Shown one piece after another: positions 1-64,000 of a DNA stretch of 64,000 nucleotides. How positions within the stretch are numbered: the first letter of the stretch is position 1; the number at the start of each line of letters is the position of its first letter. Origin of the DNA: Nitrososphaerota archaeon (lineage in GTDB: Archaea; Thermoproteota; EX4484-205; JAAOZP01). The position numbers were made by a program, and so were the translations under genes. Location of the stretch: NCBI GenBank assembly GCA_011605725.1, contig JAAOZP010000017.1, positions 288,001 through 352,000 of the forward strand, in the 5' to 3' direction. The notes under the pieces are model-generated. The model did no database searches and was not told the DNA's origin. It worked only from the letters and a program-made list of their open reading frames with translations.

Positions 1-738
1 AGTAACTCTGAAATCATACCCAGTCAACTCTCTGAGCCTTAAAGCTGTTTCGAAAGGGTCTCCCATTGCTCCCTCAGCCTTAACTATTATGCTGGACTTC
101 TTGCCCAGTGAACCCATTTTCACAAGCCTCTGAGCAACATCTTCGTGAGACACCTGGTGCTCCGGTATAAGTGCGATTTCAGCACCAGAAGCAAGGGCGA
201 CGTCCACAGCGAGGAACCCGCGATTCCTACCCATAACCTCAACTATGAAAACCCTCTCAAACGTTACTGCAGTATCCCTTATCTTGTCTATCGCCTCCAC
301 AGCAGTGTTTACGGCAGTGTCGAAACCTATCGTTTCATCGATTCCAGCTATATCGTTGTCGATCGACGCAGCTAACACGGTGACGGGAATACCGCTAGCC
401 TCGCTAATCTCCTTAGCACCCCTTAAAGACCCGTCTCCACCGATTGCAACCAGCCAGTCGACATTCCTAGACTTAAGGTTTTCCGACGCCTTCTCCAATC
501 CTTCAGACGTCTTGAAAAGCTCACACCTGCTCGATTTCAGAATGCTTCCACCCGTGTTTATTATTCCACTAACATCCCTAGGACTGAGTTTTCTAAAAAC
601 GTTTTCTATTAGACCCATGTATCCTCGCTCAACACCAAAAACCTCTAAACCCTGCGAGGCAGCAGACCGGACCAGCGCTCTGATCGCAGCGTTTACACCC
701 GGAGCATCTCCTCCAGGAGTCACAAGTGCAATATTCAT
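1..738 (-). CDS. pfkA: PfkA-family 6-phosphofructokinase (3' end outside window; absent from ORF track)
   Basis: Manual translation gives MNIALVTPGGDAPGVNAAIR...AIGGDGSL...ASIDNDI...VEVMGRNRGFLA, the canonical PFK-A motifs. Confidence 0.9.
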   Translation of the reverse strand, partial: MNIALVTPGGDAPGVNAAIRALVRSAASQGLEVFGVERGYMGLIENVFRKLSPRDVSGIINTGGSILKSSRCELFKTSEGLEKASENLKSRNVDWLVAIGGDGSLRGAKEISEASGIPVTVLAASIDNDIAGIDETIGFDTAVNTAVEAIDKIRDTAVTFERVFIVEVMGRNRGFLAVDVALASGAEIALIPEHQVSHEDVAQRLVKMGSLGKKSSIIVKAEGAMGDPFETALRLRELTGYDFRVT

Positions 739-841
739 AGGCAAACACTCTTCAAAAATTCAGTTACCCGAGGGAAATATGCTTTTCCTATATACTACTC
801 GGATTCAACAGGAGCCTCCTTCGATGTTTCAATGAAGGATG

Positions 842-1546
842 TTACCAGTTTTTAGCCAAGCTCCTCCTATATGCCTCTGCCTGAAGCCTCCGGATGGTTT
901 CAGCCTGCTCAGCAGACAGCGAGTCAGGCTTCCCGCCTGGTTTAAACAGTCCAGCCAGGATTGAGGAGAAAACAGTGATCTTAGCACTCTCCTCCATTAT
1001 CTCCAGCCTGTAGTATGCTTCCCTCAGAGAAGAGCCGAGAGTAATAACGCCATGGTTCTTCAAAAGCATGCAGTCATGCGTTCTCGCAGCCTCCCCGGCT
1101 GCTTCAGCAAGCTCCTGTGAGCCCGGCGGGTAGAAAGGCAGGCTTGCAACCTTCTCCAGGAAAACCGCGTGGTCAGGGTAGAGGGGAGCATTCAGGTTAA
1201 GCCCCACCGTTGTCAGGGCTATGCAGAAAGGAGGGTGAGCATGTATGACGGCGTTAACATCATCCCTGGCTAGGTGGCAGCGGGCTAGAACCCCGACCTC
1301 CATAGATGGTTTTAAAACCCCCTTCACCACTTTAAGCGTCTTCAAATCCACCTCCACGAAGTCCTCGGGTCTAAGCTCCCCAAGGTTGAAGCCACTTGGC
1401 TTAACAAATATCGTGGTGCCACGGCTCAGCCTAGCGCTTAAAGTTCCACCAGGGCCCGTGGCCAGCTTAGTATTATAAATAGCGTGAGCATAGTTGGTGA
1501 GTGCTCTCCTCAATTCTTCCTCAGACGAGTTAATACTGTGCTGCAT
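842..1546 (-). CDS. Class II aldolase/adducin family protein (fuculose/ribulose-phosphate aldolase/epimerase-like)
   Basis: GGTLS, KPSG, KPSME, HAHP and LKNHG Zn-binding motifs. Confidence 0.88.
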   Translation of the reverse strand: MQHSINSSEEELRRALTNYAHAIYNTKLATGPGGTLSARLSRGTTIFVKPSGFNLGELRPEDFVEVDLKTLKVVKGVLKPSMEVGVLARCHLARDDVNAVIHAHPPFCIALTTVGLNLNAPLYPDHAVFLEKVASLPFYPPGSQELAEAAGEAARTHDCMLLKNHGVITLGSSLREAYYRLEIMEESAKITVFSSILAGLFKPGGKPDSLSAEQAETIRRLQAEAYRRSLAKNW

Positions 1547-1698
1547 CCTGACTGAGAACGTTGTTCAAAATAAAAATATTTTGCCTTCGACAACCGTGTG
1601 CAAAGGTAGGTGACGGTTTCAGGCGTGAACAATTAGGATCAGGCGGTTAGAAAGCCTATTGGGCAGAAGATTCGGTAAGCGGAGAGTAAACACGCGCG

Positions 1699-2673
1699 CT
1701 AAAGATCCAGCCATGTTCCAAGGCCTTTATCCAGAGCCCTCCTGTATATTTCGGGAGCCACTGCCATGTCTTCTAGAGCCAGCCCAAGGTTCATGGCCAT
1801 CGTCCTCTCATCCTCCCTCTCCCTACCGGGCTTAAGACCATTAACTATCTCCCCGAGGTCAGCGTAAGGGTCGGGTGTTGAACGGAAATACCCTATGCTC
1901 CTGTAGTACTGGAACTGCGCATGGTCGTCCGTGCTTATCTTGTCAAACTGGGCCAGCGCTTCCGGCTTCCAATAGCTGTCGAAGTCCAATGCGCTTGCAA
2001 ACCCTCCTGGCTGAAGCCAGTCCCTGCCGATCGCCGGCCTAGGATTCTTCAAAATAGGGCCGGAGGTCACCACGATGTCGCTTTTAACCACGGCTTCCAG
2101 AGGCTCGTTAACACCAATTATTTCAACACCAAGCTTCTCCCCCATATCTTTCACATATTTTTCCTGTGTCTTTTTCGAAATATCGTAAGCGTAGACACGC
2201 CTTATTTTAAACATGCATGCTAAGGCCTCCAGGTTTGTACGTCCCTGCACACCGCAGGCCAGTATACCGACAGTCTCGCTATCGTGTCTAGCCAAGTACT
2301 TTGCTGACAAAGCTGTTGCAGCACCAGTTCGATAAGCAGTTATCCAGGTGCAATCCATGACTGCGTACGGCAGGCCGGTTTCAACATCGTTTAATATGAG
2401 GAGCCCACTTATGTACGGGAGGCCATGCTTATAGTTCTCCGGATAACCGCTAACCCATTTTATTCCGGCTGATTTCATCGACGGGATGTACGCCGGCATC
2501 GCGTGGATGAAAGCATCTGGCTTCGTGTGAATACCTGGTTTAGGAGGCATTTCCACGAGGCCCTGGCCCTTAAGCTTGAAAGCCTCCTCCAGAAGCCCGA
2601 TTATTGTTTTCAAGTCGAGAGCTGCTTTTTCAACATCTGAACGTGACAAGTATAGTAGTCTACGATTGTTCAT
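1699..2673 (-). CDS. Ornithine cyclodeaminase/mu-crystallin family protein (alanine dehydrogenase-like)
   Basis: HAMPAY, GIKWVSGYPEN, ITAYRTGA, GLALEDMA. Start moved to MNNRRLLYLS because the longer ORF overlaps the GH29 gene. Confidence 0.9.
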   Translation of the reverse strand: MNNRRLLYLSRSDVEKAALDLKTIIGLLEEAFKLKGQGLVEMPPKPGIHTKPDAFIHAMPAYIPSMKSAGIKWVSGYPENYKHGLPYISGLLILNDVETGLPYAVMDCTWITAYRTGAATALSAKYLARHDSETVGILACGVQGRTNLEALACMFKIRRVYAYDISKKTQEKYVKDMGEKLGVEIIGVNEPLEAVVKSDIVVTSGPILKNPRPAIGRDWLQPGGFASALDFDSYWKPEALAQFDKISTDDHAQFQYYRSIGYFRSTPDPYADLGEIVNGLKPGREREDERTMAMNLGLALEDMAVAPEIYRRALDKGLGTWLDL

Positions 2674-2782
2674 CAGCTTATCGGGGCAGGAGCAAGCATA
2701 AAAACATTTTAACACTATTCTGCAGGGTTGTGTAAACAGTTTAAGCAATACTTTTTTAAACAAGTTAGGAATGTTAGGTTTT

Positions 2783-3739
2783 ATGGGCAGCAGGGAATCA
2801 TCAGTAGAATGGTTCAGGAAAGCTAGGCTCGGAATATTCATCCACTGGGGAATCTACTCGATACTTGGAAGAGGAGAATGGGTAATGCATAATGAGAAGA
2901 TAAGCATCCAAGAATATGAGAAGCTTGCAACCCGTTTTAACCCTGTTGGGTTTAACGCTGAGGAATGGGTAAGTGTTTTCAAAGATGCTGGTGCTAAATA
3001 CATTACTTTCACCACTAAGCATCACGACGGCTTCTGCATGTATGATTCCAGGCTCACAGACTACAAGGTTACGAAGACACCTTTCCGCAGAGATGTCTTA
3101 AGAGGGCTGACGGAGGCGGCTAGGAAAGCGGGGCTTAAAGTGTTCTTCTACTACTCTCTTCTAGACTGGCATCATCCGGATTACTATCCTCTTGGGCTAA
3201 CCGGTCAATACTCTGGCAGGAAGCCGGGTGGAGACTGGGGGAAGTATCTGAACTACTATATTGGGCAGGTGAGGGAGCTTTGCGAGAACTATGGTGAAGT
3301 AGGAGGATTCTGGTTCGACGGGTGGTGGGACAAGCCTGATGCTGACTGGCGTTTAAAAGACCTCTACGAGACTATACGTTCACTCCAGCCCTCGGCCCTC
3401 ATAGGCAACAACCATCATGTAGACCCCTTTCCCGGTGAGGATTTTCAAATATTCGAGCAGGATGCTCCAGGAGAAAACACAGCTGGATTCAACAAGGCTA
3501 AGGTTTCAAACCTAGCGTTGGAAACCTGCATGACTATCAACAACAGCTGGGGCTATAATGAGAATGATAGGAACTACAAGTCTAGCGCAGAACTAATAGA
3601 GATTTTGAAGAAAGTTAATGGGCTTGGCGCAAACCTGCTTCTAAACGTTGGACCACTGCCGAGCGGTAGACTTGACCCGGAGCAGGTTAAGAGGCTTAGA
3701 GAAGTCGGTGCATGGGTAAGGAAGAACTATGGTTTTTAA
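2783..3739 (+). CDS. Alpha-L-fucosidase (GH29), catalytic domain only
   Basis: WF..ARLGIFIHWGIYS, TTKHHDGF, YYSLLDWHHPDY, WFDGWW, ETCMTINNSWGY, LLLNVGP. Confidence 0.93.
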   Translation: MGSRESSVEWFRKARLGIFIHWGIYSILGRGEWVMHNEKISIQEYEKLATRFNPVGFNAEEWVSVFKDAGAKYITFTTKHHDGFCMYDSRLTDYKVTKTPFRRDVLRGLTEAARKAGLKVFFYYSLLDWHHPDYYPLGLTGQYSGRKPGGDWGKYLNYYIGQVRELCENYGEVGGFWFDGWWDKPDADWRLKDLYETIRSLQPSALIGNNHHVDPFPGEDFQIFEQDAPGENTAGFNKAKVSNLALETCMTINNSWGYNENDRNYKSSAELIEILKKVNGLGANLLLNVGPLPSGRLDPEQVKRLREVGAWVRKNYGF

Positions 3740-3760
3740 ACTCGTTTAACATGATGCAGA

Positions 3761-4750
3761 ATGCGTAATACTCGAGTAGTCCTCTTTTCGCTCATTCTTT
3801 CAGCAATCTTCTCATACGCATTGCTTTACTCCACGCTTGAGCTCCCAGTTCTTTTAAACGAGCTATTCGCAGAGTTTACTCCTCATTACGGCGCTGGAGA
3901 TTGGAATGAGGCTGAAAAATTCGTGGAATCTGTAAGACCACTGGGCTATCTAAGCCTAGGGGCTACTGTAATCCTGATAGTCCTCGGGTTCGCACTCGGC
4001 AAATACAAGCTGAGCCTCCTGGGTTCAGCCAGCCTTCTCCTCCCAACGTTCAGCTATTTCGCCTCAGTCATGTTCTTCCTATCCGGAATAGGTTTCTTAA
4101 GGATCGTTTGGCTCCCCATTATAGAGCTCTCACCAGGATCCTCAATCTATGAGAAGATAAGTGCTGCAAGCAATATTCTTGAGCTTGGGGACATTGCTTA
4201 CCTGCCATACGACTTTTTAAGAATAGTGTTAAGCCCCTTCGACGGGAAGCATCTTGATGAAACCCTCTTCAAAACAATAGTTTTTGCAGCGTCAATACTG
4301 TTTTTCTCAAGCTGTGCAACATGGTTTTACGCCAGGTTTAAGGGAAAGGGTTTCGCAGACATGCTGGTCTACAATTATTCGAGGCACCCCCAGTACTTAA
4401 GCTTCCTGGTTTGGAGTTACGGGCTACTGGTTTACGACAAGTATGTTTTCACACCTCCAAAAGGAGGTTTCTTCGCGCCCCCGCCACTGCTTTGGGTCAC
4501 CACAGCCCTTATCATTATCGGGGTAGCTCTACGCGAGGAGAAAGATATGCTTAGGAAACACGGTCTGAAGTATGCTGACTACCGGTTTAGAACGCCTTTC
4601 ATGCTTCCGTTGACACGACCAGTTGCAAGGATGCTGAAGACTCCGGTTAAGCTTTTTTTCAAGAAAGATTATCCTGAGAATACGATAGAGATTGCCGTGA
4701 CGCTGACTTTTTACGGTTTAATCCTGCTGGTTCTTTCAGCATTATATTGA
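3761..4750 (+). CDS. Integral membrane protein with isoprenylcysteine/phospholipid methyltransferase-like C-terminal domain
   Basis: Many TM segments; YNYSRHPQYL and REE..M...HG..Y..Y...TP motifs. Confidence 0.7.
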   Translation: MRNTRVVLFSLILSAIFSYALLYSTLELPVLLNELFAEFTPHYGAGDWNEAEKFVESVRPLGYLSLGATVILIVLGFALGKYKLSLLGSASLLLPTFSYFASVMFFLSGIGFLRIVWLPIIELSPGSSIYEKISAASNILELGDIAYLPYDFLRIVLSPFDGKHLDETLFKTIVFAASILFFSSCATWFYARFKGKGFADMLVYNYSRHPQYLSFLVWSYGLLVYDKYVFTPPKGGFFAPPPLLWVTTALIIIGVALREEKDMLRKHGLKYADYRFRTPFMLPLTRPVARMLKTPVKLFFKKDYPENTIEIAVTLTFYGLILLVLSALY

Positions 4751-4840
4751 AAAATTTTCGTTGGAAAAGGGTTTTTACTGGAGATCTTTAAATTAATTCT
4801 TCAAGCTAGTCTTTAATGCTCGTGAAGATTCCTTAAATTT

Positions 4841-4890
4841 CGGTTTAAATCAGTTTACTTTAGTTCATTTCAGTTTAAAAGGGTTTAAGG
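4841..4890. repeat. Five degenerate 10-bp tandem units (core RGTTYA) upstream of a promoter
   Basis: cggtttaaat cagtttactt tagttcattt cagtttaaaa gggtttaagg; GTT at 4843, 4853, 4863, 4873 and 4883. Confidence 0.65.
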
Positions 4891-4904
4891 TTTTTAAACA
4901 ATGG

Positions 4905-4918
4905 AAAAAGCTTAAATA
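4905..4918 (+). promoter_or_regulatory. BRE/TATA-like promoter
   Basis: aaaaagcttaaata about 25 nt before a G-rich leader. Confidence 0.5.
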
Positions 4919-5054
4919 TGCTGGTGAACAATACTACACTGAGGGGCGGGGGGAGGGGTCGAAAAGGTGACAGCGACACACGTGGAAAGAAGTACTTTTG
5001 TCAGAGGATCGTCTAAAACCCTAGACCCCTCGTTTCCAAGGAGGTGTTTCACAG

Positions 5055-5261
5055 GTGAGCTGGAGTGAGAGCGAGGAGGAACTGCTCAGATACCTGAAAG
5101 CCGAGCTTAAGAAAATAAGGGAGAAGAAAGACGTCGCCATAGGACAGGATGCCTATACGCTGCTATGCAAGAAGGAGAGGACCTTGATGGAAGAGATTTC
5201 GAAGCTTTACGCTCGGCGTCAGGTTGCGCAGCAGGCGGCTAAGGTTAAGGCTCCTCTTTAA
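5055..5261 (+). CDS. Small coiled-coil hypothetical protein
   Basis: Strong SD (GGAGGTG) before GTG; helical, charged sequence. Confidence 0.7.
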   Translation: MSWSESEEELLRYLKAELKKIREKKDVAIGQDAYTLLCKKERTLMEEISKLYARRQVAQQAAKVKAPL

Positions 5262-5327
5262 AAATCATAGAGCTAGCGTTTACAAGTTAGACTAAGGTTT
5301 TTAAGCCTGAATCAATCCTCTCAAGTA

Positions 5328-6230
5328 ATGAGTGGGAAGGAAGAGGGCAAGATAGTTTTAACCGGGCTGCTTAAAGAGTATAGAGGCTTTTTCACAAGGG
5401 TAATGGAGTCCGGGGACGAGGATAGAATAAGGCTGGCTGCGGTTTTCAACGACTGGATTGGCGACTCGATGAAGGAGGCAACGGATGCTGCGGAAAAAGC
5501 GTTCCTGCTACGTTCAATTTTCGCAATTGCTAAGAGACTGCTTGAATCAAGGCTTAGCGATGATAGGCTTTCTAAGATAATCTTGATAATCAGCAACCTG
5601 AGGTCGCGGCAAGATTCTCAAGACGCCTTGTTCAACGCTGAATACTTGAAGCTGCAGCTTTTCGAAGACTGTGGGCTAGACTCCGGAGAAATAGACTGGG
5701 AGCTGGTGGACAAGTATCTGGAGCATTGGGCTGAGGCCTCGAGTAAGGATGAGATCGACATTACCTATTATAAGCGGAATGAGGATGGGAAGATAGTTGC
5801 TGACAACAGTAGGATTGCTGAGGCTGGCCCAGCCTTCTTCAAACACTGCTCGGCGGAATGCGTTGAATGGTTCTACAGCATGATGCTTAGGCCAATAGAC
5901 TATACTCCGGACTCGCTGGCTGAGCTTGACAACGTTATCGACACATACTGGCCCAAGGAGCTTTTCAAAGACGTAGATATTGAGGATGAGAAAAACATTT
6001 ATGGCACTATATTGCTGAGGCTGGTCCTCATGACCGGCAGCTTCTTTGGTGAAGTGCTCGTTAGAAACCTTAAGGGCAAGTGGGAGAAAGCTGAACCATC
6101 GGGATGGAGTATTCTCCTGGGAGATTCAAGGATAGACGTGTTCAGGACAGCTGAGGAATCGCTCAGAGGCCCGTCAAGGTTCTACGACGCGTTTAAACTC
6201 GCGGAGAAAATCAGCATATCCGGAGTCTAG
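5328..6230 (+). CDS. Hypothetical protein
   Basis: 300-aa ORF with host-like codon use; C-terminal DYTPDSLAELD...GSFFGEVLVRNLKGKW module. Confidence 0.75.
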   Translation: MSGKEEGKIVLTGLLKEYRGFFTRVMESGDEDRIRLAAVFNDWIGDSMKEATDAAEKAFLLRSIFAIAKRLLESRLSDDRLSKIILIISNLRSRQDSQDALFNAEYLKLQLFEDCGLDSGEIDWELVDKYLEHWAEASSKDEIDITYYKRNEDGKIVADNSRIAEAGPAFFKHCSAECVEWFYSMMLRPIDYTPDSLAELDNVIDTYWPKELFKDVDIEDEKNIYGTILLRLVLMTGSFFGEVLVRNLKGKWEKAEPSGWSILLGDSRIDVFRTAEESLRGPSRFYDAFKLAEKISISGV

Positions 6231-6317
6231 CTTTTAAAAAGATGCTTCAAAGGCTTGTGACGTCTCCATAGTGATAAAAACTTTTAAGCCGGTGGAAGCA
6301 AAGCTACGTTAACAGTA

Positions 6318-7346
6318 TTGATTATTCTGCTCACTACAAACCCGGGTATTGAAGACATCGTTGAGAAAGAGGTTGAAGAGGTTTTAGAAGCACGAGCATT
6401 AAGGTTTCACGGTCTTCCTGGTAGGATTAGTGTTGAAATCGGAGAAGAGAAGCTGGGCAAAGTTTTCTCCTTACGCTCAATATATCACGTTGTGAAACAC
6501 GTGTCCGTTTTAGAAATAAGAACAGGGGAAGAAGGCCTGCTTGATATTTACAACGGGTTGAAAAGCATCGAAATAGAGGATTTGAGAAACGTTGAAACCT
6601 TTAGGGTTACGTGTCAGAGAATAGGCGAGCATGCTTTCACCTCTGTCCAAGTTCAGAAGTACGCTGGGCAAGCCCTTGTCGAGAAGTACAGCAGGAAAGT
6701 CAGTTTAAAAAGCTTCGATGTAAACATTGTCTGCGACGTAATAGGGAGTAAATGCTACGTTGGAGTCCAATTAACAAGAGAACCTCTGCATAAGAGGTTT
6801 GAAAGACCTTTCAACCATCCGGCTGCGATAAAAGCGCCACTGGCCTACGGAATGCTGAGAATAGCAGAGGTTAAGAACGGAAGCGTTCTGCTGGATCCTT
6901 TCTGCGGAGGAGGCACAATCCCTATAGAGGCGGCTCAGGTTTGGGACGGTAGGATAACGATTTTCGGCAGTGATATTAACAGCAGGTTTCTAGAGGGCGC
7001 TAGGAAAAACGCTGCAGCAGCAGGGGTTGAGAAACATGTTTCGTTCAGAATTGCGGATGCCCGGAGGCTTGAAGACTACTATGATTCAACCATAGATAGA
7101 GTGGTGACTAATCCTCCATACGGTATCCGTATGGATATGGAGAAGAATCTTAAAGAAACGTACTTCCGCTTTCTACACTCTGCTTCGAAAATAGTTAAGC
7201 CAGACGGCCGGATAGTAGTGATAAGCCTTAAGGCGACGGCTTTCCGAAGCATTGTTTTCAAGACGAAAAGGTTCAAACTGGTTCATGAAAGAGTTGTTGA
7301 AACAGGCGGGCTTTACCCCCACATTTTCGTTTTAGAGAAGCTTTAA
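6318..7346 (+). CDS. trm14: THUMP-domain tRNA guanine-N2 methyltransferase (Trm14-like)
   Basis: TTNPGIED, THUMP region, HPAAIK, LDPFCGGGTIPIE, TNPPYG. Confidence 0.82.
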   Translation: MIILLTTNPGIEDIVEKEVEEVLEARALRFHGLPGRISVEIGEEKLGKVFSLRSIYHVVKHVSVLEIRTGEEGLLDIYNGLKSIEIEDLRNVETFRVTCQRIGEHAFTSVQVQKYAGQALVEKYSRKVSLKSFDVNIVCDVIGSKCYVGVQLTREPLHKRFERPFNHPAAIKAPLAYGMLRIAEVKNGSVLLDPFCGGGTIPIEAAQVWDGRITIFGSDINSRFLEGARKNAAAAGVEKHVSFRIADARRLEDYYDSTIDRVVTNPPYGIRMDMEKNLKETYFRFLHSASKIVKPDGRIVVISLKATAFRSIVFKTKRFKLVHERVVETGGLYPHIFVLEKL

Positions 7347-7350
7347 ACAT

Positions 7351-8648
7351 TTACTTGAAGAATTGCGGGAGCCACTCCCTCTCAGCCTCAAACATCTCGT
7401 TAACCATTTTCCTAATGTCTTCAGGCGTCAGCACAGCGGCTGTTAACGGGTCGAACAGAACTGCTTGGTAAGCCAGCTCCCTGTCAGCCTCCAGAGCAGC
7501 CTTAACCGCTAATTCTTGAACATTTATGCTACTCCTGTTTAAGGCGGCGCACTGCGGCGGCAGATCACCCACATAGCAGGGATGCAGCCCACCCTCGTCG
7601 ACGAAACAGGGCACCTCCACGCAACACCCATGGGGCAGGTTCGTTATTATGCCGGTGTTTTCAACATTACCATTTATCCTGCGTGGTTCCCCTGTTTCCA
7701 TGGAGTTGATTATCATAACTCCGTACTCGTGGGAACGCTTTATTTCAACAGGCTCCTCGCCGGAGATCTGTCTCCTTATCTGCTCGTAATGGGGCTTCCA
7801 TGCTTCCTGACATACCTGGTAGTAGAACCATCTCGGCTCACAGTATTTCCTACGCCTCTCCTCGCTAACCCTGAAGTAGGGAACGTATTCTCCAAGATGG
7901 TGGCTCGACTCCGTTATGAAATACCCTAGGGCCTTCATCATCTCAAACCTAACCTTGTCCTTCTCATAGACTTCCGGTTTCTTCATAGCCTCCCAAAGCA
8001 TTGGGTAAGCATCTTTCCCCCGATGCTTGAACTCCAGGAAGAACGCTTGATGATTAATTCCAGCCACCCAGTAGTAAACCTCCTCGTAGGGAACTCCGAT
8101 GTAGCTCGAAAGCTGCATGGCAGTCCCCTGAACACTGTGGCAGAGCCCAACGTTCCTTATTCTCGTCGCCCTGTTCATAGCCCAGCAGTTTATAGCCATC
8201 GGGTTCGCGTAGTTTATCAGTAGAGCATCCGGACAGAGGTCCTCCATGTCCCTGCATATATCGATTAAAACAGGCACTGTCCTAAGGCCTCTGAAAACGC
8301 CGCCCGGTCCAATCGTATCTCCAACCTCCTGGTTCACGCCGTATTTAAGAGGGATGTAGACATCCTTTTCAAACGCTTTCAACCCGCCTATCTGCATCAT
8401 TATTATAACGTACTCTGCGCCGTCGAGAGCCTCCCTCCGGTTGAGCGTGCTGCAAACCCTAACGCTGGGAGCATATTTAGAAGCCATTGTTTTCGCGAGC
8501 CCAGTTATGGTTTCAAGCCGCTCCGCATCAATATCCATCAGGCATAGTTCTGACTCTCTGAGAGCCGGGTAGAGAGAATGTCTGAGATCAGGGTTCTCGC
8601 GAAAACAACGCTTCCAGCCCCGATGAAAGCTATCTTAGGGCCTTTCAA
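7351..8648 (-). pseudogene. melA: GH4 alpha-galactosidase (MelA-like) with a 1-nt frameshift near 8571-8577
   Basis: The N-terminus MKGPKIAFIGAGSVVFARTLISDIL lies in a different frame from the rest (YPALRESELCLMDID...GDTIGPGG...NYANPM...GLCHSVQ...GINH...TESSHH). Confidence 0.85.
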
Positions 8649-8785
8649 GCCTTCAAGAGGAACTATCCCCATGTATAAAAACCTGACTAAGGCTTTCGAA
8701 AACCATTTGAAGCGGCTTGTAAGTAGGTTTCAACTAAACTAAAAGGTTATTAACCCAGGCATGGTATGGAGACAGCGGGGGGAGG

Positions 8786-9178
8786 GTGTTGTCCTCGGAG
8801 AAAGAGGAGAAAAAAGTCAGGGACGTCATGTCTTCTCCTGTCGTCAGCGTTCTCCCAACGGATTCGGTTTTCGAAGCGGCAAGCAGGATGATGAGCCACG
8901 GAGTTGGAGCCGTCGTGGTCGAGTCCGGAGGAAAACCTGAGGGAATAGTGACTGAAAGGGACTTGATCAAAAGGGTTCTGATGGAGGGTAAAGACCCTAA
9001 GAGGGTTGCTTGCAGAGAAATAATGAGCAGGCCTCTCGTCACAATCGACCCGGAGGCGTCTATCCTTAAAGCGGTGACTTTAATGAAGGAAAAAGAGATA
9101 AGGAGGATCGTCGTCGTAAAAGGGGGCAGAATGGTTGGGATAGTGACGGAGAAAGAGCTTATAAAGAACCTCCTTTAG
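8786..9178 (+). CDS. CBS-domain pair protein
   Basis: VRDVMSSPVV...GIVTERD...IMSRPLV...GIVTEKE. Confidence 0.9.
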   Translation: MLSSEKEEKKVRDVMSSPVVSVLPTDSVFEAASRMMSHGVGAVVVESGGKPEGIVTERDLIKRVLMEGKDPKRVACREIMSRPLVTIDPEASILKAVTLMKEKEIRRIVVVKGGRMVGIVTEKELIKNLL

Positions 9179-9210
9179 AGAAATACTTGAGATTTTTCTC
9201 CATAACCCTG

Positions 9211-11850
9211 CTAGAGGCTAGGCTGTTTCTCAACCGCCGCTTTCCAAGCGCCACTAGTAGTTGCGAGAACCGTGTTGAAACAGGGCTTCAGCATCCTGGT
9301 TAACTGCATTACTGCCCCGGAGGAAGTGTAAGTCAGCTGTGGAGTCCTTCTTCTCGCAAGAATCCTTTTAAGCATGAATACGACTACTGTTAAGGCTACT
9401 AGGGATACGGCCAACAGGTAGAGCCATATTGGTATGCCCACGGTGTAAGTTGAAACACCGGTCTGAAACCTGTTGCCAGCGTTGTCAACAGCCTCAACAT
9501 AGTATTGAACCTCTGTGAAGAAGAATTGAGAAGGTATTGAACCCTTGTAAAGGCCTTCTTGAAGACTCATCACTGTCCTCACCCAAGAGGAGCCCTTGTC
9601 TGTGGAGTAGCATAAGTAGACGTCTCTAACACCTGAAGACTCGTCGAAAACTGTGCACACTACTGTCGCAGCCTCTCCGAAAACAGGGTTTGAAGGCCCT
9701 GATAGACCTGTGATTAATGGTGGCTTAGTGTCAAGTATGAGTGTGAACAAATAGCTACACGTGTCTGAATTGTTCAAATTGTCAGTCAGCCTGATGCTCC
9801 AGCTGTGGCTTCCCTCGCTTAAGCTTACAGTCTTAACATACCTGTCCCCGTCTTTAACCATGAACCCGAGGGGAACACCATCTACCGTCAGTTCAATCTC
9901 CCTGACTCCTGAAGAATCAGTAGTCTTGACAATTATAAAGATTGTTTTAGAGTTTGAAAAGAATCTTCCAGATGGAGAAGCATCCTCAACCCTAGGGGGA
10001 GACTTATCTAGGAAGAACTCCAGTTTCCCCTCAGCCTCAGCATTATCAGCCCTGTCCACGCTATAGTACCTTATCTCATGTCTACCCTCAGAATAGGATG
10101 ATAACCCTAATGCAGCGTTGTAAGCCTCCCAAGGACTATCGTCGACCCTGTAAAATATTTTTTTAACACCGCTCAAATCGTCCTCAGCCGAGAAAACAAG
10201 AAGCGTTGAACCAGAGACATAGAGAGTCCCGTTTGCCTCGTGCTTCGGCTCCGTAATAAGTATCTGTGTGAAAGGCGGAACCTTGTCGACGAGAACAGTA
10301 ACGTTAGCTGTAAAAGTGAAGCCCAGGGCTGAGGCTGTTAAAGTATGGTTTCCAACCTCAGTGTCAAAATAGTCTATCTGAACAGTGCTTAAGCCAGCTG
10401 GAATCGTCACGCTGGTTATTCTGGCCATTGTTCCGGAAAGCCTGAACTCTCCTGATGGTGAGGATGTTGAAAGACTCACGGTTACGTTTAACGTGTTAGT
10501 GGCTTCAAAATCATTAACATCCCTCAGAGATAAGTTTAGACGTGAGAAAACCACGCCTCCAGCCATTTTGAAGCTGCGCGGCTCGATTACAAGCTTTGCA
10601 GGAGGCCCTGCTGTAACGTTGAACGCGTTGCTTTCACCGGTTTTCCCAAGACCTATAGTTGTAATTCTCACGCTTCTGCCAACCTTATTGATAGTTACGC
10701 AGCCAGACCATTTCCCATTGCTGAAGACCCCGGTTTTATTAGGGCTGATCGTGCCAGTCGTGTCTGAAAGAATATTCACCCCATCATAATCAGTCTTAAC
10801 ATTCCCATAGATGTCTCGAGCAATTATGGTTATCTGGAAAGGCGTTGCAACCTGCTTCGGAGAATCTACAGTTTCAATCTGGAAACATTCTAATGGACCT
10901 GGTGTAACCCTCAGGTTTTCAGCGTCGCCAACATAATCAGGGTAGTCCACCGCCTTGACACTTATACTCCATTCTCCAGCCTTCTCCTCATAATAGTAGA
11001 AGTCTGCAAACGTGGCGCCATCCCGTATTGTTAACTCCGTTATTGAATCACCGCCCTGCGTCAATGAGAATCTTCTACTTGACGAGTTTGAGTTTGAATC
11101 CAGCCTAACTCTTAAGGATGAGCGCGTAATCCTTTCACCTGTCTCAGTCTCCCTGTAGACCCTCATCTTGATCCAGCCTCCGGCCTGCATGGAATCCCCT
11201 GAGACTACGAGGTTGAGACGAGGCGGGGAATATTGGACTTCCAGATAAGGATGCTTGCTCGAATCATTATGTTCCCTGGAGTAAAACCAGAAAGGACAGC
11301 TAGATGGGCCCATGCCCTCAGCATAATCGCTCAGCATCCAGCCGAAGTTAGGCTCGTAGACAGCACGGTTTCCAGAGACGAATTTAGCCAGGGAGCTTTT
11401 AACATCAAGCTGAAGCCATTTAGGTTTTTCACCTGTTGAAACTGCTGCTACGAATAAGCCTGCATCCGGCTGATTCCTCCAAGTAATGCTGTTCTCATCC
11501 CAGTCTCCCCCAGTAACCTGGTAGCATGCTAAACTCCTGTTTAAATCCGGAGGATCATACATATATATGTTTAAGATGGCTGAAGTAATGATGGATCCTG
11601 GAGGTATTGCGCTTAAATCGAACATTATGAAGGAACGGTCTCGAAAGCCTTCTCTATAGTTAACCCCTATCTCCCAGTTAGAGCCGAAGTTACGGTCAGG
11701 ATCATCCTCGTAAACCACAGCATCCTTCAAAGGGTAGAATACTCTGGTTGACGGGGCTCCCTGTGTTGCTGACGTGTGGAAGGTGGACCCGTAGATAGAC
11801 GTGTAAACCAGCAGTATGGCAACAACAGCGGGTAGCATTATCCTGTTCAA
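9211..11850 (-). CDS. Secreted, C-terminally membrane-anchored surface protein with DNRLRE-like domain and Ig-like repeats
   Basis: Signal peptide; DA.VYE..PD.NFG, RSFIMFDLSAIP, WDENSITWRNQP, PYLEVQY; D..PP and YYSVDRADN Ig-like motifs; terminal TM followed by basic residues. Confidence 0.8.
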   Translation of the reverse strand: MNRIMLPAVVAILLVYTSIYGSTFHTSATQGAPSTRVFYPLKDAVVYEDDPDRNFGSNWEIGVNYREGFRDRSFIMFDLSAIPPGSIITSAILNIYMYDPPDLNRSLACYQVTGGDWDENSITWRNQPDAGLFVAAVSTGEKPKWLQLDVKSSLAKFVSGNRAVYEPNFGWMLSDYAEGMGPSSCPFWFYSREHNDSSKHPYLEVQYSPPRLNLVVSGDSMQAGGWIKMRVYRETETGERITRSSLRVRLDSNSNSSSRRFSLTQGGDSITELTIRDGATFADFYYYEEKAGEWSISVKAVDYPDYVGDAENLRVTPGPLECFQIETVDSPKQVATPFQITIIARDIYGNVKTDYDGVNILSDTTGTISPNKTGVFSNGKWSGCVTINKVGRSVRITTIGLGKTGESNAFNVTAGPPAKLVIEPRSFKMAGGVVFSRLNLSLRDVNDFEATNTLNVTVSLSTSSPSGEFRLSGTMARITSVTIPAGLSTVQIDYFDTEVGNHTLTASALGFTFTANVTVLVDKVPPFTQILITEPKHEANGTLYVSGSTLLVFSAEDDLSGVKKIFYRVDDSPWEAYNAALGLSSYSEGRHEIRYYSVDRADNAEAEGKLEFFLDKSPPRVEDASPSGRFFSNSKTIFIIVKTTDSSGVREIELTVDGVPLGFMVKDGDRYVKTVSLSEGSHSWSIRLTDNLNNSDTCSYLFTLILDTKPPLITGLSGPSNPVFGEAATVVCTVFDESSGVRDVYLCYSTDKGSSWVRTVMSLQEGLYKGSIPSQFFFTEVQYYVEAVDNAGNRFQTGVSTYTVGIPIWLYLLAVSLVALTVVVFMLKRILARRRTPQLTYTSSGAVMQLTRMLKPCFNTVLATTSGAWKAAVEKQPSL

Positions 11851-11933
11851 CTCTCTCAGAATAGTTACAAGGCCTAAGAATATAACTTTTAGCCCTGCAA
11901 CTCGTTACACTGTGAACAGGCGTATTTAAAAAC

Positions 11934-12878
11934 TCATGCGAGCTTCTCGTTAAGCATTTCTACAAAATCCAGGAGTTTTCCGCGTGGAATCATTGCCCCA
12001 GCCGCGTTAGCATGCCCTCCACCTAAGCCTCCGAGCGCCTCGGCAACGCTCGACGTGATCCTGTGAAGATTCCTTAATCCAATAGATCTAATGCTTAGAT
12101 CGATTTTTTCACCATGCTCATCAGCCGCAACCCCGATTATTGTTTCACCGTAAGCCCTAGCGTAGGTTGCAGCCTTTCCAAGCGACCATTCCACGTTCAC
12201 AACGTACGATACATTACCATGAGTCTTCACCAGGCTTTTCACAACTCGGCGCATCTCCTCGTCTCTCTCTGCCTCCCGTAAAGCCATTTCAACCAGGTTT
12301 CTATCAGCACTCGGAAGCTTGTTTTCAGAAAGATAGTTGACGAGGCTTCTCTTAAAATCGAAATCCATCCTCCTGACTCCCTCCAGCGCAGCCACCAAGA
12401 TGCCGGCTTCCAGGTAGAGCTCCCTCTTATCCCATTTTTCAAGCAGTCTCCTTACCCCGGGCGTGTTATCACTATAGTCGCCTATCGCACCGTAGATTGC
12501 AACCCTGCTCATCTCAGGCTCCAGATCATTCTTAAAACAGGTGTAGGCGAGCTCGGAGGCACATGCGCCCCTAACCCCTTTAAGCGTCCTCACAGGCAGC
12601 TTATTCACGTTCAATCCTTGAGGAAGCGGATGGTGATCCAGGTAGATAACCTCGTTTTTTAAACTAAGCCTCTTAAACTCTGAAATTATCTCATTCTTGT
12701 GCTTCGAGGTTAATGCTACATCAAGTATAATGATGCTTCCGGCTTCAATAGACTTAAGCTCTGACAGAAGACCCGCAGGGTTTGTGAATACTACTTTGGC
12801 ATCCCTCCTTGCAGCTAGGACTATTGAGGCTGCGCAGACTCCGTCGCAATCCCCGTGTGCAAGAATAATCTGCCCCAT
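11934..12878 (-). CDS. DHH/DHHA1-family phosphoesterase (RecJ/NrnA-like)
   Basis: HGDCDG, ILDVA, YLDHH, GGGHANAAG. Confidence 0.88.
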   Translation of the reverse strand: MGQIILAHGDCDGVCAASIVLAARRDAKVVFTNPAGLLSELKSIEAGSIIILDVALTSKHKNEIISEFKRLSLKNEVIYLDHHPLPQGLNVNKLPVRTLKGVRGACASELAYTCFKNDLEPEMSRVAIYGAIGDYSDNTPGVRRLLEKWDKRELYLEAGILVAALEGVRRMDFDFKRSLVNYLSENKLPSADRNLVEMALREAERDEEMRRVVKSLVKTHGNVSYVVNVEWSLGKAATYARAYGETIIGVAADEHGEKIDLSIRSIGLRNLHRITSSVAEALGGLGGGHANAAGAMIPRGKLLDFVEMLNEKLA

Positions 12879-12946
12879 TCTCCACCTAACTTTGAAACCC
12901 CGCAGTATAAAAAGATGCCTCATCCAAGCAGTGTTTAGCTCACGCT

Positions 12947-14167
12947 TTAAAGCTCTTTCTGCGGATTCATGTTTGCGAAGAATTCTTTAATCTCGTTTAA
13001 ATCACCAGCATAGGAGTTTACGATCCTCGCTTCAACCTCCCTAACGAATTCCCTTGTGAACTCAACGGGCAGCGTAATGTTCTCGTCGATAAGGTCTATT
13101 GCGAGCGGCAGTCCCGTCGCCATGTTGAAGTTTTCAATGCTTGAGAAAAGCATATTCATCACGTAATTCTCTGAGCCGAGCGGAACCTCAAGCTCGAAAG
13201 GCGGATTCTCCTCGCTCACTTTGACTTGAAGCCTGTTAAGCCTGGATTGAAGCTTCTCAGCATAATCCTCGGGCACGCCCAGAACCTTCGCCAGCCTCTC
13301 CACAGCCCATTCGACAGCCTCCTCGAAAGCATCCTTAGGGTCACGGTATTTTTCTCGAATCAAAAGCTCGCTAACCCTGCTGTAAACCCTTTGAAGCTCA
13401 GCTTTTCCAAGAAGCTCCTTATAATCCAGGATTGCAGGCGGATTCATCAAATTATGCAGTATCTGCTTATCCAGATGGTTTACTAAAGGGCTTTTCACAC
13501 CGTCTTTAACAGACAGCCAGCCTCCTATAGCTCTGCTCCTACCTCTTTTAATGATTCCGGCGCATCTTCCAGAATCCATTAGCACACTAGTTATTTTCAA
13601 TATTTCTCCAGTGGTTTTAAAGATTTCCTCCCTGATTTCCCTGGGGACAGGAAGGCTCTTCGCAATCCTCGCGATCCTGAAGAGAGGATACGCGAAGCTG
13701 AGGAAGCTTCCGTCTAAAAGAAGCAGATCCGGGTTTCTCTCAAGAGCCTTCAGAGCCGCCACTCTTTCAAGAAGGGTTTCCTTAACGCTTAGAATTATGC
13801 TGAAAAGCTCTCTACTGTAGGCTTGGCTTTCACCTATGTTTCCAGGAAGATAACCCTCGTCAACAATGTTCTTACCCTTAACCATGATGAACCCTGCAGC
13901 GTACACGGAGAATTTTGCGCCAATAGTCTCAGCAGGCCTCGGGGAGAAGGAGCCGTCGACCGCAGCAATAGATGTTTCCCCTGACTGTCCGAAGCTTAAT
14001 GTTCGCACGTATGGAGCTATCCTGTGTTTCACAGACTCCATTATGAGCCTGAAACCGTCTATTACCCCTATCAGCCTCCTGGCCTCGTCTTCAGCCTTCT
14101 CGTAGAACTGCTCTTGAAGGTCTATCGGGAGCCTGCTCCATGCGGTTTCAGAAGCCATGGACATCAT
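12947..14167 (-). CDS. nurA: NurA-family nuclease
   Basis: AAVDGS, LLLDGS, GIIKR, GLPLAIDLID; overlaps herA. Confidence 0.82.
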   Translation of the reverse strand: MMSMASETAWSRLPIDLQEQFYEKAEDEARRLIGVIDGFRLIMESVKHRIAPYVRTLSFGQSGETSIAAVDGSFSPRPAETIGAKFSVYAAGFIMVKGKNIVDEGYLPGNIGESQAYSRELFSIILSVKETLLERVAALKALERNPDLLLLDGSFLSFAYPLFRIARIAKSLPVPREIREEIFKTTGEILKITSVLMDSGRCAGIIKRGRSRAIGGWLSVKDGVKSPLVNHLDKQILHNLMNPPAILDYKELLGKAELQRVYSRVSELLIREKYRDPKDAFEEAVEWAVERLAKVLGVPEDYAEKLQSRLNRLQVKVSEENPPFELEVPLGSENYVMNMLFSSIENFNMATGLPLAIDLIDENITLPVEFTREFVREVEARIVNSYAGDLNEIKEFFANMNPQKEL

Positions 14168-15633
14168 TTCCCCGGCTTGAAAGATATTAAGAGAGGTATC
14201 GGCGACGGGTTCGCCTTCCCAACGAAGTAGAATTGGCCTGGCTTCAGCGAGAGAAGATACTCCCTCTGAATCCCGTAGGGCTTAAGCCAGTTATCAGCCT
14301 CCTGCATGTCGAGCGGGTGAAGAGCTCCGAAGAACTGCGTGTTAAGGTTTCTTCTTACAGCAGCGTTTATACCTATGTCTCCAGCTATCCCTTGAGATAT
14401 TAAAACGATGCAAAGCCTATGTTTCCTCCCCAGAGCACAGAGGTTCTTAATGTGTTCCGTAGTCTCGTATTGGATTCCCCGGGGCTCCCATGGAGCGTAT
14501 TGCGGCCCCTCGTCTATAACGAGCGCTACTCCAAGCGACTCCCCTAGCTCCATACCCTCCTCCAGAAACCTTGCGAGAGAGTTGAAGAAGGAGAGCTTCT
14601 CGTCACTCCCCACCAGGCTCATGTCCACGATTCTAAGACCCTTCTCGTCTCTCCTCAAATCCTCCACGAGGCCCTCGATGCTTAACGAGCCTCTGACAGC
14701 CTCCAGGTCGATCGGCCTAAGCTTCTTGAAACCATACTCCAACCGGCGTAGAGCAGTCCTTTTAAAATCCTCTCTAGTCGAGGACTGTCTAATACTGTTT
14801 TCCAAATGATTCTTCATGTCTAGAAACATTTCTTCAGACGATTTCTGACTCACCTCCTCCCATCTTCTCGAAACATAGTCTTCAAGAGCCTCCCTTACAG
14901 GGTTAGAATCCCTAGCTTGCCCAGTATAGCCGAAGTGCTCGGCCTTCTCCAGTATGTATCTAACTATCGCCTCTTCATCAAGCTTAAGGTAGGAAATTGG
15001 AACCGCCTTATCCTTATAGTGTGGAGCATAGTCTTCACCACTCCAGTCTAGAATCAGAACTTTGAAACCGGATTCAAGAAGAACAGGGACTAGGACGAAC
15101 CTTGTCAACCAGGACTTACCGCTTCCCGTTGCGCCAAACACGCCGACATGGTATGGCAGGAAGGAGCTGTCGAAAGGTATTTTCCAATCCTCATGCCCCT
15201 CTAGACAAGCGTTCCAGACAACCGGCTTGTTCCTCGCAACGTACTCGAGAGGATTGGAAACACCCGGCTTAAACATGTAGACGCTGCTTCTAGGAGGTAT
15301 TATCATCCGGTTCTGCTCAATCCCGTTATCGGTTAAAACCCCTATCACCATTATTTCGAAAGTATATATCTCTCTGGCTCCTGAAGGCACTCCCCCCCTC
15401 TTAGCATATGCGACACTCGGCCTGTAAGCGTTAGCCCTAAGAGCCTCGTTTACCCCGCTTCCGCTTCTAAGAACCCCAAGCACTTCGCCAATAGGCGTCT
15501 CAATCACAACAATCTCCTCAGCCCTAACCTTAAGCTCCTTCTCCTCCTCCAATAGAAGCCTAGCCCTAGTTTCGCTGGAGTCGCTAGCAACAATACCGAT
15601 CTTCTCCAGGTTCCTATCGTCGAGCAGACGCAT
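14164..15633 (-). CDS. herA: HerA-family helicase/ATPase
   Basis: N-terminal HAS-barrel-like region, HVGVFGATGSGKS, ILDWSGEDY, LVIDEG, GRKH, ISQ. Confidence 0.88.
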   Translation of the reverse strand: MRLLDDRNLEKIGIVASDSSETRARLLLEEEKELKVRAEEIVVIETPIGEVLGVLRSGSGVNEALRANAYRPSVAYAKRGGVPSGAREIYTFEIMVIGVLTDNGIEQNRMIIPPRSSVYMFKPGVSNPLEYVARNKPVVWNACLEGHEDWKIPFDSSFLPYHVGVFGATGSGKSWLTRFVLVPVLLESGFKVLILDWSGEDYAPHYKDKAVPISYLKLDEEAIVRYILEKAEHFGYTGQARDSNPVREALEDYVSRRWEEVSQKSSEEMFLDMKNHLENSIRQSSTREDFKRTALRRLEYGFKKLRPIDLEAVRGSLSIEGLVEDLRRDEKGLRIVDMSLVGSDEKLSFFNSLARFLEEGMELGESLGVALVIDEGPQYAPWEPRGIQYETTEHIKNLCALGRKHRLCIVLISQGIAGDIGINAAVRRNLNTQFFGALHPLDMQEADNWLKPYGIQREYLLSLKPGQFYFVGKANPSPIPLLISFKPGK

Positions 15634-15929
15634 GGTTTACCATGTATAAGCATGTTTAAAAAGTTGACCAGCATTACTGTCCTCGTAAAGCTCCCCCAGA
15701 CGCTTAGAAGCCCTCCTGCAAACAGCGTTTTAAAACCGGTGTTTCAACGCTCGGTCGTGGCAAGGCTAACTGAAAAAAAGGGATCTGGCAACCTGATGAT
15801 AATTTTGAAAACAAGCCTCTAAGCATCCATGTGTTGTGACGATTGTTCCTTCATATTGCTTCCTAATGCGGTTTAAAGCCGGCTTCAAGCCACCGGTAGA
15901 GACATGCTAATCTCCCCATATACCGGTAG

Positions 15930-16472
15930 CTATGGAATTACTGCATGCCGAATGAGCTTTGAAAAGATCGCGTATAGACAGATGCCAACCAGGGTTCCGC
16001 TGAGGATCCACAGCGGCTGTCCTTCTAAAACCCCTCTGAAGAATGCGAAGAGCGCTACACATATTCCAATGATTAGAGGTATGAGTTTTAAACCGGATGC
16101 TGGCCTTCTTGTAGCCGGTGCCGTAACCCTCTGCCTCTCAACACGTAGGGTTGCCTCAGAACCCTTAGCCTCCCTGATTCCTGAACGCGTTTGCAAGACC
16201 TCTGAAACTATAATCCTAGCGGCTTCACTAACAGCGTAGACTTCAGCGTTCTCAACCCTTCTCTTCAAGACAAGCCCGTTCCTCTCAAGAACACCCAGGT
16301 GATGGCTTAAGAGCTGTTTAGAATAGCCTAGGGATTTAGATAGTGATGTAGCAGTATCCTCTTTCTCTAGCAGTTTCACCAGTATTCTCATCCTGTGAGG
16401 CTCAGCTGCAGCCTTTATCATGCTAAGCTTCTCCGGCTCCAGCTCCGTCTTTCTGCCTTCGCTCGGCAACAC
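15930..16472 (-). CDS. ArsR-family HTH regulator with two C-terminal TM helices
   Basis: EPHRMRILVKL...ATSLSKSLGYSKQLLSHHLGVLERNGLV; two hydrophobic helices at the C-terminus. Confidence 0.82.
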   Translation of the reverse strand: MLPSEGRKTELEPEKLSMIKAAAEPHRMRILVKLLEKEDTATSLSKSLGYSKQLLSHHLGVLERNGLVLKRRVENAEVYAVSEAARIIVSEVLQTRSGIREAKGSEATLRVERQRVTAPATRRPASGLKLIPLIIGICVALFAFFRGVLEGQPLWILSGTLVGICLYAIFSKLIRHAVIP

Positions 16473-16733
16473 CTCTGAAAAGCGCCTAACGCCTTTTAAG
16501 GATTTATGAGAAAGATTTCTGAAACCCGGAGAGTGGTCATGTAAAGTTGTCGAACAAAGTAGGCAGATGTTTGCTAAGGTAAACGGTTTCTACTTGCTGG
16601 TAAACAGAGAATCCAGATGAGACCGTCATCACCCCCAACACCTGCAGTAGCCTTTATCCGCCTGGTTTTCAAGAGGATTAGGGCTTAAATTCTAAGCCCC
16701 GGTCTGGCTGAGAACAGCATATATAAATCTTCC

Positions 16734-16790
16734 GTCAGTAAATTTTTACCTACAGTCAGCGAAAATTTTCGCTTACCTCATACTATAAAT
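16734..16790. promoter_or_regulatory. Tandem palindromic operator candidates plus TATA box for the 16825 operon
   Basis: GTCAGTAAATTTTTAC (16734) and GTCAGCGAAAATTTTCGCT (16755); perfect 16-bp palindrome at 16758-16773; TATAAAT at 16784. Confidence 0.6.
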
Positions 16791-16824
16791 ACACGTTTAA
16801 CAATGCTTCTATACGTGGTGGGGA

Positions 16825-18183
16825 ATGAGCATCGTTAAGACCATCCTGAAGCTCGTTGCAGTAATCGTTTCAGGAAGCCTGGTTAAAAAGCTTTTAGATT
16901 CTATCGGGTATTCCCTCGGCTTAGACCTGGGAGGCTTGACGAGCCTGATCACCGTGGCGGCAATGGTGTTCTTAACCATATACCTATTTTCACCGGGAAA
17001 GTATTTTAAAAACGGTTTGAGAAGGGTCTTTGAAAAAGTATTCTCCTTCCTACTCATCTGGTTGACAGCAGCATTCTCCTCAGCCCTCTTCCACACTAAG
17101 TACTATACTCAAATAGGATTCGTAGTGGCACTCCTATACATTGTCCTAACTATTCGCAAACCCGTGAACATTGGGATTAGGCTGAATAGGCTGAGGATAG
17201 TAAGCAAGGAGGAGCCTGCCCAGCCTGAAGACCACATGATCCTCCTGTCCCTTGCGCCAGTTCCTAGAGTTGCTTTCCTTCACGGGTTTGGCCCAAGCGG
17301 CTTACTGAAATTGTTAACAGGAGGGGCGAGGCTCAGCCTGAAGCTTCCTGAAGACGTCTTTATAGAATCCTTTAAGCATCGCCAGACGCTTAGGCTCAAG
17401 GGAAACCTCTCCACCCTTGTGGAAGCTGTGGGAAAGGGCGTAACGGGCAGTATCGCCATACTCTGTGAAGCCAAGCCCGCAAGAGAGTTTATGAAGATTG
17501 AGGTTGCTTCTGATAATCCGCAGGCTCTCGAGGGGTTCACTGAGAAGCTGAAGGAGACAGGCCCAGGCTCCCAGCATGGTGTACGGCGGGCTTTGGAAGA
17601 ATGGCTCTCTCTGAAACCATACGTAACACCGGTTCCTGAGCTGCTGTATCCAAACCCTATTCTGCTAGCTGGGAGGCTGCTGATAGTGGGTGAGAGAAGG
17701 AATGCGGAGGATCTTGCCCTCCAACTATGCCTCTCGCAGTTAAGGAGGAACTCGGTGAGCCTCGTGGTGGAAGGGAGAGCCGGGAACGTTGAGGATGATG
17801 TGAGAATGAGGCTTGTTGAAAAAGGTTTTAAGCCTAGTGGGAACAGGCTGCTTAAGAAGCCTTTTGAAACCTACAGGTGTCGCGACGGGATGGAGGTGGT
17901 CTTCGCCGACAAGCCGTCCGGCGGGGCCTTTCTTAAGAAAAAACCGTCTAAACCCTTAGTCGCCGTCTGGTTTAGAGACCTTGTTCAAAACCTCGATGTG
18001 AACGCCCCGATCAGAATACTGACGCTTGGAAAACCATGGGCGTGTTCAAGCTTTGAAGCGGACAGCATCATCCTCATAGGCTGCGAGAAGGAGCTGGTCG
18101 AATCGTTTCTACCATCCAGAGGACTTGCACTCGAGGGGAAGACTGTCCTGGTCTCACGACAGGGGGTGAGGGTGCTGAAATGA
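16825..18183 (+). CDS. Membrane protein (about 4 N-terminal TM) with degenerate P-loop-like C-terminal domain
   Basis: Hydrophobic N-terminus; GRLLIVGERRNAEDLAL...SLVVEG resembles an eroded HerA/VirD4 Walker A strand-helix-strand. Confidence 0.6.
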   Translation: MSIVKTILKLVAVIVSGSLVKKLLDSIGYSLGLDLGGLTSLITVAAMVFLTIYLFSPGKYFKNGLRRVFEKVFSFLLIWLTAAFSSALFHTKYYTQIGFVVALLYIVLTIRKPVNIGIRLNRLRIVSKEEPAQPEDHMILLSLAPVPRVAFLHGFGPSGLLKLLTGGARLSLKLPEDVFIESFKHRQTLRLKGNLSTLVEAVGKGVTGSIAILCEAKPAREFMKIEVASDNPQALEGFTEKLKETGPGSQHGVRRALEEWLSLKPYVTPVPELLYPNPILLAGRLLIVGERRNAEDLALQLCLSQLRRNSVSLVVEGRAGNVEDDVRMRLVEKGFKPSGNRLLKKPFETYRCRDGMEVVFADKPSGGAFLKKKPSKPLVAVWFRDLVQNLDVNAPIRILTLGKPWACSSFEADSIILIGCEKELVESFLPSRGLALEGKTVLVSRQGVRVLK

Positions 18184-19403
18184 GGGTTGTGTCCGAGCAG
18201 AGCCTAGGATTGCTCGAGGCTTCTGCGAGAATAGGCGTAGCCGGGAGCAATTTCAAGGCTGCTCTCATATACCTGATTCAAAACGTGTTTGAGGATGCTA
18301 AGGTAATCCTGTTCGACTTAAACGACGAGTTTAGCTGCGTGGCAAGAATAGGTTCGACTAGATACTATGAGGTTGTGAAACACGGCATTAACCCGATTAA
18401 ACCTCTGAATCGTGAAAAGGTTGAGCAGTACGTCGAATCAGTTGTGGAGATACTTGACTATTGCTTCGGGACTTTCAACATGAAGAGCATGGTGGCGAAA
18501 GCGCTTTTGAACAGCGTCTTAAGGTCTCCGGAAACCACGATACCTGAGGTTGCTTCAACACTTGACTTTGAAACCCCGGAGGGAGGGTTATCCGTGTACA
18601 CGCCTCTTGAACCATTCACCTTCGGAACCCTGAGGCAAGCGTTTGGCAGAAGGGAAGCGTTCGAGTTCAGCAGCGTTTTGGAGTCAGGAATGGTTTTCAA
18701 CCTCTCCGGGTTTACAGTGGCTTCGCACAAGGTTTTCGCAACGCTTTTGACGCTGGCGAAGCTTATCCAGCTTGAACCCAAGCATAGGACGCTCGTAGTA
18801 GTATGCTACCCAAGCCTGATATGGCCGAGAAACAGGAGGTTTGACAACGCTAGGCTCTTCGTTGAAGAATCCCTAATCGGAGAACTTGAAAGGAAGGAGT
18901 ATTCAATAGTGTTCGCTGAGAAAAACCTGTCACAGGTTTCTGAAAGGGTTTTGGAGAACCTTGACTCGGTAGTCTTCTCACCTCCCTCTGAGGCCACTAA
19001 CCCGTGGAGGATGAGCCCCGCGCCCGAGAGGAATGCTTCAAACTACTCCATGCTCATCCTTGTTAAGAATGGGGAGTATGGTTTTATAGAGGCTCCTGTG
19101 AACATGCTTCTTAAGCCCCTTAGCGAGAAGGAGAGGGAGGCACGTAAGCCAGCCATGAAAATCTTAAGCCTTGACGAGGGGCTGAAGGAGGGGCTTGGCG
19201 AATCCTATGAGGCAGGAGCCAAGATAATTGGGAAGCTAAGGGGACTGGGTGGAAAAGCTGGCTTAAACGAGTTCATAGAAGAAGTGAGAGCCTCACTTGG
19301 CGCAGAGGGCCTCAGGGCTCTTGCCGCGCTCATAAGGCAGGGTTATCTAAAACAAGTTCGCGAGGGTGAGAAGCAACTCCTGGTTTTAACAGGAGGAGAT
19401 TAG
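18180..19403 (+). CDS. Catalytically degenerate HerA/VirB4-like ATPase with C-terminal wHTH
   Basis: IGVAGSNFKA (eroded Walker A), VILFDLNDEF, GINPIKP, LVVVCYP (no DE), ERKEYSIVFAEKNLSQVSERVLENLDS. Confidence 0.65.
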   Translation: MRVVSEQSLGLLEASARIGVAGSNFKAALIYLIQNVFEDAKVILFDLNDEFSCVARIGSTRYYEVVKHGINPIKPLNREKVEQYVESVVEILDYCFGTFNMKSMVAKALLNSVLRSPETTIPEVASTLDFETPEGGLSVYTPLEPFTFGTLRQAFGRREAFEFSSVLESGMVFNLSGFTVASHKVFATLLTLAKLIQLEPKHRTLVVVCYPSLIWPRNRRFDNARLFVEESLIGELERKEYSIVFAEKNLSQVSERVLENLDSVVFSPPSEATNPWRMSPAPERNASNYSMLILVKNGEYGFIEAPVNMLLKPLSEKEREARKPAMKILSLDEGLKEGLGESYEAGAKIIGKLRGLGGKAGLNEFIEEVRASLGAEGLRALAALIRQGYLKQVREGEKQLLVLTGGD

Positions 19404-19404
19404 G

Positions 19405-20268
19405 ATGAGGAAGCTGAGCACCGGTATTAAGCCGCTGGACGAGCTGACCGGAGGCCTTCCAACAGGTGTTTCAAACCTGGTTTACGGAAGCCCTGGAACA
19501 GGAAAGACCACGATTTCCCTGACCCTGGTGGCTGAGGCTTTAAAGACCTGTAGGGAGAAGGATGTGGTGATAGTTGTAAAAACAGAGGAGTGGGACCCCG
19601 ACCGGCTGAAAACAATATGCGTCGAGAGGGGTATTAGGGAGGAAACCTTGTCAAGGATTAAGATGTATCAGGCCAGCGGCCTCTTCGAGCAGCATAAGGC
19701 GATAGTTGAGACAATACCTAGAGAAGTTGATAAGAACGACTGGGTTCCAGTGCTTATGATCGTCGACTCACTGGTTCCCCATTATCATGCGCAACTATTG
19801 AACACGCCGACTCAACACTTAGCATCCACAGCGAGGATTCTTCAAGGCAAGCTTTCGCTTGAAGTCAACACGCTCGTCGGAATGGCGACGGGCTACGAGT
19901 CGCTTCTCTTAATAACGAGTTGGCGGAGGAGTGAAGCCGCTAGGAGTTTTCAAGAGAAGTCTAGGAGGGAGATGGCGGAAAGCATAGATAAGAAGAGTTT
20001 CTCGATAGACCCTGAAGCCGGGTTCGGTGCCAGGGAGTTCGACGTGATTGGGGGGCAGCATCTCGTTTACATGAGCAAGACCATTCTTAGGATGGTGTCG
20101 ACAAGCCTGGGCGAGGACGTTAAGGCGGTGATCTTGGAGAAATCGCTTTCAAGACCGTCAATGACCTGCTGCTTAGTCAGGATCACTGAGGCAGGCATAG
20201 CACCATATAAGGATATTAATCCGGCACCCGTCGCAGAGATGATTAAGAAGAAAATCCTGAAGGAATAG
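19405..20268 (+). CDS. RecA-superfamily RadA paralogue (RadB-like)
   Basis: LSTGIKPLDELTGGLP, YGSPGTGKTT, LMIVDSL, IGGQHLVYMSKTILRM, ILEKS. Confidence 0.8.
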   Translation: MRKLSTGIKPLDELTGGLPTGVSNLVYGSPGTGKTTISLTLVAEALKTCREKDVVIVVKTEEWDPDRLKTICVERGIREETLSRIKMYQASGLFEQHKAIVETIPREVDKNDWVPVLMIVDSLVPHYHAQLLNTPTQHLASTARILQGKLSLEVNTLVGMATGYESLLLITSWRRSEAARSFQEKSRREMAESIDKKSFSIDPEAGFGAREFDVIGGQHLVYMSKTILRMVSTSLGEDVKAVILEKSLSRPSMTCCLVRITEAGIAPYKDINPAPVAEMIKKKILKE

Positions 20269-20282
20269 GGAGGAATGGCAGC

Positions 20283-20453
20283 GTGAACAGGCTTCTTCCC
20301 CTCCTCTGCTTCTTCAAGGGTATTGTCCTAATCCTCATCTTAACCCCTCCATTAGTTAGCGTGTCTGCAATGATCATCGAGCTGGCTTATGACGATGGTG
20401 GAGCAGAACTCTTCGCGCGCGCTCATCCCCTTTCTCCCTATTCCACTCGCTGA
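20283..20453 (+). pseudogene. Truncated N-terminus of a secreted protein
   Basis: Signal-peptide-like MNRLLPLLCFFKGIVLILIL... then IELAYDDG; the protein-like sequence appears to break at the CG run 20414-20422. Confidence 0.55.
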
Positions 20454-21188
20454 ACTCCTCCCTTATATCGGTTGGGTTAAAAACGCCCCTGGAAATCCTA
20501 ACCAGCTTTTTAAACAAGCCAACGCCGATGCCCTCGTCCGGCACAATCCTCCAGTCCTGAACGATGAACCTTTTATTATCGAAGAGCACCAAATCATAAT
20601 CTACCTCGGCAATTTTCTTCTTTAGAAATTCTCTTCATGTTTCTCTAAGGCTTTCTTTAAAAAGGCGCTCTTTGATTCATCCCACAGCCTGTCCTCCCGG
20701 TTTATCGCATAGTCTATCTCCCCGCTGAAAATCTTCTCAAGTATCTCCCCTGAAGAGAGGTTGGAATAATCCTCGAAGAAGCCCATTTTTCGGAGGAATC
20801 TCATTGAGTTTATCAACCTCCTCCTGATCTTTGGGTTTAGCTGGAGGCGAATATGAAAGAGTCTCCATCCCCCTTCTCTTTCTAACCTTTTAGCCTCATT
20901 CTTCGAGAGAATGACGTATGCCTTTCCCTCAGGTCGTCCAATACTGTAGTATTGACACCCGGTATCCTTAATCCAAATGTTAATTCTGGCGATAACTTCA
21001 GAAATCTTCTTCGGATCTGGTACGCAGTTTCCATCCGCGTTTCTACATTCTAACTTGACCCCCCATATGCTTTCCCCTCACGTCCAAGTGGAGACCGAGC
21101 GAAAAGGACTGTCTTTCCCCTCCATGATCCGCGGCTGGAAAGCTCCCCTGGATATACCCACGAGCCTGCTGAACAGGAATTCCAGTTA
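20423..21188 (-). pseudogene. Internal fragment of a repeat-containing hypothetical protein (frameshifts/stops)
   Basis: Two related motifs LFSRLVGISRGAFQP and LFKKLVRISRGVFNP; long start-less frame; frameshift near 20630. Confidence 0.6.
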
Positions 21189-21387
21189 GCGCGCGATACC
21201 TACTTGGCGTCAAGGTTTAACGGGAGCAGTAAAAGTGAAGAGAGAATTCGAGGAAATAAAGAAAAGAGTTGAAGCAATTATAGCTGCATATAAGCTTGCG
21301 AGGGGCGCTTATAAAAAGAGATTTCCCTCAGAACTCGAGAAGGAAAATTACAAAAAATATCAAGAGTTCCGTAAATCCATCTTGTAA
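21189..21387 (+). pseudogene. C-terminal gene fragment (family X)
   Basis: RDTYLASRF...FEEIKKRVEAIIAAYKLAR...; no start; paralogous to 52267-52450. Confidence 0.6.
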
Positions 21388-21419
21388 AAATACGGGCTTA
21401 AGAAGAGAAAGTTAAAGAT

Positions 21420-24400
21420 TTAAGCATCACTAGCTATCGAAACACTCAGCTTCCTGACAAGCGCCTTGTCGAAGACCTTCCTCTGCTTAAACTCCTCCTG
21501 CTTCCCCTGGTTCCACTGCTCTACGGGTCTCAGATAACCGACGACCCTCGAGTACACTTCTGTTGTTCTTCCACACTTTGGACACGTGTGCTGCTCTCCC
21601 GAGAGATACCCGTCCTCCGGGCAAATGCTGAAGGTTGGTGTAAGCGTGAAGTAGGGCAGCTTAAAGTTTTCACAAATCTTCCTCACCAGTGACGCGACGG
21701 ATTCAACTGGAGGGTTGCTTTCGCCTAACCACACGTGAGCCACAGTCCCCCCGGTGTATTTTGTTTGAAGAGGATCCTGGAGTCTAAGGTACTCCCAGAG
21801 GTCGTCAGTATAGTAGACGGGCAGGTGGGTTGAGTTCGTGTAGTATGGTGCAGCACCCTTCTTAACCTCCTCCTCGTTCGCAACAATTATGCTCGGGTAG
21901 GTTTTCTTATCTATCCTCGCGAGCCTGTGTGAAGTCCCCTCTGCCGGGGTGGCCTCAAGATTGTATATACTCCCGGTTTCCTCCTGGAAGTCTTGGAGTC
22001 TCTTCCTCATGTAGTCTAGGACTTTGATTGTGAAGCTGAGGCCTTCTGGGTCGCCGATGCTGCATCCTAGGAAGTTTAGGCAGGCTTCGTTCATGCCGAT
22101 TAAGCCTATTGTGCTGAAATGGTTTTTCCAGTATTGGCCGAAAGCCTCCTTGATGTGTCTCAGGTAGAACCTGGAGTATGGGTATAGGCCTGCCTCCGTG
22201 AATTTTTCAAGCCATTTCCTCTTGATTTCTAGGACGTCTTTCGCGAGGACCATCATCCTGTCGAGCCTGGCGAAGAACTCGCCCTCGCTCTTCGACAGGA
22301 AGCCTATCCTAGGCATGTTTATCGTGACGACGCCTATGCTATTGCCACACCAACAAGATTTGCCGTTTCTTCTAACCATTATCACGTGGTTAGGAACTTC
22401 TACGCAATACACCTTCCCCTTGTAATATACCTTGCTGATGTTTCTTTTCCTTAGCCTGTAATATTTAGATTTTTGTACTCCTATTGTCCAGCATTTTTCA
22501 GTATTTATAATTCTTCCTTTTATTTTCGCTCTCTTTTTGCTCTTTCTTATAGATGAAATCATCCCTATCTTTAAAATTATTTCTTGCATGTCTGCAGCCA
22601 ATCTGTCTGAGGAAGTCCAGTAAGTAGTTTGACCAGTAGTTTTCCTTATATGACCATTTCCCTTCACCATCCAATCGAATAAAATTTTCAGCTGTCTTGC
22701 ACTTAAATTCTTTATTTCTTGAGGTATGTACTTTTCATATTTATTTCCAAATTGTCTAAGGTAATTCCAAAGCTGTTTATTGCAAATAACAAAGCTGCGA
22801 GCTTCTTCGCGATAGTTGAAAGGCAACCTATCTAGCAGCTCTTTTATTTCTTTCCTCTTCTTTCTATTAACTTGAGTAATAAAGATTCTGTAGCCATGCT
22901 CTGCAGCAATATTTTCATTATCAACGCTGCCTTCAGTAAGCCAGATACCGAAAAACTTTAACCAGTCATCCATTTTTATTTTTAAGGGCTGAGTTTCATA
23001 TCTTACCCTCGTCCTTTCTTCATTTCCGTATTTTTCTTTAGTACAAATATTGTAGACAGTTACAGGATCACAGTCAAAGTTCTCAGCTATCTGATAAATG
23101 CTCACTCCCTCGGTTTTTAACTTTCTAATTGCTTCCAATTCCTCTTTCGAGAATCTAGAAACAGGTCCTGTGCCACTGAGAATCTCTACTGAAGGCAAGA
23201 CAAAATATTCTTCCTCGTTCCCATTCCAAACACCTTGCTTAGGAATTCTATGCGAGTTTGGATTAAAATCTTTTGCTTCTACAAACTTGTTCCTCCATAC
23301 TTTTCCATCCCGATATTCAACAAACATTCTATGGTTTGGTGTTACTAAAAGGTCTAAGGATTTATGCTTAAAACGAATCATTTCTCCATCCCAATCATAT
23401 TCAAAAATTCTAATCGGCTTATGAATCTCTATTGTTCCATCTTGTTTCCTTGTGAAAATTTCGTCTTCAAGAGTGAGATCTTTAAATTTCTTCCAACCTT
23501 TTGTCGTAAGAATTTCTGTTTCCTCATCATAACACCCGGTTAGGGGGTTGGCGCCGAATAGGCCTCCGCCCCTCTTCTTCAATTCTCTTTTGTCGAGCCT
23601 CAAATGGCAGCAGTTATGCGTAATGTTTCCGAGAGAATGAATAAACAAGTGGTTCCTTTCAAGCTCTACGTCAAAAAACTCCTGTTCTTTTTCAAGCTCT
23701 ATTAACTCACATTTTTTCACTCTTACGAACATTATGTCCCCGTTAATGAATTTCTTGCTCTCCTTAGTATGCGCATCATATCTGGATAGAGTTTCCACTC
23801 CAACCATCCTACTCTTGTTTAAGCCAGGCACCGCATAAGTCGATTTCGCCATCCGCCCAGGAACTCTTTCAAATAGAGTTGGAGTAGCTTGATTACCAAT
23901 CGAGTTTATTTTCGATTTTTTATGCTGGATGTAGATTCTTTGGCTTTTCCTCTTCTCCTTATAGCAAACGGGTATCCCTAATATGGTGAACAGGATTGCC
24001 AAATCCCGCGCCAATTCCCTATCATTAAGATGTATCTCTTTATTTCTCTCGTAACCATCACCTAGGAAGAAGTATTTTAGAAACGCTTTTATAACTGTTG
24101 GCGGAGAATTAAAAATCACTTGTGGCAACCTCCCGTATTTTTTGAATCCAGCATTATAGAAAGCTCTTGCAATGTCTGTAGAATAAACATAGAAGTAACG
24201 AGTATCATATCGCGTATCCTCTTTCTCTCTAACCGAACACTTTAATACGTCTTTTATAAGTTTTTTAACCTTTTTTCTCAACAATGGATTATTATTCCCG
24301 AAAGTGAATTGTAATCCTTTTGGCAACCTATAGGTCTTCAAGTTCTTTCTATTTTCAAAAAGATAGTTTCCATCAGCCGTGAAGAAACCTAATAACTCCG

Positions 24401-27400
24401 CAAGCTTCTCATCGAGAACAAAGCTTCCGATCTTCTCATAGTTGGTAGCGAGAGCGTGACACGAAGATTTTAAAGTTAAAACTATGTCGCCAGGTTTTAC
24501 GTCCTTCGCTAATTTATTGACTATTCCATTTATTGTAACAACGGGAATTAAATGATTTCTTGAGACTCTGATTGTTTTACCGTCTTCTGTAACTATTTTT
24601 ATCATCTTATTATCAGTGACCTTCAGAAAGCGTTTGACCTTCACCCATTCTGTTTTCCAAGTTTCTGGATTAAGAGATAGAACCTCGACTTCTTTAACAG
24701 GATCAGCCCACCCATCGTTTTTAAATTCTCCAGCATATTTTTCAACTACTTGACCTATAGTTTCTCTTCTCACACTTCCACTATTTCTAATCAAAAGTTC
24801 TTCATCAGGGTGCAAACACATTGAGCGAACGTCTTCAGGATTCATGTCGGAGTTGATGAAGTTTGCGAAGTATGGTATTCCGTATTTCGCGGAGGTTTCT
24901 AATACTGTTCTAGTGGTTTCATCGTTCCATTCGAAATCCCTGGTTATGTTTATGGTTGGGATGGGGAAGGTATTGTGGACTAGCAATTGATCGGCAACGA
25001 AGTTTTCGCTTTCTGTAGAGAAATCATAAACCATGCCATTAGAAGGAGTTGCCTTTTCGATTTTTTTGATCTTCAAAAATAGAATATTATTCTTCTCCAC
25101 TTCCTTTAAAGCTGGAGGAATTTCGATTTTTAACCTTTTCGCATATTCAATCACGTTTTTAACCTTTTGTAGAGAAGTAGAATTGGAATGCGAGATTCCA
25201 AATTTCTTAGAGATTCTGATTTTCGTATTTCGATATTTCCTGCCTAAAGAATCGAAATAATACGGTTCTTTTTCTAATATTTTCTCAAAAACCATTTCTA
25301 GGCCGCTTTCCTTTATCGGAATTTTGGAAATGCTGTATGAATCCTTGGGATGCAGTTTTCTATCTCGCCAGACAGTTATTCTCCATGTTGGTTTTCCATC
25401 TCGATAATACTCGGTTAAAGTATGGAAAACTCCTAATTGCTTTAAAAGAACAGAGATACCATATATTAGCTCTCGCGAAACAGAGTTGACAACAATGTTT
25501 TCAGTTAACCAAGCATCACCCTCAAAATAGGCGAGGAGGAAACTTTTTTTAATTTCTTGCGGAGCTTCGAAAATTATCTGAGGAACCCTCCTTCCAGTAC
25601 CGGTCCCAACCTTAAATATTTCAGTTATTACCATTCTCAAGAGTTTTGAATGCACTCTTACCTCTATCAGGTTCCTATCCTTAACTTCGCGTAGGCAGAC
25701 GGGAACCCCACGGAAGATTCTCCTTACTAATTGGGCTACGCGGATAGCCTTTTCTCTCTCTTCTTTCAGGTTGAACCCCAAGCTTATCCCACCTTTTTCA
25801 GCTGAACCCTCAGCGCAATAATACCCTAAGAACTCTGCTAATTCTTTTGTCAGTGGAAGAAGGTTCCTCAACTTTATTGAAGACCCTCTAAGACTTAACT
25901 TCGCCTTTGACAAGTCGAACTCGCTTAAGTAAGCTATATTTTCCAGCGGAAAAACCGGGACATCGTAGGAGTATTCATAGATCCGCTTACCGTATTTCCG
26001 CCTTTGTACAGCTTTTCTAGTTTCCCTGTAGAGTTTTCCCCCTTTGTAAACATCCCTTATGTAAACTCCTCTTACCCCATTCTTAGCAAATTCATTGGCC
26101 AGAGAAATCACCTGGGGCTTTCTTTCTTCTAAGGGCATGAATTTCGGCATGATTAGATAATCACCCTTTTGCAACATTGACGCTTTGAAGCTTTGAAGCT
26201 TTCCCTCTTTCAACACCATAACTGAATGGGAAGGGGTAACCTTAATGTTAAAGCCGCCGCCCGTAAATATTTTTAGAAGACTTTCTGTTGGATGACGAAC
26301 CAGAAAGTTTACTTTGCACCAGTCTATCTTGCCGTCTTTTAATCCTAAGGCCTTTATATCCTGAGCCCTTACGTCTAAAACTTCACAATTGTTTTCCTTG
26401 ATGTAAAGCGGTTTTCCTTTTTCCATCCATTCATCGATATACTCTCCAATTTTTACTAATTTCATCCGTCCAGAATTCTTTATTGGACACAGGCATTCCC
26501 CATCAACACTAAAGACTCTTCCGACAGCGTCTCCCTCAAGCATTACCTCGGCGAGAGCCCTGTTGAAAATATTCATTTCCTCCTGGAATTCCCCGTAGGT
26601 GGCGTCTAGAACCTCCCCGCCTATTATGACGGGTTCGTCACGCATGAAGCCCGGAACCTTGAGGTCGAGTGTCACATTTGAGAAGGGCGTGTTATGGAAA
26701 ACCAGGAGTCCAGCTCCTCCAATAAAGTTCTCTTGAGGCAAATCAACCGAGATATCGTATTCATATTCTTTATCATAGTTGAACTTTTCAACGCCTAGGC
26801 AAATCCTTGCTTCGAAGTCATTAACAAAGTATGTTTTCTTCGGTTTTGAATTTTCTTTGAAAATTCGAATTACGAACCTGTCTCGCCAATTTTTATTATT
26901 CCTATTGAGTTTTTCAGTGTAAACGGCGAATCTAAAATTGTTTTGGCTTAGAAGCAGACTTAGACTTGTGCTCAGTTTTCTCGATGTAGTTAAATAATCC
27001 CAATATTTCGAATATTCTGAACCATCGCCTTTCAGAAGGGTTTTAATAAAGATCTTCTGATATTTGGGAGAAAGGTTGAAGATAAACCAAGGAACAACTT
27101 TATTAAATGATAGGTAGCCGCAGGTTCTGCTAACGACTTCCGCTAAGAGTCCTCTTCCAGTTATTTCAAGAACTGTTTTAGTTTTTCTTCCATTTCTAGA
27201 ATATCCTTTGCCGCGAGCCACTTGACCTAAGGCATTTAAAGCCCTCAAAAGCTTGATGATGTCTCTTGCGTTTTTAGAAGGCGGTTGAGAAACATAGAGG
27301 GGAGTCGAAATAGCTGTATGACCTTCAGAAATATACCAAGCACAAAGTTTTACGAAGTTTTCAAGTAGCTTCCCATTTAAAAACCTCGGATACCATACAT

Positions 27401-29900
27401 CGCTATTCTTAAGTTTAAATTCAACCTTCTGACTCAGATCCCCGTATTTTCTCCAGACGTCGTACCGGATTGATTTTTCCTTTAACCAACTTTCCCAGAT
27501 TCCCCTATCCTTAATTCCAAACTCCTTGTAAAACGGTACGAGGCTCTGCTCTTCCAAAATGATTCTCTCTCTGACTCTTTTCAAAGTATGCGTAGGGTTT
27601 ATCTTAACAAAAACATTCTTTTGAAGACGGGGAAGCTCGTCAATGATTTCCACCAAGTCTATTTCCTCCTTCCTACCTTGATTTTCCAACGACCTTAAGG
27701 CAATGAAGTGGTTTTCTTCGTTCAGATGACGATAATCGTCAGCTATCTTAACATCCTCAGCCGATTTCGGCACTGGATTAAATTCACCGTTAAATCTTGA
27801 GAAGCTGAATAGAGAATGGGCTTTTGAAACCCTTGCCTCGCCACGGTTAGTTCTGATTCTTACGAACTCAGAGTTCTTAGGAACCCTATGCCTTACGAAT
27901 GCTTTAACCCTTGTCCAAACAGCTTTCCCATCTGGATTAAAAGATAAAACTTGGTAATCATCATGGTTCTCCAAGGCATAGCTCTGAGGATGCTTCTCAA
28001 TCACCCTGTAGGGATATTTTTCGAATTCACGGTCAACCAGCCTACCGATCTCAACAACTTTAACCTTCCCCCTCTCCTTAATAACTATTGGCTCATCCCA
28101 GCATAGGCTTTGGAAGCCGACCCTGGTTGGAATGTTCATGTTGAACATGAATTCTTGAAGAGCCTGCTTCACCGACTTGTAGTCGAGCCCGTCGTGTCTT
28201 ATGAAGGGTGCGAGGTAGGTGTCGAAGTTTGAGAAAGCCTGGGCTCCAGCAGCCTCCCCCTGTAGGGTGAACACGAAGTTCACAACATGGCCTAGAGCTA
28301 CTCGGAAATGTTTTGCAGGCTTTGCTGAAACCTTGCCCCTGACTCCTCTAAAACCAGTCATTAAAAGGTCTCTTAAATCCCAGCCTACGCAGTTGCCGGA
28401 TACGACAACTCTACCATTTCTTTCCACGAGTAGAGTCCCATTAGGCACAGTTAGATCGTAAACCTTCCCTTTATATTGAACCAGCTTAGGGTGTTTATTG
28501 AAGATCGGAGTGAGCTGCTTTGTTTGTACTGAAACTATGAATCTCTCGCCATCCCATCTGAGGGTCCCGCTCTTTCCGATTTTTAAAAGACATTCCAACA
28601 CATCTTCAGCGAGTTTTTTCGATCTTGTGGAGAATCTCCTTAATTTCCCATTTTCTATAGTCCCATCCCCCTTAAAGAGGGCAGAGAGAAATATCTCAAT
28701 TTTCTCAGGATCTAAATCCTTAATAAACCGAGGAACAAACTTCTCATCCGATTTTCCGAACTGTTTTAAATAGAAGTAGAGCTCCTTTGAGCAAAACTGA
28801 ATGTGGTCCTTCTCGCTTAAGTTTGGAGAAAACCCTAACCTCTTAATCAGAGAGGCTATCTCCCTTCTGTTTTTCTTATTCCTTTGGCCTATGGAGATTA
28901 TGTAGTCGGGCGAGTTCCTGTCTTTCCTGTCGTGTCTCCAAGCGTTCCCCTCCGCTAGGTACCACCCCATGAACTTGAGAAAAACTTCCATCGGAATCCT
29001 CTTTATGTGTCTTAGCCTATTTCCACCCTTTACCACAGGAATTTGAAAGAATTTAGAATTTCCGCCTCTCCATTTTACCTGTTTAAGAAATTCTGACCTC
29101 CTCTTAAAATTAGTTGGGTTTATGAATTTCCATTTCTTATCTCCTCTTTCTCTGACTAACAACCTGTGTTCAGGCGTTACTCTGAGGCTTAACGACCTGC
29201 TCTCGAAGCAGAATAAAGGACCGGAGTACTCAAATACCTGTTTATCTATGGGATGCTGGTACTCCAAATAACCAGTTTTCAGGTTAACCGTAGCGACCTC
29301 GTCTTGAAGTGTTACGTCTTTAAAGAACTTAAAGCCCTCTTTTGTTAAAACTCTAGTTTGATCGTCAAAGCAGTACGGCCCAAGTATCCCGAGGTTGTGA
29401 ATATGGAAGTCGCCGTTCAAATGGGCTTCCCTTATCTCTGTCCTACCCTTGTTGAAAATCCTGTGAAGCCAGTATTGAGAGATGACTTGAGAAGAAATGT
29501 GGAAGTTTAAAGCCTGCAGCGAGTATGTCGTGTTAGCGTTCTCCTTAACCAGCCAGCTCTTGTTCTCGAGATAGCTGTCGACGAACTCCCTTATCTGAGC
29601 GTGAAGCGCCCTGTAAAGAATGTATGCTTTAGCAACATTGTAGAGATTATTCTCTACGAGTATTTTTTCAACTAGGTCCTGAACCTGCTCAACGTGAGGG
29701 ATTTCGCCGGGCTTCAGCTGTTTCCCTAAGCGTTCAACAACCTGGTTTGAAAGCCTCTCCGCCAGAGCCCTGTCCTGTCCGCCGACGGACTTTATAGCCT
29801 TCCATATCGCTTCAGTAATCTTCTGCCGGTCAAACTCTACTACTCTACCATCCCTCTTAATTATTTTGCTTGGAATGCTGTCTGAATCAATCAGTGACAC
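21420..29900 (-). CDS. nrdD: Anaerobic (class III) ribonucleoside-triphosphate reductase with ATP-cone and five inteins
   Basis: ATP-cone IIKRDGR; exteins GDFHIH..GPYC, GAQAFSNFDT, FPIPT, SMCC, GSIGVVTINMPR, NLEATPAEG, YYTNS, YTGGT, Zn ribbon, glycyl-radical loop RVVGYL; 713-aa extein after removing inteins. Confidence 0.97.
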   Translation of the reverse strand: MSLIDSDSIPSKIIKRDGRVVEFDRQKITEAIWKAIKSVGGQDRALAERLSNQVVERLGKQLKPGEIPHVEQVQDLVEKILVENNLYNVAKAYILYRALHAQIREFVDSYLENKSWLVKENANTTYSLQALNFHISSQVISQYWLHRIFNKGRTEIREAHLNGDFHIHNLGILGPYCFDDQTRVLTKEGFKFFKDVTLQDEVATVNLKTGYLEYQHPIDKQVFEYSGPLFCFESRSLSLRVTPEHRLLVRERGDKKWKFINPTNFKRRSEFLKQVKWRGGNSKFFQIPVVKGGNRLRHIKRIPMEVFLKFMGWYLAEGNAWRHDRKDRNSPDYIISIGQRNKKNRREIASLIKRLGFSPNLSEKDHIQFCSKELYFYLKQFGKSDEKFVPRFIKDLDPEKIEIFLSALFKGDGTIENGKLRRFSTRSKKLAEDVLECLLKIGKSGTLRWDGERFIVSVQTKQLTPIFNKHPKLVQYKGKVYDLTVPNGTLLVERNGRVVVSGNCVGWDLRDLLMTGFRGVRGKVSAKPAKHFRVALGHVVNFVFTLQGEAAGAQAFSNFDTYLAPFIRHDGLDYKSVKQALQEFMFNMNIPTRVGFQSLCWDEPIVIKERGKVKVVEIGRLVDREFEKYPYRVIEKHPQSYALENHDDYQVLSFNPDGKAVWTRVKAFVRHRVPKNSEFVRIRTNRGEARVSKAHSLFSFSRFNGEFNPVPKSAEDVKIADDYRHLNEENHFIALRSLENQGRKEEIDLVEIIDELPRLQKNVFVKINPTHTLKRVRERIILEEQSLVPFYKEFGIKDRGIWESWLKEKSIRYDVWRKYGDLSQKVEFKLKNSDVWYPRFLNGKLLENFVKLCAWYISEGHTAISTPLYVSQPPSKNARDIIKLLRALNALGQVARGKGYSRNGRKTKTVLEITGRGLLAEVVSRTCGYLSFNKVVPWFIFNLSPKYQKIFIKTLLKGDGSEYSKYWDYLTTSRKLSTSLSLLLSQNNFRFAVYTEKLNRNNKNWRDRFVIRIFKENSKPKKTYFVNDFEARICLGVEKFNYDKEYEYDISVDLPQENFIGGAGLLVFHNTPFSNVTLDLKVPGFMRDEPVIIGGEVLDATYGEFQEEMNIFNRALAEVMLEGDAVGRVFSVDGECLCPIKNSGRMKLVKIGEYIDEWMEKGKPLYIKENNCEVLDVRAQDIKALGLKDGKIDWCKVNFLVRHPTESLLKIFTGGGFNIKVTPSHSVMVLKEGKLQSFKASMLQKGDYLIMPKFMPLEERKPQVISLANEFAKNGVRGVYIRDVYKGGKLYRETRKAVQRRKYGKRIYEYSYDVPVFPLENIAYLSEFDLSKAKLSLRGSSIKLRNLLPLTKELAEFLGYYCAEGSAEKGGISLGFNLKEEREKAIRVAQLVRRIFRGVPVCLREVKDRNLIEVRVHSKLLRMVITEIFKVGTGTGRRVPQIIFEAPQEIKKSFLLAYFEGDAWLTENIVVNSVSRELIYGISVLLKQLGVFHTLTEYYRDGKPTWRITVWRDRKLHPKDSYSISKIPIKESGLEMVFEKILEKEPYYFDSLGRKYRNTKIRISKKFGISHSNSTSLQKVKNVIEYAKRLKIEIPPALKEVEKNNILFLKIKKIEKATPSNGMVYDFSTESENFVADQLLVHNTFPIPTINITRDFEWNDETTRTVLETSAKYGIPYFANFINSDMNPEDVRSMCLHPDEELLIRNSGSVRRETIGQVVEKYAGEFKNDGWADPVKEVEVLSLNPETWKTEWVKVKRFLKVTDNKMIKIVTEDGKTIRVSRNHLIPVVTINGIVNKLAKDVKPGDIVLTLKSSCHALATNYEKIGSFVLDEKLAELLGFFTADGNYLFENRKNLKTYRLPKGLQFTFGNNNPLLRKKVKKLIKDVLKCSVREKEDTRYDTRYFYVYSTDIARAFYNAGFKKYGRLPQVIFNSPPTVIKAFLKYFFLGDGYERNKEIHLNDRELARDLAILFTILGIPVCYKEKRKSQRIYIQHKKSKINSIGNQATPTLFERVPGRMAKSTYAVPGLNKSRMVGVETLSRYDAHTKESKKFINGDIMFVRVKKCELIELEKEQEFFDVELERNHLFIHSLGNITHNCCHLRLDKRELKKRGGGLFGANPLTGCYDEETEILTTKGWKKFKDLTLEDEIFTRKQDGTIEIHKPIRIFEYDWDGEMIRFKHKSLDLLVTPNHRMFVEYRDGKVWRNKFVEAKDFNPNSHRIPKQGVWNGNEEEYFVLPSVEILSGTGPVSRFSKEELEAIRKLKTEGVSIYQIAENFDCDPVTVYNICTKEKYGNEERTRVRYETQPLKIKMDDWLKFFGIWLTEGSVDNENIAAEHGYRIFITQVNRKKRKEIKELLDRLPFNYREEARSFVICNKQLWNYLRQFGNKYEKYIPQEIKNLSARQLKILFDWMVKGNGHIRKTTGQTTYWTSSDRLAADMQEIILKIGMISSIRKSKKRAKIKGRIINTEKCWTIGVQKSKYYRLRKRNISKVYYKGKVYCVEVPNHVIMVRRNGKSCWCGNSIGVVTINMPRIGFLSKSEGEFFARLDRMMVLAKDVLEIKRKWLEKFTEAGLYPYSRFYLRHIKEAFGQYWKNHFSTIGLIGMNEACLNFLGCSIGDPEGLSFTIKVLDYMRKRLQDFQEETGSIYNLEATPAEGTSHRLARIDKKTYPSIIVANEEEVKKGAAPYYTNSTHLPVYYTDDLWEYLRLQDPLQTKYTGGTVAHVWLGESNPPVESVASLVRKICENFKLPYFTLTPTFSICPEDGYLSGEQHTCPKCGRTTEVYSRVVGYLRPVEQWNQGKQEEFKQRKVFDKALVRKLSVSIASDA
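22341..23534 (-). mobile_element. nrdD intein 5 (398 aa, LAGLIDADG, HTH insert)
   Basis: LTG|CYDEETEILT...VTPNH...GIWLTEG...MVKGNG...VYCVEVPNH...CGN|S. Confidence 0.92.
23613..24818 (-). mobile_element. nrdD intein 4 (402 aa, LAGLIDADG)
   Basis: RSM|CLHPDE...SRNH...GFFTADG...FFLGDG...FFDVEL...THN|C. Confidence 0.92.
24972..26510 (-). mobile_element. nrdD intein 3 (513 aa, LAGLIDADG)
   Basis: RVF|SVDGEC...VTPSHS...GYYCAEG...YFEGDA...VYDFST...VHN|T. Confidence 0.92.
26691..28109 (-). mobile_element. nrdD intein 2 (473 aa, LAGLIDADG)
   Basis: GFQ|SLCWDEPI...SKAHS...WYISEG...LLKGDG...YEYDISV...FHN|T. Confidence 0.92.
28392..29372 (-). mobile_element. nrdD intein 1 (327 aa, LAGLIDADG)
   Basis: GPY|CFDDQTRVLT...VTPEH...GWYLAEG...LFKGDG...VYDLTV...SGN|C. 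Confidence 0.92.
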
Positions 29901-30182
29901 TCATGATTCACCTCCAGTAAGACGGTGAAGAACAGGATGAACGCCGAAACTAAACTTTGCCGAGCATCCTGCAACTTTTTCTTTCCTAACCTCAACAGTA
30001 AGCATGCTTCGACTCTCAAAATATAAATTTTCTCTGAAAATTTTTTGATATTGAAAATCCGTTTTCAACAAGGGAAAAAACAGGCTAATCGCTTCCAAAC
30101 GTGTGGACTGAGTAAAACGAAGGCGTTTTAAGAAAAAGGGTAAAGTTTATCCATCTCTCTTCAGCCAAATTACGGAAGAAAC

Positions 30183-31004
30183 GTGAACATGGCGACGGTA
30201 ACACTCATTCTACTCTACGTGGCGACAGGTTTACTGGCACTCTTACTGGCGCCGCTGTATGTTGCTAACCAGCTAACCCTGTTTGAAAACCCGGAGAATC
30301 CGGCTAACATCCTGTATTTAATGTTCTCCATAATCGCGGTTTTCATCATAGTCCTGATCATCGTCAGACTGCGCTTAGAAACATTGTTTAAAGGGCTTTT
30401 CTACTTCAGTGCGATCACGGTTCTAACGATAACGATAAGCATTATTCTCCCGGATTCGCTGCTCTGGCTGACTGTATCACTCTTAGCATCCGTCTCAATA
30501 ATTATCATTCTTAACAAGTTCTACAAGTGGTATATTGCTGACGCAGTCGGCGTTTTCCTGAGCGCAAGCATAGCAGCCTGGTTCGGAGCATCCCTCTCAC
30601 CATCAGTCCTCACAATACTCCTATTGGTGATGGCTGTGTACGACTATTTCGCGGTAAAAACGGGAGGAATGATAAGCCTCGCCGAGAAAACTTTGAGGAT
30701 GAACCTGCCCACGATGGTGATGTCGCCGGTTAAAGAAGTACCTAGGGATTTTAAGAGTAGGGAGGGGGAGAGGAGAGGAGCATTCCTTGGACTGGGAGAC
30801 CTAGCGTTTCCAAACATGCTTACAGTATCAACCTTTCTGGAGACAGGAAGCCCTGTTGCGGCGATAATGGTTTTAAGCAGCAGTGTAGCAGGCCTAATAA
30901 TCGTGCTACACGCGGTTCGACGGTTCAAACAGCCTCAACCAGGATTACCATACATAGGTCTTGGAGCAGTCTTAGGCTGGATTATTACTAAAACCCTTGT
31001 TTAA
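30183..31004 (+). CDS. Presenilin-family intramembrane aspartyl protease (PSH)
   Basis: Multi-TM; AVYDYFAV, FLGLGD, PGLP motifs. Confidence 0.9.
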   Translation: MNMATVTLILLYVATGLLALLLAPLYVANQLTLFENPENPANILYLMFSIIAVFIIVLIIVRLRLETLFKGLFYFSAITVLTITISIILPDSLLWLTVSLLASVSIIIILNKFYKWYIADAVGVFLSASIAAWFGASLSPSVLTILLLVMAVYDYFAVKTGGMISLAEKTLRMNLPTMVMSPVKEVPRDFKSREGERRGAFLGLGDLAFPNMLTVSTFLETGSPVAAIMVLSSSVAGLIIVLHAVRRFKQPQPGLPYIGLGAVLGWIITKTLV

Positions 31005-31068
31005 ACAGCTAGCGCGCGAAGGAAGTATAGGTTCCAGAAGCGTTTTTTGCAAACGTGTTCCTGCAGAG

Positions 31069-31254
31069 TTATCTGGTGTCAACGGGCTCGAACAAGTCCC
31101 TGCTGGCCCCGCACATTGGGCAAACCCAGTCTTCCGGAAGGTTTTCGAAAGGAGTTCCAGGAGGGATTTTACTCTCAGGGTCTCCTAGCGTGGGGTCGTA
31201 GATGTACCCGCAGACGGTGCACCTATACTTTTTCAAAGGTTTTTCCTCAGGCAT
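31069..31254 (-). CDS. Rubredoxin
   Basis: [10 protein letters not shown]...[19 protein letters not shown]. Confidence 0.95.
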
Positions 31255-31478
31255 GATTACTCAACTATCAGAGTTTCTGATAATCTTATAAATCTTTAAC
31301 GTGAATCTTGCCATAGGATGATCCGGGTGTTTTCTTTGCTAATAAGTAGGCAGGCTGTGGAGGGATTAGGTTGCCGCGCTACTATGCTTAATTTTCGAGT
31401 CAAAAACCTGCAAACTTTGAAGTACAGCGTGAAACTAAGTGCGTGTTTTAAGGGTAGAGAAAAAGTTGCTTACTAAGG

Positions 31479-31715
31479 CTACTCTACGGGTTCAACAGTT
31501 ATGGCTTGAACCGGACACGTGTCCCTAGCGGACTGAGCGCAGTCGGCAACACTATCGTCGATAATGCCTTCTGAACCTCGGCTTGAAGACCTATACTTGG
31601 ATACAACTTGACTCCTGTTTTCCTCGTCGGGCTCGAAAACATCGGGACATGTGGAATAGCAGACTCCGCACGCTATGCAAGTATCCTTATCGACTTTAAC
31701 TCTGTACTTGGTCAT
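31479..31715 (-). CDS. Single-cluster ferredoxin
   Basis: CIACGVCYSTCP...CPVQAI. Confidence 0.92.
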   Translation of the reverse strand: MTKYRVKVDKDTCIACGVCYSTCPDVFEPDEENRSQVVSKYRSSSRGSEGIIDDSVADCAQSARDTCPVQAITVEPVE

Positions 31716-31869
31716 TGTTTCCTCCGCTCATCCGTAAAACACCCTTAATAAAAAGTTTTCTAAGAAGCTTGACGAGGCTGAGCGGCTGTTTTTAATAATG
31801 CTCGTGTTGCGAGGGTTTCTTCAGGATAAAATAAACGGTTAAAAGGTTCGGAAAAAGGCTCTACCTGGA

Positions 31870-32754
31870 TTGGGTAGGACAATACTGTTGACGAACGATG
31901 ACGGCGTGCATTCCCCGGCTTTCAAAGCATTTTGGAGAAGGCTTGTCGACCTTAAGCTCGGGGAGGTTGTCGCGGTTACTCCTGAGCATGAGATGAGCGC
32001 CGCAGGCAAGTCGATAACTCTTCACAAGCCTTTAAGAGTCAACAGGGTTTCAAGCAAGATTCATGGGGATAAGTATGGTTATGTTCACCTTGTCTCTGGA
32101 ACGCCTGCCGACGCTGTTGTAATCGCTTTCAACCTGATTCTCGCTGAGAAGCCGTGCATAACTGTGAGCGGGATAAACATGGGTGATAACATAACGCTTG
32201 ACAATCTTTTCACCAGTGGGACGATAGCTGCAGCGATACAATCCTTGTTAAGCGGTGTTCCCGCGATAGCTTTCAGCGTTGAAATACCGCCTAGCGTTGA
32301 ACGCAGAGAGCTTAAGGTGGGCAGCTTTCAGCATCACGGCGAGATTGCAGCCGAGATCACTAGGTTCATGGTTGAGAATCCTCTTTCAACCCCGCATGTT
32401 TTAAACGTGAACTTTCCTTTCCACATGGGCAGGGACACCGGCGTGGAGCTGACTTCTCTCGCCAAGATCAAGTTTGAAAACTATATTCTTGAGAGGAAGG
32501 ATCCGAGAGGCTTCCCATACTATTGGATAGGGAGCTCTGAGATAAACGTCGACAAGTCTCACGAGGGCACTGACCTCTACGCTTTGACTGTTCAGAAAGC
32601 AGTTTCAATATCCCCAATAAGCCTGGAGGTTAACACTCCAATTCTAATGAATCCCGAATCATTCTACGAGAGTGAGCACCTTGAGAAAGACAGGAGAACA
32701 CTTGAAAACTTGAGGAAAAAGGTTAGGGAAATACTGGTTTCGAAGACGCGTTAA
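31870..32754 (+). CDS. surE: 5'/3'-nucleotidase SurE
   Basis: ILLTNDDG, SGTPAD, SGIN.G.N, SGT.AAA, LNVNFP. Confidence 0.95.
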   Translation: MGRTILLTNDDGVHSPAFKAFWRRLVDLKLGEVVAVTPEHEMSAAGKSITLHKPLRVNRVSSKIHGDKYGYVHLVSGTPADAVVIAFNLILAEKPCITVSGINMGDNITLDNLFTSGTIAAAIQSLLSGVPAIAFSVEIPPSVERRELKVGSFQHHGEIAAEITRFMVENPLSTPHVLNVNFPFHMGRDTGVELTSLAKIKFENYILERKDPRGFPYYWIGSSEINVDKSHEGTDLYALTVQKAVSISPISLEVNTPILMNPESFYESEHLEKDRRTLENLRKKVREILVSKTR

Positions 32755-32812
32755 GCATGCTGCTTAAAAGCAAGGCTTATATTAAGAATCAGCATTAGTA
32801 GAAAGGGGAATA

Positions 32813-33306
32813 TTGATCGAGAGAGCAGTCTCTTCAGAGGTTCAGAAGACTTATGAGGAGTTAAGAAGCATTCTGCTTGAAAACAATTGCAGGATAATAG
32901 TGGAGGAGCCTTTGAAAAGCATTATTGTTGAGCACGGTTCTCCTTCCGTCTGTCGCCACGAGACACGTGGAAAAGAGTAAGCTTCCACCTTTTTCCCGAC
33001 CCTTCGGGAACTAGGATCATCGGCTCCTCATCAATAATCTTTCCAATACCAGTCAGCATCATTACCCAGCTAATAATCATGCTCCTAGTCTTCTTCACAA
33101 TCAGCATCCTAACACAACCAATAATCGCTTTCCTAAACTTCTCCTCAATCTGGTTTCTCACAACTGGGATCGGAACCGCGTCCTTCGTCGGGCTTATCTC
33201 AACCCTAGTAGTCTATGAAAACTATTATCGTCTCCACCGTAGAAGAAACTTGTTTTTAGAAGAGGTTTTCAGGCTACTCATGCAAAAAGCTGGGAAACTC
33301 AGGTAG
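32813..33306 (+). pseudogene. Frameshifted membrane-protein gene
   Basis: MIERAVSSEVQKTYEELRSILLENNCRIIVEEP...HGS appears to continue in another frame near 32945 as LSPRDTWKRVSFHLFP...2 TM... Confidence 0.55.
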
Positions 33307-34108
33307 GATCTTCAAGCAGGCTTACGACTTTACCGTAAGCCTCCTCAACGAGGTGGGCGAGCTTCTCAGCAGCCTCTTTAACAAGCCTATTGGCGGCGGC
33401 CTCATCTCTGTGGAAAGCATTAAAGTATATTTCTATTGAAGATTTCTCCTCCGAACCCTTAGGATGGGATTTTATATAAGTGTTAGGGTAAAGCTCCTTA
33501 ACCCTGCTGATGAGGGGCGCTAAAGCTGATTCCTTGACGCCGGTGACGCGGAGGGAGAGCTCGGCAATCCGGAACCCGGATTCCATTGAAACCTCTTTCG
33601 AGATCGACTCGTTGAATATTGCCTCCATCTCCCTCGGAACCCCGGGCAGCGCGTATATAACAGTGTTCCCGAAAAGAATCTTGGCGGCGGGAGCTGTTCC
33701 AACAGGGTTCGGCAGGGGCTCAGCCCCCTCAGGCATTTTAGCCATCTTTACCCTTGCTTCAGTCAGTTCTTCACCCATTTTCTCGTATTTTCCCCTAACC
33801 ATTTCAAGAGCCTCATGGTTCAGGATCAAGGGTTTTCCCAAGGCCTCCGCCAACCCTTCGAGAGTAATATCGTCGTAAGTAGGCCCTAGGCCGCCCGTCA
33901 TTAAGATGTACCTTGGTTTTCTCGAGAGGGCCTCGCCGACGCAGGAGGAGATTTCGCTCAAGTCGTCCCCCACAACCGTTATCCTCTTAACGGCGACCCC
34001 TAGCCTGGTTAGTCTTTCAGCAAGCCAAGAAGCATTGGTATTGACAACCTTGCCTATTAAAAGCTCGTTTCCAACGGATATTATTTCGCAAGTCAGCTGA
34101 GCCTCCAA
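33299..34108 (-). CDS. CinA-like molybdopterin-binding-domain protein
   Basis: VGNELLIG, NTNA, TGGLGPTYDDIT, NPVGTAP, LPGVPREM, YIKSHP. Confidence 0.9.
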   Translation of the reverse strand: MEAQLTCEIISVGNELLIGKVVNTNASWLAERLTRLGVAVKRITVVGDDLSEISSCVGEALSRKPRYILMTGGLGPTYDDITLEGLAEALGKPLILNHEALEMVRGKYEKMGEELTEARVKMAKMPEGAEPLPNPVGTAPAAKILFGNTVIYALPGVPREMEAIFNESISKEVSMESGFRIAELSLRVTGVKESALAPLISRVKELYPNTYIKSHPKGSEEKSSIEIYFNAFHRDEAAANRLVKEAAEKLAHLVEEAYGKVVSLLEDPT

Positions 34109-34150
34109 ACTGGTTAACCGCTTAACGCTGAGAGACTTAAATTTTTACTA

Positions 34151-34169
34151 GTGTCCCCGGCGGGGACGC
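34151..34169. terminator. GC-rich hairpin downstream of the small basic ORF
   Basis: GTCCCC-GGC-GGGGAC. Confidence 0.35.
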
Positions 34170-34228
34170 TGCCCTGTTTAACGCGTCTCGAAGAACACGT
34201 TGTCGCCTGCTACTGGTCCCTAAATGTT

Positions 34229-34357
34229 TCAGCGCGAGGTTTTCTGCCTGAAGGCGAGCGCAGCCTTTCTATACGGGCCCCTCCTCCGGAGCCTAGCCCT
34301 CCGCCTTGCCTCAACCCTCCTACGCAGCTTGTCTTCAAAACGCTCTTCCGAACTCAT
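34229..34357 (-). CDS. Small Arg-rich basic protein (42 aa), below ORF-track cutoff
   Basis: MSSEERFEDKLRRRVEARRRARLRRRGPYRKAALAFRQKTSR; fills the cinA-nth gap. Confidence 0.65.
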   Translation of the reverse strand: MSSEERFEDKLRRRVEARRRARLRRRGPYRKAALAFRQKTSR

Positions 34358-34372
34358 TGAACCTAATAGCGC

Positions 34373-35125
34373 ATGCTAGGAATAAAAGGTTTAAGCAGGG
34401 GTTTTGAAACTTTAAAGCCCGGGGAGGTTGTTCTGAAAACGTTGAGGAAAATAGATGGGGAAACTATTCTGAGGAAGCTGGGCGAGGCTGTAAGGCTCGA
34501 CGAGGAGAGCTTCCCATCCTTGACTAGCAGGAGCGTCTTCGAAATGCTTGTCGCCACGGTTCTCTCCCAGAACACTAGTGATAGAAACACGGCGAGAACG
34601 GTCAGGAGGCTTAGGGAGAAAATTGGCATAACGCCTGAGAGCATTTCTAAAGCTGGTCTGCGCGAGTTGAAGACTGCAATAAGGTCGTCAGGCCTCTACA
34701 ATGTTAAGGCCAGAGTGTTGAAGAAGCTTGCCAGAATCGTGGTTGAGAATTACGGCGGTAATATTGAGAAGATTTTGGAGAAGCCTGTCGACGAGGCGAG
34801 GAGGGAGCTTATGAGCCTCCCCGGCGTCGGCCCTAAGACCGCTGACGTAATACTCCTCTTCGCAGGCGGTAAGCATGCTTTTCCCATAGATACTCACATC
34901 TTCCGTGTAGGGCGTAGGCTTGGGTTGATAGGGTTGAGAGACAGTTATGACGATGCCCGTAGAAAACTCATGAAAGCATTTCCGGCTGACTCCTACTTGA
35001 AGGCTCACCTTCTACTCATAGAGCATGGGAGGAGAGTCTGCAAAGCTAGGAGGCCCTTATGCAGTAACTGTGTTCTTCTGGAATACTGCTCCTTCGGACA
35101 GGATTTTTTGAAAAGAGAAGCATGA
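34373..35125 (+). CDS. nth: Endonuclease III (true start probably somewhat downstream)
   Basis: LSQNT, LPGVGPKTAD HhH, PIDTH, CKARRPLCSNCVLLEYC Fe-S motif. Confidence 0.93.
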   Translation: MLGIKGLSRGFETLKPGEVVLKTLRKIDGETILRKLGEAVRLDEESFPSLTSRSVFEMLVATVLSQNTSDRNTARTVRRLREKIGITPESISKAGLRELKTAIRSSGLYNVKARVLKKLARIVVENYGGNIEKILEKPVDEARRELMSLPGVGPKTADVILLFAGGKHAFPIDTHIFRVGRRLGLIGLRDSYDDARRKLMKAFPADSYLKAHLLLIEHGRRVCKARRPLCSNCVLLEYCSFGQDFLKREA

Positions 35126-35145
35126 AAACAAGCTTAATTTATTTT

Positions 35146-35628
35146 TCACTTTCCTGAACGCATATTGCAATCCGGTATCACGTACAGGTATATCTTGTGC
35201 CAAGAGAGTTCAACAACTTTTTGAGGAACCCATCCTTTGAAGGTGAACTCGTGGCTGACAATCCTCGTCCCAGGCTTAAGCTCAGCCTCAAGCTTAGGCT
35301 TAATCTTCTCATTAGCAGTCGTTGTCAGGAAAAGAGTTAGCACAGTGGCTTCAGAAAGGTCGGCTTTCAACAGGTCCTCGTTGTACACTATTATCCTTTT
35401 AGACAACCCTTCTCTTTCGATCGTTTTTACAAGCTCCTCGTAGAGATCTTTCCTTATCTCGTATCCTACAGCCTTTCTCGCGCCGAACTTCTTAACAGCC
35501 GCAATAAGCATCCTGCCGTCTCCGCAGCCAAGGTCGTAAACAACGTCGCTGGGAGTTACACAGGCTAACTCAAGCATCTTTTCCACGACCTCGGGCGGTG
35601 AAGGCACGTATGGAACCGTTATCGCCAT
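35146..35628 (-). CDS. Class I SAM-dependent methyltransferase
   Basis: VPYVPSP, VYDLGCGDGR, LKPGTRIVSHEF. Confidence 0.9.
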   Translation of the reverse strand: MAITVPYVPSPPEVVEKMLELACVTPSDVVYDLGCGDGRMLIAAVKKFGARKAVGYEIRKDLYEELVKTIEREGLSKRIIVYNEDLLKADLSEATVLTLFLTTTANEKIKPKLEAELKPGTRIVSHEFTFKGWVPQKVVELSWHKIYLYVIPDCNMRSGK

Positions 35629-35684
35629 GTTTTCAAAAAGCTTCTCGGAGAAAGAGATAAACTTATCGCTCGGCATTTAAAATC

Positions 35685-36404
35685 CTAATCTTTCACCAAC
35701 ATTTTCATGATCGCGCGAGCGTTGCTAAGCATGAAATGGTTATTATTCATGAAAACGAATACTCTCCTAGGCTTCGTGGCAAGCACGTTACGTACAACTT
35801 CCTTCAACTCTTCAACCGAGTAATCATGAGAATACCAGGATGAGCGGCCGTGCATCCTGAGATAGACGGTGCCGGTCGTGTTGAAAACATGCCTAGGAAG
35901 ATCAGGCGAGTCCACGGAGACTATTGTGAGACCCCTGCCGCTAGCCCATTCCTCCCATTCCCCGCTGAACCACTTGCTGTTCCTCCACTCTAAAGCCGCC
36001 TTCTCCGCGACCCCGGTCTTGGCGAAAAACCTTTCAATATTCCTGACAGTGTTCTGGCTTGGCTCTAGGAACGGGGGGAGTTGAAAAAGATAGTAGTCTA
36101 TGCTCTCCTCCAACGGTTTGAAAAGGCTGGCGAACCTGTTGAAAACGCTCACCGCCTTGAAACCCATGCGGTAGACGTGAGTAACCATCCGGTTAACCTT
36201 GACAGCCCACCTGAAGCCCCGGGGAGTCTTTCTAGACCAGGAGTAAACCTGGTTTCTGAAAGGGAACCTGTAGAAGCTAGCGTTAAGCTCAACACTGTTC
36301 AAACCACTGTTCTCAACATACCAGTCAAAACTGTTTCCCTGATTCCAATCGTAGCTCCAACCCGAGGTCCCTACGAAAACATGCGTGTTAAATCTTCCTC
36401 TCAT
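35685..36404 (-). CDS. DUF72 family protein
   Basis: VGTSGWSY, VELNASFYRFP, LFQLPP, LEWRN, YLRMHGR. Confidence 0.92.
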   Translation of the reverse strand: MRGRFNTHVFVGTSGWSYDWNQGNSFDWYVENSGLNSVELNASFYRFPFRNQVYSWSRKTPRGFRWAVKVNRMVTHVYRMGFKAVSVFNRFASLFKPLEESIDYYLFQLPPFLEPSQNTVRNIERFFAKTGVAEKAALEWRNSKWFSGEWEEWASGRGLTIVSVDSPDLPRHVFNTTGTVYLRMHGRSSWYSHDYSVEELKEVVRNVLATKPRRVFVFMNNNHFMLSNARAIMKMLVKD

Positions 36405-36474
36405 ACTGCAATCCTTCGATGAGAAACCGCATCCTAACATTGCGTACGCTTCTCCCCCAACCTCTTCCAGCAGC

Positions 36475-38016
36475 CTACTCCTCCTTGTCGAATCTTTTCA
36501 ACACTCCGGGTATTTTCTCAACAAGGTCTGAAGCAGTAATGTGGAAGCCTTTCTCCTCAACAGCCTTCAAGCCAGCCTCCCCGTGAACATAGGCTGCTGC
36601 AGCAGCCGAGTTGAACCCGCTGTTCCCCCAGGCGAGGAAGGCTGCGATTATGCCTGAAAGAACGTCTCCGGTGCCGCCTACAGCCAAGCCTGGCGTGGCA
36701 TGCTTGTTAACCTTAAGGTTTAAGCCGTCGGTGATGACTGTTTCAAAGCCTTTAAGCAGAATCGTGAAGCCGTGTTTCCTAGACAGCTCTATGAGCATGC
36801 TCGCGTTCCTAAACCATCTGGCTTCAAGCTCAGCTTCGAAAACCTGTTTAAACTCTCCGCGGTGTGGGGTGGCTACAACACCCTTCAGCAGGCTGGGGAA
36901 GGCTTTGAAAGCTTTGAATCCGTCTGCGTCAACAACAATCGGCAGCAGCCTGCTTCTAGCCTCGTTAACAATCATCCTGACTGCTTCAACAGTCTCCTCA
37001 TGTAGCCCAAGGCCTGGGCCGAGCACTATCGAGTCAGCCTTATCCATAAGGTTGGAGACAATGGGTATTGCCTCCGCGTTAAGATGCTCCCCAGGCGTGG
37101 CGTAAACCACGAGGTCCGGGGACATTGCTCTAACCGAGGCTGCAACCGGCTTCGGCGCAGCCACTATAGCTAGGCCGGCCCCGACTCTTAGCGCCGACAA
37201 CGCTGCTAAAGCAGGTGCTCCAGAGAAGGTTTCACTCCCTCCCACTACTAAAACATATCCGTAGTCACCCTTATGCGAGTCTCTCCTCCTGGTTTTAACA
37301 ACCCTCCTAACATCCCCGGGTCCAGTGTAGAGCTCAGCCTCAAGAGGTATGCCTATGTCAGCCACCTCAACCTTCCCCGCGTAGGGAGAGTTCACCAGGA
37401 AGTCCTTAGGCTTGTGGAAAGTCAGAGTGTAGGATGCTTTTACAGCCAGACTCTTCCCGGTGCTCTCTGATCCGAGGCCTGTTGGAACATCGACTGCGAA
37501 AACCGTTTTACCCGAGGAGTTAACCTCGCTAACTATTGAGGTGAAAGGCTCCTTTAAAACTCCTTTAATCCCTGTGCCGAGCATAGCATCCACTACGAAG
37601 TCGCATTTATCCAAAAGCTCTTTAACAACCCGTGTCTCAGAGGAGTCGGTGACAAAGAACTTCTCAACATCATCCATGTGGAGCAGGAGAAGCCAGTTTA
37701 CCCTAGCCTCCTCACTCCTGATTTCATGAGGCCTACCTACGAGGACAACAACTACTTTAGCACCCGTGTTTCTAAGGTGCCTCGCCGCCACAAACCCGTC
37801 GCCACCGTTATTACCTGTTCCGCATAGGAATAGGAATGTTTTACCCTTTGCATCAGTCTTCGAAGATATGAAGCGTGCGGTAGCTGAGCCAGCGTTCTCC
37901 ATCATGCAAAGCCTGCTTAAACCCAGGGCCTCCGCATTCTCCTCTATAGCAGCCATTTCAACACTGGTCACAACCCTGGGGAGAAGCTGTTTCACCGCCT
38001 CAAGCCACTCATCCAT
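36475..38016 (-). CDS. nnr: Bifunctional NAD(P)HX epimerase/dehydratase
   Basis: MENAG, GNNGGDG, DVPTG, HKGDYG, GPGLG, TPHRGEF, GGTGDVL. Confidence 0.95.
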   Translation of the reverse strand: MDEWLEAVKQLLPRVVTSVEMAAIEENAEALGLSRLCMMENAGSATARFISSKTDAKGKTFLFLCGTGNNGGDGFVAARHLRNTGAKVVVVLVGRPHEIRSEEARVNWLLLLHMDDVEKFFVTDSSETRVVKELLDKCDFVVDAMLGTGIKGVLKEPFTSIVSEVNSSGKTVFAVDVPTGLGSESTGKSLAVKASYTLTFHKPKDFLVNSPYAGKVEVADIGIPLEAELYTGPGDVRRVVKTRRRDSHKGDYGYVLVVGGSETFSGAPALAALSALRVGAGLAIVAAPKPVAASVRAMSPDLVVYATPGEHLNAEAIPIVSNLMDKADSIVLGPGLGLHEETVEAVRMIVNEARSRLLPIVVDADGFKAFKAFPSLLKGVVATPHRGEFKQVFEAELEARWFRNASMLIELSRKHGFTILLKGFETVITDGLNLKVNKHATPGLAVGGTGDVLSGIIAAFLAWGNSGFNSAAAAAYVHGEAGLKAVEEKGFHITASDLVEKIPGVLKRFDKEE

Positions 38017-38080
38017 CTTGAAATACTGTTTAAAGAAGCCTTATAAGAATATATTCTCAAGCAGGCTTAAGCTGAGGAAA

Positions 38081-38716
38081 GTGAAGCGCACGAGGCTTCT
38101 GAGAGAACTTGAGAAGATCGTTTCAGACGGGAAGGTTAGGGAGACGGTTTTGAAAAGGCTTAGAGAGTTTGAAGAGGCAAGGGCTAGCAGGGACAGGGTT
38201 TTCAGCGAGCTCTGCTTCTGCATTCTCACAGCCAACTGCTCCGCGGAGGGGGGGCTTAGGGTTCAGGAGGAGATCGGGAAAGGGTTCTTAAAGCTGAGCA
38301 GGAGTGAGTTGAGCAGGAGGCTAAGGAGCCTTGGTTACAGGTATCCCAGGGTCAGGTCGAAATACATAGTTGAGGCAAGGAAACTCTGCGAAGACGTTTG
38401 GAGAATCGTTAACGAGGAGGATGACCCTGCTGAAGTCAGAAGATGGCTTGCAGACAATGTTCCCGGCATAGGCTTCAAGGAGGCGAGCCACTTCCTGAGA
38501 AACATAGGCTTTAAAGACCTCGCCATAATAGACAAGCATATCCTAAGGGTTTTACACAGGTATGGCTATATAGAGAGCATTCCTAAAAACCTTTCCAGAG
38601 CCAAGTATCTAGAAGTAGAGAAGACTCTTTTAAAAATAGCCGGAGAGCTGAACATGTCGTTAGCAGAGCTAGACCTCTACCTTTGGTATATAGATACGGG
38701 CAGAATCTTGAAGTAA
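38081..38716 (+). CDS. ogg: 8-oxoguanine DNA glycosylase/AP lyase
   Basis: ELCFCILTAN, GIGFKEASHFLRNIG, AIIDKHILR, ELDLYLWY; start moved to GTG at 38081. Confidence 0.92.
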   Translation: MKRTRLLRELEKIVSDGKVRETVLKRLREFEEARASRDRVFSELCFCILTANCSAEGGLRVQEEIGKGFLKLSRSELSRRLRSLGYRYPRVRSKYIVEARKLCEDVWRIVNEEDDPAEVRRWLADNVPGIGFKEASHFLRNIGFKDLAIIDKHILRVLHRYGYIESIPKNLSRAKYLEVEKTLLKIAGELNMSLAELDLYLWYIDTGRILK

Positions 38717-38787
38717 AGCAGAAGTTGCGACGCTTTGTTTCAGCCTGAAAACCAGATTAAAGGTTTTCATACAGGGTTTCGCGAGTA

Positions 38788-40020
38788 TTAGACAAGTTCA
38801 ACAATGTATTCCCTGCCGCGCTTAATTTTCCTGATCAAACCTTTCCTCTGAAGCTCGTTTAAAACTATGGATGTCTTAGACTTCGAAAACTTGGCTGCAT
38901 CCTTAATCTGGGACTGCGTCAGCCTCCCCCCAGCCTCCCTGAGAAGCTTTATCACGAGATCTTCGTCTGAAAGCATCTGCATGTCAGGGGGTTTCAGCCT
39001 TCTCCCGCGAGAATAGTGTAACAGTATTATTGCTAGAAGCACCACCGGCGGAGCCAGAAGAGCCAAGTACAGTGCTGAGGGAAGATTCGCACCCTGCGTC
39101 TCTCCCCCGCTCTCCTCGTAAACCGAGAGTTGAAGCAGCCGCGGGTCTTGGCTGAACCTGTAGGGTGAGTCGGAGGGCAGGCGTATAGAAACCCTCCAGT
39201 CTCCAGCAGTATTCGTGTTTAAAACATCCTTGAAAACCCCGTTTTCAGCAACATTAACCTCTCTAGTCGTTTCAGAGCCTTGAGAGTTCGAGTAGACAAT
39301 CACGAGTTTTAAGCCTGGGATGGGCGGGCTGATTTTCCCACTAATGCTTACTGGAGAACCTTTCTTAACCCTCGTGCTGTTCAGAGAGAATTCCTCAACC
39401 CTTATAATCCTGCTTTCGAAAACAAGCCTTGGCTCCCCGTCTGCGAAATCCATCCTGCCCAGCCAAGCTACTCTTAAAAAGTCTTCGCGCGACGCTCTTG
39501 GGCTCGTAAGCTTAAGAAAATAATCCTGATCCAGCTCGGAGTAGTCTATTTCAAGCGTCTCGCCAGTGAAAAGGTAGAATCCTCCTTCAAAAACGTCTCC
39601 AACCTCAATCCTGTCTGGAATCTTAAGGCTGAAATTAACCCATTTAAACCTGTATTGAATAACCCCCACCTGCTTCAATATTCCCGTCACATCGATCTTC
39701 AGGCTGAAGTTTTCAGCCGTCATAGGCCTCCCCGTTAAGGATGCCGCCTTGCTAACTATACTGCTTATGGTTGATTCGAAGCCCGAGATGAGAGCATTCT
39801 TGTCAGCACTATCCTTGAACAGCTTGAAACTATCCAGCTCCTCCTGCGTATTAAGCGTGGTGGAGAGCTCAACAACCCATGTTGCTGAAGAATCCTTGTG
39901 CAGAATTATCCTGTAGGTTGTTTGAAACTCGAACTCGCCCTCAGCCAGTGGAACCAGTCCACATACTGTAGCCAGGATGATTGCCAGTAGGGCTCCTGCG
40001 ACGGCTTTGCGAAGAGTCAT
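38788..40020 (-). CDS. Membrane-anchored regulator: signal peptide, extracellular domains, TM, cytoplasmic wHTH
   Basis: C-terminal LSDEDLVIKLLREAGGRLTQSQIKDAAKFSKSKTSIVLNELQRKGLIRKIKRGRE; IEVGDVF motif in the ectodomain. Confidence 0.8.
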   Translation of the reverse strand: MTLRKAVAGALLAIILATVCGLVPLAEGEFEFQTTYRIILHKDSSATWVVELSTTLNTQEELDSFKLFKDSADKNALISGFESTISSIVSKAASLTGRPMTAENFSLKIDVTGILKQVGVIQYRFKWVNFSLKIPDRIEVGDVFEGGFYLFTGETLEIDYSELDQDYFLKLTSPRASREDFLRVAWLGRMDFADGEPRLVFESRIIRVEEFSLNSTRVKKGSPVSISGKISPPIPGLKLVIVYSNSQGSETTREVNVAENGVFKDVLNTNTAGDWRVSIRLPSDSPYRFSQDPRLLQLSVYEESGGETQGANLPSALYLALLAPPVVLLAIILLHYSRGRRLKPPDMQMLSDEDLVIKLLREAGGRLTQSQIKDAAKFSKSKTSIVLNELQRKGLIRKIKRGREYIVELV

Positions 40021-40099
40021 GCGTGGAAAAAATAAGAATCAGGGATATAAAAGTTTGCAGAAAGATTACTTTTTACAAACAGATTTAAAAGGCTGCTTT

Positions 40100-40771
40100 T
40101 CAACCCTTATTCTTGCCTTTACCCTTAGCCTGCTTCTGCTCCTCAACCCATGCCTTTATCTCAGCCTTCTTCTCCTCTTGCAGAGCCTTCATCGCATCCC
40201 TGAACGCGTGGTTAGCCTTCACGATACTTTTAGCAAGCTCCTTATTGCTCTCAGGAATATTTTCCTGCAACGCTTTCAGAGCCTCCTTCTCAACACCCTC
40301 CAGCTGTCTCAGCCTGGTTCTAATCTCAAGCCTCAGCCTATTCATCTCCATTACGTATTCTCCCTGAGTTATTTCACCTTTCCTCAGCCTCTCCTCCAGC
40401 GTAGTCATTTCCCGTTCCATCGTCTCTACGGTCTCCATTATGCGCGCCTGTTCATCGCTCAGACCGGAAAGCCGTTCCCCCCATGTTTGGAGCAACGCCA
40501 TTTTAATCCCAAGCCTGATCTCTAGAAGGTTCTCCCTATGCTGTTGAACGAGATCCTGTATTTGTACTGACAGGCTTTTACCCAGGTAGGGTGGGAGAGT
40601 TTCATCCCCACCCGTATCCTCATCGCCAGCAACTCTTGAGACGAGCAGTGTTGAAACCGCGAGTACAATGAGCATTACTAAGGCTGATGCAACCATTATT
40701 CTCCGGTTTTTCTCCCACGCGCCTCCTCTCATTTCTCCGGAATAAGCCATGAATAAGCCTCTATTAAGCAT
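40100..40771 (-). CDS. Secreted/membrane-anchored coiled-coil protein (true start probably about 40696-40735)
   Basis: One hydrophobic N-terminal segment followed by long helical heptads, GEITQGEY. Confidence 0.7.
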   Translation of the reverse strand: MLNRGLFMAYSGEMRGGAWEKNRRIMVASALVMLIVLAVSTLLVSRVAGDEDTGGDETLPPYLGKSLSVQIQDLVQQHRENLLEIRLGIKMALLQTWGERLSGLSDEQARIMETVETMEREMTTLEERLRKGEITQGEYVMEMNRLRLEIRTRLRQLEGVEKEALKALQENIPESNKELAKSIVKANHAFRDAMKALQEEKKAEIKAWVEEQKQAKGKGKNKG

Positions 40772-40790
40772 TTTTCAGTTTTTTCTCATG

Positions 40791-40842
40791 AAACAGTCTA
40801 GAAACAGTTTATTAAGGTTAAAAATGGTTCATAAAAGTTTTA
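40791..40842. repeat. 10-bp-phased RGTT repeats upstream of the 40100 gene
   Basis: GTT at 40807, 40817, 40827 and 40837, plus cagtct at 40794. Confidence 0.55.
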
Positions 40843-40949
40843 AATCCTGTTAGAGCTTAGAAAAATGCGTTTTTTAAAAAAATTGCTTGATTATCGTTCC
40901 TATCGCAAAAATGTTAGGCTGGAAGAAATATCGGGAAAAAGCAATTTGC

Positions 40950-41933
40950 TCAAGCCGTTCCGGAAAGCTGTTTGTGGAGCTCCAGCAGCGACCTAACCCT
41001 CTTAACAACATTCGGATGAGTACTGAGGACTTCAACCAGGCTCTCAGCGGGCGAGACCTCTCTGGAGGCAAACTCCTCTAAAGCACGTACATCATATATT
41101 CCCCTGAAAGCCCTTGTCCCAACCGTTGACTCAGGGTCGGCTATGAGGAGGGCCCTGAAGGAGGAGTAGCTGGTCATCGAAGCCTTAACATTCCTAGGAG
41201 TTCTAGCGTTTATGTCAGATATTTTAACAAGCGCGCTTGCAAGGCTTAGAGGCCCGCCTGGTGAGACTGTGGAGCCATGGTAGTCCGCGTAGTACTCTCT
41301 GCTTCTGCTGAAGCCCAGTATGAGTAGAGTTAAAACATAGTACAGCAGCATGCCGAGCATTCCTATGAGTAGTAGAGCTCCACCATCACCCCTGTCCCTC
41401 CTTGAGCCGGAGGAATATATGCCTGAATAATAGAGTGACGACGCCACCCAGTAGACTAGTGCCGGGAGAACGGATAGAAACATCATTATCTGAACATCCC
41501 TGTGCTTAAGGTGTCCGAGCTCGTGTCCAATGACAGCCTCAACCTCTGAAACGCTCAGACTGTTAAGCAGCCCCCTGGTGACAGCCACCCTGGGGCCGGT
41601 TAACGGGCTGCCGTAGGCGAAAGCATTTGGCAACGGGATTTCCGAAACCATTATTCTCGGTGGAGTTTTAAGACCGCTTTTCTCAGCAAGCATTCTGACG
41701 CTTTCCTCAAGCCATGGGAGCTCACCCTGGTTTAACGGTCTAACCCTGTAAGCAGCGTCAATAATGTATGGGCCGATTAACCATTGAAACAGGTTTAGCC
41801 CGATTACGATCGGGAGAAGCATAAGCATATTCACCCCGATCATGAAGAGGATGAGGGCTACGAAGCCTGTGGTTACAGCAATAACTATCATCATCGTAGT
41901 AATCATGCTCAACCTGAGTTTCCAGAGTTGCAT
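40950..41933 (-). CDS. htpX: Zinc metalloprotease HtpX
   Basis: PNAFAYG, GHELGHLKHRD, SRSREYYAD, STHPNV. Confidence 0.95.
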   Translation of the reverse strand: MQLWKLRLSMITTMMIVIAVTTGFVALILFMIGVNMLMLLPIVIGLNLFQWLIGPYIIDAAYRVRPLNQGELPWLEESVRMLAEKSGLKTPPRIMVSEIPLPNAFAYGSPLTGPRVAVTRGLLNSLSVSEVEAVIGHELGHLKHRDVQIMMFLSVLPALVYWVASSLYYSGIYSSGSRRDRGDGGALLLIGMLGMLLYYVLTLLILGFSRSREYYADYHGSTVSPGGPLSLASALVKISDINARTPRNVKASMTSYSSFRALLIADPESTVGTRAFRGIYDVRALEEFASREVSPAESLVEVLSTHPNVVKRVRSLLELHKQLSGTA

Positions 41934-42047
41934 TGAACATCACCTCCTTTTTCAAACTTCTCCCATGGAAGGATATAAGTTTTACGCGAAAACCCTCCGA
42001 CTCTAAGCCTCCGGCAAGCTTATTAGACTTGCGTGCGTTGCTACCAT

Positions 42048-43397
42048 ATGCCTGTTTGCCCTATTGACACAGGTAGATACGGCTCCTTAGAGATGAGGAG
42101 GATCTTTGAAGAGGAGAACAGGTTGCAGACAATGCTAAACGTGGAAGCAGCATTAGCTGAAGCGCTGGCCGAGGTGGGTGACATACCGGTTGAAGCAGCT
42201 TTAACAATAAGGAGTAAGGCTTCTTCAAAAATCGTCACCGTGGAGAAGGTTAAGGAGAGGGAGAAGGTTACGAGGCACGACGTAGCAGCCATGGTTGAGG
42301 TTCTTTCAGAGGAGTGCGGGGAACACGGGGAGTATGTTCATTGGGGAGTTACGAGCAACGATATAACGGATACCGCTCTAGCTTTACAGCTTAAGGATGC
42401 TTTAAACATAATTAAGAAGAGGCTGGCGGCCATCATAGAAATCCTCTGTAAAAAATCTGTGGAGTATGCGGAGCTTGTTATGCCCGGTAGGACGCATGGT
42501 CAGCACGCTATCCCAATAACACTCGGGTTTAAGCTAGCCGTGTATGCTGCTGAACTGGCTAGGAGCTACGAGAGGATGCTTCAGCTTTCAAAGAGAATCC
42601 TGGTTGGGAAAATAGGTGGAGCAGTAGGCACCATGGCAGCTCTCGGACCAAAAGCACTCATCATAGAGGAGAAGACTATGAGTAAGCTGGGTCTAGAGCC
42701 TGTCGAAATAGCGACGCAGGTTGTTTGCAGAGACAGGCTGGCTGAGCTTGTCTGCTGGGCAGCTCTGCTAGGCTCAAGCCTAGACAGGCTTGCCGTCGAA
42801 ATAAGGAACCTGCAGAGGACTGAGATAATGGAGGTTGCAGAGGGTTTCGGCGAGGAGCAGCGTGGAAGCAGCACGATGCCTCAGAAGCAGAACCCTGTTG
42901 ACAGTGAGAAAGTATCCGGCTTAGCTAAGGTTCTCAGAGGGCTTGTGACACCTGCTTTAGAAAACGTTCCGCTCTGGCATGAGAGAGACCTTTCAAACTC
43001 CAGCAGCGAAAGATTCATCATTCCATTATCCATGATAATACTTGACGAAATGCTTATGACGATGCAGAGTGTTTTAACAAGCCTGAGAATCTATCCTGAG
43101 CACATGGCTAGAAACCTGGAGATAACTAGGGGCCGGATTATGAGCGAAGCCGTCATGATGAAGCTTGCCAGGAAAGGCATGGGTAGAAAGAGGGCTTACG
43201 AGCTTATGAGAAAACTATCTAGGAAGGCGCTTATAGAAAACAGGAGCTTGCTTGAAGTATTGGAGGAAAACCCCGAGGTTATGAAGTACGTTAGCTTCGA
43301 TGAGCTGAAGGAAACCATCGAGCCTAAGAATTATCTCGGTAAGAACAGTGAACTAATAGGCAGGGCGGTTTCTTACGCGAAGTCGAAGCTTGGTTAA
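42048..43397 (+). CDS. purB: Adenylosuccinate lyase
   Basis: RHDV, HWGVTSND, GRTHGQHA, GSSTMPQKQNP, WHERDLSNS. Confidence 0.96.
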   Translation: MPVCPIDTGRYGSLEMRRIFEEENRLQTMLNVEAALAEALAEVGDIPVEAALTIRSKASSKIVTVEKVKEREKVTRHDVAAMVEVLSEECGEHGEYVHWGVTSNDITDTALALQLKDALNIIKKRLAAIIEILCKKSVEYAELVMPGRTHGQHAIPITLGFKLAVYAAELARSYERMLQLSKRILVGKIGGAVGTMAALGPKALIIEEKTMSKLGLEPVEIATQVVCRDRLAELVCWAALLGSSLDRLAVEIRNLQRTEIMEVAEGFGEEQRGSSTMPQKQNPVDSEKVSGLAKVLRGLVTPALENVPLWHERDLSNSSSERFIIPLSMIILDEMLMTMQSVLTSLRIYPEHMARNLEITRGRIMSEAVMMKLARKGMGRKRAYELMRKLSRKALIENRSLLEVLEENPEVMKYVSFDELKETIEPKNYLGKNSELIGRAVSYAKSKLG

Positions 43398-43405
43398 GAC
43401 ATTGT

Positions 43406-44044
43406 TTGGAAGGTGCTTATAGAGGGTTGAGCCTGAGTCAAGATACTCTTGCGGAATCCATAAGGAAGGAGGCTGAAAAACACTATTCCGACGACCCTTC
43501 CCACGATTGGCTTCATGCCGAAAGAGTCTGTAGAATGTGCATGAGGATCTGCGGGGAAGAAGGCGGGGATCCGAAGGTTCTTATAGCGGCGGCACTCCTC
43601 CATGATGTTGGGATGAAATACGAGTTGGAGCAGGGCGTTGACCATTCTGAGAAGAGTGTTGAAATCGCGAAGGAAATTCTTTCTCGAATAGGTTTTCCAA
43701 GCGAGAAGATAAGTATGGTTCTTGAAGCAATCAGGGAGCACAGGTTTAGAAAAGGCGTTAAAGCAGTCAGCATAGAATCCAGGATTCTTCAGGATGCTGA
43801 CCGTCTGGACGCGATGGGCGCTATAGGCGTGGCTAGGAGCTTCGCACACGGCGGCAGGAGAAGGATCCCGATGTATTCAAGTGGCAGAGGCACTGGCTCG
43901 ACAGTCGACCATTTCTACGAAAAGCTTCTTAAGCTGAAAAACAGTTTGAACACTGAAACAGCGAGAAGAATCGCGGAGGAAAGGCATGCGTTCATGGAGG
44001 AGTTTCTCTCAAGGTTCCTGAAGGAGATCGAAGGGGAAGCGTAG
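43406..44044 (+). CDS. HD-domain phosphohydrolase
   Basis: SHDWLH, LLHDVG, QDADRLDAMGAIG, HFYEKLLKL. Confidence 0.9.
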   Translation: MEGAYRGLSLSQDTLAESIRKEAEKHYSDDPSHDWLHAERVCRMCMRICGEEGGDPKVLIAAALLHDVGMKYELEQGVDHSEKSVEIAKEILSRIGFPSEKISMVLEAIREHRFRKGVKAVSIESRILQDADRLDAMGAIGVARSFAHGGRRRIPMYSSGRGTGSTVDHFYEKLLKLKNSLNTETARRIAEERHAFMEEFLSRFLKEIEGEA

Positions 44045-44332
44045 ACGATTAGAGACTCTGCCCAGTTTAATGTCGCTCCACCTACTGTTGTAGACAGCAG
44101 CACCACTGGCGAAGGTGCGCGGGTAATTGAGAGTCTACCGTCAGTTATGGTTGGATAACTGTTCAAGTTGAGTCTTTTCCTTCCGTAAAAACATCAGGCA
44201 TCTCGTGTTAAGCAAACACGCTCTATGGTTTTAACGTAAACAGTCAGTGGAAAATCGTCCATTTCACTTCGCAAACCCCAGGTTCGCTCAACCTACGCTG
44301 CTTTTTAACAGGGTTACGCTCCCGGCAGAGGC

Positions 44333-45130
44333 ATGTTTAAAAACTTCTTCTCAAGGTTTTTTAACTCGACAGCATTGCCGATACAGGTGGTCTTCATAGG
44401 GCCGGCGGGATCGGGAAAGACAACGCTTGTCAAAGCCTATGGAGACTGGCTCTCTAAAAATGGCGGGAAGGTTTGTTTCATAAATCTTGATCCCGGTGTT
44501 GAGAAAACACCGTATTCTCCATCCTTCGACATACGAATCTTCTTCACGGTTGAGGAGATAATGAGGAGGGAATCTCTCGGCCCTAACGGGGCTATGATAA
44601 GAGCAATGGATATTCTGGCTGAGAGAAGCATGGAGTTCGCCTCCCTGATAAGCATGATGGAGGGAGACTACAGGCTTATAGACACGCCTGGTCAAAGCGA
44701 GCTTTTCGTCTTCAGAAGCGCTGGACCCGAGATAATGAGGGGACTCTCCACAATCAGCAGGACGATAGTGGTCTTCCTGATAGACGGTCAACTGGTTTAC
44801 TCGCCGAGTGACCTGATAGCAGTTTTTTCACTAGCGGCAGCTTGCAGGCTTAGGCTTAACGTACCATTCGTACACGTTGTAACTAAGGCTGACGTTTTAA
44901 AGAGGAGTGATATTGAAAGACTCATGCAGGAACCGGAGTATCTGGAGGAGAGGATTCTTGAAGAAGAGAAAGGGCTTCTCCAAGAATATGTTCTCGAGCA
45001 TTCTAAAACGGTTTACCCTTTCCTCAGAAGGCAGAGGACTGTTCTTGTCTCAGCCATATCCGGATCCGGGTTAGACCTGATGGATTCCCTTATTCATGAT
45101 GCTACGTGCGAGTGTGGAGATCTTCGCTAA
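44333..45130 (+). CDS. GPN-loop GTPase
   Basis: GPAGSGKTT, NLDPG, LGPNG, DTPGQ, C-terminal CECGDL. Confidence 0.93.
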   Translation: MFKNFFSRFFNSTALPIQVVFIGPAGSGKTTLVKAYGDWLSKNGGKVCFINLDPGVEKTPYSPSFDIRIFFTVEEIMRRESLGPNGAMIRAMDILAERSMEFASLISMMEGDYRLIDTPGQSELFVFRSAGPEIMRGLSTISRTIVVFLIDGQLVYSPSDLIAVFSLAAACRLRLNVPFVHVVTKADVLKRSDIERLMQEPEYLEERILEEEKGLLQEYVLEHSKTVYPFLRRQRTVLVSAISGSGLDLMDSLIHDATCECGDLR

Positions 45131-45506
45131 GCCTCTTCCGAGATATTTTAGCCAGCTCCTCAAAATATTCTCCGGAAGCAATCGTATCTTCAATAAGCTT
45201 CATCACTAAATATATCTCGGTGAAGAAGACGGTATCATCCTCCAGCAGTGCCCTAGACTTCAGTTGTTTCACTCTATGTCTCACGCTTAAACCAGCATCT
45301 ATAATCGTAGAAACCAGTACTGTATGCTTCAACTCCCTAAGCGGATCTATGAAGCACTCAGCCAAAAGGATAAGCCTGTCGCCTAGATTATCCATTTCAT
45401 CGAGATTCATGCTTAAACCATCGTCAATACATTTCTTCATTGAAACATTTATTGGGGATAGTGATACTTGAATCTCCGAAAGAATCTTCCTCAAGCTTTC
45501 CGTCAA
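45102..45506 (-). CDS. Hypothetical protein
   Basis: 134-aa helical ORF occupying the intergenic space. Confidence 0.6.
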   Translation of the reverse strand: MTESLRKILSEIQVSLSPINVSMKKCIDDGLSMNLDEMDNLGDRLILLAECFIDPLRELKHTVLVSTIIDAGLSVRHRVKQLKSRALLEDDTVFFTEIYLVMKLIEDTIASGEYFEELAKISRKRLSEDLHTRT

Positions 45507-45604
45507 ACCTTGAGCTAATACTTGGCTTTAAGCCATAGATTAATTTTTCCCCTAAGGCTTAAGAGAGGTTTATAAGTCTCTCTAACAGGTTTAAGGATTA
45601 GAAA

Positions 45605-47038
45605 ATGGAGGATATTGTTGAACTCTCGAGAAAGATTCTTGACTACGCTGTTGCAGCAGGCGCCTCCTACGCTGAAGCCAGGTTCCATAGCGATTCCGAC
45701 AGCGGTGTAGCCCTGAAAAACGGCGAAGTCGAGGCTGTTGAGGCAAGCTATGAGGTGGGGATAGGAGTCAGGGTTCTGGTTAACGGTGGACTCGGCTTCG
45801 CTTCAACCAACATGCTTAAACCGGAAAACCTCACCAGGGTTGTGGATAAAGCGGTTAAAATGGCACGTGCATCCTCATACTTGAAGTCGAGCAGAATATG
45901 TTTCTCGAAAGATGAGGCTTACTCGGTTGACTGGAGGGTTTCCGAGAAGAAAAGGCTTGAAGACTGGTCTTTAAACGACAAGATCGACTTTCTGAAAAAC
46001 CTGGATAAGGCTGTGATAAGCCAGGGGGTTAATGTTTCATCCAGATACATGGGATACTCTGAAAGGAGGACCCGGAGAGTTTACGCGAACACGGAGGACG
46101 CACTGGTCTCCGCACTGGTTCCACGCCCATCGTTTTTCGCGCTGATAACCGTGGCAGACCCTTCTAAAGGAGTTATACAGAGGACTCTTCAATTCGGGGG
46201 ATCAGGCGGCATGGAGATCGTTGAGTCCTGGAGGCTTGAGGAGAAACTTGGTTCCGAGGTTAAGACCCTTCACAAGATGCTTACAGAATCCGTCAGAACC
46301 CCGGAGGGAGTTATGGATGTTGTAGTGGGCAGCGAGGTCGCGGGAATAATTTCTCACGAGGCTTCGGGACACCCTGGGGAAGCAGATAGGATATTTGGAA
46401 GAGAAGGAGCTCAGGCTGGCGAATCATACTTGAAAGCAGAAGACTTGGGCAGGAAAATAGGGAGCGAGGCTGTTAACGTGGTTGACGACCCAACTATACC
46501 AGGATCATACGGTTTCTATCTTTTCGACGATGAGGGTGTTAAAGCAAGGAGGAAATTCTTGATCAAGGAGGGGAGAATAAGCGAGTTTCTCATGAACAGG
46601 GAGACAGCTGCGAAGCTTGGCGTTAAGAGTAATGGTTCAGCCAGAGCCTCAAGATACAGCGTTGAGTCGATAGTTAGAATGTCTAACACGTTCATTCTTC
46701 CTGGCGACCATAGTCTTGAAGAGCTTTTAAGCGGCGTTGCTAAGGGTGTTTACGTGAAAAGCTTCATGGAGTGGAACATCGATGACAAAAGGTGGAACCA
46801 GCGGTACGTGGGTCTGGAAGCCTATATGATAGAGGACGGTAGGATAACTAGGCCCGTGAGAAACCCTGTGATAGAGATAACTACTGAGAAGCTTTTCTCA
46901 AGCGTGGACGCGGTTGGGAAGGATTTGGATTTCGTCGCAGCGACCTGCGGCAAGGGAGACCCGATGCAGGGCATGCCAGTATACATGGGTGGGCCGAGCT
47001 TCAGGATGCGGAACATCATGGTGAAGGGGGTTGGTTAA
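45605..47038 (+). CDS. tldD: TldD-family metalloprotease
   Basis: HEASGHPGEAD, FDDEG, RMSNT, CGKGDP.Q. Confidence 0.93.
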   Translation: MEDIVELSRKILDYAVAAGASYAEARFHSDSDSGVALKNGEVEAVEASYEVGIGVRVLVNGGLGFASTNMLKPENLTRVVDKAVKMARASSYLKSSRICFSKDEAYSVDWRVSEKKRLEDWSLNDKIDFLKNLDKAVISQGVNVSSRYMGYSERRTRRVYANTEDALVSALVPRPSFFALITVADPSKGVIQRTLQFGGSGGMEIVESWRLEEKLGSEVKTLHKMLTESVRTPEGVMDVVVGSEVAGIISHEASGHPGEADRIFGREGAQAGESYLKAEDLGRKIGSEAVNVVDDPTIPGSYGFYLFDDEGVKARRKFLIKEGRISEFLMNRETAAKLGVKSNGSARASRYSVESIVRMSNTFILPGDHSLEELLSGVAKGVYVKSFMEWNIDDKRWNQRYVGLEAYMIEDGRITRPVRNPVIEITTEKLFSSVDAVGKDLDFVAATCGKGDPMQGMPVYMGGPSFRMRNIMVKGVG

Positions 47039-47040
47039 AA

Positions 47041-48369
47041 ATGGCTGAGCTGCATGAGAAGGCTTTGAAAATGCTTACCGACAGGGGTGTTGAAGAAGCC
47101 ATAGTGACTCTTTACGAGTCTGAAGAAAGCTCCGTGAGATATGCTAACAACGAGCCTACCATAGCTCTTTCAGAAGACATCAGTACCTTGAGGATATATA
47201 GCAGCATTAAGGAAAGGTGTTTCATAGGGAGCTTTGAAAACGTGTCTGAGGATTTTCTGGAGAAAATTGTCGACGACGTGGTTACACTTACTAAAAACAC
47301 TCCCCCAACGCCTTTCTACGCCCCTCTTCCAAGAGGAGTATTCAACTATAGGGTTGGAAAAAGGGTGGAAAGGCGGATTAGGCAGCTTGACGAGCAGCTG
47401 GTTTCACATGTTTCAGAAGCCATCAGGGCTAGCAGGGAGGCTGGTGCAGAAAGAAGCGCGGGAATCCTCTACTCAAGCCACATGGTTGAGAAACTCGCGT
47501 CTTCAACCGGCTTAAGCCTTCAAGAAGAGTTTGCATCCATCACGCTTAACCACCGTGCCTTCGCCAGCCCTGAGGCAACGGGACAATGGGTCTCATGCTC
47601 CACAAGCCTCGAAGGCTTCAACCCTTACGAAGCAGGTAGGAAGGCAGGGGAAATAGCTGTTGCAAGCCTTAACCCAGTTCTCATAGATGAGGGGACTTAC
47701 GACGTCTACATGGGGCCCTTAATATTCGCAAACATGATGAGCGAGGTTGCTGGCTTCGCCTCAGGCTTCCTCATTCAGATAGAAATGAGCTTCATGACGG
47801 GAAAGATCGGGCAGAGAATCGGCTCTGAGAAACTAACTATACGCGACGACCCCACGATGCCAGGCGGGCTCGGCGAAAAGATTTTCGACGACGAGGGCAT
47901 ACCGACTCAGAGAACAATCATAATTGAAAAAGGTGTTTTAAGAAACTACTTGCACAACAGCAGGACAGCTAGGCTTGCTGGAGCATCTTCAACAGGCAAC
48001 GCTGGAATAATAAGCCCCCACCCCTGGAACATCGTTGTCGAACCCGGAAACGTTAAGGAAGAAAACATGATGCAGAAGCTGGGAAAAGGGCTATACTTGA
48101 CGAACAGTTGGTACCAAAGGTATCAAAACTACAAGACTGGGGACTTTTCAACCATCGTGAGGGATGGAGCGTTCTACGTGGAGGATGGGGAGGTTAAGCA
48201 TTCGGTTAAGGGTATTCGGATAAGCGACAATCTTCAGAGAATCATCTCAAACATTGAGGAACTCTCCGACAGGCTTTATCCTATAAAATGGTGGGAGGTG
48301 ACTACTCCCACGTATGTTCCGACAGCAATCATCAGGAACGTTAGGATAACCAAGGCCTTCGGCTACTAG
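47041..48369 (+). CDS. PmbA/TldE-family protein
   Basis: Follows tldD; FDDEG, STGNAG, GDFS; no HExxxH. Confidence 0.9.
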   Translation: MAELHEKALKMLTDRGVEEAIVTLYESEESSVRYANNEPTIALSEDISTLRIYSSIKERCFIGSFENVSEDFLEKIVDDVVTLTKNTPPTPFYAPLPRGVFNYRVGKRVERRIRQLDEQLVSHVSEAIRASREAGAERSAGILYSSHMVEKLASSTGLSLQEEFASITLNHRAFASPEATGQWVSCSTSLEGFNPYEAGRKAGEIAVASLNPVLIDEGTYDVYMGPLIFANMMSEVAGFASGFLIQIEMSFMTGKIGQRIGSEKLTIRDDPTMPGGLGEKIFDDEGIPTQRTIIIEKGVLRNYLHNSRTARLAGASSTGNAGIISPHPWNIVVEPGNVKEENMMQKLGKGLYLTNSWYQRYQNYKTGDFSTIVRDGAFYVEDGEVKHSVKGIRISDNLQRIISNIEELSDRLYPIKWWEVTTPTYVPTAIIRNVRITKAFGY

Positions 48370-48370
48370 T

Positions 48371-48919
48371 TCAGACTTCAACACCTTCAAGACCCATTTC
48401 CATTTTCTCGCGAATTTTTTCCTGCAAAGCCCATAAGCTCCATCTCCTCTCCTCCAGCTCCCGCTTCCTTTCTTCTGGTGGAACCAGTCGATATTCCCAG
48501 CATCCTCCTAACGCGGAGGATGTCACTACACAATCCCTCTCCGCCTCGTATAAGGCGCGTTTCACCTCTCTAGCAGATAGGCCAATGCTAATCAAATCTT
48601 TCCTCAGTTCATCCTCAAGAAGCCTATCGGTACACCTCTTCAGGAATATATCTTCAACAGCCTTCTCAAGTCGTTGAGTCTCCTGCTTCTCCTCCTTTCT
48701 TTTCTCCGGAGAAATCCAGTGATATGACGACCATGTTTCATAGTTGATAGTGATCAGTTTCCTCCTCTCTGCTTCATCGATTACATCGTCAACGTCATCA
48801 GCAGCTACACCCTTCTCTTCCAACTTTCTCTTCAGTTCACAATCCGTCATTACCTTTACCCTCCCGTCTTTGAAAATCGATCCGACTATCGAAGGAGCCG
48901 ACCGGATGCCGCACGCCAT
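48371..48919 (-). CDS. Hypothetical protein with duplicated wHTH-like repeat (possibly frameshifted; SD-linked ATG at 48984)
   Basis: Two similar units EL...L...G....V...I/L.EAER...W.Y....PE.RK.E. Confidence 0.6.
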   Translation of the reverse strand: MACGIRSAPSIVGSIFKDGRVKVMTDCELKRKLEEKGVAADDVDDVIDEAERRKLITINYETWSSYHWISPEKRKEEKQETQRLEKAVEDIFLKRCTDRLLEDELRKDLISIGLSAREVKRALYEAERDCVVTSSALGGCWEYRLVPPEERKRELEERRWSLWALQEKIREKMEMGLEGVEV

Positions 48920-49350
48920 CTTTTAATGATCTCTTTCTCATTTAGCTCTTCCGTAGGCTTTGCCTTTTTACGTCTCTTAGTCATGTCTCCTACCCTTGTC
49001 TAGACCGAACCTTCTTATAACTTTCTCGTAATCCTCTTTATGGGTGATTCTAGCGCCCGCTCCAAAAGAGAGTGAAGCTCGGAAGCTTGTCTGCCTTTGG
49101 TGGCGAGTAGTACTTGGATTTGGTACAGTCAGAAGTATAAACGCAGGTTTTGCAACTAACTGTTAGATCCTTTAACCTCGCCTTTAGAAATGCACAGGTT
49201 AACCAGACAGATATTGCTTCTTGAGGAAGTATAACCGCCGCATAGATGGTATAGTTCACAATCCCTACATAACTTTCCACATTGCTGAACCTCGCCCATT
49301 GGTTTGCAGTATAATGTGACAGCTATTTAACCGAAGCGCTCAGCCATTAG

Positions 49351-50469
49351 CTAGATCAACCCGGCTATTATCGCAACGCCTACTATTAAGAGCAGGACGC
49401 CTGCCAGAAGCCTCATGTATCTCCTCTTCTCAATCCTCCAAGCGTCAATCTCAATAACGCTTCTGCCAAAGTACACTATTAGGAGTATCGCTGCGAGCGG
49501 TAGGATGAATATCAGATTGTAAAGGAGGAGTAGGAGAAAGACTTCAAGCGTCAAGCCTATTTTAGAAAGCAGGTATAGTATTGTTATGTATATTCCACCC
49601 GTGCACGGGAGTTCAACCATCGAGACAGCCATGCCGACTAGGAATCCTCCGCCAATGCTCATCGTCTCCGAATACTTGCCTAGGATTCTGGTTAGGGCCC
49701 CGGGCTGCTCAAGGCTTAAGCCCCTTCCGTAGTAGAAGAACTCTTTAAACTCTAGAATGCTGAACAGGATGGCTGCTGAACCCACGATGTAGCGTAGCAG
49801 GCTTCTGAACGAGGCTGTGCTAATTACGTACAGCAAGCCTATTCCTGCAGCCAGGTAGGACGCCATAACGCCTATGATGAAGGCTCCGCAAGTAGTCAGC
49901 ATTCTCCTCGACGAGCCTGCTTGAAGAGAGTATGTGATGAGTAGAACAATCGTCGCGAATGCGCACGGGTTCAACGAGTCTATGAAGGCCGCGACGACCA
50001 CGCTGACCAGTGAAGGCAGAGTTACGGTAGGCTTATGCTGCTCAATAAAAGCCGTTATTATTTCCCCAGCCTTGTCGCGGTATTCACGGCCATGGCTATA
50101 CTCAAGAATTGCCTCCTCAAGATTTTGAACGATCTCCTTCTCTCCAACCAGACACGTGTCTCCTATGAAGACTGTCGGAACCTCGCGAAGCTCCTCCGTT
50201 ATGTTGAAGCCTTCGGCGAGAGCAATGAATAACTCTATACCCGTATCATTATTAGAGATGTCGAACCTTTTGAAAATCACTTCAGGATATCTCGTCTTAA
50301 TGCTGCTGATATAGTTTTCAACCCTAGCGCAATGCTCACACCCCTCAACGACAAAGAAGTAGACAGTTATGGTTTGAGGCGAAGCGAGGACTATTAGGCG
50401 AGCAGCCAATAGTAGAGTCATTAAAACAGTCAGAAGCACCGGAGGATTTAGAGAGGAGGAACGGGTCAA
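49351..50469 (-). CDS. Glutaredoxin-CcdA fusion (cytochrome c biogenesis/thiol-disulfide transporter)
   Basis: CEHC thioredoxin motif, VPTVFIG, DSLNPCAF, VELPCTGG, YNLIFILP. Confidence 0.88.
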   Translation of the reverse strand: MTRSSSLNPPVLLTVLMTLLLAARLIVLASPQTITVYFFVVEGCEHCARVENYISSIKTRYPEVIFKRFDISNNDTGIELFIALAEGFNITEELREVPTVFIGDTCLVGEKEIVQNLEEAILEYSHGREYRDKAGEIITAFIEQHKPTVTLPSLVSVVVAAFIDSLNPCAFATIVLLITYSLQAGSSRRMLTTCGAFIIGVMASYLAAGIGLLYVISTASFRSLLRYIVGSAAILFSILEFKEFFYYGRGLSLEQPGALTRILGKYSETMSIGGGFLVGMAVSMVELPCTGGIYITILYLLSKIGLTLEVFLLLLLYNLIFILPLAAILLIVYFGRSVIEIDAWRIEKRRYMRLLAGVLLLIVGVAIIAGLI

Positions 50470-50480
50470 GATTAGGACCC

Positions 50481-51368
50481 TTATTTTAAAACGAATGTTC
50501 TAGTCACGTTTAGGCTAAACGTGTTGCATCGAATAACGCATGAAAGATTGTTCAGCCCGGTTGAAATCCCGTAGCAAGGCGAGCATGGAATATCAATAAT
50601 GAATGATTTAGAGTTAAAGCCTTTTTCAACATTAATCTGTAGAACTCCCGACGGGTTAATCCATTTGTTGTTCACAACATACCCTTTGTAACGACTCTTA
50701 AAGCCGAATATTTCAATATTGATGCTGCCGAGCTTCCGGCTGCTGAGCACAATTATCGTAAAGTTAACCTCGCCTTCAGACAACTGGTATTCTTCTCTAT
50801 CGGTTAGAGCAGAGAGAACAACCGTCAAGCCTTCTTGAGAATAGAGACTGGTGGCGTAGGAGTTAAGCCTTGAGAGATACTTATTAGCGCCTTCAACCGT
50901 TCCTATAATCTCTAAACATGTTTCAGCCAAGCTACGGTTTATAAGCCAGTAGGAGAAGAATTCTGAAACGCTTTGGTTATAACTGTTTCCATCAGCCATG
51001 TAGCTATACTTGCCGTCGAAGAGAAAAGCACTATCGAAGTCGGTCGTGTTAGCAAGCTTCATCAGTTTATGGATTCTTTCAAACCTCTGCTGCTCACGCA
51101 AATACTGAGTATAGTCTAGACTATTGTTTAGCAGCCAGTGTGAGAAGAAGTCTAGGACACTCTGGTTATATTTTCCATCAGAAGCAAGATAGCTATATTT
51201 CTCGTCGAACAGGGAAGCCTTAGCGTAATCAGTAGTGTTAGCGTACTTCATAAGAGAGGAAATCCTCTCGGAGCGTGAACGATACTCAGCATAGAACTGG
51301 TAGCCGAAATAACCGCCTATGATAAATACGATTAAAAATACCGACGCGATTCCAACTCCATGCCGCAT
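50481..51368 (-). CDS. Membrane-anchored hypothetical protein with tandem ~60-aa repeat
   Basis: LMKYANTTDY...FDEKYSY...YNQSV..FFSHWL repeated as LMKLANTTDF...FDGKYSY...YNQSV..FFSYWL. Confidence 0.75.
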   Translation of the reverse strand: MRHGVGIASVFLIVFIIGGYFGYQFYAEYRSRSERISSLMKYANTTDYAKASLFDEKYSYLASDGKYNQSVLDFFSHWLLNNSLDYTQYLREQQRFERIHKLMKLANTTDFDSAFLFDGKYSYMADGNSYNQSVSEFFSYWLINRSLAETCLEIIGTVEGANKYLSRLNSYATSLYSQEGLTVVLSALTDREEYQLSEGEVNFTIIVLSSRKLGSINIEIFGFKSRYKGYVVNNKWINPSGVLQINVEKGFNSKSFIIDIPCSPCYGISTGLNNLSCVIRCNTFSLNVTRTFVLK

Positions 51369-51518
51369 TCCTTTCCTAAACGTATTCTCCAGAATTATAA
51401 ACTTTTCAACATCTAGACGCTTGCGTCAAAACGAGTGATACGCCGTTAAGCCAAACGGAGCATGCTGGTTTAAAGCGAGAGCACATTAATGAGGCGCCGA
51501 GTCAAGCTTAAATAGCAG

Positions 51519-52097
51519 ATGGTTAAAATGTCCAAGTCTGGAATGTCATATGTTCAGCCAAGACTCCTAGCTAAGAGGGCCGCCTCGCTAGCCGTATTAG
51601 CGGCCCTAGCGATCTCCTCAAACTATGTCCTGATAAGCCTGCCGAATGTTAAGCTTATGGATGCAATAGTTTTCGCGTCAAGCATGGCTATGGGTTTAAG
51701 GTTTGGAGCAGCATTATCAATACTCATATGGATGGTCTACGGGACCTTGAACCCCTATGGGCTTAATCTGCCGACGCTAATAGTTGTTACTCTAAGCGAA
51801 ATGATATACGTATTATTCTCCAAAATACCACCAGCATTAGGATTCAAGACTGCTAAAGCAAACATTCACAATTCTTTAATACTTGCTTCAATAGGGCTTT
51901 TCTCAACCCTAATATACGATCTTTCCACAAACGCTTTCGTAGGGTACTTGTTCTACGGATCTGTTTTAATGGGGCTGGTTACGATGAACTTCCCCATCCC
52001 CATGGGTATTATCCATGAGTTCTCAAACGCATTATTCTTTCCGATTGCTGTGCCAGTCATATACAGGGTTTTGAAAAACAATAATACTGCTGCTTAA
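51519..52097 (+). CDS. ECF transporter S component
   Basis: LPNVKLMDAIVF, NPYG, about 6 TM. Confidence 0.75.
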   Translation: MVKMSKSGMSYVQPRLLAKRAASLAVLAALAISSNYVLISLPNVKLMDAIVFASSMAMGLRFGAALSILIWMVYGTLNPYGLNLPTLIVVTLSEMIYVLFSKIPPALGFKTAKANIHNSLILASIGLFSTLIYDLSTNAFVGYLFYGSVLMGLVTMNFPIPMGIIHEFSNALFFPIAVPVIYRVLKNNNTAA

Positions 52098-52266
52098 GTC
52101 GGCTTATGCTGTGAAAAAACTTCACACGTACTCAGATAAGCAGGTTTGCCTTTGACCACCTTTTAATGCTTCACATAGTCCTCTCCGAAAAAGAACGACC
52201 TTCCAGTCCTAAGACAAGGGCATCAACTCCCAGGGAGAGTCGGAGGAGAAAGGGATGAAAGATGGC

Positions 52267-52450
52267 TTAACCGAGTTCTAGCTCTGCTAATACTCTTTCC
52301 TTGAACTTCTTATAATCCTCATTCTCATCGTACAATCTACATATCTTGTATGCGGCGCGAACCGCTCAATCCTCTTTACTATCTCTTCGAACTTCTGGTC
52401 CTCATTCATACCTTTAGAGTCGAATGCCAAGCAGAAATATGTAGCGCGCG
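52267..52450 (-). pseudogene. C-terminal gene fragment (family X), frameshifted
   Basis: RATYFCLAF...KFEEIVKRIE/VRAAYKICR...; paralogous to 21189-21387. Confidence 0.6.
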
Positions 52451-52670
52451 TGCTGTTACTCTTGCAAACGAGACGAACAGTGTTCCAATCCTGTGCTCGC
52501 CGAACAGAACTTCAATATTAATCCAGCGTGCGATAGCTTGACTACTCGACGTGGTAGTGCACAATACCATGAATGATGAAAGCCGCTTAACGTGTTAATG
52601 GAAACGATGTTACAGTAAGGTTTAAATAAGGGTTGGATAAATTGACCAACAATATGGAGGGAACGGCAAT

Positions 52671-53165
52671 ATGTCTCAGGCTGCATACTCCAAAAGGTTT
52701 TTGATAATTGTAGTCATCGTCTTCGCATCATTACTCGTTGGAGAAACCTCTTACCTAGTTGGCCTTAGGAGACAGTTGGATATGCTTACGGAGGAGATGG
52801 AGACCCTAGCTAGGAACGTTGAAACAATTACTCTGAAAGTAAGCCTTCTCGTGAAGTATGACAATGGTACCAAGATTTGGTTTAACAATACTCTTGTTCC
52901 AGTCGGCTGGACCCTGTTAAATCTGACTATTTATGCTCTAGGGGGAAACGTGGATTATCAAGTGTATCCTTTCGGTGTTTTCGTCACGGGGATAAACGGT
53001 GTGAGCCAGCATGGGAATTACTACTGGTTCTGGTACAGGTGGGATCCGGAGACGCGGGACTGGGTTCTCGGAGAAACAGGTGCAGACGCGTATGTTCTTA
53101 AGCGTGGCGATGTATTAGCATGGTACTTGGCGGATACTAGCAGTTGGCCTCCTGGTAAGCCTTAA
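52671..53165 (+). CDS. DUF4430-domain (transcobalamin C-terminal-like) membrane-anchored protein
   Basis: FGVFVTGINGV...YWFWY...GADAYVLKRGDVLAWY. Confidence 0.8.
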   Translation: MSQAAYSKRFLIIVVIVFASLLVGETSYLVGLRRQLDMLTEEMETLARNVETITLKVSLLVKYDNGTKIWFNNTLVPVGWTLLNLTIYALGGNVDYQVYPFGVFVTGINGVSQHGNYYWFWYRWDPETRDWVLGETGADAYVLKRGDVLAWYLADTSSWPPGKP

Positions 53166-53185
53166 CGTTTTTCTACAGGATCCGT

Positions 53186-53815
53186 ATGTCTATAACTGGT
53201 TTGACCGCGCTGGAGTCTTTGAAAAAGCTTGTTCAAGAGTGTATGGAACATCCTAAGGACTACACTCCTGGCCATGTTCTGCTGACCATTATCCAAACTG
53301 GAGAAGGCTCTGTTTCAAGGGCTAAGCTTCAAAAGCTGCTTGGCTTAGGCGATGGCTCTGTGAGAAGCATGGTTAAATGCATGAAGAAACATGGCTTAAT
53401 CCATACTTCGGCCAGCGGCAGCAGGCTAACCGGTAGGGGGATGAGGATTCTTAGACAAGTGAGGCTTCATGTTCCAGATTTGAGGAAAACCGGTTTAGAC
53501 TACCTATCTGTCGGAAGGGTCAACTATGCGGCTGTGTTGAGAGGCATTGAGCCTCCTGACGTTTTGAAGACTAGGGACATGGCTGTTAGGCTTGGGGGAA
53601 GCGGGGCAGTGCTTCTAACCGTTAGGGAGAAAAGTCTTGAAATACCATGTGTTGCAGAGGATCTTAGAAGCGTCTCGGTGAAAGACCATGAGGAACTTAG
53701 CAAAATGAGCCTTAAAGAAAAGGATTTCATACTTATTGTGGGCGGTGACGATGATTGTTCAGCCTTGAGAGCCTTAGGGTCAATACTTCTAGAGCTGCTC
53801 GTGCGTCAAGCTTAA
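53186..53815 (+). CDS. wHTH-domain protein (DUF2111/DUF4443-like)
   Basis: SRAKLQKLLGLGDGSVRS...LTGRG; RDMAVRLGGSGA. Confidence 0.7.
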   Translation: MSITGLTALESLKKLVQECMEHPKDYTPGHVLLTIIQTGEGSVSRAKLQKLLGLGDGSVRSMVKCMKKHGLIHTSASGSRLTGRGMRILRQVRLHVPDLRKTGLDYLSVGRVNYAAVLRGIEPPDVLKTRDMAVRLGGSGAVLLTVREKSLEIPCVAEDLRSVSVKDHEELSKMSLKEKDFILIVGGDDDCSALRALGSILLELLVRQA

Positions 53816-53842
53816 ATCCGAGTGTAGAACATTAGCATCAGG

Positions 53843-54685
53843 TTGACAATAGCCGTTTTAACGCATAAGCCATCTTCATACTCATCCATACGCCTTATGG
53901 AGGAAGCAAGCAGGCTGGGTGTCGGCTGCCACTTAGTCTCGTTCAGCGAAACTGCGCTTATTTTGAAGAAGGGTGTTGTCGAGCTGAGGATCCTCCAGGA
54001 TAAGGGTGTTAGAAGAGTGTTTTCAAGGCCAAAAACCCTGTTAAGCCCCGTCTTTCTGTACGCACTCTCCATAACCAGGATCCTGGAGGAAGAGGGTTTC
54101 TACGTGGTTAACCCGTTTAAAGGCTTCATGAATACTTTGGACAAGATGATCACCTACAGGAACCTATGTTTGAAGAGACTCCCGGTACCTGATTCTTTCT
54201 TCACGTCCTCGCAGGAAAGCGTTAGAGAAAAATCGCCACCCTTCTTCTTAAAGCCGATATACGGCTCAAGGGGTAGGGGAGTCAAGCTTGTTGAAAGCCT
54301 GAAAACTTTTCCCAGCCTTGAAGCTCATGGGGCCTGGGTGGTTCAAGCCCCAGCTAAAGACTCGAATTGGGACCTAAGGCTGCTCGTCTTAGAAAACCAT
54401 GTGCTAGCAGCGATTAAAAGGGTTTCAAACAAGCCTGTTACAAACATATCTCAAGGAGGCTTTGGAGAAGCTTTTGAAGGAGACGGGGAGCTTGCGGAGC
54501 TCGCAGTCAAGGCTTCCGAGGCTTTAAGCTGTGTTTTTGCGGGCATCGACATATCTTTCAAGAATGGTGAAGCTTTTATACTTGACGTTAACCCTCAACC
54601 AGATTTCATGGGCGTGGAGAAAGCTACTGGAGTGAACGTGGCTCGAGAGATAATCCGCCACATGCTTTCCAAGGCAGGAGAATAG
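53843..54685 (+). CDS. RimK/LysX/CofF-family ATP-grasp ligase
   Basis: DKMITY, LKPIYGSRGRGV, DLRLLV, TNISQGG, AGID, DVNPQP. Confidence 0.88.
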   Translation: MTIAVLTHKPSSYSSIRLMEEASRLGVGCHLVSFSETALILKKGVVELRILQDKGVRRVFSRPKTLLSPVFLYALSITRILEEEGFYVVNPFKGFMNTLDKMITYRNLCLKRLPVPDSFFTSSQESVREKSPPFFLKPIYGSRGRGVKLVESLKTFPSLEAHGAWVVQAPAKDSNWDLRLLVLENHVLAAIKRVSNKPVTNISQGGFGEAFEGDGELAELAVKASEALSCVFAGIDISFKNGEAFILDVNPQPDFMGVEKATGVNVAREIIRHMLSKAGE

Positions 54686-54687
54686 TC

Positions 54688-55308
54688 TTGAGAACCACTG
54701 GCCTGGTTATAGCGCTTGGACACGGAAGGGAGGGGTTCGTGGAGCTGAGCCAGCTTGAAGGATTCCCTGTTTTCCTCCATGTTGTCAGGAACATTGGAGA
54801 AGTGGTGGAGGAAGTAGCCCTGGCGGTGGCTAAGGATTTTCAAAACGTTTTTGCCCAGGCTGTTTCGGAATACGGCTTCGAAGAATGCAGCATCCTAGGC
54901 TTAAACAATACTGAAGACTTGTTCAGCACTTTTAAAGAATGCTTGCAGAAGGTTTCGGGAGAGGTTGTTGTCACAGCCCCGGCTAACGCTCCCCTCATAC
55001 CTGTCGACATACTTGCCCTTCTAGTGGAGCTCTGCGAGAAAAGAGATGCTGTGCTGGTTAGGGATGTGAAAGGAGGGGTTGACTGGCTCCTGTCAGCCTA
55101 TAACAGGCGTAGCTTTATGGATCTTGTTGAAGCAAGGAGACCAGCCGGCTTCGAAGAACTCGTAGACGGGTTGAGGAGAGTCATGTATATAGCTCACTCC
55201 GGTTTAAAGGATATTGACCCTCTGCTTCTCACGAATATTAGGGTTACTCGTGCTTCAGACATACCTTTCATAGAGAAGCTCCTTAAAGGGGTCAGAAGGG
55301 GGCGTTGA
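54688..55308 (+). CDS. MobA-like NTP transferase (divergent)
   Basis: Overall fold resemblance (PANAPLI, LLSAYNR, IDPLLLTNIRV); canonical LAGG motif eroded. Confidence 0.55.
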   Translation: MRTTGLVIALGHGREGFVELSQLEGFPVFLHVVRNIGEVVEEVALAVAKDFQNVFAQAVSEYGFEECSILGLNNTEDLFSTFKECLQKVSGEVVVTAPANAPLIPVDILALLVELCEKRDAVLVRDVKGGVDWLLSAYNRRSFMDLVEARRPAGFEELVDGLRRVMYIAHSGLKDIDPLLLTNIRVTRASDIPFIEKLLKGVRRGR

Positions 55309-55309
55309 G

Positions 55310-56056
55310 ATGATCAGGATATTCGGGATAAAGTATGACGGCTTCATTAAGAAGGGTGATAACCTTGCTAAAATAACCATAGAGTCACTCCGGAAAGACG
55401 GTGTGCAGGTTGAGAATGGAGACGTGGTTACGCTCACGCATGTCGCGGTTTCAAAAGCAATGGGCTACACGGTTAGGATTAGCGAAGTCAAGCCCAGCCC
55501 CTTGGCGGTAGCGCTTGCAGACAGGCTTTGCAAGCCGCCGGAGGAGGTTGAAATAATACTTAGAGAGAGCAGGGAGATAGTTAGGCTTTCGGGAAGAAGA
55601 ATAATAACTAGAAACAGGGGTGGAATAGTTTGCGCCAATTCAGGCATAGACCTATCTAATGTTGACGGCGGCTTAAGCATGGCTTTTCAACCGAGAAACC
55701 CAGACAGGATCGCTAGGAGGATAAGGAGGCAGTTTCTCGATGAGAATATTGACGTCGGGGTAATAATAACCGACTCTTTTGAAAGACCATTCAGAATAGG
55801 GCAGGTCAACATGGCTATAGGATGCTCAGGAATAGCTCCTATTAAGGATCTTAGGGGTAAGACAGACCTCTTCGGGTATGTTTTAAGGTTTAAAAGAATG
55901 GCGATTGTTGATGAGCTTGCTGCTGCGAGCGAGCTTGTAACAGGCAGTTCTTCAGAAGGCTTCATAGGAGCGTTAATAAAAGGATACTGCTATGAACGCT
56001 CGGATGAGGGTATTAAAAGTATTCTGAGAAGTAGGAAAACAGACTTATTCCTTTAA
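55310..56056 (+). CDS. cofE: Coenzyme F420:gamma-glutamate ligase
   Basis: VSKAMG, CANSGIDLSNV, IITDSFERPFRIG, DLRGKTDLFG, DELAAA. Confidence 0.9.
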   Translation: MIRIFGIKYDGFIKKGDNLAKITIESLRKDGVQVENGDVVTLTHVAVSKAMGYTVRISEVKPSPLAVALADRLCKPPEEVEIILRESREIVRLSGRRIITRNRGGIVCANSGIDLSNVDGGLSMAFQPRNPDRIARRIRRQFLDENIDVGVIITDSFERPFRIGQVNMAIGCSGIAPIKDLRGKTDLFGYVLRFKRMAIVDELAAASELVTGSSSEGFIGALIKGYCYERSDEGIKSILRSRKTDLFL

Positions 56057-56109
56057 TCTTTCAAGATCTTAAACCCCATGGGGAAACCGTTAATAATCCT
56101 TAGAACAAG

Positions 56110-56811
56110 TTGAGAAGCATGGTTGAAGGCGCTCCAGTTATGCATGAAGGAGAACTCATCGGGTTTGTTAAGAAGGAGTATGAGACAGCTAGGCTGATAG
56201 AGGTTATTTTAACCGGCGAGCCTGGGAAGCAGATAGACCTTAATGCTCTTAATGAGACGTTAAAAAGACTCCCTAAGCCTCATAAGACTCTTCCTCCAGA
56301 AGCCGTTGAACTACTGGATGAGGATTCAATAATGGTTAGTAGAGCCTTAGCCAACTCGGTAGCGCTGCCATTCGTCAAACCAGTTATGAAAACCTTGGTT
56401 CCATTAGAAATGTTCAAGCCAATATCTGGAACCAGCCATATTCTTCAGATAGAGGTTCCAAGTAGAGACCTAACTCCCTGGATTGAAGACAGACTTGCAG
56501 GCATACCTGGATTAGCTGGCGAATGGTTCGCGGGCAAGGTTGACGGAATGATAATCAGGAGGAGGCAGGCCTCCATAGAGTCTGTCAGAACAGGAGTGAT
56601 AACTCCGCGCGCCCAAGTATCAGGCGAGTGTTTAACCATATTTGACTTCAACAATGGTTTAAAAACGTTTAAAACGCTTGCCGACATGAATATTCCGATT
56701 ATGTATGGTGACGTAATGCTTGTAGACGGGGTTCTGGAGGAGAAGAAGCTGATTTTAAAGGCGAAGCTTATTTTCCTGATAAGGTCTAGAGAAATGTGGG
56801 TTTTCGACTAG
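56110..56811 (+). CDS. Hypothetical protein
   Basis: 233-aa ORF with host-like codon use. Confidence 0.7.
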   Translation: MRSMVEGAPVMHEGELIGFVKKEYETARLIEVILTGEPGKQIDLNALNETLKRLPKPHKTLPPEAVELLDEDSIMVSRALANSVALPFVKPVMKTLVPLEMFKPISGTSHILQIEVPSRDLTPWIEDRLAGIPGLAGEWFAGKVDGMIIRRRQASIESVRTGVITPRAQVSGECLTIFDFNNGLKTFKTLADMNIPIMYGDVMLVDGVLEEKKLILKAKLIFLIRSREMWVFD

Positions 56812-57449
56812 GAAACTGGTTTCACAATGCTTGCAACGGTTTCAGGGTTCTCTGATAAACTCCCTATCTTCCAAACAGGCAGGATTAAGCAGCCTTCCAA
56901 TACTCTCGCCTCAGAATCCAGGAAAGTAACAACCAGTGGGTAAACAGGCTTCCTAATATTTTCTTTTCCCGTCAAGTACTGGTATAGAAGCCTCGTCCTT
57001 TCGAACTGAAGCCTGGAGGCTGAATGAATGTTGTAGTTTCTCTTAACCCATTGCTTGCAATCTATTGAAATAAGCATGCTCGGGGTTTCAACCAGAACAT
57101 CTATCTCCCTAACAGTCTTTTTAATCCTGAACCTGAAATGCTCCAATACTCTGAATCCTTTCACTCTGAACACCTCTGCGATTACTCTTTCAAACCCCCT
57201 CCAGTTAACCGATTTAAGAACACTCTCAAGGCTGACTCCTGATTCAAGCACTTGTTTAAGAAGCATCAGGAAGCCTTCTGGAAGCACTTTAACCCCCCTG
57301 CTTACCTCCACAGCCCCGCCTTCCTCTGAAAGCAGCTTTAAACATTCAACGTACTCCGAAGCCTCTTTCCTGCATAGGAGCGGCCCCTTCTCCAGAAGCC
57401 TTTTTAAAAGTTTGAGACAGTTTTTCCCCCAACTTTCTTCCCGCGACAT
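56808..57449 (-). CDS. PD-(D/E)xK restriction-endonuclease-like/NERD protein
   Basis: WRGFE..IAEVF, REIDVL, IDCKQW. Confidence 0.8.
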   Translation of the reverse strand: MSREESWGKNCLKLLKRLLEKGPLLCRKEASEYVECLKLLSEEGGAVEVSRGVKVLPEGFLMLLKQVLESGVSLESVLKSVNWRGFERVIAEVFRVKGFRVLEHFRFRIKKTVREIDVLVETPSMLISIDCKQWVKRNYNIHSASRLQFERTRLLYQYLTGKENIRKPVYPLVVTFLDSEARVLEGCLILPVWKIGSLSENPETVASIVKPVS

Positions 57450-57461
57450 GCTGGAGGTAGG

Positions 57462-57980
57462 ATGAGGAAGAATTATATTTATGGTTTGAAGCGTAGAACC
57501 GTGTTGAACGCTGCCTGGATACTGATCCTTACAGCCTTGCTGACGCGTCTCGATACGACGGGAAGCAATGGTGAAGTCTACATTACCGTAGTGTTGAAAG
57601 TCACTCCTTTTGAGCCTCTTGGGAAAACCGATTTCAAAGTCTATGTAAACGGTTCTTCAAGCCTATTCGGGGTTGAGCTTAAAGTAAGCCCTTCAGAACC
57701 CCTGGTTTTTAAAGTCCCTAAGGGAAGCTATCTAAGGATAAGCGGGGAACTGGAGATCGCTGGCGACTATGGTTTCTGGTATCGGTTGGAAAGCGTTAAC
57801 GGTACTGGCCGATCAATAGAGTTTAAGGCTGATCGCGACTCCACCGTGTATTTAAATTATACTGTTAATCACCTTCTTACGTCACCATATTTTATAGCTG
57901 TCTACTTGCTGTTAGCACTGCTTTTCATGAGAAGGCTCATCATGTCTCCTAAGCAGATAAAAACATTTAAAAAGCAGTGA
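57462..57980 (+). CDS. Hypothetical membrane protein
   Basis: N- and C-terminal hydrophobic segments around a beta-rich domain. Confidence 0.65.
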   Translation: MRKNYIYGLKRRTVLNAAWILILTALLTRLDTTGSNGEVYITVVLKVTPFEPLGKTDFKVYVNGSSSLFGVELKVSPSEPLVFKVPKGSYLRISGELEIAGDYGFWYRLESVNGTGRSIEFKADRDSTVYLNYTVNHLLTSPYFIAVYLLLALLFMRRLIMSPKQIKTFKKQ

Positions 57981-57998
57981 AGGAAATAAAAATGGGAA

Positions 57999-58547
57999 AT
58001 GGCTAAGAGTAGACCCGTTATACTTATAGCTGGAGAGCTTGGAGCTGGTTGCACAGAGGTTGGGGAACTCGTTTCCAGAAAGCTCGGCGGCATAGAGGTT
58101 TACAATACTGAGAGATTTATAAGAAGCTTGGTTTCCTCACCCCACTTGAGTTTCCAGACTCTCGTAGCAAAATCTGTTTCTGGAGAGATAGAGATAGAGA
58201 AGGTGTTGCAGAGCATGGTTCTAGACGTGGTTAATAATGGGCCAGCAATAATAGAGGGGAGGAGCGCCCTGTTCGTATTGACGCATGAAGTTGATTTGAA
58301 AGTCTTCCTGTATAGCGATTTAGACGGGAGGTTGAAGCATATAGCTGAAAAAAGGAAGACTGAGGACTTGAAGCAGATAGAAGAGGATATTAGAGCCTCA
58401 GACATGGATAGAAGCAGCCTTGTTGAAAGGCTTTACCGCAGGAATTGGAGAGACCCCTTGTTTTACGACATTATGATAAACACTTCTAAGGTGCCTTATG
58501 AAGAAGTAGCTTCATTCATAGTCGAGGCTCTAAAGCTTAAGCGTTAA
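57999..58547 (+). CDS. Cytidylate kinase-like protein
   Basis: IAGELGAGCT, IIEGRSA, DMDR...LY, YDIMINTS. Confidence 0.8.
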   Translation: MAKSRPVILIAGELGAGCTEVGELVSRKLGGIEVYNTERFIRSLVSSPHLSFQTLVAKSVSGEIEIEKVLQSMVLDVVNNGPAIIEGRSALFVLTHEVDLKVFLYSDLDGRLKHIAEKRKTEDLKQIEEDIRASDMDRSSLVERLYRRNWRDPLFYDIMINTSKVPYEEVASFIVEALKLKR

Positions 58548-58609
58548 TCATAATTGAACTCATGCTGAACATTAAAGATTTATATATAACTTAGCGGAAA
58601 ACACTACTC

Positions 58610-58783
58610 ATGAGTGGAGCAGCTACTGGTGGAGAAGCTAAACCTGTGCAGCCAGCTCCAACGCCTGCGCCCGCACCGGCACCGGCACCTGCGCCTGCGC
58701 CTGCAAAGCCTCCGGCTAAGAAGGCTAAAAAGGCGGCTAAAAAGACTAAGAAGGCTAAAAAGGCCAAGAAAGCCAAGAAATAA
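58610..58783 (+). CDS. 57-aa Pro/Ala/Lys-rich histone-H1-tail-like protein (not in ORF track)
   Basis: MSGAATGGEAKPVQPAPTPAPAPAPAPAPAPAKPPAKKAKKAAKKTKKAKKAKKAKK; TTTATATA at 58579, oligo-T at 58797-58808; synonymous codon variation within the repeats. Confidence 0.8.
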   Translation: MSGAATGGEAKPVQPAPTPAPAPAPAPAPAPAKPPAKKAKKAAKKTKKAKKAKKAKK

Positions 58784-58807
58784 GGGTATAAACACGTTTT
58801 TTCTTTT

Positions 58808-59443
58808 TCAGCATAATAATCGGACAATGTCTTTAAGACTGTTAACGACAAACAAGGCTCCATGAGCATCCGGCACAGGAGCTCCTGGTTTAACGCATAA
58901 GATGGATATTCTAACAGCTTTAAACATGCTTTTATCGTGCATACTGTCCCCAACAGCAGCGGCCTCGCTCAACGGAATAGAGTGTTTTCCACAGACTCTT
59001 TTTAAAACATCCACCTTTCTCGAAGGATCCACGTTTATTTCTACTGCTCCTGTGAAACAACCCTTACTGTCGAAAACCATTCTATTAGAGATACATTCGT
59101 CGGCACCAAGGGCTTTACACACTTTTTCAGCAAGCACATCTAAGCCGCTTGAAACAATTACTCTTAAAACCCCTTTCTCTGCAAGCTGGTTGAAGACAAA
59201 ATATGCTTCAGGCTTTATTCGGACACTGGAGAACACCTGTTCGAAGAAAGACCTGTGTAGCCCCCTAGGCCATAGGCTGACATCGTGCTTAACGAATTCC
59301 TCATAGTTTATTTCCCCCCTTGAGAATTTTTCAAGCGCCCTTCTAGCAATATGGTCAGTCCCTAAGAACCTGTGGACGGTTCGCCAGCTGCTCTCCTCTT
59401 CAACGAGCGTACCATCCATGTCGAAGAAAACTATCCTAACCAT
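58808..59443 (-). CDS. HAD-IB phosphatase (phosphoserine phosphatase-like)
   Basis: FDMDGTL, VSSG, K, VGDSMHD. Confidence 0.88.
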   Translation of the reverse strand: MVRIVFFDMDGTLVEEESSWRTVHRFLGTDHIARRALEKFSRGEINYEEFVKHDVSLWPRGLHRSFFEQVFSSVRIKPEAYFVFNQLAEKGVLRVIVSSGLDVLAEKVCKALGADECISNRMVFDSKGCFTGAVEINVDPSRKVDVLKRVCGKHSIPLSEAAAVGDSMHDKSMFKAVRISILCVKPGAPVPDAHGALFVVNSLKDIVRLLC

Positions 59444-60003
59444 TGCGTCAAGCTCATTGTTTCAATGAAGGCTGAAGTAAGCAGCAGGCTGCCGACTATT
59501 AGGAGAGTTGTCAAGTAACCCTTCAGCTCCCTGCTAACCCTTTTCTCAATTACGGCAAAGAGGCCGGATAACCCTTGGGCGGAAGCCAAGCCGTAAGCTA
59601 GGAACTCAAGTATGCCGGATGGTGTTGATAGGAGCCTGACGGCTAGCGAGAGCGAGTCAAGGTTTTTTAAAGTAGAGATTGCTGAAACCGCGACCCCAGT
59701 GGTTGACGACGAGACTATGCTGAAGCCGAACCCTATGATTGGAATCATCATAATGATGCTTATGCTAAGATTATGCGCGAAAATATCTATCGGCCCTGTA
59801 AAACCCATGCTTGTCGAAACCGAGGAGTATATTTCCTCGGCGAAAGACTTCTCAAGGGGAATTGTGGAGGAGATAAGGAAAACCGTTGAAAAAAGGAAAA
59901 CCGTTATGGGGAAAAGACCCCATTTCGTGTGGAGGAATGAGGGGAATACCCCGCTATCCTGACTGCCTTTATGGCTTAAGCATGGTTTTTCAACAGTCTG
60001 CAA
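59431..60003 (-). CDS. SpoIIM-family membrane protein
   Basis: IFAHNL, PSGILEFLAY, SAFIET. Confidence 0.75.
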   Translation of the reverse strand: MQTVEKPCLSHKGSQDSGVFPSFLHTKWGLFPITVFLFSTVFLISSTIPLEKSFAEEIYSSVSTSMGFTGPIDIFAHNLSISIIMMIPIIGFGFSIVSSSTTGVAVSAISTLKNLDSLSLAVRLLSTPSGILEFLAYGLASAQGLSGLFAVIEKRVSRELKGYLTTLLIVGSLLLTSAFIETMSLTQWLG

Positions 60004-60092
60004 ACTTGGAAGAACCCTGAGCCGTCTAAAATATAAGGTTTACTGAAAACTCCAGTCTTTTGCTTAAATATCTCGGCTTCATTCAACCAGGC

Positions 60093-60638
60093 ATGGGCAG
60101 TGAGAGCATTGTTAAAATCGAGACTCTCTACAGGGGTAGAATAATATCTCTCCACAAGTACCATGTTTCATTCAGGGGTTTAAGGTTTTTCAGGGAGATC
60201 GTTGAGCATCCTGGTGCTGTCGCAGTTATACCTGTTAAAGACGACGGTAGAATCGTCATGATTAGGCAGCATAGGCTTCCCGCCGGAAGAAGTCTCGTTG
60301 AAATACCTGCAGGAACAATGAGGACCGGCGAGAATGAGGAGGAGTGCGCCCGTAGAGAGCTTCTTGAAGAAACAGGATACAGGGCACGGGTTTTGAGAAA
60401 AATATTAAGCTTCTATCCGGCGCCAGGATACTCCACTGAGAAAATAACTTTGTTTCTCGCAAACAGTCTGGAAAAAGGAGAGCAGATGCTTGAAGAAGAC
60501 GAAGCCATAGAGGTGATGGAGATACCGGTGGAGGAGGCTGTTAAGCTGTTGGAGAACGGTTTGGTGGAGGATGCTAAGACGATCATCGGGTTATACTGGC
60601 TTGCTGAGCAGTTTAAAACAGTTAGACATGTTGGATAA
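60093..60638 (+). CDS. NUDIX hydrolase (ADP-ribose pyrophosphatase-like)
   Basis: EHPGAV, EIPAG...ARRELLEETG, DAKTIIG. Confidence 0.93.
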   Translation: MGSESIVKIETLYRGRIISLHKYHVSFRGLRFFREIVEHPGAVAVIPVKDDGRIVMIRQHRLPAGRSLVEIPAGTMRTGENEEECARRELLEETGYRARVLRKILSFYPAPGYSTEKITLFLANSLEKGEQMLEEDEAIEVMEIPVEEAVKLLENGLVEDAKTIIGLYWLAEQFKTVRHVG

Positions 60639-60685
60639 GCTGGAGACCGATACCCATATATTCGAGATGATTTTAATTCCGTTTC

Positions 60686-61519
60686 ATGAGTAATGGGGAA
60701 ACGGCTCTGCCTAGGCTGGATTACGCGAGGGTTGCAAGCTACATAGCGGCCAGGCTTAAACAGTATTTTGAAGCCTCCGGAAGGAGGGTGGGTGTAGTGG
60801 GTCTATCGGGAGGAGTAGACAGTAGTGTAGTAGCATACTTAACCACAATGGCTCTGGGGAGAGACATGACGAGGCTTTACCTCATGCCTTCAAGCGTCAC
60901 GCCTAGGGAGGATATGGAGGATGCTATTAGCGTCGTCGAGAAGCTTGGAATACCGGATGGAAACTGGAGGATAATAAGTATTGATGAGATCGTTGAATCC
61001 TTTGAGAAGAAGCTTGGGCAAATGGGGAGGGTTGAAAGAGGAAACATAATGGCGAGAATAAGGATGACAATACTCTACCATGAGGCTGCTGTTAACAATG
61101 GACTGGTCGTAGGGTCAGGAGACAGAAGCGAATACCTCTCCGGGTATTTTACGAAGCATGGTGACGGTGGGGCTGATGTTCTTCCAATAGCAGGGCTGTA
61201 CAAGACTCATGTGCGGCAGCTTGCGGAGTATCTGAAAATCCCTGAGAGAATATGGGTTAAGCCGCCCTCTCCAGCCTTATGGCCAGGTCAAACAGCCGAG
61301 GAAGAGCTTGGAGTAGACTACACTACGCTGGACACGATACTCTACTTGAGGTTCGACAGGAAGCTTAGCGGGGAAAAGATACACAGGGTTTCCGGCATAC
61401 CCTTGGAAACCGTGGAGAGAGTTCTGGAAAGAGTTAGGCTTACAAGACATAAGAGGCAGTTGCCGAAAAGATTCTTGATAGACTATGAGGAAATGGGTGT
61501 TAAACGCTCCTCCGGCTAA
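60686..61519 (+). CDS. nadE: NH3-dependent NAD+ synthetase
   Basis: GLSGGVDS, GNIMARIRM, GYFTKHGDG, KPPSPALW. Confidence 0.95.
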   Translation: MSNGETALPRLDYARVASYIAARLKQYFEASGRRVGVVGLSGGVDSSVVAYLTTMALGRDMTRLYLMPSSVTPREDMEDAISVVEKLGIPDGNWRIISIDEIVESFEKKLGQMGRVERGNIMARIRMTILYHEAAVNNGLVVGSGDRSEYLSGYFTKHGDGGADVLPIAGLYKTHVRQLAEYLKIPERIWVKPPSPALWPGQTAEEELGVDYTTLDTILYLRFDRKLSGEKIHRVSGIPLETVERVLERVRLTRHKRQLPKRFLIDYEEMGVKRSSG

Positions 61520-61738
61520 AGCCTGTGGATTCCCTGCTCCCCAAGGCTAAGTCTCTCAATGTACCGGTTAAGCCGCTAACAACAACTGCCGTAAGCGTGG
61601 AACAGATGACGCTTCATATTTTTAACCGTGCTATTGTAGTTAGCGCTGTAAAAATGTTTGAACATTTTAAACACGATTTCCTGTTGAGACGGTTAAACAT
61701 AAAGAATATTAATTAATCTAGAGCTTGAGAAACAGGGT

Positions 61739-62377
61739 TTGAGCAGTCTAGTGGAGATAGCCTTGACGTCATTCGTTGTTGCTCTTTCAGGAGCCTTAGC
61801 CCCCGGCCCTCTCATGGTGACGGCAGTCAGAGAGTCTTCAAGCAATAGGAGCAGTAAACCAGGGTTGCTCCTTTCCCTTGGACACGCCTTTGCTGAAGCG
61901 CCAGTGACCATAATCCTGGTATACGGGTTGCTCATCGTTGACAAGACGGTTCTCCCATACCTTAGCCTTATAGGCGGGGCTTTCCTTGTTGCAACAGGGC
62001 TCCTGGCAATCCTTAAGCCCAGCCGTAGGAACCTTGGTTATGAGGGAGAAACCGGGAGACGTGGAGTGTTAACGCTGATTATGCTCGGCGCCGCGGTTTC
62101 TTTTTCAAACCCCTACTGGACCACTTGGTGGGTTACGATAGGAGCTGCTTATGTTTCTAAAGCGCTTGCAATCGGAGGCCTCGGAGTCTTCTTTTTCTAT
62201 GTGAGCCATGAAATGGGAGACCTGTTGGTCCTGGGTTTAGTATCGAAAGCAGCAGCCAACGGGGCTGAAAGTATCGGTGAAAAAGGGTTTAAAATCCTAG
62301 TAGCAGTTTGCAACCTTGCGATCATGATGATAGGAGTATACTTCATGCTTGAGGGAGTAAGAGCCTTAACAGCATAG
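61739..62377 (+). CDS. LysE-family transporter
   Basis: SGALAPGP, GHAFAE, SNPYW..WW.TIG. Confidence 0.88.
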   Translation: MSSLVEIALTSFVVALSGALAPGPLMVTAVRESSSNRSSKPGLLLSLGHAFAEAPVTIILVYGLLIVDKTVLPYLSLIGGAFLVATGLLAILKPSRRNLGYEGETGRRGVLTLIMLGAAVSFSNPYWTTWWVTIGAAYVSKALAIGGLGVFFFYVSHEMGDLLVLGLVSKAAANGAESIGEKGFKILVAVCNLAIMMIGVYFMLEGVRALTA

Positions 62378-62518
62378 CGGATGCACCTCTGTTGAGACTG
62401 CTTATGTAAACAGGCCTTCTCTAAAGCTAAAAACTGGTTGAGAGAAACCTTATCCGTAGGGTTGACTGTTTTACGGCTGAAAGAGAATGTTTTTCAACCG
62501 TCATGAATCTAATGCATT

Positions 62519-64000
62519 GTGGAAAGCCCGTCCAGCGAAACGGTTGTTTCGATGCTTGCGGAACCAGTGGCGAGGCTGGTTGTTGAGAAAGGCCTTATCC
62601 CCCTTACTGAGCCACAGTTAATGGCAATACCTAAGATACTTAATGGGGAAAACGTTTTAATCGTGGCGCCAACCGGAATAGGCAAGACTGAGGCGGCAAT
62701 ACTCCCGATACTAAGCCTCATGCTTAAGGCTAGGGCTAATGTTGAGACGGGAATTTTCCTCATCTACATTACTCCATTAAGAGCTTTAAACAGGGATCTT
62801 GTAGACAGAATAAGCTGGTGGGCCAGTAGGCTCGACTTCAAGCTTTCAGTAAGGCATGGTGACACGTCGTCCTCTGAGAGGAGGACGCAGTCTTTAAGCC
62901 CTCCTCATATTCTTGTAACCACTCCTGAAACCTTCCAGATACTTCTAATAGGATCCAGATTGAGGAGTCATCTTAGAACCGTCAGGTGGATCGTGGTCGA
63001 CGAGCTTCACGAGATTGCCTCAGACAAGAGGGGAAGCCAGTTGTCACTCGCCATGGAGAGGCTTAAGAAAATCGTGGGTGAAAGAATACAGATCATAGGG
63101 CTCTCGGCAACAATAGGGGAGCCGGAACTCCTAGCCCGCTTCATGGTTGGTTCAGGCGGTGACTTCAGTGTTGTTTCAACACCTGTTCCTCGAGACATGG
63201 AGATAGGCATGGTTCTACCGGATGTTACTGATGAGGACTATGCTGTAGCCGAGAAGCTTTTGACAACACCGGAAGTGGCAGCAAGACTCCGCGTTATAAA
63301 GGAGGTTCTTAAAGACAGGCGGGCAGTACTTCTTTTCACGAACACTAGGGCTACTGCTGAAGCACTGTCCAACAAGCTGCTTGTGATGAACCTTCCGACA
63401 CCGATTTCAATCCACCATGGCTCACTTGGAGCTCAGGCACGGGTTAAAGCTGAAGAAGGCTTGAAGGAGGGGGAGTTGAGAGGCCTAGTGTGCACATCCA
63501 GTCTTGAGCTGGGGATAGACGTGGGGCTTGTAGACTTCGTTATCCAATACGGCTCGCCTAGGCAAGCCTCAAGGCTGGTTCAGAGAATTGGAAGAAGCGG
63601 GCATAGGATAGGTTTGACTCCGAAGGGGCTGATTATCTGCATGGATGAAGATGATGCTGTAGAGTCCATGGTTATAAGAAGGAGGGCTTTAAGCAATGTT
63701 TACGAACCTGTTTCACCTCCTGAAGAACCATTCGACATTTTGGCGCATCAAATCGTGGGAATGCTTCTGGAGAAACCGAGGTTAACCATGGAGGAGATCC
63801 TGAAACTGGTCAGGGGGAGCACGCCTTACACGAGGCTTTCAAGAGAATCGTTTAAACGAGTCTTAGAGTTTCTCTCATCACAGTATCCCAGGCTCTTGAC
63901 TTTCGACGAATACAGTGACACTGTGAGAGCAGGAAGGAAGAGCGGGTTGATAAAGTTCTTCTTCGAACATGTTTCAAGCATTCCTGAGGTCAAGCAGTAT
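62519..64000 (+). CDS. lhr: Lhr-family DEAD/DEAH helicase (3' end outside window; absent from ORF track)
   Basis: Manual translation: APTGIGKTEAA, YITPLRALNRD, RHGDT, TTPE, VDELHE, GLSATIG, HHGSL, CTSSLELGIDVG, QRIGRSGH. Confidence 0.92.
   Translation, partial: MESPSSETVVSMLAEPVARLVVEKGLIPLTEPQLMAIPKILNGENVLIVAPTGIGKTEAAILPILSLMLKARANVETGIFLIYITPLRALNRDLVDRISWWASRLDFKLSVRHGDTSSSERRTQSLSPPHILVTTPETFQILLIGSRLRSHLRTVRWIVVDELHEIASDKRGSQLSLAMERLKKIVGERIQIIGLSATIGEPELLARFMVGSGGDFSVVSTPVPRDMEIGMVLPDVTDEDYAVAEKLLTTPEVAARLRVIKEVLKDRRAVLLFTNTRATAEALSNKLLVMNLPTPISIHHGSLGAQARVKAEEGLKEGELRGLVCTSSLELGIDVGLVDFVIQYGSPRQASRLVQRIGRSGHRIGLTPKGLIICMDEDDAVESMVIRRRALSNVYEPVSPPEEPFDILAHQIVGMLLEKPRLTMEEILKLVRGSTPYTRLSRESFKRVLEFLSSQYPRLLTFDEYSDTVRAGRKSGLIKFFFEHVSSIPEVKQY

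What the first reader, a model, noticed from the sequence alone, without database searches (positions are those of the whole stretch)
21420..29900. Five homing-endonuclease inteins in one class III RNR
Seen: inteins of 327, 473, 513, 402 and 398 aa (2113 of 2826 aa) separated by exteins of only 94, 60, 51 and 26 aa. Intein DNA is visibly more AT-rich than extein DNA, consistent with foreign origin. Known: RNRs are intein hotspots, but five in one gene is at the high end. All five must splice for dNTP synthesis. I saw no inteins elsewhere in the window.
Basis: partly seen in the sequence, partly recalled or inferred. Interest (0 to 1): 0.8.

Follow-up and report, generated by a model that had tools for sequence, protein, structure and literature searches.

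The report
Five inteins in one archaeal NrdD
The gene for the oxygen-sensitive enzyme that makes DNA building blocks in this hot-spring archaeon really is interrupted by five self-splicing protein parasites (inteins). That equals the highest number described for any protein, but it is an extreme case of a known phenomenon, not a new mechanism.

Summary
Confirmed. The ORF at 21420-29900 (minus strand, 2826 aa) is a class III ribonucleotide reductase (NrdD) with an ATP-cone. It holds five in-frame inteins of exactly 327, 473, 513, 402 and 398 aa.

- **Boundaries.** Removing the five in silico gives a 713-aa protein that aligns without gaps, at 93% identity, to an intein-free orthologue of the same genus.
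- **Genus series.** The 13 genomes of this genus (mates are named Brockarchaeota) that hold the gene carry 0, 1, 2, 3, 4 or 5 inteins at these same five sites. Only 2 of about 57 orthologues elsewhere in the phylum sample carry any.
- **Motifs.** All five keep the splicing motifs. Four keep both endonuclease catalytic acids; I5 has Asn in the second motif.
- **Insertion sites.** Two inteins sit directly before catalytic cysteines.
- **Histories.** I1 and I2 co-diverge with the host gene. I3 looks recent and is missing from a 99.7%-identical allele. I4 and I5 are old, diverged lineages.
- **Not unique.** Public metagenomes hold at least five other five-intein NrdD clusters, and none of those examined has six.
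- **Literature.** The highest counts I found described are four for prokaryotes and five for a eukaryotic Prp8.
- **Correction.** The genome also encodes a B12-dependent RNR, so "all five must splice for dNTP synthesis" is overstated.
- **Open point.** A chimeric assembly is unlikely but cannot be excluded without reads.

The parts
21420..29900 (-). nrdD precursor ORF, 2826 aa plus stop: class III ribonucleotide reductase with five inteins
29373..29900 (-). Extein 1 (176 aa). Includes the ATP-cone (aa 12-101, nt 29598-29867) and ends in GPY.
28392..29372 (-). Intein I1, site a, 327 aa. Cys1, block B TPEH, ends SGN, +1 Cys. LAGLIDADG motifs at 28947-28973 (E) and 28662-28688 (D).
28110..28391 (-). 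Extein 2 (94 aa)
26691..28109 (-). Intein I2, site b, 473 aa. Ser1, block B SKAH, ends FHN, +1 Thr. LAGLIDADG motifs at 27321-27347 (E) and 27021-27047 (D).
26511..26690 (-). Extein 3 (60 aa)
24972..26510 (-). Intein I3, site c, 513 aa. Ser1, block B TPSH, ends VHN, +1 Thr. LAGLIDADG motifs at 25806-25832 (E) and 25512-25538 (D). The most recent arrival.
24819..24971 (-). Extein 4 (51 aa)
23613..24818 (-). Intein I4, site d, 402 aa. Cys1, block B SRNH, ends THN, +1 Cys. LAGLIDADG motifs at 24369-24395 (D) and 24054-24080 (D).
23535..23612 (-). Extein 5 (26 aa). Starts with the CCHLRL motif (23595-23612), which aligns with SCCR of the T. maritima enzyme.
22341..23534 (-). Intein I5, site e, 398 aa. 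Cys1, block B TPNH, ends CGN, +1 Ser. LAGLIDADG motifs at 22929-22955 (E) and 22653-22679 (N in place of D). An HTH-like insert lies at about 23049-23150. Paralogue of I1 (30.6% identity).
21423..22340 (-). Extein 6 (306 aa). Holds the Cys-rich zinc-ribbon motif (21570-21623) and the glycyl-radical motif RVVGYL (21531-21548).

Best explanation
The gene encodes an NrdD precursor of which three quarters is intein. Inferred mechanism: after translation, each of five independent class 1 inteins (Cys or Ser at position 1, a T/SxxH block B, a C-terminal Asn, and Cys, Ser or Thr at +1) excises itself and ligates its flanks. The product would be a 713-aa NrdD that the separately encoded activase NrdG converts to the glycyl-radical form.

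The inteins sit in the most conserved active-site motifs. I1 lies directly before the cysteine equivalent to T. maritima Cys125 (T4 Cys79). I4 lies directly before the first Cys of the essential SCCR motif.

The pile-up comes from separate histories at five sites:
- I1 and I2 have been inherited with the gene since early in the genus.
- I3 spread recently by homing and is still polymorphic within the species.
- I4 and I5 belong to old, diverged intein lineages that replace one another at the same site.

Four inteins keep an apparently intact LAGLIDADG endonuclease. That of I5 is probably impaired.

Shown: anatomy, exact boundaries, motifs, population polymorphism and purifying selection. Inferred: actual splicing, endonuclease activity and homing.
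For: Identity of the gene. NrdG2 activase elsewhere in the genome: 223.5 bits against a cut-off of 131.

Exact boundaries and colinearity with intein-free orthologues.

Presence or absence at identical codons across the genus: abcde in G000, abcd in G016, acd in G002, ab in G006, be in G010, d in G007, e in G008 and G012, and none in five genomes.

Splicing and LAGLIDADG motifs.

Profile support:
- I3 and I4 pass the PF14890 cut-off, and I1, I3, I4 and I5 pass PF14528.
- The I2 profile hits PI-PkoII at 4e-13.
- hhalign gives 99.8% probability of homology between the I2 and I3 families.

Active-site mapping.

Purifying selection: dN/dS is 0.03-0.11 in exteins and 0.05-0.14 in inteins.

Separate histories:
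- Against G002, dS is 0.23 for exteins, 0.28 for I1 and 0.078 for I3, and saturated for I4 (72% nucleotide identity).
- I5 is 54-62% identical to genus alleles whose exteins are 91-92% identical.

The same-species allele P0003 and its relatives (2313 aa, at least 8 assemblies, 99.7% identical) lack exactly I3.

Other five-intein alleles:
- P0121 and P0124 are full-length five-intein ORFs recorded on other contigs. Each differs from this protein at 3 residues, and not at the same three.
- A JGI contig with different I2 and I4 lineages (L114).
- The N-truncated P0127, 92% identical.
Against: - No experimental evidence exists for splicing or homing.
- I1 and I5 end in Gly-Asn rather than His-Asn. 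This is invariant in 41 of 41 family members, so it is a family trait rather than decay.
- I2 on its own falls below the Pfam cut-offs, and its AlphaFold model was uninformative (pLDDT 33.8).
- The genome is a metagenome-assembled genome. I3 plus 90 nt of extein 3 and all of extein 4 are nearly identical to those of a co-existing allele type, so an assembly chimera is formally possible.
Confidence: 0.88

Rival explanations
1. Assembly chimera. The organism really carries the four-intein allele (a, b, d, e), and the assembler threaded I3 from a co-occurring strain through the short shared exteins 3 and 4.
For: - The allele equals the common 2313-aa allele plus an I3 whose protein is identical to that of another allele type, P0122.
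- A tract comprising the last 90 nt of extein 3, all of I3 and the 153 nt of extein 4 differs by one base from L114, and is flanked by diverged sequence on both sides.
- These exteins are about as long as a read.
Against: - The 2826-aa ORF is recorded on contigs of 438 kb, 144 kb and 55 kb. P0121 and P0124 each differ from it at 3 residues, partly different ones, in I1, I2, extein 3 and I4.
- Two further five-intein alleles exist with other intein lineages (L114; P0127).
- The shared stretch to the left of I3 is only 90 nt relative to the L114-type allele, which is below the largest k-mers assemblers commonly use (my own knowledge, not tested).
- Recent homing with co-conversion predicts the same pattern.
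- Unrelated five-intein NrdDs show that the architecture is viable.
Confidence: 0.07
2. Dead precursor. One or more inteins no longer splice, NrdD is non-functional, and the class II RNR supplies the dNTPs.
For: - A second RNR (NrdJ) is present.
- I1 and I5 lack the penultimate His.
- The endonuclease of I5 is degenerate.
Against: - The frame stays open over 8.5 kb.
- Every splicing nucleophile, block B His and terminal Asn is intact.
- Extein dN/dS is 0.03-0.11 and intein dN/dS 0.05-0.14.
- Extein GC3 is 0.62, near the top of the genome's range.
- The NrdG activase is retained.
- The Gly-Asn ending is universal in that intein family, including bacterial members.
Confidence: 0.04
3. Domesticated, conditional inteins. 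Splicing, especially of I1 and I4, which have Cys1 and a catalytic Cys at +1, is gated by redox state or temperature, so that NrdD matures only under anoxia. This adds to the main explanation rather than excluding it.
For: - I1 and I4 use catalytically essential cysteines as their +1 nucleophiles.
- I1 and I2 have co-diverged with the host gene under strong purifying selection.
- The paper read notes suggestions that inteins in replication, transcription and translation proteins may have acquired a regulatory function.
Against: - Five congeners do well with no intein at all, and every partial combination occurs. This is the signature of selfish presence/absence polymorphism, not of a fixed regulatory device.
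- Insertion at conserved catalytic motifs is the general rule for inteins.
- Nothing here tests conditionality.
Confidence: 0.1

Closest known systems
Trichodesmium erythraeum ribonucleotide reductase with four inteins (Liu, Yang and Meng 2003, as cited in PMC10710043)
   Same: An RNR gene invaded at several conserved sites by independent inteins. PMC10710043 cites it as the earlier maximum of four inteins described for a single protein.
   Different: It is a bacterial gene. By my memory it is a class II RNR, and per the cited title it also carries three group II introns. It has four inteins where this gene has five. Here the host is a TACK archaeon and the enzyme is the glycyl-radical class III RNR.
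Anaeramoeba ignava Prp8 with five inteins (PMC10710043)
   Same: Five inteins in one protein, described there as remarkable. It is the only published five-intein protein I found.
   Different: A eukaryotic spliceosomal protein with unrelated insertion sites.
Haloarchaeal MCM with four intein sites (PMC10643990)
   Same: Several neighbouring homing sites in one essential gene. Alleles carry different combinations, and single-intein alleles serve as stepping stones.
   Different: A different host protein and phylum. That paper's table lists no multi-intein gene in 56 crenarchaeal, 18 thaumarchaeal and 1 korarchaeal genomes.
Other five-intein NrdDs in public metagenomes: P0024 (2983 aa), P0066 (2631 aa), P0120 (2612 aa), P0014 (2517 aa), and P0015 (1575 aa, five mini-inteins, Candidatus Magnetomoraceae)
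   Same: The same enzyme, partly the same sites (180, 274, 334, 385, 411) and the same intein families, for example C-Y-D-E...W-C-G-N before SIGVVT.
   Different: Other phyla, and other site combinations that include sites 233, 369, 546 and 609. I found no paper describing them.
PI-PkoII (Thermococcus kodakarensis Pol intein endonuclease, PDB 2cw7)
   Same: The best solved-structure relative of I1 (2.5e-6) and of the I2 profile (4.2e-13). It is a Hint splicing domain plus a LAGLIDADG endonuclease.
   Different: The host protein is a DNA polymerase, and sequence similarity is low.
Thermotoga maritima NrdD (PDB 4coi, 4u3e)
   Same: The extein part is a homologue with the double-Cys motif. Cys125 and the SCCR motif align with the GPY|C and SM|CC junctions.
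   Different: The T. maritima enzyme has no inteins, and the 651-aa crystallised chain aligns only from query residue 128, so the ATP-cone region finds no counterpart in it. This genus reads CCH where T. maritima reads CCR.

Membership tests
Class III ribonucleotide reductase (NrdD) | Curated family profiles matched above their cut-offs | tested here: met
   PF13597 scores 554 bits (cut-off 26.2). NF006126 scores 914.8 (cut-off 548). TIGR02487 scores 474 (cut-off 326).
Class III ribonucleotide reductase (NrdD) | C-terminal glycyl-radical motif and Cys-rich zinc ribbon | tested here: met
   RVVGYL is at aa 2785-2790 and the motif C-x13-C-x2-C at aa 2760-2777. In the alignment of the genus orthologue to 4coi, these regions align with the T. 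maritima glycyl-radical and zinc regions.
Class III ribonucleotide reductase (NrdD) | Active-site cysteines (T. maritima Cys125, and Cys329/Cys330 of SCCR) restored in the spliced product | tested here: met
   The junctions GPY|C and SM|CC rebuild both motifs in silico. Their roles are taken from PMC4493059.
Class III ribonucleotide reductase (NrdD) | Radical-SAM activase NrdG encoded in the genome | tested here: met
   TIGR02495 matches at C1:277399-277962 with 223.5 bits (cut-off 131).
Class 1 intein with LAGLIDADG homing endonuclease | In-frame insertion absent from orthologues at the identical codon, whose removal restores colinearity | tested here: met
   This holds for all five sites. 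Empty and occupied alleles both occur within one genus.
Class 1 intein with LAGLIDADG homing endonuclease | Cys or Ser at position 1, block B T/SxxH, C-terminal Asn, and Cys, Ser or Thr at +1 | tested here: met
   I1 is C/TPEH/N/C. I2 is S/SKAH/N/T. I3 is S/TPSH/N/T. I4 is C/SRNH/N/C. I5 is C/TPNH/N/S.
Class 1 intein with LAGLIDADG homing endonuclease | Penultimate His | tested here: not met
   I2, I3 and I4 have it. I1 and I5 end in Gly-Asn, and so do all 41 of 41 members of each of those families. From memory, some characterised inteins splice without this His, so it is a usual feature rather than a strictly defining one.
Class 1 intein with LAGLIDADG homing endonuclease | Two LAGLIDADG motifs, each with a catalytic Asp or Glu | tested here: inconclusive
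   I1 to I4 have both acids. The second motif of I5 has Asn, where the family shows Asp in 36 of 41 members.
Class 1 intein with LAGLIDADG homing endonuclease | Match to curated intein or endonuclease profiles | tested here: met
   I3 and I4 pass PF14890. I1, I3, I4 and I5 pass PF14528. I2 qualifies only through its family profile: PI-PkoII at 4e-13, and hhalign to the I3 family at 99.8%.
Class 1 intein with LAGLIDADG homing endonuclease | Protein splicing and site-specific DNA cleavage demonstrated | not testable with these tools
   This needs expression and cleavage assays.

The most novel reading that the evidence does not exclude
This Brockarchaeota-type genus is a natural running experiment in intein dynamics. 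One essential gene occurs with 0 to 5 inteins. One intein (I3) is caught in mid-spread. Old intein lineages turn over at fixed sites. Beyond that, the long-resident inteins that use catalytic cysteines as splice nucleophiles (I1, and perhaps I4) may gate maturation of the oxygen-sensitive enzyme by redox state, dividing labour with the B12-dependent RNR.
Probability: 0.1. Interest if true: 0.7.

Novelty: new member of a known kind. Interest (0 to 1): 0.45.

Why it matters
Five inteins in one protein equals the highest number I found described, and exceeds the four described for prokaryotes. It occurs in a TACK archaeon, a group for which a 2023 survey listed no multi-intein gene.

More useful than the count is the context. 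Thirteen congeneric genomes give every step from 0 to 5 inteins at the same five codons, with separable vertical and horizontal histories. This is ready-made material for three questions:
- how neighbouring inteins help or hinder each other's homing;
- how short an extein (26 aa) can be between two inteins;
- whether splicing at catalytic cysteines is conditional.

The case also shows that NrdD of this lineage has about a dozen distinct insertion positions by my mapping. The deposited annotation seems to miss the architecture: a 653-aa NCBI entry corresponds to the last 653 residues only.

Tried and rejected
- **AlphaFold2 model of I2.** It was built from a four-sequence alignment and gave mean pLDDT 33.8, which is unusable. 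No fold search was run.
- **The look-up of encoding contigs.** One metagenome scan replaced it. That scan gave four loci, including another five-intein allele.
- **Literature searches for more than five inteins.** Searches for 'six', 'seven' or 'eight inteins', for 'multi-intein', and for surveys from 2023 to 2026 found no claim above five per protein. Novikova et al. 2016 has no NrdD count. The RNRdb paper gives only a total of about 80 RNR inteins.
- **Homing-site 'immunity'.** I compared ±18 nt around each site between empty and occupied alleles. There are only scattered synonymous differences and no clear resistant allele, so nothing can be concluded.
- **Mapping against InBase site names.** I could not do this because InBase is not available here. 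From memory, the M. jannaschii anaerobic RNR carries two inteins. This was not checked.
- **Pseudogene reading.** I considered and rejected it on the open frame, the intact motifs and the low dN/dS.
Full report
**1. The observation**

A single open frame runs from 29900 down to 21420 on the minus strand (2826 codons, GTG start). Pfam and NCBIfam identify it as an anaerobic ribonucleoside-triphosphate reductase. PF13597 matches at E=5e-166 in five separate stretches, NF006126 scores 914.8 bits against a cut-off of 548, and an ATP-cone lies at residues 12-101. Intein_splicing, LAGLIDADG_3 and Hint matches lie between the NrdD stretches.

Anchoring on the conserved flanks gives five insertions of 327, 473, 513, 402 and 398 aa.

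**2. Are the boundaries right?**

The window's genome (2.23 Mb, 20 contigs, 93% complete) has congeners whose NrdD frames are 708 to 2431 aa long. I fetched these genes and aligned them.

- The in-silico spliced product (713 aa) aligns with the intein-free orthologue of G009 (715 aa) as one HSP spanning 701 residues in both sequences, at 93% identity.
- A multiple alignment places every insertion at the same five codons: site a at GPY|C, site b at GFQ|T, site c at RVF|T, site d at RSM|C and site e at LTG|S.
- The occupancy patterns are abcde (this genome), abcd (G016), acd (G002), ab (G006), be (G010), d (G007) and e (G008, G012). Five genomes have none.
- The DNA at the junctions confirms codon-exact insertion.

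These are therefore true insertion/deletion polymorphisms of discrete elements. They are not divergent domains of the enzyme.

**3. Are they inteins with homing endonucleases?**

All five have the class 1 hallmarks:

| Intein | Position 1 | Block B | C-terminus | +1 residue |
|---|---|---|---|---|
| I1 | Cys | TPEH | SGN | Cys |
| I2 | Ser | SKAH | FHN | Thr |
| I3 | Ser | TPSH | VHN | Thr |
| I4 | Cys | SRNH | THN | Cys |
| I5 | Cys | TPNH | CGN | Ser |

- I1 and I5 end in Gly-Asn instead of His-Asn. All 41 of 41 relatives in each of those two families do the same, so this is a lineage trait and not decay.
- Each intein has two LAGLIDADG motifs. I1 to I4 carry Glu or Asp at both catalytic positions. 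The second motif of I5 has Asn where 36 of 41 relatives have Asp, so its endonuclease is probably impaired.
- On their own, I3 and I4 pass the PF14890 cut-off, and I1, I3, I4 and I5 pass PF14528.
- I2 alone is below the Pfam cut-offs. A profile of its four genus copies hits the PI-PkoII intein endonuclease (2cw7) at 4.2e-13 and TFIIB mini-inteins at about 1e-8. An hhalign of the I2 family against the I3 family gives 99.8% probability.
- An AlphaFold model of I2 from the shallow alignment failed (pLDDT 33.8).
- I1 and I5 are paralogues (30.6% identity, E=4e-45). A third member of their family sits in another gene 5.7 kb beyond the window.

**4. Where in the enzyme?**

I aligned the intein-free orthologue with T. 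maritima NrdD (4coi). By my count on that alignment:

- site a lies directly before Cys125;
- site b lies at Gln224|Ser225;
- site c lies at Phe280|Thr281;
- site d lies directly before Cys329 of the SCCR motif;
- site e lies at Gly367|Ser368.

According to PMC4493059, Cys125 is the conserved cysteine of the reductive half-reaction (T4 Cys79, E. coli Cys175). The same paper reports that C329A and C330A each abolish activity. I1 and I4 therefore use catalytically essential cysteines as their +1 splice nucleophiles. The flanks of all five sites are nearly invariant across phyla, which is the usual intein preference for conserved motifs.

**5. Composition**

- Overall GC is 0.386 in the inteins and 0.501 in the exteins.
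- GC3 is 0.39 in the inteins and 0.62 in the exteins. Genome ORFs of at least 350 aa have mean GC3 of 0.51 with sd 0.065.
- The difference is real and lies mainly at synonymous positions.

**6. Separate histories**

I measured synonymous divergence from this genome and pairwise identities.

- I1 and I2 track the exteins. Against G016, dS is 0.80 for exteins, 0.74 for I1 and 0.81 for I2. Against G006 the values are 1.09, 1.20 and 0.96. They have been inherited with the gene.
- I3 is younger than its host's divergence from G002 (dS 0.078 against 0.23). It is older than the divergence from G016 (2.58 against 0.80).
- I4 is only 72% identical in DNA to the I4 of G002, although the surrounding exteins are 92-99% identical.
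- I5 is 54-62% identical in protein to the site-e inteins of G008, G010 and G012, whose exteins are 91-92% identical.
- dN/dS is 0.05-0.14 in the inteins and 0.03-0.11 in the exteins, so the inteins are constrained, not decaying.
- In the public protein collection, an allele 99.7% identical over the shared 2313 residues lacks exactly I3 (...GRVF|TFPIPT...). It occurs in at least eight assemblies. I3 is therefore the latest arrival and is still polymorphic within the species.

**7. Is the five-intein allele an assembly artefact?**

*Arguments for a chimera.* The allele equals the four-intein allele plus an I3 whose protein is identical to that of another allele type. At the DNA level, the last 90 nt of extein 3, all of I3 and all of extein 4 differ by one base from that type, and are flanked by diverged sequence.

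*Arguments against.*
- The full 2826-aa ORF is recorded on contigs of 438, 144 and 55 kb. P0121 and P0124 each differ from this protein at 3 residues, partly different ones.
- A 10-kb JGI contig (L114) carries all five sites occupied, but with the other I2 and I4 lineages.
- P0127, 92% identical and cut at its N-terminus inside I1, is a further five-intein allele.

Recent homing with co-conversion predicts the same tract. I put the chimera at about 7%. Only reads can settle it.

**8. How unusual is it?**

*Literature.*
- PMC10710043 (2023) states that a maximum of four inteins had been described for a single protein (Trichodesmium RNR, with further cases in archaeal MCM). It calls five inteins in Anaeramoeba Prp8 remarkable.
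- Searches for higher numbers and for newer surveys found nothing above five.
- PMC10643990 lists no multi-intein gene in 56 crenarchaeal, 18 thaumarchaeal and 1 korarchaeal genomes.

*Databases.*
- 148 NrdDs of 1554 to 4946 aa matched. By my mapping of the 120 listed representatives, 41 have two inteins, 60 have three, 13 have four and 6 have five. None has six.
- Inspection of the junctions confirms five inteins in P0024 (2983 aa), P0066, P0120, P0014 and P0015. P0015 is a 1575-aa bacterial protein with five mini-inteins.
- By my mapping, the insertions fall at about a dozen distinct positions.

*Phylum sample.* Among 401 genomes, 70 have a close orthologue. Outside this genus only two of these have an enlarged frame, each consistent with one intein. 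Inside the genus, 8 of the 13 with the gene are invaded.

The case is therefore a record-level member of a known kind. It is not unique in unpublished data, and it is concentrated in one genus. Congeners are named Candidatus Brockarchaeota archaeon and come from hot-spring metagenomes.

**9. Genome context**

- The activase NrdG2 is encoded on another contig.
- A B12-dependent class II RNR (TIGR02504, 712 bits) with one intein of its own is also present. NrdD is therefore not the only route to dNTPs.
- Further inteins sit in RtcB, SMC and a TIGR00375-family protein. That makes nine inteins in five genes.
- The neighbours of nrdD in the window are a signal-peptide peptidase, SurE and a KaiC/RadB-like ATPase. 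They are unrelated to it.

**10. Verdict**

- a second RNR exists, so dNTP synthesis does not depend on NrdD alone;
- AT-richness does not equal recent arrival;
- one endonuclease is probably dead.

The mechanism is ordinary protein splicing and homing, inferred from intact motifs, purifying selection and population polymorphism. It has not been shown experimentally.

The same scan had noted this stretch before in another window (e1-5613724). It had also noted a phage nrdD with five introns and one intein on other DNA.

Noticed in passing
G000:C7:357663-358754 (L111:4664-5755), 5.7 kb beyond the window's end: A third member of the I1/I5 intein family (35% identical to I5, 33% to I1). It sits in an 818-aa frame whose exteins match the TIGR00375 family of hypothetical proteins.
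   Followed up: partly
G000:C9:46759-50559 (L108:2759-6559, minus strand): A second ribonucleotide reductase, adenosylcobalamin-dependent class II (TIGR02504, 712 bits) with an ATP-cone. It is itself interrupted by one LAGLIDADG intein, so both RNRs of this genome depend on protein splicing.
   Followed up: partly
G000:C9:4741-7695 (L109) and G000:C17:20657-24574 (L110): RtcB tRNA ligase (985-aa frame) carries a large intein. An SMC protein (1306-aa frame) has a weak, short Intein_splicing match near its N-terminus (33 bits, below the cut-off), which may be a mini-intein.
   Followed up: partly
G000:C9:21173-21412, C12:239-808, C11:60740-60979: LAGLIDADG_3 matches in short frames (311, 271 and 111 aa) that are not in intein-sized host proteins. 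They may be free-standing or intron-encoded homing endonucleases.
   Followed up: no
window 23049-23150 (I5 residues 129-162): I5 carries a helix-turn-helix-like segment (HTH_38 E=1.8e-4, HTH_23, HTH_7) that the shorter paralogue I1 lacks. It may be an extra DNA-binding module.
   Followed up: partly
L016:4420-5838 (I2 of congener G016): In this orthologous I2 the first LAGLIDADG motif has Gly in place of the catalytic Glu (YVSGG against YISEG here). That copy's endonuclease appears inactivated while the splicing motifs are kept.
   Followed up: no
protein P0131 (NCBI, 653 aa, contig of 438353 nt): The NCBI protein entry on what appears to be the same contig equals only residues 2174-2826 of this precursor, starting inside I5. 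The deposited annotation therefore seems to miss the five-intein gene.
   Followed up: partly
protein P0015 (1575 aa; NCBI name: Candidatus Magnetomoraceae bacterium gMMP-15): A bacterial NrdD with five mini-inteins of 141-249 aa at sites 274, 334, 369, 385 and 411. It is the endonuclease-free counterpart of the architecture seen here.
   Followed up: partly
window 23595-23612: The finger-loop motif reads CCH in every member of this genus, with or without inteins. T. maritima and most other relatives read CCR or CR.
   Followed up: no

Follow-up and report, generated by a model that had tools for sequence, protein, structure and literature searches.

The window, the whole 64,000-nucleotide stretch of archaeal DNA analysed here, carries a 57-codon gene for a lysine-, alanine- and proline-rich polycation. 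The substitution pattern shows purifying selection on its peptide, and its three-part design recurs in four genera of one class. The host is an uncultured hot-spring archaeon of the Brockarchaeota type. Our preferred reading, which we hold with about as much belief as doubt, is that the product is a disordered three-part polycation whose charge would let it bind nucleic acid, with DNA as the likeliest partner, next to the tail-less histone of its host.

The small gene, its signals and its parts

We delimited the gene, the signals around it and the parts of its product. The features, in window coordinates, are as follows.

57999..58547, + strand: cytidylate-kinase-like (CK-like) protein (PF13189), the 5' neighbour, assigned by Pfam and NCBIfam
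58572..58586, + strand: BRE-like TTAAAGA and TATA box TTTATATA, read directly from the sequence
58610..58783, + strand: coding sequence of the small gene, 57 codons from ATG to TAA, read from the sequence
58610..58639, + strand: N-terminal cap MSGAATGGEA, aa 1-10, Gly/Ser/Thr-rich, with residues conserved across the genus
58640..58714, + strand: Pro/Ala-rich spacer, aa 11-35, including (PA)9, variable in length and always in frame
58715..58780, + strand: polybasic (KKA)n tail AKKAKKAAKKTKKAKKAKKAKK, aa 36-57, with 14 Lys, marked by its dN/dS and its charge
58797..58808, + strand: oligo-T terminator TTTTTTCTTTTT (T6CT5), 14 nt 3' of TAA, read from the sequence

The encoded protein has 57 aa, a mass of 5.6 kDa, a pI of 10.8 and a net charge of +15. 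It consists of 32% alanine, 28% lysine and 21% proline, with a single hydrophobic residue besides the initiator Met, and its gene is the sole ORF of such composition in the 2.23-Mb genome. Only two lysines lie in the first 35 aa ahead of the lysine block, the rest being in the tail, and the S/TPKK motif is absent from the window protein.

The TATA box occupies 58579-58586, with TTAAAGA just 5' of it, and 23 nt separate the end of the box from the ATG. Two other genes of the genome have a consensus BRE/TATA 22 nt 5' of the ATG, and since the spacing at the small gene is as in other genes here, we infer that its transcript is a leaderless mRNA. A scan for a hairpin terminator of the bacterial type found none at the small gene, as expected for an archaeon. 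The earlier note had described a 57-aa ORF with its own TATA box and oligo-T terminator; our reading of the ORF is identical to that one, and both signals recur in 15/15 orthologues. The linker and tail that it described are both present, but it had overlooked the conserved N-terminal cap. On the sequence evidence, the small gene is a real, stand-alone unit that is predicted to be transcribed independently.

A second lysine-rich micro-ORF, MAAKKKATKKKAKKTKKC, encodes 18 aa and lies some 53 kb ahead of the start of the window (G000:C7:234662-234718, - strand) and has a C-rich stretch and then a T-tract on its 3' side. At least two more genomes of the genus contain near-identical copies of this MAAKKK micro-ORF, and one further genome gave a weak match (L097, L098 and L099). 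The window gene differs from it in lying at a separate locus, in the conserved cap and the Pro/Ala spacer of 25 aa that come ahead of its lysine block, and in its length (57 vs 18 aa).

Conservation in the genus and selection on the peptide

We compared the orthologous loci within the genus (g1), where the small gene was found in 16 of 17 genomes; the lone genome without it is 70% complete. The 16-nt promoter core TTAAAGATTTATATAT is invariant in 15/15 orthologous loci and lies 22-23 nt 5' of the ATG. Within the genus, each of the 15 orthologues has a T-tract behind its stop codon, as do the versions from two further genera, g4 and g5. Across the 15 proteins, M1, S2, G8 and A10 of the cap are invariant and E9 is nearly so, while their codons vary synonymously. 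The lysines of the tail are invariant or nearly so, and the spacer differs in length among species, with the frame always kept.

Substitution rates were calculated for the same 15 orthologues by the Nei-Gojobori method over all pairs. The results showed a dN/dS of 0.14 overall, 0.31 in the cap and 0.035 in the tail, where synonymous sites are near saturation (pS 0.73). Among the six reading frames, pN/pS was lowest in the K/A/P frame (0.26). The antisense mirror frame gave 0.37; it is open in all 15 genus orthologues and is interrupted by stops in the genes of g5. The DNA repeats beneath the coding sequence are imperfect, with a match of 86% at period 6 and 76% at period 9. In metagenomes (four hot-spring runs from four studies), the locus is almost unchanged; the in-gene variants at 58681, 58684 and 58687 are all third-position and synonymous (3/3), and the sole indel is an insertion of 6 nt (CCTGCG), equal to one extra Pro-Ala unit. 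The substitution pattern thus showed purifying selection on the peptide of the small gene, and the earlier proposal that selection acts on the peptide rather than on a DNA microsatellite was upheld by the overall and tail dN/dS, by the sense frame being the best of six and by the synonymous variants.

As a separate observation, the BRE/TATA core is better conserved than the coding sequence, being invariant in 15 species despite the near-saturated synonymous sites.

Diverged versions in other genera of the class

We searched the class by synteny and by design pattern, which were the only routes by which the versions in genera g3, g4 and g5 were found. In g4, which belongs to another family, a 66-aa ORF lies 3' of the CK-like gene and is followed by a T-run; its cap is acidic/polar, its spacer Pro/Ala/Thr/Val/Ser and its tail K/R. 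Genus g5 has a version of 63-64 aa in 3/3 genomes, with its own TATA-like box and T-tracts, and a 54-aa version occurs in one genome of g3, at a contig start. The caps in these genera are acidic or polar and 10-18 aa long, and their character is kept and their sequence is not. Although the other-genus versions are 35-55% identical to the window protein, their net charge is still +14 to +17, and all four lineages have 14-17 K+R within the last 25 aa.

In total, the small gene was found in 21 of the 26 genomes of the class (g1 16/17, g5 3/3, g4 1/2, g3 1/2, g6 0/1 and g2 0/1), and was not found in the other five, which include both single-genome genera (g6 and g2). The earlier note could not have shown this spread over four genera, and a first reading that restricted the gene to one genus was overturned by the g3, g4 and g5 versions.

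The g4 version (L079:2163-2360, + strand) has two features of its own. It carries an SPKK motif within RKSPKKPAKKK, a classic H1 minor-groove and CDK-site motif, and a leader with an SD-like AGGTG replaces the leaderless TATA arrangement.

Profiles built from the genus detected no further member, whether in the class or among 401 Thermoproteota genomes, and a broader profile gave no credible match in the roughly 375 other genomes of Thermoproteota. These profiles are insensitive, and the broader one misses even the window's own copy. Weak matches in genomes outside the class (L015-L021, L122 and L123) were rejected as out-of-frame or GC-rich artefacts. Composition-filtered profile searches failed to connect the diverged versions with one another.

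Database searches and structure prediction

We queried a 15-billion-protein collection with ten versions of the protein and found none of them (eight were exact look-ups, and the searches with the A1 profile and with P0004, the g5 version, were without matches). The ESM Atlas contains the sequence of the window protein, and its best neighbour there scored 0.77, which is under the tool's meaningful level. For annotation, the ten queried versions are missing from a large protein collection, and the diverged versions were reached by synteny and design pattern and not by profiles. A HMMER search against 1.84 billion representatives returned two matches, which were rejected as long, unrelated tandem-repeat proteins with scores inflated by summed repeats.

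The small protein matches no family in Pfam and NCBIfam. At E <= 10, none of the 15 orthologues matched PF00538 (H1/H5), PF07432 (Hc1) or PF07382 (Hc2) in Pfam, and listings such as YnaL and TSGP1 at that threshold were dismissed as chance matches. No match to PF00808 (histone fold), PF01918 (Alba) or PF11520 (Cren7) was found in the small protein either. These searches showed, at the level of sequence, a protein without homology to known families.

AlphaFold2, run with an alignment, gave a pTM of 0.17 and a mean pLDDT of 67, with no fold. A short helix was predicted at residues 47-55 of the tail. Confidence peaked in the Pro/Ala spacer, where neither helix nor strand was predicted. The PDB gave non-significant matches only, to myosin light chain 1 (in its (Ala-Pro)n extension) and to the hinge of OmpA. 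The modelling showed that the small protein lacks a fold and is predicted to be intrinsically disordered. The earlier note had described it as a novel disordered protein with a K/A/P tail and as distinct from the standard archaeal chromatin proteins, and both descriptions hold: the family searches were empty, and its predicted lack of fold contrasts with the folds of those proteins.

Neighbourhood and chromatin genes of the host

The small gene lies directly 3' of the CK-like gene in 14 of the 14 genus loci that were fetched through the CK-like gene, and the same arrangement is found in g4. In g5, a CK-like paralogue is 1.9 kb from the small gene, with the order reversed. The CK-like protein scored 51 bits against the archaeal Cmk equivalog, whose cut-off is 102, indicating a distant relative. 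Its P-loop GELGAGCTEVGE is invariant and reads GAGCT, with Cys at the position expected for the Walker A lysine. The CK-like protein could act as a non-canonical NTPase or be the small protein's partner.

The surrounding genes are of the housekeeping kind (F420 ligase, RimK-like ATP-grasp, NAD synthase, NUDIX, HAD phosphatase and Lhr), and neither a chromatin theme nor ribosomal genes were found in the neighbourhood of the small gene. Two side observations concern this region and its counterparts. At 53843-56056 (+ strand), genes for a RimK-like ATP-grasp protein, a MobA-like NTP transferase and F420-0:gamma-glutamyl ligase stand in a row and look like a coenzyme F420 tailoring cluster. In g5, g6 and g3 (L076, L077 and L078), a CK-like paralogue has on its 3' side a conserved ORF (M..LDP.AM.LL.VKEGD...) that encodes about 93 aa, in the position occupied by the small basic gene in g1 and g4.

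We also surveyed the chromatin genes. The genome has one histone gene (G000:C19:26946-27131) and two Alba genes, and no Cren7 gene was found in it. Histones are present in every genus of the class, and all of them are 67-76 aa long and tail-less; a fusion of histone and tail was rejected accordingly. In such a host, with its tail-less histone, two Alba proteins and no Cren7, the idea of a basic tail acting in trans is sensible. The histone and Alba genes have other promoters and leadered, SD-bearing mRNAs, and no promoter motif common to them and the small gene was found, so that nothing suggests co-regulation. PPK1 and PPK2 were not found in the genome (93% complete), so a polyphosphate-granule target, which had been considered, lost weight.

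Proposed role and alternative explanations

In the mechanism that we propose, the gene would be well expressed from its invariant consensus promoter, probably as a leaderless mRNA. In the product, a stiff Pro/Ala spacer joins a short acidic/polar cap to a (KKA)n tail that bears 14-17 positive charges. The tail would bind a polyanion by charge, neutralising about 14-16 phosphates, equal to 7-8 bp of duplex, and may become helical once bound. Its main target would most likely be chromosomal DNA, which we favour because the host histone is tail-less and polyphosphate kinases were not found. The small protein would thereby supply in trans the lysine-rich tail that is missing from the histone of the class, while the spacer and cap would extend outwards from the DNA and hold its condensation in check or tune it. 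[quoted passage not shown]

A more specific form of this proposal is possible and is put forward tentatively, with more doubt than belief. Here the small protein would be an abundant, free-standing H1-tail-like protein that cooperates with the tail-less histone, neutralising DNA and bridging it, either between hypernucleosomes or along them. As such it would be an independently evolved archaeal functional analogue of a linker histone, with the cap-spacer-tail design tuning nucleoid condensation or phase separation. A review states that archaea have yielded no linker histone homologous to H1 (PMC6136690); a hypernucleosome-bridging protein would, if true, fill that gap. We found no description of a comparable protein in archaea in the literature. 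The small protein is also a candidate for the charge neutralisation or bridging of tail-less archaeal histone fibres.

Some observations speak against DNA as the target. The charge pattern would have equal affinity for RNA, ribosomes and other polyanions; the neighbourhood is one of housekeeping genes, and nothing suggests that histone and Alba are co-regulated with the small gene; and the gene was not found in five of the 26 genomes of the class, though histones occur in every genus. An unlikely but serious alternative is a polycation associated with RNA or the ribosome, either a lineage-specific micro-protein that is ribosomal or chaperones rRNA (like eL41, bS22 and bL37) or a general coat for RNA, and in neither case a chromatin component. 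The small size, very basic character and strong stand-alone promoter are as in small ribosomal proteins, and the CK-like neighbour is distantly related to archaeal Cmk; bona fide archaeal cmk is often found among ribosomal protein genes. The Toxoplasma protein TgH1-like, too, associates with ribosomal proteins (PMC9769792). Against this stand the neighbour's score, which is half the equivalog cut-off, and the lack of ribosomal genes nearby. With their 24-33 aa, the tiny ribosomal proteins are rich in Arg and have no spacer, unlike this Lys/Ala-rich protein with its 25-aa Pro/Ala spacer and acidic cap. Its fast sequence evolution and variable spacer would also be unusual for a protein buried in rRNA.

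Alternatively, and with rather little probability, the protein may be a tether or adaptor, whose cap docks on a partner (possibly the CK-like protein) and whose spacer extends the basic tail to DNA, an anionic membrane or another polyanion. A comparable design is seen in myosin light chain 1, with its K-rich tip and (AP)n arm, and in AlgP and PhaF; the weak PDB matches (to myosin ELC1 in its (AP)n extension and to the hinge of OmpA), the cap residues kept amid synonymous codon variation, and the adjacency to the CK-like gene preserved in two families all agree with it. The cap sequence differs between genera, however, with the acidic/polar character alone kept, the g5 CK-like paralogue lies at a distance and in the opposite order, and neither of the polyphosphate kinases was found. 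It is very improbable that there is no functional protein at all and that the ORF is an incidental outcome of microsatellites with 6- and 9-nt units, or that the true product is the antisense frame or a non-coding RNA. Such repeat periods preserve the frame automatically, and the antisense frame is open throughout the genus with a pN/pS of 0.37. Nevertheless, the tail has a very low dN/dS at near-saturated synonymous sites, none of the other five frames scores as well as the sense frame, and the antisense frame is broken by stops in g5. The gene also has an invariant promoter in the correct orientation, a conserved ATG and a T-tract 3' of the stop, and the design and net charge are kept in four genera. 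A disordered polycation that would bind nucleic acid, most likely DNA, is our preferred reading.

Comparison with known systems

[quoted passage not shown] The C-terminal domain of H1 and the H1-like proteins of kinetoplastids and Toxoplasma are likewise Lys/Ala/Pro-rich, disordered and strongly cationic. The protist proteins are also small and stand-alone, without a winged helix, and the chromatin of their hosts is also histone-based; TgH1-like, of 91 aa, has been linked to ribosomal proteins and the nucleolus (PMC9769792). The small protein has the Lys/Ala/Pro-rich, disordered and basic feature of the H1 tail, which is a compositional likeness and not homology, and its 57 aa hold no winged-helix globular domain of the H1/H5 type (no PF00538 match, pTM 0.17). 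The H1-tail likeness drawn in the earlier note stood as one of K/A/P-rich, basic composition only: no H1, Hc1 or Hc2 model matched at E <= 10, and AlphaFold2 gave no globular domain. An acidic start rich in Ser, Ala and Pro, with a basic block behind it, also makes the small protein reminiscent of the N-terminal domain of H1. Compared with H1 and the protist H1-like proteins, it is an archaeal protein confined to one class, has no detectable homology, is much shorter, carries 14 Lys in a single block and uses a (PA)n spacer of its own.

With AlgP and PhaF of Pseudomonas, Hc1 and Hc2 of chlamydiae and HupB of mycobacteria, whose tail is of the PAKKA type, the small protein shares low-complexity basic K/A/P repeats, which in those bacterial proteins bind DNA or other polyanions by charge and would do so here, and the repeat number varies between strains in that group, as here. 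The bacterial H1-like proteins have folded or helical domains (the AlgP N-terminal domain, the HU fold) or are far longer. In proteins of the AlgP/PhaF type, tandem KPAA repeats follow a helical N-terminal domain (PMC9239181), whereas the repeat here is KKA or AKKAKK, not KPAA, and there is no N-terminal domain. The family profiles of Hc1 and Hc2 do not match. AlgP is located on polyphosphate granules (PMC9239181), and no PPK genes were found here.

The ribosomal proteins eL41, bS22 and bL37 (24-33 aa, Arg/Lys-rich) resemble the small protein as stand-alone small polycations but differ from it in length and composition, with no NCBIfam match. Among PDB entries, the N-terminal extension of the essential light chain 1 of myosin (9gz1_C and 7qio_N) matched best, though non-significantly at E 0.12-0.25. 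Myosin light chain 1 holds a sticky lysine-rich end on a rigid (Ala-Pro)n arm; the likeness is an analogy of design only, since there the order is reversed, the arm is joined to a folded EF-hand protein and the target is actin. What is particular to the small protein is its cap-spacer-tail design, the charge kept class-wide and a host that bears histones.
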